A stretch of DNA of 18,949 nucleotides. Source: Planctomycetota bacterium. Lineage in GTDB: Bacteria > Planctomycetota > UBA11346. The translations under genes were made by a program, and so were the position numbers. The notes beneath the pieces are model-generated. The model made no database searches. It had not been told where the DNA came from and was given only the letters and a program-made list of their open reading frames with translations. The stretch lies in assembly GCA_038213805.1 (NCBI GenBank), contig JBBQSO010000097.1:1-18949 (forward strand), written 5' to 3'. Of this stretch, positions 1-18,949 are shown piece after piece (positions within the stretch are counted from its first letter, which is position 1; the number at the start of each line of letters is the position of its first letter).

Positions 1-75
1 CTCGTGGCTGACCGGCCGCCTGACCCGGCGACCCTGACTCCACTCGCGCTGCGCGGGATCCTCGCACGCACCTGA
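1..75 (+). CDS. Possible 3' end of a gene entering from outside the window, convergent with the cassette array
   Basis: Frame 1 is open (LVADRPPDPATLTPLALRGILART) to TGA at 73-75, with GC-rich host-like codons. Too short to identify. Confidence 0.4.
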   Translation, partial: LVADRPPDPATLTPLALRGILART

Positions 76-121
76 TCCGATCAACACCGCGCAAGCGATG
101 GTGACAGGGGCTGGAGCGGGA

Positions 122-140
122 GTTCACCGGAGGCTTACAC
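122..140 (-). repeat. Degenerate attC remnant (R''-spacer-L'' only) at the distal end of the array
   Basis: Minus strand reads GTGTAAG-CCTCC-GGTGAAC versus consensus GTCTAAC-CAGTC-GGTGAAC. No rest of the repeat is visible in 1-121. Confidence 0.55.
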
Positions 141-242
141 ATCTTCCGCATAAATTCTCTGCCATGTAGGGCGGAGATCCCCACAGGATGCAATCACAAT
201 AATTGCGACAAATAAAAATGCATAAGCTACAAGTGACTTCAT
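135..242 (-). CDS. Cassette 1: 35-aa lipoprotein-like peptide, probably a truncated remnant
   Basis: MKSLVAYAFLFVAIIVIASC carries a lipobox-like IASC. ATG at 242-240. The longer ORF-track version begins inside the attC. Confidence 0.5.
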   Translation of the reverse strand: MKSLVAYAFLFVAIIVIASCGDLRPTWQRIYAEDV

Positions 243-274
243 ATCGCTTGTAACCCGTAATTTACTAGTGCGAG

Positions 275-486
275 GTCTAACATAGAGGTAACGGGGGCCA
301 TGGCCGATATGGCGCCAGTGTGCACAGCGCCCGTCGTGGGCAATTGGAAAGACGCCCGAGCGCAAAGGGCGTGCCGCCTAGCCGCGGCGGAGCGAGTCTA
401 CGAGTGAGCACGGCGTAGCGGCATGCCATTTGCGCGGAGAGTTGGAAACCGAGACACATGGGCTCCCGTTCACCGACTGGTTAGCC
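275..486 (-). repeat. attC site 1 (212 bp)
   Basis: Minus strand GGCTAAC-CAGTC-GGTGAAC ... GTTACC-TCTAT-GTTAGAC: R''/L'' and L'/R' boxes with one extrahelical base in L''. Confidence 0.92.
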
Positions 487-490
487 ACGG

Positions 491-892
491 CTAAAACTGC
501 GAGACCGATGTCCATACACCGATATGTAGAAACCAACAAAGCATTAGAGTGGAAACTACCGACATTCCGCAATATATACCTGTCAGCATTATCGATTTTA
601 TGGGAAATGCGCTTTTTATCAACATAAATGAACCGGGTAAGGAAAGTAGGTAAACGAGCGGTGACAGCAACAAGGTGAAGTTGGAAAATCTGGACCCCAT
701 TGGGTCACGCCATTTACCGCTTCCATGCAGTGTTCCATCGGGACTGATGTATTCGCCATACCAACGGGAGATCATATCGCCGTATGCATAATTCCATATG
801 AGTACGGACAAACCTACAGTAATTACGATTAAAGATAGCAACCTTCCGTATTTCTCGGTAATTCCTATCGACCGGCTTGTAGTGGCTAACAT
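491..892 (-). CDS. Cassette 2: small multi-pass membrane protein of unknown function
   Basis: About three hydrophobic segments. The only ATGs upstream of the first segment lie in the attC (nearest 892-890), so the start is uncertain. Confidence 0.7.
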   Translation of the reverse strand: MLATTSRSIGITEKYGRLLSLIVITVGLSVLIWNYAYGDMISRWYGEYISPDGTLHGSGKWRDPMGSRFSNFTLLLSPLVYLLSLPGSFMLIKSAFPIKSIMLTGIYCGMSVVSTLMLCWFLHIGVWTSVSQF

Positions 893-1096
893 AGAGGTAA
901 CGGGGGCCATGGCCGATATGACGCAAGTGTGCACTGCGCCCGTCGTGGGCAATTGGAAAGGCGCCCGAGCGCAAGTGGCGTGCCGCATAGCCGCGGCGGA
1001 GGGAGCGAAGCGACTGAGCACGGCGTAGCGGCATGCCACTTGCGCGGTCAGTCGGAGCGAGAAGTCCATGGGCTCCCGTTCACCGACTGGTTAGAC
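884..1096 (-). repeat. attC site 2 (213 bp)
   Basis: Same repeat family; GTCTAAC ... GTTAGCC. Confidence 0.92.
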
Positions 1097-1356
1097 GTGC
1101 CGAACATTTCCCCGCCGCACGCCATTTTATGAGATGCGAGAAATCTTGGGTCAAAGGATGCGATAGTCCAAAGCACTAACAATCACGATGTGGGACGCCC
1201 CCAATTCAACGCTTTCATCATTTTCTATTAATTGACCGAAGTCAGATACAATCCCAATTTGTATTAAGACAAAGCGGAGTCAATGATATAATAGTGTATA
1301 TTATCTTTTATCCTTTTATTTTCGCCAATTGTGTGAACACATTCGCTAATTCGACT

Positions 1357-1587
1357 TCATCCGGCATGCAGTGCACCATGCCAGTAAAACAAGTGTAGAT
1401 AGTTTACGATAATAAATTCACCAACTGCTGTTTTCCATGCCATTTCCATTGGATAATAAATCACGTACAATTTTTTATTCCACTGATTTGAATGTAATTC
1501 ATCGTATTTATGCGCAATACCGAATGATATTATATAGAGTAATACCACCGCGATGGCCGTTTTGGCGATGAAATTACTGTGACTCAT
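1357..1587 (-). CDS. Cassette 3: 76-aa protein with an N-terminal hydrophobic segment, followed by ~260 bp without a long ORF
   Basis: MSHSNFIAKTAIAVVLLYIISFG...; ATG at 1587-1585. Confidence 0.6.
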   Translation of the reverse strand: MSHSNFIAKTAIAVVLLYIISFGIAHKYDELHSNQWNKKLYVIYYPMEMAWKTAVGEFIIVNYLHLFYWHGALHAG

Positions 1588-1601
1588 GAAAACAGAGTCC
1601 A

Positions 1602-1812
1602 GTCTAACATAGAGGTAACGGGGGCCATGGCCGATGTGACGCAGCATGCGCAGCCCACGTCGTGGGCAATTGGAAAGAGGGCCGAGCGCAAGTGGCGTGC
1701 CGCATAGCCGCGGCGGAGCGAGTCTGCGAGTGAGCACGGCGTAGCGGCATGCCACTTGAGCGGACAGTTGGAACGAGCGGCCCATGGGCTCCCGTTCACC
1801 GACTGGTTAGAC
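1602..1812 (-). repeat. attC site 3 (211 bp)
   Basis: Same repeat family; GTCTAAC ... GTTAGAC. Confidence 0.92.
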
Positions 1813-2247
1813 GCCATGCGCAAAATTGTCAGTTGCCGCACCAATCTGATCCCAGCCGTATCCCTCTTGATTATCATTTGTTTTTAAAACCGTAAAGATG
1901 TAGCGGATGTTATTGTAATCTTGTTCGCTGAGCAACGGTTTCACCAATGACCATCTTGTGCCGAGAGAAGATAGATATGAATCAATATATTCAGCGTTGC
2001 GATGAAGGAACCAATTGCAAATAACAGGGTACATGTAAAAAAGAAGGTCATGTGCATCCATAAATGCAAAAACATCATGGTAGTATTCTAATTCAACGTG
2101 AGAAACTTCAATCGGATTGCAATGCGATATTGGTAATTTGGAATAACTTTCATCGCCATGATCATCCATCAACCGTCCTTCTCGCAAATTCATACCTGGA
2201 GGTGAATGTTTTTCAGATATCGCGAGAAGCGGTGCGATGATATTCAT
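1807..2247 (-). CDS. Cassette 4: hypothetical cytoplasmic protein (weak resemblance to DUF6714-type proteins)
   Basis: The ORF fills the cassette and its TAA lies inside R''. The motif FAFMDAHDLLFYMYP recalls DUF6714 from memory only. An alternative in-frame start is at 2259. Confidence 0.75.
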   Translation of the reverse strand: MNIIAPLLAISEKHSPPGMNLREGRLMDDHGDESYSKLPISHCNPIEVSHVELEYYHDVFAFMDAHDLLFYMYPVICNWFLHRNAEYIDSYLSSLGTRWSLVKPLLSEQDYNNIRYIFTVLKTNDNQEGYGWDQIGAATDNFAHGV

Positions 2248-2250
2248 GGA

Positions 2251-2462
2251 GTCTAACATAGAGGTAACGGGGGCCATGGCCGATATGACGTAGCATGCAC
2301 AGCGCCCGTCGTGGGCAATTGGAAAGGCGCCCGAGCGCAAGTGGCGTGCCGCTTAGCCGCGGCGGAGCGAGCGCAGCGAGTGAGCACGGCGTAGCGGCAT
2401 GCCACTTGCGCGGACAGTTGGAAACAGAGACACATGGGCTCCCGTTCACCGACTGGTTAGCC
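2251..2462 (-). repeat. attC site 4 (212 bp)
   Basis: Same repeat family; GGCTAAC ... GTTAGAC. Confidence 0.92.
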
Positions 2463-2688
2463 TTCGGTTCACCTTGGAGCGGAGAGCAATAAAGTATCTC
2501 ACAAGTGAAACAAGAGACAGTGTAATAATCAGCAGACCGCCGATTAATCCGAGCCAGGAATTTACCACAATATGCTCGCTGCCAGGCAGCATTTGTGCGT
2601 GGATTGTAATAGACCAAAGCGCTAAAATCATCCCGATTGGGAGAAGCACCAGAAAGGCGCCGGCATAGACAAATCGCGATAAAATCAC
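2446..2688 (-). CDS. Cassette 5: ~80-aa two-helix membrane protein
   Basis: Two hydrophobic segments and a basic tail. Start is GTG 2688 (or 2691/2694). The TGA falls in the L'' box of attC 4. Confidence 0.7.
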   Translation of the reverse strand: MILSRFVYAGAFLVLLPIGMILALWSITIHAQMLPGSEHIVVNSWLGLIGGLLIITLSLVSLVRYFIALRSKVNRRLTSR

Positions 2689-2711
2689 CACCAATATAAT
2701 CCTATTGAGAA

Positions 2712-2924
2712 GGCTAACATAGAGGTAACGGGGGCCATGGCCGATTAGGCGTCATCTTGCACGGCGGCCGTGGTGGGCAATTGGAAATGCGCCCGAGCAC
2801 AAGTGGCGTGCCACCTAGCCGCGGCGGAGCGAGCGAAGCGAGTGAGCACGGCGTAGTGGCATGCCACTTGTGCGGAGAGTTGGAAAGCGAGACGCATGGT
2901 CTCCCGTTCACCGACTGGTTAGGC
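2712..2924 (-). repeat. attC site 5 (213 bp)
   Basis: Same repeat family; GCCTAAC ... GTTAGCC. Confidence 0.92.
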
Positions 2925-2966
2925 ACGCACACGCAATAATCACAATTCGGCCACATTCTAGCCATT

Positions 2967-3344
2967 CTACGGCACACATATGCCGCATACGATTGGCTGG
3001 GCATTCAATGATAAAGCCAATTTTACAATTTTCCCATCATGTGTGGTTAATTCCATTTCATCACTTTTTATATTATAATATTTTATTACACAAGGCTTTG
3101 CCACTAGATCGCATATCTTTTTATATTCAGACCCGTGTCGTTGATATGCAACATGCCATGCTTGAGTTCTATTAATGCTTACTTGCATATATTGAAAACT
3201 GTCATTGGAGAATGATGTACGCCCCCTTCTTGCGGTACCGAACATTAAAAACCCATATGCATCCACATCGGACAGTAAATTTTCCTTGTTAGATTTAATG
3301 TCTGGCAATCTACCAATGTATTTTAAATCAGGTTGTCTTCGCAC
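2967..3344 (-). CDS. Cassette 6: hypothetical protein (125 aa)
   Basis: AT-rich ORF filling the cassette, GTG start; no motif recognised. Confidence 0.65.
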   Translation of the reverse strand: MRRQPDLKYIGRLPDIKSNKENLLSDVDAYGFLMFGTARRGRTSFSNDSFQYMQVSINRTQAWHVAYQRHGSEYKKICDLVAKPCVIKYYNIKSDEMELTTHDGKIVKLALSLNAQPIVCGICVP

Positions 3345-3348
3345 ATAA

Positions 3349-3559
3349 GCCTAACATAGAGGTAACGGGGGCCATGGCCGATGTGGCGTAGCATGCAGAA
3401 GGCCCGTCGTGGGCAATTGGAAAGACGCCCGAGCGCAAGTGGTGTGCCGCCTAGCCGCGGCGGAGCGAGTCTGCGAGTGAGCACGGCGTAGCGGCATGCC
3501 ACTTGCGCGGACAGTCGGAGCGAGAAGCCCATGGGCTCCCGTTCACCGATAGGTTAGAC
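3349..3559 (-). repeat. attC site 6 (211 bp)
   Basis: Same repeat family; GTCTAAC ... GTTAGGC. Confidence 0.92.
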
Positions 3560-3566
3560 ATCGCGT

Positions 3567-4007
3567 TTACGCCACAAATCCCAGTGACTGTGCCGATATC
3601 CATTGCCACACAGCCAAATCCATGGCCATGATTTTATCGGAAATGATTCCCCCATTCACAGAAGGATGCGGCATTAGGGCACACACTTGGCTTGCGCCAA
3701 GAACGATTCCACGTGATTTCCAATCCAACAACCTGAGAGACCATAAGTTCTCGATTTGCCACGATTCGTCATGCACAAGATTTACAAATTCTGCATCAGT
3801 GTCGGCAATACTATCCTGTGTTCCAAATAAAACGCTAATCCTGCAATATTTCTCATCTTCTGTTTGCAAAAACCATTCGCCTAACCTATTCAAAAAAATG
3901 ACCCTGTATCTCATCGAAGGAAGCAATGGATTCCAATACGCCAGATATTTAGCCGCCAGTTGCGGATCCAACCCCTGTATCAGCAAGTCGTCCCACGTCA
4001 GCTTCAC
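3567..4007 (-). CDS. Cassette 7: Tdi1/DUF1851-like toxin immunity protein (146 aa)
   Basis: The C-terminus LGASQVCALMPHPSVNGGIISDKIMAMDLAVWQWISAQ fits the DUF1851 (T6SS Tdi1 C-terminal) pattern as recalled. GTG start at 4007. Confidence 0.7.
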   Translation of the reverse strand: MKLTWDDLLIQGLDPQLAAKYLAYWNPLLPSMRYRVIFLNRLGEWFLQTEDEKYCRISVLFGTQDSIADTDAEFVNLVHDESWQIENLWSLRLLDWKSRGIVLGASQVCALMPHPSVNGGIISDKIMAMDLAVWQWISAQSLGFVA

Positions 4008-4027
4008 GGAATCACCACGAGCAAGAT

Positions 4028-4238
4028 GTCTAACATAGAGGTAACGGGGACCATGGCCGATAAGGCGTAGCATGCATAGCGATCGTGGTGGGCAAATGGA
4101 AAGGCGCCCGAGCGCAAATGGCGTGCCGCCTAGCCGCGGCGGAGCGAGTCTGCGAGTGAGCACGGCGTAGCGGCATGCCATTTGCGCGGCGAGTTGGAAA
4201 CCGAGACGCATGGTCTCCCGTTCACCGACTGGTTAGAA
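4028..4238 (-). repeat. attC site 7 (211 bp)
   Basis: Same repeat family; TTCTAAC ... GTTAGAC. A second GGCTAAC lies at 4251-4257. Confidence 0.9.
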
Positions 4239-4260
4239 CAGCACACCGGTGTTAGCCGAT

Positions 4261-4608
4261 TCAAACCATTACCTGAAAGAAGGACTGCGAAAGCCCAGTA
4301 TTCATGTCGAGAACATCAATGATATCAATTGTTCCTACTGATAATTCCTTGGCAACATTTTCAGCTATGGAGACCTTGTATCCAAATGCATTGCGAACGG
4401 TCACGGGATCCACATCACCTTTCTTATAGTTTCCTATCCAATAATGCTTCGCATGATATTCAAAGATTGAATCTTCGCTGTATTCGACCTTTACACCAAG
4501 TCCAACCACAAAAGCGGGCGTCATATCTTGCTCACAACCAGACTTGATTAGTTCAACAAATCGCTTTTTTGCAGCGGACGTAAACTTTAAGAATTGCGCC
4601 TTTTTCAT
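4261..4608 (-). CDS. Cassette 8: hypothetical protein, possible HesB/IscA-like fold
   Basis: The N-terminus LKFTSAAKKRFVELI resembles the A-type carrier start (ITLTxAAxxxIxxL) and the size is similar, but the C-terminal CxC motif is absent. Confidence 0.65.
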   Translation of the reverse strand: MKKAQFLKFTSAAKKRFVELIKSGCEQDMTPAFVVGLGVKVEYSEDSIFEYHAKHYWIGNYKKGDVDPVTVRNAFGYKVSIAENVAKELSVGTIDIIDVLDMNTGLSQSFFQVMV

Positions 4609-4622
4609 AGGAGAAAGTCTAA

Positions 4623-4802
4623 CATGGTATGGGACCTTGAATTGACGCGATAACGACCGAAGGGCCCCGGATAGCGACCCACTAACCAGCCAAGTGACCG
4701 TGTTAGGGTGTGTTGGAGCAGAACGGCATGCGCGAGATTAGAGCACATCAAAAGTACATCAACTGATACCTTGCGTCGCTGCAAAACTGGTTTGGAGGCT
4801 AA
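4623..4802 (-). repeat. Type B 180-bp repeat, copy 1 (putative promoter + attI-like unit)
   Basis: Bounded by G|TTAG at both ends. About 16 substitutions and no indels relative to the copy at 5510-5689. Confidence 0.85.
4735..4762 (-). promoter_or_regulatory. Putative sigma70-type promoter in type B copy 1
   Basis: TTGATG-16 bp-TAATCT pointing into the cassettes. Both hexamers are identical between the two copies, while the spacer differs at 4 positions. Confidence 0.5.
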
Positions 4803-5008
4803 CATAGAGGTAACGGGGGCCATGGCCGATATGACGTAGCATGCGTGGCCCACGTCGTGGGCAATTGGAAAGTGGGCCGAGCGCAAGTGGCGTGACGCCT
4901 AGCCGCGGCGGAGCGAGGCCCCCGAGTGAGCACGGCGTAGCGGCATGCCACTTGCGCGGACAGTTGGAACGACCAGCCCATGGGCTCCCGTTCACCGAAC
5001 GGTTAGAC
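4797..5008 (-). repeat. attC site 8 (212 bp)
   Basis: Same repeat family; GTCTAAC ... GTTAGCC. Confidence 0.92.
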
Positions 5009-5494
5009 ATCGTACGGATCGCTTATTCCAAATTCGACTATCAATTTTCGTATTTCACTGCATGGATCGCTTGCAACTTGGTGCGCATTAATGTCGCAGA
5101 AGTAATATGAAATTTTCCTTTGGCATAATTTTAAGAGGCGACGCGCCACTAAATTGTCATTGTTTAAGACGGCATAAGAGAGTGCAGTGTCGCCATTAAC
5201 CGTTTTAGCGTCAACATTTGCCCCGCAGTTTAATAGATAATCAACTAAATGGTGGTATTCCAATCGCACCGCATGCATTAATGGTGTTGCAAAGAAATGG
5301 TCTACTGTATTAATATCGGAGCCCATCTTCTGAAGGAACTGAATTGAGTCCATCCTGTTTTCTACAACACACCAATGCAATGCAGTCTCGCCAGGAATAT
5401 TTTTAAGAGATAGCAACGATTTGTTTCCCAAGATGGCATTTCTTGCAGCAATCTTGTCGTTTTCCACTAATCGAATGAATTGGTAAAAATCCAT
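5003..5494 (-). CDS. Cassette 9: ankyrin repeat protein (163 aa)
   Basis: Repeats GETALHW..., ATPLMHAV...LLNCGANVDAK and GDTALSYAV. The TAA lies inside R''. Confidence 0.92.
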   Translation of the reverse strand: MDFYQFIRLVENDKIAARNAILGNKSLLSLKNIPGETALHWCVVENRMDSIQFLQKMGSDINTVDHFFATPLMHAVRLEYHHLVDYLLNCGANVDAKTVNGDTALSYAVLNNDNLVARRLLKLCQRKISYYFCDINAHQVASDPCSEIRKLIVEFGISDPYDV

Positions 5495-5509
5495 ATTCTA
5501 GATGTCTAA

Positions 5510-5689
5510 CATGGTATGGGACCTTGAATTGACGCGATAACGACCGAAAGGCCCCGGATAGCGACCCGCTAACCAGCCCAGCAACCGTGTTAGGGTGTGT
5601 TGGAGCACAAAGGCATGCGCGAGATTAGAGTGCAACGAAAGTACATCAACTGATACCTTGCGTCGCTGCAATGCATGTATGGAGGCTAA
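5510..5689 (-). repeat. Type B 180-bp repeat, copy 2 (putative promoter + attI-like unit)
   Basis: As for copy 1. The junction at 5510 is a supported crossover point: GTTAGACATC is complementary over 10 bp to the R'' of the ankyrin cassette. Confidence 0.85.
5622..5649 (-). promoter_or_regulatory. Putative sigma70-type promoter in type B copy 2
   Basis: TTGATG-16 bp-TAATCT. Confidence 0.5.
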
Positions 5690-5790
5690 CATAGAGGTAA
5701 CGGGGCCATGGCCGATTAGGCGTCAACATGCACCACACCCCTCGCGGGCAATTGGAATGCCGCCCGAGCGCTACTGGTGTGGTGCCTATC
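5684..5790 (-). repeat. Partial attC (L'/R' arm only) at the proximal end of the array
   Basis: About 100 bp match the R'-side half of the repeat, decaying with distance. No GGTGAAC/CTAAC partner is present where expected (~5875-5895). Confidence 0.75.
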
Positions 5791-5895
5791 TTCGCCAACC
5801 AGCATCGCGGACTCTGGGGGCGCCCGAGAGCACAGTTCGCGGGTGTGTTTCAGGGAGTCTGCGAGCACCCGCTGCCAGGCGTCATCCGGTGGCAT
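5716..5895 (-). CDS. Possible 59-aa leader ORF running into the partial attC
   Basis: AAGGAG lies 9 nt before the ATG (MPPDDAWQ...), downstream of a terminator. Its C-terminal part is attC-derived sequence. Confidence 0.4.
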   Translation of the reverse strand: MPPDDAWQRVLADSLKHTRELCSRAPPESAMLVGEDRHHTSSARAAFQLPARGVVHVDA

Positions 5896-6001
5896 GGTGC
5901 TTTGCTCCTTGTGAGCGTTCAGGCACGCCGTCATGGCCGAATGCCAGATTGCTTGAGGGAGAGGACTACCACCTCCTGTTGGCGAGACATGACAGGCGCA
6001 C

Positions 6002-6034
6002 AAAAATAAGACCCCGGGGCAACCCCAGGGTCTC
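6002..6034 (-). terminator. Intrinsic terminator of the YHS-like gene
   Basis: Minus strand AGACCCTGGG-GTTGC-CCCGGGGTCT followed by TATTTTT. Confidence 0.75.
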
Positions 6035-6061
6035 ATGTGAGCGTCCACTAAAACGTGAGGT

Positions 6062-6316
6062 TCAGAGCTTCTTGTTCGCCTCGGCGGCCGCGACGTACTT
6101 CTTCGGGTCGGCCTTGACCTTGGCGGCGCACTTGTTGCAGCACACGCCGATCTCAACTTCCTTGCCGGCGCTGTCCTTGGCCTTGATCGGGGCGACCGCG
6201 GGGTCGACATCTTTGCCGGTGGCCGGGCAGACGGTGTTGACGGCCTTGGGGGCATCCTCGGCCATGGCCGCACTGACGAAGGAGAGTGAGAGGATGAGGG
6301 TGAGGATGTGACGCAT
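6062..6316 (-). CDS. Small exported YHS/TRASH-like metal-binding protein (84 aa)
   Basis: Signal peptide ending AMA-E; motifs NTVCPATG and GVCCNKC...ADPKKY; AAGGA upstream; host-like codon usage. Confidence 0.85.
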   Translation of the reverse strand: MRHILTLILSLSFVSAAMAEDAPKAVNTVCPATGKDVDPAVAPIKAKDSAGKEVEIGVCCNKCAAKVKADPKKYVAAAEANKKL

Positions 6317-6708
6317 GGAGGATGTCCTTGTGAGAGGGCTTGGCTTAGGGACTACGGAAATGAGAGCGCTGCGTTCACGAGTCGCGATATGGTTGGCACT
6401 TCATGGGTGGACGGAAACTGGTCCTCGCGCACCTGAACACCTATTTCGAGCGGCTCCGACCCTCGTCTTTTACTGCTCTCATCATCGAGCCCTTTCGCAT
6501 CCCGCCTACCCCACCAGCCAGGACGAGTGCGTTAACCCGGTCCCTGTTCTCCAGTGGAGAATCAGAGAACGGCCCGTGCATTGGCCCCAGTGACGGGGGT
6601 GTCCTGCTTGGTCACCAGGATCTCATTCCAGAACGGAGAACGGTTCCACGTGCTAAGTCTTTGCCCGTTGGGGGTTGCGTGGGCCATTCAGCGGCCCGGC
6701 CCCATAAC

Positions 6709-6736
6709 AAAAAATCCCCGGCTTGCGCCGAGGATT
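6709..6736 (-). terminator. Intrinsic terminator after the tRNA
   Basis: AATCCTCGGC-GCAA-GCCGGGGATT followed by a T run. Confidence 0.85.
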
Positions 6737-6741
6737 CCACG

Positions 6742-6818
<77 letters not shown>

Positions 6819-6831
6819 TCGTGAGGGCAGG

Positions 6832-6859
6832 ACCATAGGAGGGCTGCCAGGGTTGTCAA
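6832..6859 (-). promoter_or_regulatory. Stable-RNA-type sigma70 promoter of the tRNA
   Basis: TTGACA (6859-6854), 16 bp, TATGGT (6837-6832), then a GC-rich discriminator. Confidence 0.75.
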
Positions 6860-7138
6860 ACCCTGGTTCAGAGCCGTTGGGCAGGTGATCGATGCGTGCC
6901 GGACAAGATCTAACTCCTGGAACGGCAAGGGTTCGAATCAGCGCAGTGGCGACCAGCCACATCTATTTCCTGCGCTGGGGGCTTGAGTGGGCGGATCGGG
7001 GTGACAGCTGCGGGCGCGGCGTGGGTGGCATGACGCTGTGGGGGAATCCCCCGTGGGCGATCAGACCCGCAGGATTTCCCCGCATGGACCTCATCTGCGG
7101 CCGGATACAATGGGGGCGTACCCCTTTCGGAGCCAGCC

Positions 7139-7507
7139 ATGCGCCACCTCATCCTGCCTCTCATCCTCATCGGCTTGTTGCCCATTGCCGCCCATGCGGC
7201 AAGCCACGAGTCCAGCGGCGCCGGCGCGTCCGGGCAGCATCATGAGCGCGGCGCCGCGTTCCATGAGTGGCTGCAGGCGCACCCCGAGGTGGCGGGCAGG
7301 TTCGAGGGGAAGAAGGGTGACCTGTCGCCCTCGCAGCGCGCCGAACGCCGTGAGAAGATCAAGGCATGGCTGAAGGCGCACCCCGAGGTCCGCGAGCAGC
7401 TGCGTGAGAAGCTGCGCGAGCATCGCGAGGAGCATGGTCACGACCATCAGGGCCACCGTCCGCAGGCGCCCGCGGTCTCCACCGCCCCGACCATTGGTGG
7501 TGCCTGA
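7139..7507 (+). CDS. Exported His/charge-rich small protein (122 aa)
   Basis: GGAG ribosome-binding site, signal peptide (AHA-A), duplicated WLxAHPEV motif and a His-rich tail. Confidence 0.85.
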   Translation: MRHLILPLILIGLLPIAAHAASHESSGAGASGQHHERGAAFHEWLQAHPEVAGRFEGKKGDLSPSQRAERREKIKAWLKAHPEVREQLREKLREHREEHGHDHQGHRPQAPAVSTAPTIGGA

Positions 7508-7743
7508 AGCGCAGCGGCGTCTTGAGCGCAGCGACTCCGGCAGGGCAGTGACGCCTCATCTAGCGTAGCTACGCCGACAGCGCAGTGACGCCGACAGCGC
7601 AGCGGCGAGCGCTCTCGGGATTTGCTCCACGCTCGCTGTCGCCGCTGCAGGTGCGTAACCATTCGCCTTCCCTCCGGTATACGTCAGGTCCGGAGTTCAT
7701 AAGCCGGCGTGATCCCAGCATCAACGCGCCCACGGAGACAGCC

Positions 7744-8889
7744 ATGTCCACCCCTCGCCATACCGTCGCGCCATCCGGCGTACCCGCTGCCGTCCGCTGT
7801 GCCTCGATGGCTCGCTCAACCGCCAGCGCCGCGTGCGGGGCCGTGCTGCTCGTTGCGGGCGCGCTGGCCCTCGGCGGCTGCGGCAGCGGCAGCTCGACCT
7901 CGGCGACCGTCACCAACACCTTGCCCAGCGCGCACGAGGCACAGACCGCCTCGGCCGCGTCGTCCGCGGTCGGCGTCGCCACGGACGCGGGGCTCAATCA
8001 GCTCTTCGTGGGCGGTGCGATCGCGTTGCGCACGCCGCTGCGCGTGGGTCCACTGTCCGACGGCGCGCCCTACGATGAGATCATGCGCAGTGTCGCCGAT
8101 GCGCCGCCCGCCCCAGCGGCACCGGGAGCGGCGGTGATCACCACCACCGGCTACAGCAATCCGGTGGTGGTCTCAGGACAGATCGGCTACGAGGCCGACA
8201 CTGCCGGGCTGGCGGCTGGCTGGTACCACGTCGCGCTGACCTTCTCCGCCAGCAACGCCTTCACCATCCGCTCCGACGAAGGCAACATGGCCGCGGTGAC
8301 CGGCGGGCGGATCGACCTCTACGTGCACAACCAGGACGGCAGCGACGACGGCGTCGGTGGCTGGACGCGCCAGCTCGACAGCTACGTCAGCATTGCCGAC
8401 AGCGCGCCGGTCACGGTGACGGTCACGCTTGCGGGCGGCGTGGTGCGCACCTCGACGTTGACCGGTTTGCGCCACGTCGGCCGAGCCATCACGCACACGC
8501 GCAGCGGCTCGCTGGTCACGCGCGCGGATGCGGTGACCGTCGACGGCGACCTCAGCGCGGTACCGCTGTCGCCCCCCGTGGGCAGCGGGCCGACCATGCT
8601 CGACCGCGCGGGCGCCAACCAGGTGTTCACCCGGTGGGTGCACGCGGTGGACATCACGGAGGGGGGTGTGACCGCCAGACACGTGTTCCAGTGGGATCGC
8701 CACTGCACCTACACGGTCACCTACACCTACCTGGTCGGCGCCCTGACCTGGACAGGATCCGTCACGGGCTACACCGAGAACGTTTACGTGGCAAGGGATG
8801 GCACCGCCGTCGGACCGCTTACGGATCTGCAGCTGGCCCTGCGCTTTGGCCTGCTCCACGACCTCAACGGCAGCGCGGCCCACTTCTGA
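7744..8889 (+). CDS. Putative lipoprotein, beta-strand/Thr-rich, unknown function
   Basis: GGAG precedes ATG 7744 (alternative start 7806). Hydrophobic stretch ending LALGGC followed by a Ser/Gly linker; GC3-rich codons. Confidence 0.8.
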   Translation: MSTPRHTVAPSGVPAAVRCASMARSTASAACGAVLLVAGALALGGCGSGSSTSATVTNTLPSAHEAQTASAASSAVGVATDAGLNQLFVGGAIALRTPLRVGPLSDGAPYDEIMRSVADAPPAPAAPGAAVITTTGYSNPVVVSGQIGYEADTAGLAAGWYHVALTFSASNAFTIRSDEGNMAAVTGGRIDLYVHNQDGSDDGVGGWTRQLDSYVSIADSAPVTVTVTLAGGVVRTSTLTGLRHVGRAITHTRSGSLVTRADAVTVDGDLSAVPLSPPVGSGPTMLDRAGANQVFTRWVHAVDITEGGVTARHVFQWDRHCTYTVTYTYLVGALTWTGSVTGYTENVYVARDGTAVGPLTDLQLALRFGLLHDLNGSAAHF

Positions 8890-9076
8890 GCCGGCGCCGG
8901 CGCAACAGCGCCCGCCGTCCAGGGTAGTATCTGGTTGGCATCCGTTCACGCCGCGCGCTTTCCGCGTGGCTGGTGGCCGGGCGCCGATCGGAGTGGTCAT
9001 GCGCGGGATGCGCGGCAAGCGCAGCACGGGTGAGACGGCCCTGGCGTCGCCGGCCGCGCTGGCGACCATCGTCGCG

Positions 9077-11176
9077 ATGACGTGGTGGAAGACGATCCTG
9101 GCGCAGCCCCTGGCGGCCGGCCCCCGCGTTTCCATGGCCTGCGCCGCGGCTCTCTCTGGATGGTCCTGCGCCGCCCTGGCGGTGGAGGGCTGGGCGGTGC
9201 CCGACGCCCGGGAACGCTTTGCCGTGGTGCGCGAGGGCGGGCGTTGGCCGGCCAGCGCCGGCGCGGTGCGTCTCTTTCCAGGTCGGGACTTGGCGACGCC
9301 AACGGTGGCGGTGGTCGCGGACGGCGGCGCGCGCGTCGGCGCGCGCCTGGTGTGGTCGGCGCCGGGCGAGCCGCTGGACGTGGTCTTCGACACCTCGAAA
9401 GGCGCAGCTGCCTACCATGCCTACGTCGGCGAGGGACTGGGCGGTGGGCCACCCTGGACGCTGCAGGCCGGCATCGAGCTCGAAACCCGCCGCCGGGTCG
9501 AGAGCCCGGTCGACACCTGGGCGCAGATGCAGGTGCTGTGGGCGCACGCCGCGCCGGTGCAGGGGCGCAGCCTGGTCGAGCGCATCTTCGATGGGCAGAA
9601 CCGCCACGGGCCGAGCACCGACTTCTGCTCGCACTACCATGGCTTCCTGCAGATCGCGCAGCCGGGGCCGTACCTGTTCGCGACGGTCTCGGACGACGCG
9701 TCGTTCCTGAGCATCGACGGCCGCCAGATCGCCGAGGCGCCGGGCTTCCACGGTGCGGGCGACGGCGATCACGGCGAGCACGCCGGCACCATCGCCCTGA
9801 CCCCCGGCCTGCACGCGGTCGACTACTGGCACGTCCAGGGCAGTGGGCCGACCGTCGCCGAGCTGGCCTGGCGGCTGCCCGGCCGTGACCGCTTCGAGGT
9901 GGTGCCGCCGGAGGCCTTCGCACCGGTCGCGACCTTTGCCTGCCGTGGCGCCGAGACGCCGGGCGGCGGTGATGCGGCGGCCTTCGCCTGGGAGATGGCG
10001 CGCTCCACCATCCTTGACAGTGACGTCGGCGCGCCGGCGCTGGTCGAAGTTCGCCTGCGCCTGATGGACGCCGCGGCCGGTGCGCGTGCGCGCTGGACCT
10101 TTGACGACGGCACCGGCGCCGACGGCGCGGCGGTGACGCATCTCTTCCCGCGCCTCGGCCTGCGCACGGTCGCCGTCGAGGTCGCGGTCGGCACCACCAG
10201 CGCGCGACGCACGCGGGCGATCGCCGTGCACCCGCAGTGGCTGCAGGGCGAGGACTTCCCGGAGGCGGTCTGGCACGCGCAGCGCACGGACCTGCTGGCG
10301 CGCGATCCCGCCACATTGTCGCCCGCCGACGTCGCGCCTTTGGTCGATTACGCCGAGCGCGTACCCGACCTTGAGCTGCTGCGCCGGCTGGGCGCAGCGG
10401 CGCTGCCACGCAGCAAGGCCTTCAGCGGTGCGGCGGCCGGGCTGCTGCTGCGCCTCGGCCTCGACCTGCAGGCGCCGGAGGTGCGCGACTATCAGGCAGG
10501 ACGTACGCTGCTGACGGCCTGTGCCGCGGCGGTGGAAGTGGCAGGGCCGGTCGCGGCGCGCGCGCGCCTGCACCTCGGCGGCCTGCTGGTGCACGCCTTT
10601 CTGGACGCGCCCGCTGCGCAGGAACAGCTGCGCGCCATCGCCGTGGATCAGCTGAACGTCGATGAGCGCCGCCTGCTTGGCATGTACCAGGGCGACGCCG
10701 TACTCGCCGCCGGCGACGTCGACGGTGCGCGCGCGCACTACCTGGCGACAGGCACCGCCGCGGCGCCTGGCGACCTGAAGTACGCGCTGCAGCGGCGCAG
10801 TCGTATCGAAGAGGCGCGCGCCCAGCTCGCCCAGGGCGACAGCGACGCCGCCGAGGGCCCGCTGCGCGCCATCGAGTGGGAGACCCCAGTCGAGCGCCTC
10901 GGCACCGAGACCGGCCTGCTGCTGGTGCGGGTGTGGACCGCACGGCAGGAGTATCCATTCGCGCGCTCGCGCTGCCGGCTGATGCTGACCGCCGCGCCCG
11001 ACGACGCGCACCGCCCGGAGGTGCTGCTCGCGCTGGCGCACGTCGAACTCGCCGCCGGCAGGCGCGACGCCGCGGCCGACGCGGTGCGCCGCCTGATCGC
11101 CGACCACCCGTACAGCGAGGCCGCGGCGCGCGCCAAGGACCTTGCCCTTGTCAAAGCCCAGGGAGCCACGCCATGA
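9077..11176 (+). CDS. PA14 + PKD-like + TPR-like exported protein
   Basis: PA14 motif GPYLFATVSDDASFLSIDG...LTPGLH; PKD-like WTFDDGT...VTHLF; helical TPR-like C-terminus (LIADHPYSEAA). Start is uncertain. Confidence 0.85.
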   Translation: MTWWKTILAQPLAAGPRVSMACAAALSGWSCAALAVEGWAVPDARERFAVVREGGRWPASAGAVRLFPGRDLATPTVAVVADGGARVGARLVWSAPGEPLDVVFDTSKGAAAYHAYVGEGLGGGPPWTLQAGIELETRRRVESPVDTWAQMQVLWAHAAPVQGRSLVERIFDGQNRHGPSTDFCSHYHGFLQIAQPGPYLFATVSDDASFLSIDGRQIAEAPGFHGAGDGDHGEHAGTIALTPGLHAVDYWHVQGSGPTVAELAWRLPGRDRFEVVPPEAFAPVATFACRGAETPGGGDAAAFAWEMARSTILDSDVGAPALVEVRLRLMDAAAGARARWTFDDGTGADGAAVTHLFPRLGLRTVAVEVAVGTTSARRTRAIAVHPQWLQGEDFPEAVWHAQRTDLLARDPATLSPADVAPLVDYAERVPDLELLRRLGAAALPRSKAFSGAAAGLLLRLGLDLQAPEVRDYQAGRTLLTACAAAVEVAGPVAARARLHLGGLLVHAFLDAPAAQEQLRAIAVDQLNVDERRLLGMYQGDAVLAAGDVDGARAHYLATGTAAAPGDLKYALQRRSRIEEARAQLAQGDSDAAEGPLRAIEWETPVERLGTETGLLLVRVWTARQEYPFARSRCRLMLTAAPDDAHRPEVLLALAHVELAAGRRDAAADAVRRLIADHPYSEAAARAKDLALVKAQGATP

Positions 11177-12720
11177 TTAGCGCCCACCGCCGGACCTTCG
11201 CCCCGCCCTGCGCCGCGCTGGTGGCGGGTCTGTTCTGCCTGCTCGGCGCGCCCGCGCTGGATGCGGCCAGCGAGAACGACTGGTTCGTGCCGCTCGGTCC
11301 GCCGCCGAAGGCCGCGCCCAAGCGCATCAACGGCGGCGAGTCGCTGCCGCCACTGCCGCTGCCGGCGACGCCGCTGCGGCGCAGCGAGCGCAAGAAGCAG
11401 CCCGCCGCGCCCAAGCTGATCGGCAAAGTGGTGTGGGGCGAGACCGCCTCGTTCAGCTTTGATGGCGGCGGCGCAACCGAGGTCTCGGACTGGAACCTGT
11501 GCCCGGCCGACGTGCAGCAGCTGATGGGCAAGGCCAGTCGCGTGTTGGGCGCCAGCTACGGTTCCGAGCCGGTGGCGCTGGCGAACTTCAGCGGCGATCC
11601 TGCGCAGATGCCGGTGCTGTTCATCAGCGGCACGCGCACCCTGCGCCTGAGCGGGGAGCAGCTCGCCCAGCTGCGCGCCTACGTGATGCGCGGCGGCATG
11701 CTGGTGTTCGACTCGGTGGCCGGTTCGCCGTACTTCTATGACTCGGTGAAGGCGGCGATCGCCGCGACCTTCCCGGAGGACCGCCTGCGCACGCTGCCCG
11801 CCGACCACCCGCTCTACCACATCGCCGCCGACGTCGAGAAGGTCAAGTTCCCGAAGAACCACGACGGCGACACGCCGCTGCTCGAGGGCGTCTACCTCGG
11901 CTCGCGCGTGGCGGTGCTGATCTCGAAATACGGCCTGGGCTGCGGCCTCGACGACCGCGAGGTGCCGATGCTGCCGCAGGCGGTCTACTACGACGTCGAT
12001 TCAGCCAATCGCATCGGCGTCAACATCGTCGCGTACGCGCTGGGCTACGCCCATGTCGGCGAGGAGGAGGCCAAGCCCGAGCTGTTCGCCGCGCGCGACG
12101 AGCACGCGCCCACCGACGAATTCGTGTTCGCGCAGCTGGTCCACGACGGCGCGTGGAATGTCCACCCCGGCGCTGCGGCCGCGCTGCTGCGGCAGGTCAA
12201 CCACGATCTGGCGGTGCGCGCCAGCCTCAAGCGCATCGCCCTCGATCCCGCCAAGGACGACCTCAGCGCGCGGCACTTCCTCTACCTGACCGGGCTTGAC
12301 GACTTCACCTTGCCGGAGGCGGCGGTGCGCAATCTGCGCCGCTTCGTCGACGGCGGCGGCACCCTGCTGATCGCCAACGGCCTGGGCATGGCGACCTTCG
12401 ACGCCGCCGTGCGCCGCGAGCTGGCGCGCATCTTCCCGGAGGTGCGTCTGCAGCCGGTCCCGGCCGATCATGCGCTGCTCAACACCGTCTACCATCTCGC
12501 CGAGGTGCGCTACACCCCCGCGGTGCTCGCCAAGCAGCCCAAGCTGACCGCACCGGTGCTCGAGGGCATCCAGGTGGGCGGCGACCTGCGCGTCATCTAC
12601 AGCCCCTACGATCTCGAGGGCGGGTGGTCGGGGATGGAGTTCCCGCTCAGCCGTGGGTACGATTCCGATTCCGCGCTGAAGCTGGGGATGGATATCGTGA
12701 TGTATGCTGCAACGCATTGA
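11173..12720 (+). CDS. Tandem DUF4159-domain protein
   Basis: ATGA overlap with the upstream gene; signal peptide; two repeats of LRxYVxxGGxL...LPADHPL...LEGV...VIxSxYDL. Confidence 0.88.
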   Translation: MISAHRRTFAPPCAALVAGLFCLLGAPALDAASENDWFVPLGPPPKAAPKRINGGESLPPLPLPATPLRRSERKKQPAAPKLIGKVVWGETASFSFDGGGATEVSDWNLCPADVQQLMGKASRVLGASYGSEPVALANFSGDPAQMPVLFISGTRTLRLSGEQLAQLRAYVMRGGMLVFDSVAGSPYFYDSVKAAIAATFPEDRLRTLPADHPLYHIAADVEKVKFPKNHDGDTPLLEGVYLGSRVAVLISKYGLGCGLDDREVPMLPQAVYYDVDSANRIGVNIVAYALGYAHVGEEEAKPELFAARDEHAPTDEFVFAQLVHDGAWNVHPGAAAALLRQVNHDLAVRASLKRIALDPAKDDLSARHFLYLTGLDDFTLPEAAVRNLRRFVDGGGTLLIANGLGMATFDAAVRRELARIFPEVRLQPVPADHALLNTVYHLAEVRYTPAVLAKQPKLTAPVLEGIQVGGDLRVIYSPYDLEGGWSGMEFPLSRGYDSDSALKLGMDIVMYAATH

Positions 12721-12779
12721 ATGACGGCCGTCCGACTACGGACGCGCAGATGAATGCCAACGACCCTGATTGAGGAAAC

Positions 12780-14102
<1,323 letters not shown>

Positions 14103-14203
14103 CGTGGGCGGCAAACAAGTGATCTTGTCGAGGAGGCCGTCGGAACGGGAAACCGTTACCGGTCTCAACCTGAGCCTCGGCCCTTCTGCGTCCGGGGCTT
14201 CCA

Positions 14204-14297
14204 AGCCCGCGAAGCGGGCGACACATCGTAGCCCAGGGCGTGAGCCCTGGGTCAGCAGAAGATGCCACGGCAAGCCCGCGGAGCGGGCGACACAGGC
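14204..14297 (+). repeat. Left REP cluster (GTAG-type hairpin flanked by two shorter palindromes)
   Basis: GTAG-CCCAGGGC-GTGA-GCCCTGGG at 14228-14251 plus two AGCCCGCGRAGCGGGCGACACA units. Inverted copy at 14902-14998. Confidence 0.85.
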
Positions 14298-14395
14298 GAG
14301 ACCAGCGCATCACGGAATCGCGTCATGGGAGTGGCGCCAACCTTCCGAGACTATGACCGCGCATGAGAATGTCGGCATCGGGGAGCGAACATCCC

Positions 14396-14848
14396 ATGCC
14401 ACAATCTTACTCCGCAATCTGGTACCACGTCATTTTTGCGACGCGCGGACGTCACCCCTACCTGACCAAGGAGATACGGTCGCCTGTCCACGGCTATATG
14501 CACGGGGTCATCGCCAGGATGGGTGGGCTGGCCAGTGCCATCGGCGGTATCGAGGACCACGTGCACGTCATGATGCGGCTGCCACAGGATGTTGCGGTGG
14601 CGGATTGCATGCGGGTGCTGAAATCGGGGACATCTGGCTGGATCCACAAGAATTTCCGGGGAGCACGGGAATTTTCGTGGCAAGGCGGGTATTCGGCGTT
14701 CTCGGTCAGCGTTTCCCAGCGGGCCCGCGCGGAGCGGTACATCGCGGATCAGCAAGATCACCATCGCGTTCGTACGACTTCGGAAGAGTTGCGGGAATTT
14801 CTCGATCGGCATGGAGTCCCATATGATGAAAGGGATGTTCGTCCTTGA
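14396..14848 (+). mobile_element. tnpA: IS200/IS605-family Y1 (HUH) transposase, REP-associated (RAYT-like)
   Basis: Motifs YHVIFAT, EDHVHV (HUH), FSWQGGYSAFSVS and YIADQ (catalytic YxxxQ). No tnpB. Confidence 0.92.
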
Positions 14849-14901
14849 AAGGATCGCCGGTTTAGATGCTTCCGAGCGTCTCCGGGGCGATCTTCGGAAC
14901 T

Positions 14902-14998
14902 GCCTGTGTCGCCCGCTCCGCGGGCTTGAGAAATCGATGTTGCGTGCTGACCCAGGGCTCACGCCCTGGGCTACGATGTGTCGCCCGCTCCGCGGGCT
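14902..14998 (-). repeat. Right REP cluster, inverted relative to 14204-14297
   Basis: CCCAGGGC-TCAC-GCCCTGGG-CTAC at 14951-14974 plus two TGTGTCGCCCGCTCCGCGGGCT units. Confidence 0.85.
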
Positions 14999-15186
14999 CA
15001 GGAGTGCGGTTCATGATGGTGACTGGCGCATCCTGACTGGCCTCGGGATGCATCCCTGCCACCTCCCAGCATCCTCCGCCTGCAGCTGGTCGATGTTCGC
15101 ATCTCGCCACTCGTAACGCGTCAACTGCCCCAACTGTCCCTCACTCCGTTCTTGCTACTCCTCTCCCTGTTGCACCCCCTGACCCC

Positions 15187-16077
15187 ATGCCCGCCCCCAC
15201 CACCTACAAATTCCTCCCGCCGCACCTCGCCGACCGCCTTGATGCGATCGAGCTTGGCGTGCGCCGGCCGCTGCCGGGCGGGGTGCAGGGGCGGCACCGC
15301 TCGCGGCATCACGGGTCGTCGGTGGAGTTCGCGGATTATCGCGCCTACGCCGAAGGCGATGCGCCGGCGCGCATCGACTGGGCGGTGTACGCGCGCAGCG
15401 ACCGTTACCTGGTGCGGCGCTTCGAGGATGAGACGCGGCTGCGCGTGCATGTGCTGGTCGATACCTCCGAGAGCATGTCGTTCCGCTCTGCCGGGCCGCT
15501 GGCCAAGCTCGAGTACGGCTGTTTCCTTGCGGCTGGTCTGATGTACGTGCTGGTGCGCCAGGGCGACGCGGTGACGCTGAACGGTTTCGGCGCGTCCCTC
15601 GACCAGGGCTTTCCGACCGCGGCCAGTTACGAGGGTCTGCGGCCGCTGCTGCGCGGGCTGGAGGCGATGCGCGCGCAGGGCCCGGGCAGCCTGGCCGGCG
15701 CGCTGCATGCCTTCGCCGCGACGCCACGGCCGCGTGGGCTGGTGGTGGTGGTCTCGGATTTCCTGCAGGATGCGGAGGAGATCCTCGCCGGCGTACGCCA
15801 TCTCGTCCACGCCGGCCACCAGGCCTGCGCGCTGCATGTGCTCGACCGCGCCGAGATGAACCTGCCCTTCGACGGCGTGGTCGAGGTCCATGAAATGGAG
15901 ACCGGCAAGCGCGTCACCGTCGAGGTCGACGAGTTCCGCGAGGCCTACGTGCGCCAGGTGCAGGCGCACATCGCCGCGCTGCGCATAGGCTGCACCAACG
16001 CCGGCGCCAGCTACCACCTCGCCGACACCAGCGTCGCCGTCGACGCGGCGATCCGTGCCGCGGTGCACCAGCTATGA
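15187..16077 (+). CDS. DUF58 domain protein (MoxR-associated, vWA-like)
   Basis: GSSVEFADYRAYAEGD...IDW..YARSDR, VDTSESM and VVSDF motifs. Confidence 0.95.
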   Translation: MPAPTTYKFLPPHLADRLDAIELGVRRPLPGGVQGRHRSRHHGSSVEFADYRAYAEGDAPARIDWAVYARSDRYLVRRFEDETRLRVHVLVDTSESMSFRSAGPLAKLEYGCFLAAGLMYVLVRQGDAVTLNGFGASLDQGFPTAASYEGLRPLLRGLEAMRAQGPGSLAGALHAFAATPRPRGLVVVVSDFLQDAEEILAGVRHLVHAGHQACALHVLDRAEMNLPFDGVVEVHEMETGKRVTVEVDEFREAYVRQVQAHIAALRIGCTNAGASYHLADTSVAVDAAIRAAVHQL

Positions 16078-16117
16078 GTCCGGAGGTCCGGAGGTCCGGA
16101 AGTCCGGAAGTCGGGGA
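16078..16117 (+). repeat. 8-bp tandem repeat (GTCCGGAR x4 plus one degenerate unit)
   Basis: gtccggag gtccggag gtccggaa gtccggaa gtcgggga. Confidence 0.9.
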
Positions 16118-16258
16118 ACACCGATTCCCGGGGTTGCTGCGCATCGCCACCGCGCGCTGCGCGCCTGCAGCGCAATCACGCGTGCGTCACGGCGGGGTCA
16201 CCCAAGCTCGCGCCTCATGCCTCGTGGCTCGCACCTTTCGTGCTACGGCCCCCAGCGC

Positions 16259-18949
16259 ATGACCTTCCTTGCCCCGTGGCTGCTGTGGTGTGTCCCGCTC
16301 GCCGGATTGCCGGTGCTGTTCCACCTGTTCTTCAAGGTCAAGAAGCGGCCGCTGCCGTTCTCGTCGTTGATGTTCTTCCTGAAGGTCGAGCCCAACCTGC
16401 AGGCGCGCCGGAAGATCCGCGAAATCCTGCTGCTGATCCTGCGCTGCCTGCTCATCCTGATGGTGGTGCTGGCGCTGGCACGGCCGGTGTTCCCGGCCTT
16501 CGGTGGCGGCGGGCGCACCGCGCTGGTGCTGGTGGTCGACAACTCCGCCTCGATGGGCGCGGATGGTGGCGGCGGCAAGCCGCGCCTGCGCCAGGCCCTG
16601 GAGGGCGCATCGGCGCTGCTCGGTGAACTCAGGCCCGGCGACCTCGCAGCGCTGGTGCTGGCGGTTGACGAACGCACGGCGGCGGCGTCTGGCCTGGGCG
16701 GCGATCCCGCGGTGCTGCGCGCGGCGCTGGATCAGGTGACGGCGACCGAGGCGGCCGCCGATCCCGGGCGCGCCCTGCGCCAGGCGCTGGCGCTGCTCGC
16801 GACCACGCCGGCCCCGGCGCGCGAGATCCACATCTTCAGCGACGCGCAGGAAGGTGAGTGGGGCAGGCCCTCCGGCGAGTGGAGCTCGGTGCCGCCTGGG
16901 GTGCAGGTGGTGGTGCACCGCGTCGCCAGCGGGCCACGACCCGGTGTGGATGTGGCCGTCGCCGTAGTGCACCCGCCGCTCACGCGCATCATCGCAGGGC
17001 GCCCGGCGCGCTCCGGCGTGGTGCTGGTCAACCACGGCGTCGAGACCGCGACGGTGCAACTGCGCGTGACCGACGACCAGGGTGCAGAGACCGTGCGCCC
17101 GGTGTCCGTGCCGGCGCACGGCACCGTCGAGGTGCCGGTGGTGCTAACGCCCGCACAGGCGGGCCTGCACCACGCCCTGGTGCGCATCGAAGGCGACGGC
17201 TTCGCCGGTGATGATCGCGCCGGCCTGGCCTTCGGCTGCGGCGAGCGCGCGGCGGTACTGCTCTCGGGTGACCCGCGCGCCTTTGGCCTGCTGCCGGTGG
17301 CGCTGGCGCCTGATGGCACGGGCGCGATCTCGGGCTTGGCGCCGATTGCGGTGCCGGCGGCCGATCTCGAGCGCGAAATCGCCGAACGCCGCCCGGCGCT
17401 GGTGGTACTGACCTGGGCCGACCTCGCGGCGCGCACCGTCGGTGACCATCCGGACCTGCCCGCGTTCAAGGCCTACGTCGGTGGCGGCGGTGCGCTGCTG
17501 GTGGTGCCCGGCGTCGCCGGCTTGGAGGGCGGTGGCCTGGCGCCGGACTGGCTGGGCGCTGCGCCGACGCGCGATGAGCGCTTTGCCACGCCGGTGCCGG
17601 CGCTGGTGCTGGCCGCAGATGCCGCCTGCTTCGCCGAGATCCGGGACGGCGCCGGGGTGGTCGACGTGCAGGGTGTGCGCATCGCGCGCGCCGTGCCGCT
17701 GAAGGTCGGCACCGGCCGCGCCACCTTCGGGATGGGCGATGGCCGCGCCCTGCTTGTCGAGACCGCCTTTGGCAAGGGTCGCGTCTTCACCTGCGGCCTC
17801 GCCTTCCACCCGGCTTGGTCGTCGTTGCCGCTCAAGGGCTGGTCGCTGGCGATGATGCAGGGCCTGGCCTTGCCGCCGCCGCCCGCCGCCGACCGCGTGC
17901 TGCGCCTGACTGCCGGACAGGGTCTGCCCGCCGGCACCACCGGCACGGTGCGCATCGCCACGCTCGCTGGCGGCCCGTGCGCGTGGAACGGACCTGCGGA
18001 GCAGGCACCGGTCTTCGCCCGCGCTGGCGTCTACGCCGTGAGCGGTGGCGCCGACACGACCGCGGCGGCGCGCATCGTCACCGTCGCGTCCGCCCCGGGC
18101 GAGGGCATCCCCGCCTACGTGGAGGGCCCGGCCCTGCCCGCGCTCGCCGGACTCGCGCAGCGCGTCCTGCCAAGTGGCGACGCCGCCGCGGCGGTCGCGG
18201 ACTGGCGGCGCTCGCGGCGCGGCAGCGACCTCACCCCGTGGTGCGTGGTGCTGGCGATCCTGGCGTGGCTGGCCGAGGGCCTGATCGGCACCGCGGGCAT
18301 CGTCAAGCCCGCCGCCGCCGCTGCGGGGCCGAGTGCAGCACAGGGCCGCACCCCCGAACGAGACCTGGTCGGCAGCAGCGCGATCTTCTGGCTGCCGCAG
18401 GTGCCACCGCTGCTGCTCGCGGCTATCGTCGTCGCTCTCATCGTCGCGCTGGTGGTTGCCGACCGGCGGCTGCGCGCGCGCCTCGGCGCCGCGGGCGGCT
18501 GGCTGCTGCTCGCACCGCGCATCGGCGTGGCGATGCTGCTGGTACTGGCGCTCCTCGATCCGTCCGTGCGCAGCGAGCACCGCGACAGCGCCCACGGCCG
18601 GCTCGCCCTGCTCGTCGACACCTCGTCGTCGATGGATGTCGCGGACGATGGCCAGTCCCCGCGCCTCGCCCGTGCGCGTGCGCTGGCCGCGCGCCTCGCC
18701 GCCGCCGCGCCTTCCGGGGTCACCGTCACCACCCTGGCTTTCGATACGCGCATCCGTGGGCCACTGGCCGCGACCTACCCTGCCGGCGAGCGGCCCGGCG
18801 ATCCCGGCGTGGTGCTGCAGGGCGCGGCGGCTGATCCTGCCCTGGCCGGTGCGGTGGCCGTGGTCGCGCTGACCGACGGCGGCGACGAACCATTCACCAT
18901 CGCCACGCCACCGACGGTGCCGTTGTCGATCGTCGGCGTCGGCACCCCG
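16259..18949 (+). CDS. BatA-domain / vWA membrane protein, apparently fused to a second TM-vWA module; runs off the window
   Basis: MTFLAPWLLW...LPVLFHLF...FSSLMFF...LLLILR...LALARP (BatA N-terminus). MIDAS motifs DNSAS at ~16538 and DTSSS at ~18617. Absent from the ORF track because it has no stop in the window. Confidence 0.92.
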   Translation, partial: MTFLAPWLLWCVPLAGLPVLFHLFFKVKKRPLPFSSLMFFLKVEPNLQARRKIREILLLILRCLLILMVVLALARPVFPAFGGGGRTALVLVVDNSASMGADGGGGKPRLRQALEGASALLGELRPGDLAALVLAVDERTAAASGLGGDPAVLRAALDQVTATEAAADPGRALRQALALLATTPAPAREIHIFSDAQEGEWGRPSGEWSSVPPGVQVVVHRVASGPRPGVDVAVAVVHPPLTRIIAGRPARSGVVLVNHGVETATVQLRVTDDQGAETVRPVSVPAHGTVEVPVVLTPAQAGLHHALVRIEGDGFAGDDRAGLAFGCGERAAVLLSGDPRAFGLLPVALAPDGTGAISGLAPIAVPAADLEREIAERRPALVVLTWADLAARTVGDHPDLPAFKAYVGGGGALLVVPGVAGLEGGGLAPDWLGAAPTRDERFATPVPALVLAADAACFAEIRDGAGVVDVQGVRIARAVPLKVGTGRATFGMGDGRALLVETAFGKGRVFTCGLAFHPAWSSLPLKGWSLAMMQGLALPPPPAADRVLRLTAGQGLPAGTTGTVRIATLAGGPCAWNGPAEQAPVFARAGVYAVSGGADTTAAARIVTVASAPGEGIPAYVEGPALPALAGLAQRVLPSGDAAAAVADWRRSRRGSDLTPWCVVLAILAWLAEGLIGTAGIVKPAAAAAGPSAAQGRTPERDLVGSSAIFWLPQVPPLLLAAIVVALIVALVVADRRLRARLGAAGGWLLLAPRIGVAMLLVLALLDPSVRSEHRDSAHGRLALLVDTSSSMDVADDGQSPRLARARALAARLAAAAPSGVTVTTLAFDTRIRGPLAATYPAGERPGDPGVVLQGAAADPALAGAVAVVALTDGGDEPFTIATPPTVPLSIVGVGTP

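Follow-up and report, generated by a model that had tools for sequence, protein, structure and literature searches.

This locus raises the question of what an ATG built into a recombination site does for the cassettes that come to lie behind it. The window is the whole stretch of 18,949 nucleotides that we analysed, from a Planctomycetota bacterium. Positions 135-5790 of the window, minus strand, are a cassette array of a chromosomal integron in this Planctomycetota genome. The array consists of nine cassettes, eight attC sites of 207-209 nt, one truncated attC and two attI-like units, with the end of an insertion sequence beside it:

1..139, no strand assigned: end of the insertion sequence that cuts off cassette 1 (matches the end of contig G000:C177)
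277..484, minus: attC 1, 208 nt, R'' CTAAC ... R' GTTAG
886..1094, minus: attC 2, 209 nt
1604..1810, minus: attC 3, 207 nt
2253..2460, minus: attC 4, 208 nt
2714..2922, minus: attC 5, 209 nt
3351..3557, minus: attC 6, 207 nt
4030..4236, minus: attC 7, 207 nt
4623..4802, minus: attI-like unit, 180 nt, G/TTAG at both borders, non-coding (aligned to true attI sites)
4799..5006, minus: attC 8, 208 nt
5510..5689, minus: second attI-like unit, 180 nt
5686..5790, minus: truncated attC at the array's upstream end, consisting of the R'/L' half

Contig G000:C177 carries a transposase, and its alignment to the window extends to ...GGAGGCTTAC. Beside the truncated attC there is no integrase gene (tblastn with IntI, best E-value in the window 0.98); contig C7 encodes a true integron integrase (TIGR02249 at 375 bits, above the cut-off of 265) adjoining the same attI. 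The 180-nt units had been described in the initial annotation as a second repeat type. They are not a second type of attC but attI-like, since their last ~100 nt align to an integrase-adjacent attI on another contig. The two copies differ from each other at 6, 8 and 7 places across the codon positions. They resemble the Delta-attI-type gene cassettes of mobile integrons, where attI-derived recombination sites belong to cassette-like units in arrays (PMC12901181, 2026, in excerpt), in that they are embedded in the array. Unlike the cassettes of that excerpt they are geneless and sit in a chromosomal array with no adjoining integrase gene.

Every site puts an ATG at the crossover. Within positions 1-7000 the minus strand reads ATG/TTAG at all 11 of the 11 sites that read CTAACAT on the plus strand, nine of the long type and two of the second type, just as had been reported for both repeat types, and all the coordinates given for these readings proved correct when we read again from each ATG. 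A second in-frame ATG had been claimed 18 nt further upstream (M-A/V-P-V-T-S-M-L). All eight full attC sites have it, in the CCATGG of their inner inverted repeat, whereas the truncated site at 5686-5790 lacks one C, which shifts this ATG out of frame. The RNA fold of attC 7 (-97.4 kcal/mol) puts the crossover ATG at the foot of the hairpin, the AU of the AUG lying within an internal loop and its G belonging to the outer stem. Upstream of this ATG an SD-like motif is absent (CCCCGTTACCTCT). Both the hairpin and the missing motif count against its use as a start.

The genes behind these sites are the following:

135..242, minus: cassette 1 gene, ATG 242-240, cut by the insertion sequence (ORF list and leader reading)
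491..892, minus: cassette 2 ORF, in frame with the crossover ATG 892-890
1357..1587, minus: cassette 3 gene, ATG 1587-1585 (ORF list and leader reading)
1807..2259, minus: cassette 4 ORF, in frame with the crossover ATG 2259-2257; weak match to DUF6714
2446..2694, minus: cassette 5 ORF, small membrane protein (ORF list and leader reading)
2967..3344, minus: cassette 6 gene, GTG 3344-3342, the first start of the ORF (ORF list)
3567..4007, minus: cassette 7 gene, GTG 4007-4005 (homologues)
4261..4608, minus: cassette 8 gene, ATG 4608-4606 (ORF list and leader reading)
5003..5494, minus: cassette 9 gene, ankyrin repeats, ATG 5494-5492 (ORF list)

Two of the starts had been chosen partly for their overlap with a stop. 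The one in cassette 7 holds, for three of five homologues start MKL(T/G)WDDLLIQ precisely at GTG 4007 and the other two have 3 extra residues, but cassette 5 is ambiguous among TTG 2694, GTG 2691 and GTG 2688. Cassette 4 has an ATG of its own at 2247-2245, and the N-termini of its homologues fall at residues 4-8 of the fused reading. For cassette 2 a search found no homologues; possible starts of its own are TTG at offsets 51 and 81 and ATG at offset 117.

Reading from the crossover ATG gives the following short frames:

239..283, minus: cassette 1, ATG 283-281, 14 codons, TGA 241-239, ATGA overlap with ATG 242-240
1584..1610, minus: cassette 3, 8 codons, TGA 1586-1584, ATGA overlap with ATG 1587-1585
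2685..2720, minus: cassette 5, 11 codons, TGA 2687-2685 overlapping GTG 2688-2686
3328..3357, minus: cassette 6, 9 codons, TGA 3330-3328, 14 nt downstream of the first base of GTG 3344
4004..4036, minus: cassette 7, 10 codons, TGA 4006-4004, GTGA overlap with GTG 4007-4005
4605..4625, minus: cassette 8, from an attI-like unit, 6 codons, TGA 4607-4605, ATGA overlap with ATG 4608-4606
5498..5512, minus: cassette 9, from an attI-like unit, 4 codons, TAG 5500-5498, then AAT, then ATG 5494

In cassettes 2 and 4 the crossover ATG is in the frame of the gene with no stop between. The geometry described earlier for this window is therefore confirmed: the stop overlaps in cassettes 1, 3, 5, 7 and 8, the TAG-AAT-ATG of cassette 9, the two fusions and the looser cassette 6 are all as described. 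Counted within the window, each of the nine cassettes is either fused or has its stop at -9..+14 relative to the start, where a three-frame control predicts 6.0 (P=0.015), though this is the very sample that prompted the idea.

The initial annotation's main reading of this geometry is a translation relay, in which the ATG of attC or attI is a portable start that drives any cassette, by termination-reinitiation or by in-frame fusion, in the manner of ORF-11. The window speaks for it, but the wider set does not. This set has 47 cassettes behind the same site family in four genomes and a metagenome contig; it is small, covering one genus (G000, G003, G010, G005, G007) and that one contig. The triplet itself is stable, ATG at 57 of 58 attC boundaries and GTG at the other when the search left it free; the five attI-type sites were searched with ATG fixed and therefore provide no independent test. 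The initial annotation had proposed that unrelated cassettes share a frame convention. They do not, since the genes fall into all three frames as counted from the ATG (12/20/15). Nor is the (A/G)TGA overlap specially enriched: it occurs 8 times in the ATG frame and 3 and 8 times in the control frames (6.3 expected, P=0.28), and outside the window 5 times against 5.0. The claim that nearly every cassette is coupled or fused does not generalise either. A stop at -4..+5 or a fusion is found in 25/47 cassettes versus 22.3 expected from the control frames (P=0.23), and a fusion or a stop at -4..+17 in 29/43 versus 26.5 with shuffled leaders, a value attained in 278 of 2000 shuffles. Fusions to the gene, if anything, are on the rare side, 8 versus 15 and 12 boundary-open gene frames in the other two frames. 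The background of stop/start overlap is high because leaders are short (median 19 nt) and 25 of 43 genes have an A directly after the start codon.

Overlapping stops and starts such as ATGA and TAATG are a form of translational coupling in bacterial operons. The same geometry is seen here in 8/47 cassettes (ATGA or GTGA), with TAATG in one. Unlike in operons, the upstream ORF is a reading of 4-14 codons from a recombination site rather than a gene, and the overlap is unenriched against controls.

Among out-of-frame cassettes with leaders shorter than 24 nt, 18/19 place the stop at -4..+17 relative to the start, as a relay would have it, and a mini-ORF of 24 codons (C7, offset 72) ends exactly on ATGA. 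When leaders are at least 24 nt, however, the stop comes 13-71 nt ahead of the ATG-rule start in 10/12. It lies near the start in 2/12, or 5/12 under a first-any-start rule, whereas it has arrived by offset 33 in 11/12. Early closure fits these leaders better than a relay does.

It is this early closure that sets the ATG frame apart. The count was limited to readings in a frame other than that of the called gene, in 43 cassettes after removal of a repeated 326-nt family. The ATG frame is closed within 33 nt in 29/31 and the other frames in 13/25 and 18/30 (31/55 together; Fisher P=2e-4). The difference holds without the window (25/27 versus 24/45, P=5e-4) and in the other genomes alone (21/22 versus 18/34, P=8e-4), so that a statistic devised after seeing the data holds in genomes that did not prompt it. 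A weaker form of the earlier interpretation thus survives the loss of the frame convention and of the overlap enrichment: the ATG frame is handled unlike the other two. The effect is confined to the 5' end of the cassette, the first ~30 nt, and deeper in all three frames close at 33-65%. In the frame that is +2 relative to the gene, ATG-frame stops lie 5, 5, 5, 5, 5, 5, 8, 11, 14, 14, 17 and 86 nt past the gene start, while the control median is about 55 nt (P=0.0007, or 0.005 without the window); where the ATG frame already ended within the leader, it next stops 11-110 nt past the start, like controls. A test that ignores ORF calls gives 40/55 against 19 and 19 (P=1e-5), partly inflated because the ATG frame is less often the gene frame (8 versus 16 and 16). 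Early closure of this frame suggests that ribosomes really use the ATG.

It could be objected that all of this is coincidence, with the ATG an untranslated piece of site sequence, the overlaps a product of short leaders and A-rich second codons, and closure an artefact of sampling or analysis. Much agrees with that. The overlap counts are near expectation, the window is the discovery sample, and conservation of the ATG is itself uninformative because the entire R'/L' end of the site is invariant and requires no translational cause. Outside the window the paired sign test is not significant (9 versus 4, P=0.13), and the ATG frame shows no significant excess of premature stops within the leader (16, 14 and 11 cassettes per frame). 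We nevertheless find coincidence doubtful, given the closure in other genomes, its restriction to the cassette's first bases and its excess over leader shuffles (33/43 by 33 nt versus a mean of 26.1, matched in 5 of 2000). A second attC family argues the same way. Its crossover triplet is TCG and the equivalent frame is closed by 33 nt in just 6/29. It has a conserved ATG 7 nt upstream of that triplet, in a different frame, and the frame bearing it is the shortest (median 35 versus 70 nt, P=0.019), a replicate that is marginal (P=0.02-0.04) and gone under a strict ORF filter (15 cassettes, P=0.12). A footprint of cassette genesis, in which formation (for example, transcripts joined to attC) would set the phase between site and gene start, can draw on the very short leaders and on a gene ATG at offset 16 in 7/29 second-family cassettes, but it is highly improbable with gene frames in all three phases and with cassettes moving between integron sites, so that the upstream junction half is not the one present at birth.

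Initiation context counts in favour of a start supplied by the site, and so for a relay too. The leaders have no space for an SD, and an SD-like 4-mer is found at 4/43 cassette starts. Among long ORFs of the host it is found at 258/1042, compared with 111/1042 at an internal control position. SD-independent initiation is therefore the norm here.

Precedents exist in the ORF-11, ORF-18 and ORF-17 of attI1 in class 1 integrons (Hanau-Bercot et al. 2002 and subsequent studies, reviewed in PMC8876359, in excerpt). ORFs of the ORF-11 type are there suggested to work through termination-reinitiation where a cassette has no initiation region of its own, and ORF-11 has an SD, GGAG, 8 bp upstream, its effect depending on both SD and ATG. 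As in attI1, a short ORF begins in the recombination site and spans the crossover, and the cassette supplies a stop near its start. Going by the same excerpt, the differences are that our ATG has no SD-like motif, that ORF-11 stops at the TAG of GTTAG, a triplet that is read in a different frame here, where the leader or first gene codons provide the stop, and that here the G of the ATG is the crossover base and the ATG is in attC and attI-type sites alike. ORF-11 belongs to a mobile class 1 integron; the present host is a Planctomycetota chromosome. Short ORFs in attC have also been proposed to relieve the translation block of the hairpin (Jacquier et al. 2009, Mol Microbiol 72:1475, via excerpts of PMC8876359 and PMC11511950). 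There, too, a start codon lies in attC, and it is proposed to keep ribosomes on the message and to aid the next cassette. In the excerpted form of that model, however, translation begins near the stop of the gene before and runs through the hairpin, while our crossover ATG lies ~200 nt past that stop at the hairpin's 3' foot. A candidate start of the Jacquier type does occur, an ATG 25 nt into every attC, which reaches the crossover in 34/49 sites and comes in all three frames because site lengths are 207, 208 and 209 nt. The excerpt of PMC11511950 calls such cases anecdotal and reports minor attC effects in 136 resistance cassettes. Such short ORFs are precedents for a relay, and the SD on which ORF-11 depends is missing here; given the results above, a purpose-built relay is unlikely in our opinion.

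We believe, with a probability of about one half, that the site ATG is a usable start that cassettes accommodate, which would be damage limitation with coupling as a by-product rather than a purpose-built relay. All sites end in ...AT-G/TTAG, and therefore a site puts an ATG ahead of any cassette behind it. Unless the frame so opened is the gene's own, it is almost always shut by a stop within about 11 codons, usually on or just behind the gene start (ATGA, GTGA, ATGNNTGA) because leaders are short. Ribosomes would initiate at the site ATG, synthesise a short peptide (4-14 residues, with M-L-(D/A/G) at the N-terminus) and be released before or at the gene start, from where they might re-initiate. 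A cassette whose ATG frame continues past the gene start in a frame other than the gene's would be expressed poorly and lost. If the ATG is translated, early shutting of its frame is the pattern to be expected.

The AT-richer stretch of the window is 135-5790: GC content there is about 35-54% over the cassettes, and the flank has 60-78%. It holds eight copies and one truncated copy of a repeat of about 208 nt. Inverse core sites, CTAAC and GTTAG, bound the eight repeats of 207-209 nt, and inner inverted repeats lie within them, so this is the anatomy of an integron attC. The usual attC is about 57-141 nt long, far shorter than these. One site, folded as RNA (top strand only), has an energy of -97.4 kcal/mol (z = -2.7), and its outer and inner boxes pair on either side of a 5-nt internal loop. 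Inverse core sites, a second inner pair and a fold into an imperfect hairpin whose spacer is unpaired are thus all present. Each of the nine cassettes between the repeats holds one ORF, all on the minus strand and in the same orientation, with short leaders and foreign composition, and an all-against-all BLASTP finds the coding cassettes mutually dissimilar except for listed duplicates and one repeated family. The main features are these:

Each repeat, minus strand: attC, starting CTAACCAGTCGGTGAACGGGAGCCCATGG and ending CCATGGCCCCCGTTACCTCTATG|TTAG
4623-4802: attI-like unit bounded by G|TTAG on both sides, a gene-less cassette inside the array
5510-5689: attI-like unit bounded by G|TTAG on both sides, a gene-less cassette inside the array
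5686-5790: upstream array end, a truncated attC (R'/L' half only) directly abutting high-GC host DNA
1-139: insertion-sequence end that cuts the array

The initial annotation had treated the two 180-nt units as a second type of repeat like the attC. Their last ~100 nt align with the attI adjoining the integrase genes of the host's own genome and of a sister genome, so they are attI-like, 180 nt with G|TTAG at both sides, and not a second attC. The idea that the units are coding was rejected; differences between the copies fall 6/8/7 over the codon positions. The contigs of four DNA runs are broken at the repeats and most of their joints were ignored (sides <31 nt); a contig of run X1 joins 4750 to 5638, missing 887 nt (one unit and cassette 9).

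No integron-type tyrosine recombinase adjoins the array, and the best IntI-like tblastn match in the window has an E-value of only 0.98. A complete integron is present on another contig of the same genome, C7, with an integrase matching TIGR02249 at 375 bits (cut-off 265) and carrying Phage_integrase and SAM_4 domains, followed by an attI and then seven more attC sites of the window's family, which we call family A. Since the same attC family stands behind that integrase and the window has none, its array is a second, integrase-less (CALIN-like) array of that system. Contig C54 has a second, partial integrase-like stretch with 47% identity to residues 181-408. The transposase of the insertion sequence lies on contig C177 (L002, 1560-1715), where the same insertion-sequence end abuts an attC at the inner repeat of the site; this repeat probably broke the assembly. 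Cassettes 1-3 and 5-8 match no family in Pfam or NCBIfam, and cassette 9 matches ankyrin-repeat models, all below threshold in both. The cassette 7 protein (3567-4007) belongs to a small family of 5 homologues at 35-59% identity, without Pfam or NCBIfam match, that share the invariant motifs KLxWDDLLIQ, FLxxxGxWFL and PHP.

The observation that started this work is confirmed. ATG|TTAG is read at all 11 sites of the window, and each stop and start coordinate in the initial annotation is correct. The stop of the reading opened by this ATG overlaps the gene start as ATGA or GTGA at 242-239, 1587-1584, 2688-2685, 4007-4004 and 4608-4605. Cassette 9 has TAG-AAT-ATG, cassettes 2 and 4 are read in frame, and cassette 6 is looser. 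As for the second ATG, noticed six codons upstream, it belongs to the CCATGG in the inner repeat. The GTG starts of cassettes 5 and 7 had been chosen partly because of the overlap. The one in cassette 7 is supported by homologues, since MKL(T/G)WDDLLIQ begins exactly at GTG 4007 in 3 of 5, while cassette 5 is ambiguous. Cassette 4 has its own ATG 12 nt behind the crossover ATG, and a search for homologues of cassette 2 gave 20 candidates, none significant.

Of the 59 stretches that a scan of the genome collection returned, only those of one sister MAG are true arrays (three contigs with 8, 12 and 13 sites); there were single sites elsewhere, and the remaining matches to the motif were isolated and due to chance. 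A metagenome scan with the R''-side motif gave one true member, contig L068, among 13 stretches. A search of 61 relatives found family A in genomes of the same genus alone, and pattern scans at family and phylum level (48 and 401 genomes) found no more large arrays of this family or of a second one with attC sites of about 80 nt. Family A is rare in the collections searched.

We collected 63 boundaries in all, including those on C7 and C177. The crossover triplet was left free in the attC search and is ATG at 57 of 58 attC boundaries and GTG at one; attI-type sites were searched with ATG fixed. Conservation of the ATG is uninformative because the whole site end is invariant. A diverged 122-nt subfamily of the sister genomes has three sites with ATG, three with GTG and one with ACG, and sites without a start triplet (ACG, and TCG in one sister genome) were too few to be a within-family control. 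To pass the ORF filter, the longest forward ORF of a boundary needed 80 codons or more, 1.5 times the length of its nearest rival or more, and a first start no further in than 125 nt. This left 47 boundaries. The 16 removed include cassette 1 (cut by the insertion sequence), cassette 5 (whose two ORFs are equal), two duplicates, both attI-like units and copies of a ~326-nt family that recurs. That family has no consistent ORF and may be non-coding. At least six copies are present in the sister genome and one in the host's own, at these boundaries:

M34 (L012, reverse complement): 10012, 11688 and 13541
M9 (L057): 11307, 14021 and 15101
C177 (L002): 1838

In what follows the ATG frame is the reading opened by the crossover ATG, the mini-ORF runs from that ATG to its first stop, and offsets are counted from the ATG. 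The other two frames serve as controls; their reading begins at offset 9, directly after the conserved core, and mimics a leader 1 or 2 nt longer.

The initial annotation proposed that unrelated cassettes share a frame convention, with overlapping stops and starts and with nearly every gene coupled or fused to the ATG. None of this is supported in the larger set. Gene frames relative to the ATG are distributed 12/20/15 in 47 cassettes, so there is no convention. NTGA overlaps number 8 in the ATG frame and 3 and 8 in the controls, where 6.3 are expected (P=0.28), and 5 against 5.0 expected when the window is excluded. A stop at -4..+5 or a fusion occurs 25 times, against 21 and 21 in the controls (P=0.23). 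Shuffling the leaders gives the same answer: fusion or a stop at -4..+17 is found in 29 of 43 cassettes against a shuffled mean of 26.5, a value reached in 278 of 2000 shuffles. The background is this high because leaders are short (median 19 nt) and the base after the start codon is A in 25 of 43 genes, which puts an NTGA in one frame for more than half of the starts. In the window alone 9 of 9 cassettes are linked against 6.0 expected (P=0.015), and as there is no excess over controls, the strong form is a property of the discovery window. We judge the NTGA overlap taken alone to be coincidence. In-frame fusions are not favoured (8, against 15 and 12 in the other frames), stops within leaders do not differ between frames (16/14/11), and a paired sign test without the window gives 9 against 4, which is not significant.

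What does hold, on comparative evidence, is that the frame opened by the ATG is treated differently from the other two; this is the part of the original interpretation that stands. When the ATG frame is not the frame of the gene it is closed within 33 nt in 29 of 31 cases, against 13 of 25 and 18 of 30 in the other frames (P=2e-4), a statistic picked after the data were seen and on a sample from one genus. The count takes only readings out of frame with the called gene, leaves out the 326-nt family and covers 43 cassettes. It does not depend on the window: without it the figures are 25/27 against 24/45 (P=5e-4), and in other genomes alone 21/22 against 18/34 (P=8e-4). Readings begun 45-210 nt into the cassette close over the same distance in 33-65% of cases in all three frames, so the effect is local to the 5' end. 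Past a gene start that it crosses in the +2 frame relative to the gene, the ATG frame runs on for 5,5,5,5,5,5,8,11,14,14,17,86 nt before stopping, against a median near 55 nt for control readings past the gene start (P=0.0007). Where it has already stopped in the leader the next stop past the start comes after 11-110 nt, as in the controls. The overall closure of 33 of 43 was reached by 5 of 2000 leader shuffles. A test on 55 distinct leaders that ignores ORF calls gives the ATG frame 40 closures by 33 nt and the controls 19 and 19 (exchange test P=1e-5). Part of this excess is inflation, as the gene uses the ATG frame less frequently than the others (8 against 16 and 16). In this test the ATG frame closes first in 30 of 55 (P=0.001).

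The second attC family, found in sister genomes, has sites of ~80 nt that end in CCCGGTGATGCTGGTC G|TTAG, with TCG as the crossover triplet and, 7 nt upstream of it, a conserved ATG in a different phase. Of 29 distinct cassettes, only 6 have closed by 33 nt the frame equivalent to the ATG frame of the window. The shortest frame is the one carrying this family's own ATG (median 35 against 70 nt, P=0.019); just 2 of its readings fall at 66-200 nt, compared with 10 and 9. When the strict ORF filter is applied, 15 cassettes of 32 boundaries are left and the difference is not significant (P=0.12). We count this family as a clean negative control and as a marginal replicate. An array of this family, in genome G022 (L111, L112), consists of short attC sites (~80 nt), 25 or more in number, that end in CCCGGTGATGCTGGTCG|TTAG; the first 10 nt of its cassettes are strongly conserved, TTAGGCGTCA, the gene ATG is at offset 16 in 7 of 29 cassettes, and one 241-nt cassette is present three times.

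Two explanations of early closure were weighed against each other. The cassettes may be accommodating a start codon that the site imposes on them, as damage limitation, or the site's ATG may be a relay that drives their translation. Leaders shorter than 24 nt fit both alike, since 18 of 19 mini-ORFs there end within -4..+17 of the start. The longer leaders, of 24 nt or more, separate the two: 11 of 12 are closed by offset 33, and the end falls near the start in only 2 of 12 by the ATG rule or 5 of 12 by the first-any-start rule. The invariant is being closed early and not being closed at the start, which favours accommodation over a purpose-built relay. We favour the view that cassettes accommodate an imposed start, with coupling as a possible by-product.

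On the relay reading both attC and attI would carry a portable start at the crossover, independent of an SD and loaded with ribosomes at every junction of the polycistronic array. A peptide of 4-14 codons would end no later than the gene start, and re-initiation from its stop would translate promoterless cassettes that lack an SD wherever they are inserted. We give this a probability of roughly 0.2. All five attI-type junctions have the stop at offsets 12-24, with stop-to-gene-start distances of -6, +1, +5, -13 and +5 nt. No SD-like 4-mer is found upstream of the site's ATG, in the sequence ...GGCCATGGCCCCCGTTACCTCT. The host itself makes little use of SD motifs: an SD-like motif precedes 258 of 1042 long ORFs, where an internal control position gives 111 of 1042, and 4 of the 43 cassette starts have one.

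The closest known cases are ORF-11, ORF-18 and ORF-17 of attI1, together with short ORFs in attC sites. As in ORF-11, the mini-ORF spans the crossover and its stop is supplied by the inserted cassette near its start, as at the five attI-type junctions. ORF-11 has its own SD at the right distance, whereas the window's crossover ATG has none. The ORF-11 stop is the TAG of GTTAG; here the R' TAG is in another frame and the mini-ORF stops elsewhere. Unlike all of these cases, the ATG here lies on the crossover base itself and is common to attC and attI-type sites, and its support is comparative rather than experimental. Jacquier et al. 2009 reportedly described short ORFs in attC that start near the stop of the preceding cassette, with translation through the hairpin and termination-reinitiation. 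The crossover ATG here follows the preceding stop at a distance of ~200 nt. Every family-A attC also has an ATG in its inner repeat, 25 nt into the site and near its 5' end. In 34 of 49 sites the ORF opened there extends to the crossover, but in all three phases; in a 208-nt attC its end is the TAG of GTTAG, which is also where ORF-11 stops. Few stop codons interrupt the top strand of the attC. A coding role for the attC itself was rejected, because with lengths of 207, 208 and 209 nt the inner ATG falls in all three phases. Lengths are 209, 208 and 207 nt in 20, 13 and 8 sites, and because they differ by single bases no frame is conserved across the attC. ORF-11 of attI1 depends on its own SD according to PMC8876359, and PMC11511950 calls the attC short-ORF cases anecdotal. 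We found no report in the open-access literature searched of cassette leaders adapted to a start codon borne by an attC.

How promoterless, nearly leaderless cassettes are translated anywhere in an array has so far been explained only in part, and the existing answers rest on a few resistance cassettes carried by class 1 integrons. What is presented here is comparative-genomic evidence from natural chromosomal arrays that selection on cassettes may 'see' a start codon inside the recombination site. If the portable-start reading is true, one sequence would be both a recombination and a translation signal and cassette 5' ends would be shaped by the site. If ribosomes do use the site's ATG, the recombination site would dictate rules for the first codons of each captured gene. 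This would affect the annotation of cassette starts and N-terminal extensions, and it would explain why only some of the captured genes are expressed.

Follow-up and report, generated by a model that had tools for sequence, protein, structure and literature searches.

Cassette Array and Flanking Region

The left third of the window, i.e., of the whole 18,949-nt stretch of DNA from an uncultured Planctomycetota bacterium that was analyzed, consists of an integron cassette array (1 to ~5793) read on the minus strand. A search of the window with an nhmmer attC profile built from the repeats identified eight full sites of ~212 nt, all with the canonical attC layout, plus one truncated site. The folds of these sites are strong, the attC at 4797-5016 reaching -54.5 kcal/mol (z -3.16), with none of 200 shuffled sequences folding as well. 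The truncated attC at 5690..5793 (minus strand; profile match 5682-5793) retained the R'/L' half only (model positions 108-219), being broken at the central CTAG of the attC consensus, and its R' G|TTAGCC abuts the first of two gene-less 180-nt units (unit B, 5510..5689, minus strand). Unit B is followed by a 707-bp ankyrin-repeat cassette (4803..5509, minus strand) with an ORF at 5003-5494 matching Pfam Ank families and an attC at 4797-5008 (profile match 4795-5011). The second copy of the unit (unit A, 4623..4802, minus strand) is flanked by the ankyrin cassette's attC and by the cassette cas8 (4034..4622, minus strand; ORF 4261-4608; attC 4028-4238), whose 115-aa ORF had no family match in a family-library search.

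The DNA to the right of 5793 is G+C-rich and not array-like, and includes a small gene at about 5995-6338 (6062-6316) and a tRNA at 6745-6818, the only parts of the window flank that matched the sister genomes. Correspondence of this flank with the locus of an integrase-less array in a sister species (G013:C9) was rejected, as the G013:C9 flank matches contig G000:C18 of the window's own genome instead. Neither an intI gene nor an intI remnant was detected within the window by tblastn at E values up to 10.

Structure of the Two 180-nt Units

The first-pass annotation had drawn attention to two units with ~91% identity, and the alignment supported this value for two direct copies (164/180 identical, 91.1%), with a repeat search matching 4617-4818 to 5504-5705 at 92% identity. 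Eleven of the differences between units A and B fall in the 5' 87 nt and five in the 3' 93 nt. As had been claimed, both units are bounded by G|TT on the minus strand, the 5' edge following the attC R' (CTCTATG|TTAGCC) and the 3' edge reading ...ACCATG|TTAGAC. The invariant stretch reported beside the 3' end is present, its length being 45 nt (4617-4661 versus 5504-5548) rather than ~38 nt.

Unit B comprises a unique 5' segment of 87 nt (5603-5689, minus strand) and an attI homologue (5510-5602, minus strand) whose core GTTAGAC extends to 5504. The distal attI box CAACACACCCTAACACGG is located on the minus strand at 5585..5602 in unit B and at 4698..4715 in unit A (alignment A3), and the core elements CCCTAAC and GTTAGAC occur at unit positions 95 and 180, respectively. 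The 10-bp direct repeats GGTCGTTATC and GGTCGCTATC previously noted at 4649-4658 and 4670-4679 were found again at 5536-5545 and 5557-5566, and a third GGTC repeat, GGTCCCATAC, lies 22 nt further on (4627-4636 and 5514-5523). The three repeats, which span 4627..4679 in unit A and 5514..5566 in unit B on the minus strand, start at unit positions 124, 145, and 167 with start-to-start spacings of 21 and 22 nt. GGTCGYTATC matched four times in the window versus 0.07 matches expected, a count that none of 200 shuffles reached. Phased in this manner, the GGTC repeats may represent accessory IntI-binding sites.

The units are non-coding, the single open frame having two synonymous and 10 non-synonymous changed codons between the copies. 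A search of Rfam over positions 1-7000 on both strands at E values up to 1 gave no match in the units, including no riboswitch, and identified no group II intron, which counts against an intron remnant or a known RNA.

Homology to attI Sites Adjoining Integrase Genes

A whole-genome search with a 192-nt unit query returned three matches only, i.e., unit A, unit B, and G000:C7:4585-4682. The latter has 73% blastn identity to query positions 94-192, corresponding to the 3' ~100 nt of the unit, and is flanked by an integrase gene on the opposite strand and, on its other side, by the cassette that opens a second array, one with seven attC. The gene encodes an integron integrase (TIGR02249, 375.6 bits versus a cut-off of 265) and is the only intact IntI of this 90%-complete MAG; it does not lie on the contig of the window, and a decayed fragment of a second intI-like gene is present on G000:C54. 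Given its position between intI and the first cassette, the match is the attI of this genome, and the 3' ~100 nt of the unit are homologous to it. The question raised in the first-pass annotation of whether the unit occurs beside intI elsewhere was thus answered positively for this part.

A survey of 48 genomes of the family revealed a DNA match to the unit in four of them, and the order-level search covered the same 48 genomes and gave nothing further. The matches in two sister species (G013:C34 and G006:C205) also lie between intI and the first cassette, giving this placement at 3/3 intI-adjacent loci, while the window units themselves sit inside the array. The earlier attI-like reading is thereby upheld for the 3' ~100 nt, and the homology identifies the units as attI paralogues inside the array, in each of which 87 nt of unique DNA precede the homologous part. 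A further match, on G013:C9, stands at the head of an array in which the attC profile hit 16 times and which has neither intI nor an intI remnant beside it within the 16.6 kb examined. The G013:C9 site adjoins a superoxide-dismutase-like gene, named by reading its ORF.

Identity between the unit and its homologues by blastn was 73-75% over ~100 nt (E 6e-6 to 1.6e-12). Alignment A3 of the six attI-type sites (units A and B, G000:C7, G013:C34, G006:C205, and G013:C9) contained 56 invariant columns out of 106, clustered in the distal box CAACACACCCTAACACGG, CTGGTTAG, and AGGTCCCATACCATGTTAG. The distal box is near-invariant with one C/T difference in G006, and the DR1 direct repeat is partly kept in all six sites. 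A sequence model of these sites (R1) scored all six at 88-98 bits and gave weak partial matches only elsewhere in the family. The distal box also occurs upstream of intI in another genus (G045:C11), and palindromic multiples of it were observed ~220 bp upstream of intI in G007:C1. A search for the exact 18-mer CTAACATGGTATGGGACC in genome and metagenome contig collections recovered the known sister-species loci and three further matches (L009, L012, and L013), which were rejected as attI sites because the rest of the site is absent and they look like chance; for L009, the sequence examined reached from 320 nt upstream to 480 nt downstream of the match.

Pairwise identities between loci form a continuum of 66-80%, compared to 94% between units A and B. 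The site on G013:C9 is 78.6% identical to the intI-adjacent site of its own genome and 76-77% identical to the window units. Being equally near to both, the orphan copies look like old paralogues of the lineage's attI rather than imports from another integron class. The window units are only 66% identical to the attI of their genome over 104 aligned columns, which makes their recognition by the resident IntI uncertain.

Use of the 3' Crossover Point and Variant Contigs

The 3' end of the unit had been proposed to act as a crossover point, and the junctions supported this. Two unrelated cassettes, ankyrin and cas8, are joined to unit B and unit A, respectively, at ACCATG|TTAGAC, i.e., at the G|TT of a core conforming to the attI consensus GTTRRRY. 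The 10-mer GTTAGACATC that opens the ankyrin cassette (5510-5501, minus strand) stands inverted at the R'' of the same cassette (5002-5011, plus strand), as described in the first-pass annotation.

Logan contigs from two public runs of one study (X1 and X2) were mapped onto 4240-5830, with uncovered parts counted as absent only where a contig bridges them. X2 provided one 1020-nt contig (depth 6.9) that connects the flank, the truncated attC, one unit, and cas8 with a joint 4750->5638 inside a 34-nt stretch common to both units. No contig covered 5050-5589 (depth 0); X2 thus lacks the ankyrin cassette and, read together, has the order truncated attC - unit - cas8. In X1, the ankyrin cassette was covered by contigs 4969-5284 and 5299-5533, the second running 30 nt into unit-specific sequence. 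A 377-nt contig of X1 covered 5550-5830 and beyond, carrying A-type letters at eight listed positions and B-type letters at the right end. In a 440-nt contig (depth 11) of the same run, cas8 at 4618 is joined directly to the end of an attC R' by a skip of exactly 180 bases (4618->4799) with 7 letters common to both sides. The short sides in X1 comprise 28 and 30 letters, under the 31-letter rule, and the 28 letters at the 180-base skip are generic attC sequence. With linkage inferred from these short contigs, X1 would have the order truncated attC - unit - ankyrin - attC - cas8, and read together the window corresponds to the X1 arrangement plus unit A.

If the X1 pieces are linked in this order, the difference between X1 and X2 fits the gain or loss of one cassette at the core site of the unit. 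Since cas8 stands behind the unit in X2 and directly behind attC in X1, and different cassettes follow the units in the window, the unit is not the fixed 5' UTR of one cassette and that identity was rejected. The unit had the same mosaic of A-type and B-type letters in X1 and X2, indicating that homologous recombination between units also operates and that part of the variants can be explained without an integrase; this route likewise leads from the window form to that of X2.

Given the homology with attI sites that adjoin intI, the exactness of the junctions, the change of cassette from one unit to the other, and the contig variants at the same point, each unit is probably a complete array-internal paralogue of the lineage's attI that would serve as an extra cassette entry point for the resident IntI acting in trans. 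Alternatively, the units could be inert scars of attI-headed arrays that were fused or rearranged by homologous or IS-mediated events, without a present role in either recombination or expression. This would account for the truncated attC broken at its central CTAG at the proximal end of the array, for the decayed second intI-like gene on G000:C54, and for the X2 form, which equals the window minus 887 bp with its joint in the shared 34-nt stretch, as produced by homologous recombination and not by a G|TT crossover. It would also agree with the IS5-like and IS3-like elements found in attC centers of the sister species' array; together with the break at CTAG these suggest that IS-mediated rearrangement also shaped these arrays. 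However, both edges of both units lie at G|TT to the base, fewer differences separate the copies in the attI part than in the 5' part (5/93 versus 11/87), and the X1 and X2 contigs fit single-cassette gain or loss exactly at the unit core site. Scars without a role are considered unlikely.

Nature of the Recombination Site

An ordinary gene-less cassette is another alternative for the units, in which the 3' ~93 nt would form an additional, short attC type that recombines in the form of a folded single strand, and the intI-adjacent "attI" of the three genomes would be either the same kind of site or the first gene-less cassette. The first-pass annotation had stated that the 3' end lacks a complement, which was incorrect, as CTAACATGGT (5506-5515) pairs with ACCGTGTTAG (5585-5594) at 10/10 positions ~85 nt apart in both units. 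The units possess the inverted core sites R'' (RYYYAAC) and R' (GTTRRRY) of an attC in the form CCCTAAC ... GTTAGAC, at a length typical of attC. The outer pairs of this terminal inverted repeat are kept in all six sites (10/10 in five, 9/10 in G013:C34), the inner pairs are complete in G000:C7 (7/7) and nearly so in two others (6/7), and the bottom-strand hairpin is the minimum-energy structure in 5/6 sites.

In contrast, the folds themselves are weak, with -11 to -14 kcal/mol and z -1.2 to -2.05 among the attI-type sites (z -1.3 to -1.4 for the window units) compared to the -54.5 kcal/mol and z -3.16 of the array attC, and the intI-adjacent site L007 forms no hairpin (z +0.82). The stem of the unit sites consists of 10 contiguous pairs without an unpaired central spacer, unlike an attC, which is characterized by a stable folded bottom strand with such a spacer, an L box, and extrahelical bases. 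Both arms of the terminal repeat are invariant, and it consequently offers no covariation, while the inner seven pairs decrease to 5/7 in one site and 4/7 in both window units through changes that are all on one arm and in no case compensatory. The array attC profile located its nine sites in the window without any within the units and matched none of the attI-type sites. Furthermore, sequence reading and alignment A2 revealed neither an attC nor a G|TT boundary upstream of the intI-adjacent copies.

In view of the weak fold, the missing central spacer, and the lack of a profile match, we read the recombination site of the units as attI-type and retain a folded mode as a minority rival of low probability. 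An assembly artefact, in which a repeat-induced path threaded one unit twice through a MAG contig full of ~212-nt repeats, would be compatible with a two-unit arrangement that occurs in neither X1 nor X2, where the junction of attC with unit A is missing and the A-type right end of unit A (4751-4796) is without cover, but is very improbable since copies that result from collapse or re-threading of a repeat would be identical and these differ at 16/180 positions, including letters found in neither run (B-type middle, A-type right end), and the unit-ankyrin and unit-cas8 junctions were each seen independently.

Candidate Promoter and the 87-nt Segment

The motif TTGATG-16-TAATCT that had been proposed as a promoter is present in both copies on the minus strand (4762-4735 in unit A and 5622..5649 in unit B, from 5649 to 5622). 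Its interpretation fared less well, as a consensus scan found no sigma-70-like site in either unit, the motif being below the scan threshold, and the second hexamer matches TATAAT at only 3/6 positions. Conservation of the hexamers carries little weight, the probability that 12 chosen positions stay untouched given 16 differences in 180 nt being p = 0.32. At the genuine attI on G000:C7, the scan identified a promoter-like TTCAAA-17-TATCAT in the variable middle of the site that is not conserved in the units. The 87-nt segment scored no better than shuffles against the DNA upstream of the other four attI-type sites, and a blastn search (word size 7) of the complete genome and of all loci matched it only in the two units. 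A promoter function of the unit thus appears doubtful, while retaining appreciable weight as a possibility.

Proposed Role and Origin of the Units

In the proposed explanation, the attI part of each unit would be ~93-100 nt long, with the distal box CAACACACCCTAACACGG, an internal GTTAG, the three phased GGTC repeats, and the core GTTAGAC, preceded by the 87 nt of unique non-coding DNA. Within the array, the unit would behave as a gene-less cassette with an attI-type instead of an attC-type recombination site, bounded on the left by the G|TT of the attC that precedes it and on the right by a G|TT of its own. From its gene on the other contig, the only intact IntI would act in trans on the units, which may serve as extra entry points for cassettes via attI x attC recombination in an array without an adjacent integrase. 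In this explanation, IntI would bind to the units and catalyze recombination there.

Two routes are conceivable by which units with G|TT at either edge entered the array. In the model of the first-pass annotation, attC x attI recombination would excise or insert an attI-bearing segment. For such movement of the entire 180-bp unit, a weak contig joint in X1 gives a single hint, namely the skip of exactly 180 bases. Alternatively, cassettes could enter at a secondary GTT upstream of an attI head, and the resulting block would then travel as one composite cassette. A stronger version of the first route, to which we give a clearly minor share of credence, is that the complete attI with its leader constitutes a mobile gene-less "attI cassette" that IntI would excise via attC x attI and re-insert at any attC. 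Such a cassette would seed high-efficiency entry points, and perhaps promoters, deep in arrays or at the heads of integrase-less arrays (CALINs), and CALINs headed by it would then be fed in trans. If true, this would provide a mechanism by which CALINs stay active and distal cassettes stay accessible in large arrays.

In integron theory, a single attI beside the integrase gene is the site where new cassettes enter and are expressed, and arrays without an integrase are regarded as passive relics. The diverged, complete attI copies within the array, together with one that heads an integrase-less array in a sister species, have cassettes correctly joined to them and suggest that a single integrase can serve several entry points in chromosomal integrons. 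This bears on the maintenance of CALINs, and on cassette order and expression in large arrays. The genuine attI and its array-internal paralogue (66% over 104 columns) constitute a concrete substrate pair for recombination assays.

Comparison With Known Systems

Gene-less promoter cassettes are established in the superintegrons of Vibrio, where activity driving downstream genes was measured (PMC11014356), and have also been found in oral metagenomes (PMC6557892). The window units resemble them in being short and without an ORF, and the 87-nt segment had been proposed to fill the same role. In contrast, the cassettes described in these sources end in a normal attC, whereas the site of the window units is attI-type and their promoter is only a candidate. 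A CALIN with its own attI was reported for the Shewanella prophage M16-3 (PMC9892861), in which an attI-type site heads an integrase-less array with a complete integron of the same attI elsewhere. This arrangement matches G013:C9 and is only a loose match to the window array, since the attI of M16-3 is at the array start while the window units are internal, each behind an attC R' and both within 900 bp.

In class 1 integrons, the crossover of attI1 lies in a core GTTRRRY, with the direct-repeat integrase-binding sites DR1 and DR2 upstream (PMC12901181, PMC3146285). The units share with attI1, as characterized there, the GTTRRRY core at the crossover and direct repeats upstream that are putative binding sites. 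Differences include the lack of sequence similarity, the presence of three GGTC repeats in phase, and a distal box with an inverted core ~85 nt upstream that is able to pair with the core.

A literature search of non-subscription papers for array-internal or duplicated attI in chromosomal integrons found none for Planctomycetota and no gene-less unit with a complete attI. The view that nothing like the units had been described was too broad, as attI-derived sites that replace attC within arrays and recombine are known from class 1 and 2 integrons (PMC12901181). These delta-attI-type cassettes (Partridge, 2009, as cited in Gonzales Machuca et al., Sci Rep 2026, PMC12901181) include attCaadA1-aadB-delta-attI2-238 with 244 bp of attI2 behind aadB, and IntI1 excises and inserts delta-attI units in vivo (PMC12901181). 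Complete duplicates of attI1 also occur, such as attI1-delta-aacA4-attI1 (PMC12901181). In the account given there, the clinical units contain a resistance ORF, match the resident attI of their mobile integron at 100% identity, and mostly retain only 14-18 nt of attI (PMC12901181).

The window units likewise carry attI-derived sequence that ends at the crossover G where an attC would be expected, often located behind an attC in the clinical cases, and conform in this respect to a recombination site of the delta-attI type. Compared with the delta-attI cassettes as presented in that source, they differ in having no ORF and only an 87-nt segment upstream, in keeping the whole conserved attI (~100 nt), in being diverged paralogues with 66% identity to their own attI over 104 columns, and in residing in a chromosomal integron of Planctomycetota. 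A layout with internal attI copies has so far been described mainly in clinical mobile integrons, and the units described here extend the "unusual delta-attI cassettes" of those elements to environmental chromosomal integrons.

Integron-related loci in the window's genome and its relatives

An array with 16 attC profile matches and an attI-type site at its start was identified on a contig of the sister species (G013:C9; L014 5895-16575), and no integrase was found near it in the 16.6 kb examined. A superoxide-dismutase-like gene, named from ORF reading, adjoins this array, and its upstream flank is syntenic with contig C18 of the window's own genome (G000), where the array is absent. The latter genome also carries a decayed integron-integrase-like gene on the minus strand (G000:C54:3934-4620), with 47% identity to IntI residues 139-366, altered catalytic motifs, and no array beside it, which may be the leftover of a second integron.

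The distal attI box (CCAACACACCCTAACACGG) was found again in other species, and also in a different genus, at sites upstream of intI that include L021 (G007:C1) 136-360, L026, L022, and L023 (G045:C11) ~1400-1535, and occurs as multiple palindromic copies (GTTAGAGGGTGTTCGAACACCCTCTAAC) in G007 and G012. The box could be an element to which integrase or a regulator binds. The variable middle of the genuine attI on G000:C7 contains a promoter-like site, TTCAAA-17-TATCAT (L003 1531-1559, minus strand), that faces the cassettes and is not conserved in the two window units.

attC sites and cassettes of the window array

The first attC of the window array is truncated (5690-5793), and the break falls precisely on the CTAG at the centre of the attC consensus. 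As the sister-species array also contains IS5-like and IS3-like elements in attC centres (L014 8377-9253 and 14053-15332), the former with inverted repeats and a duplicated CTAAG, the attC centre seems to be an insertion sequence target. Cassette ORFs included an ankyrin-repeat protein (5003-5494) and a weak, sub-threshold match to DUF6714 (1807-2340; 25.2 bits versus a cut-off of 27), while the Pfam scan matched none of the remaining six scanned. The attC sites of the window (273-5011) are highly homogeneous and ~212 nt long, with a folding energy of -54.5 kcal/mol (z -3.16) for the example at 4797-5008, compared to which the 57-141 bp size range given in PMC12901181 is considerably shorter.
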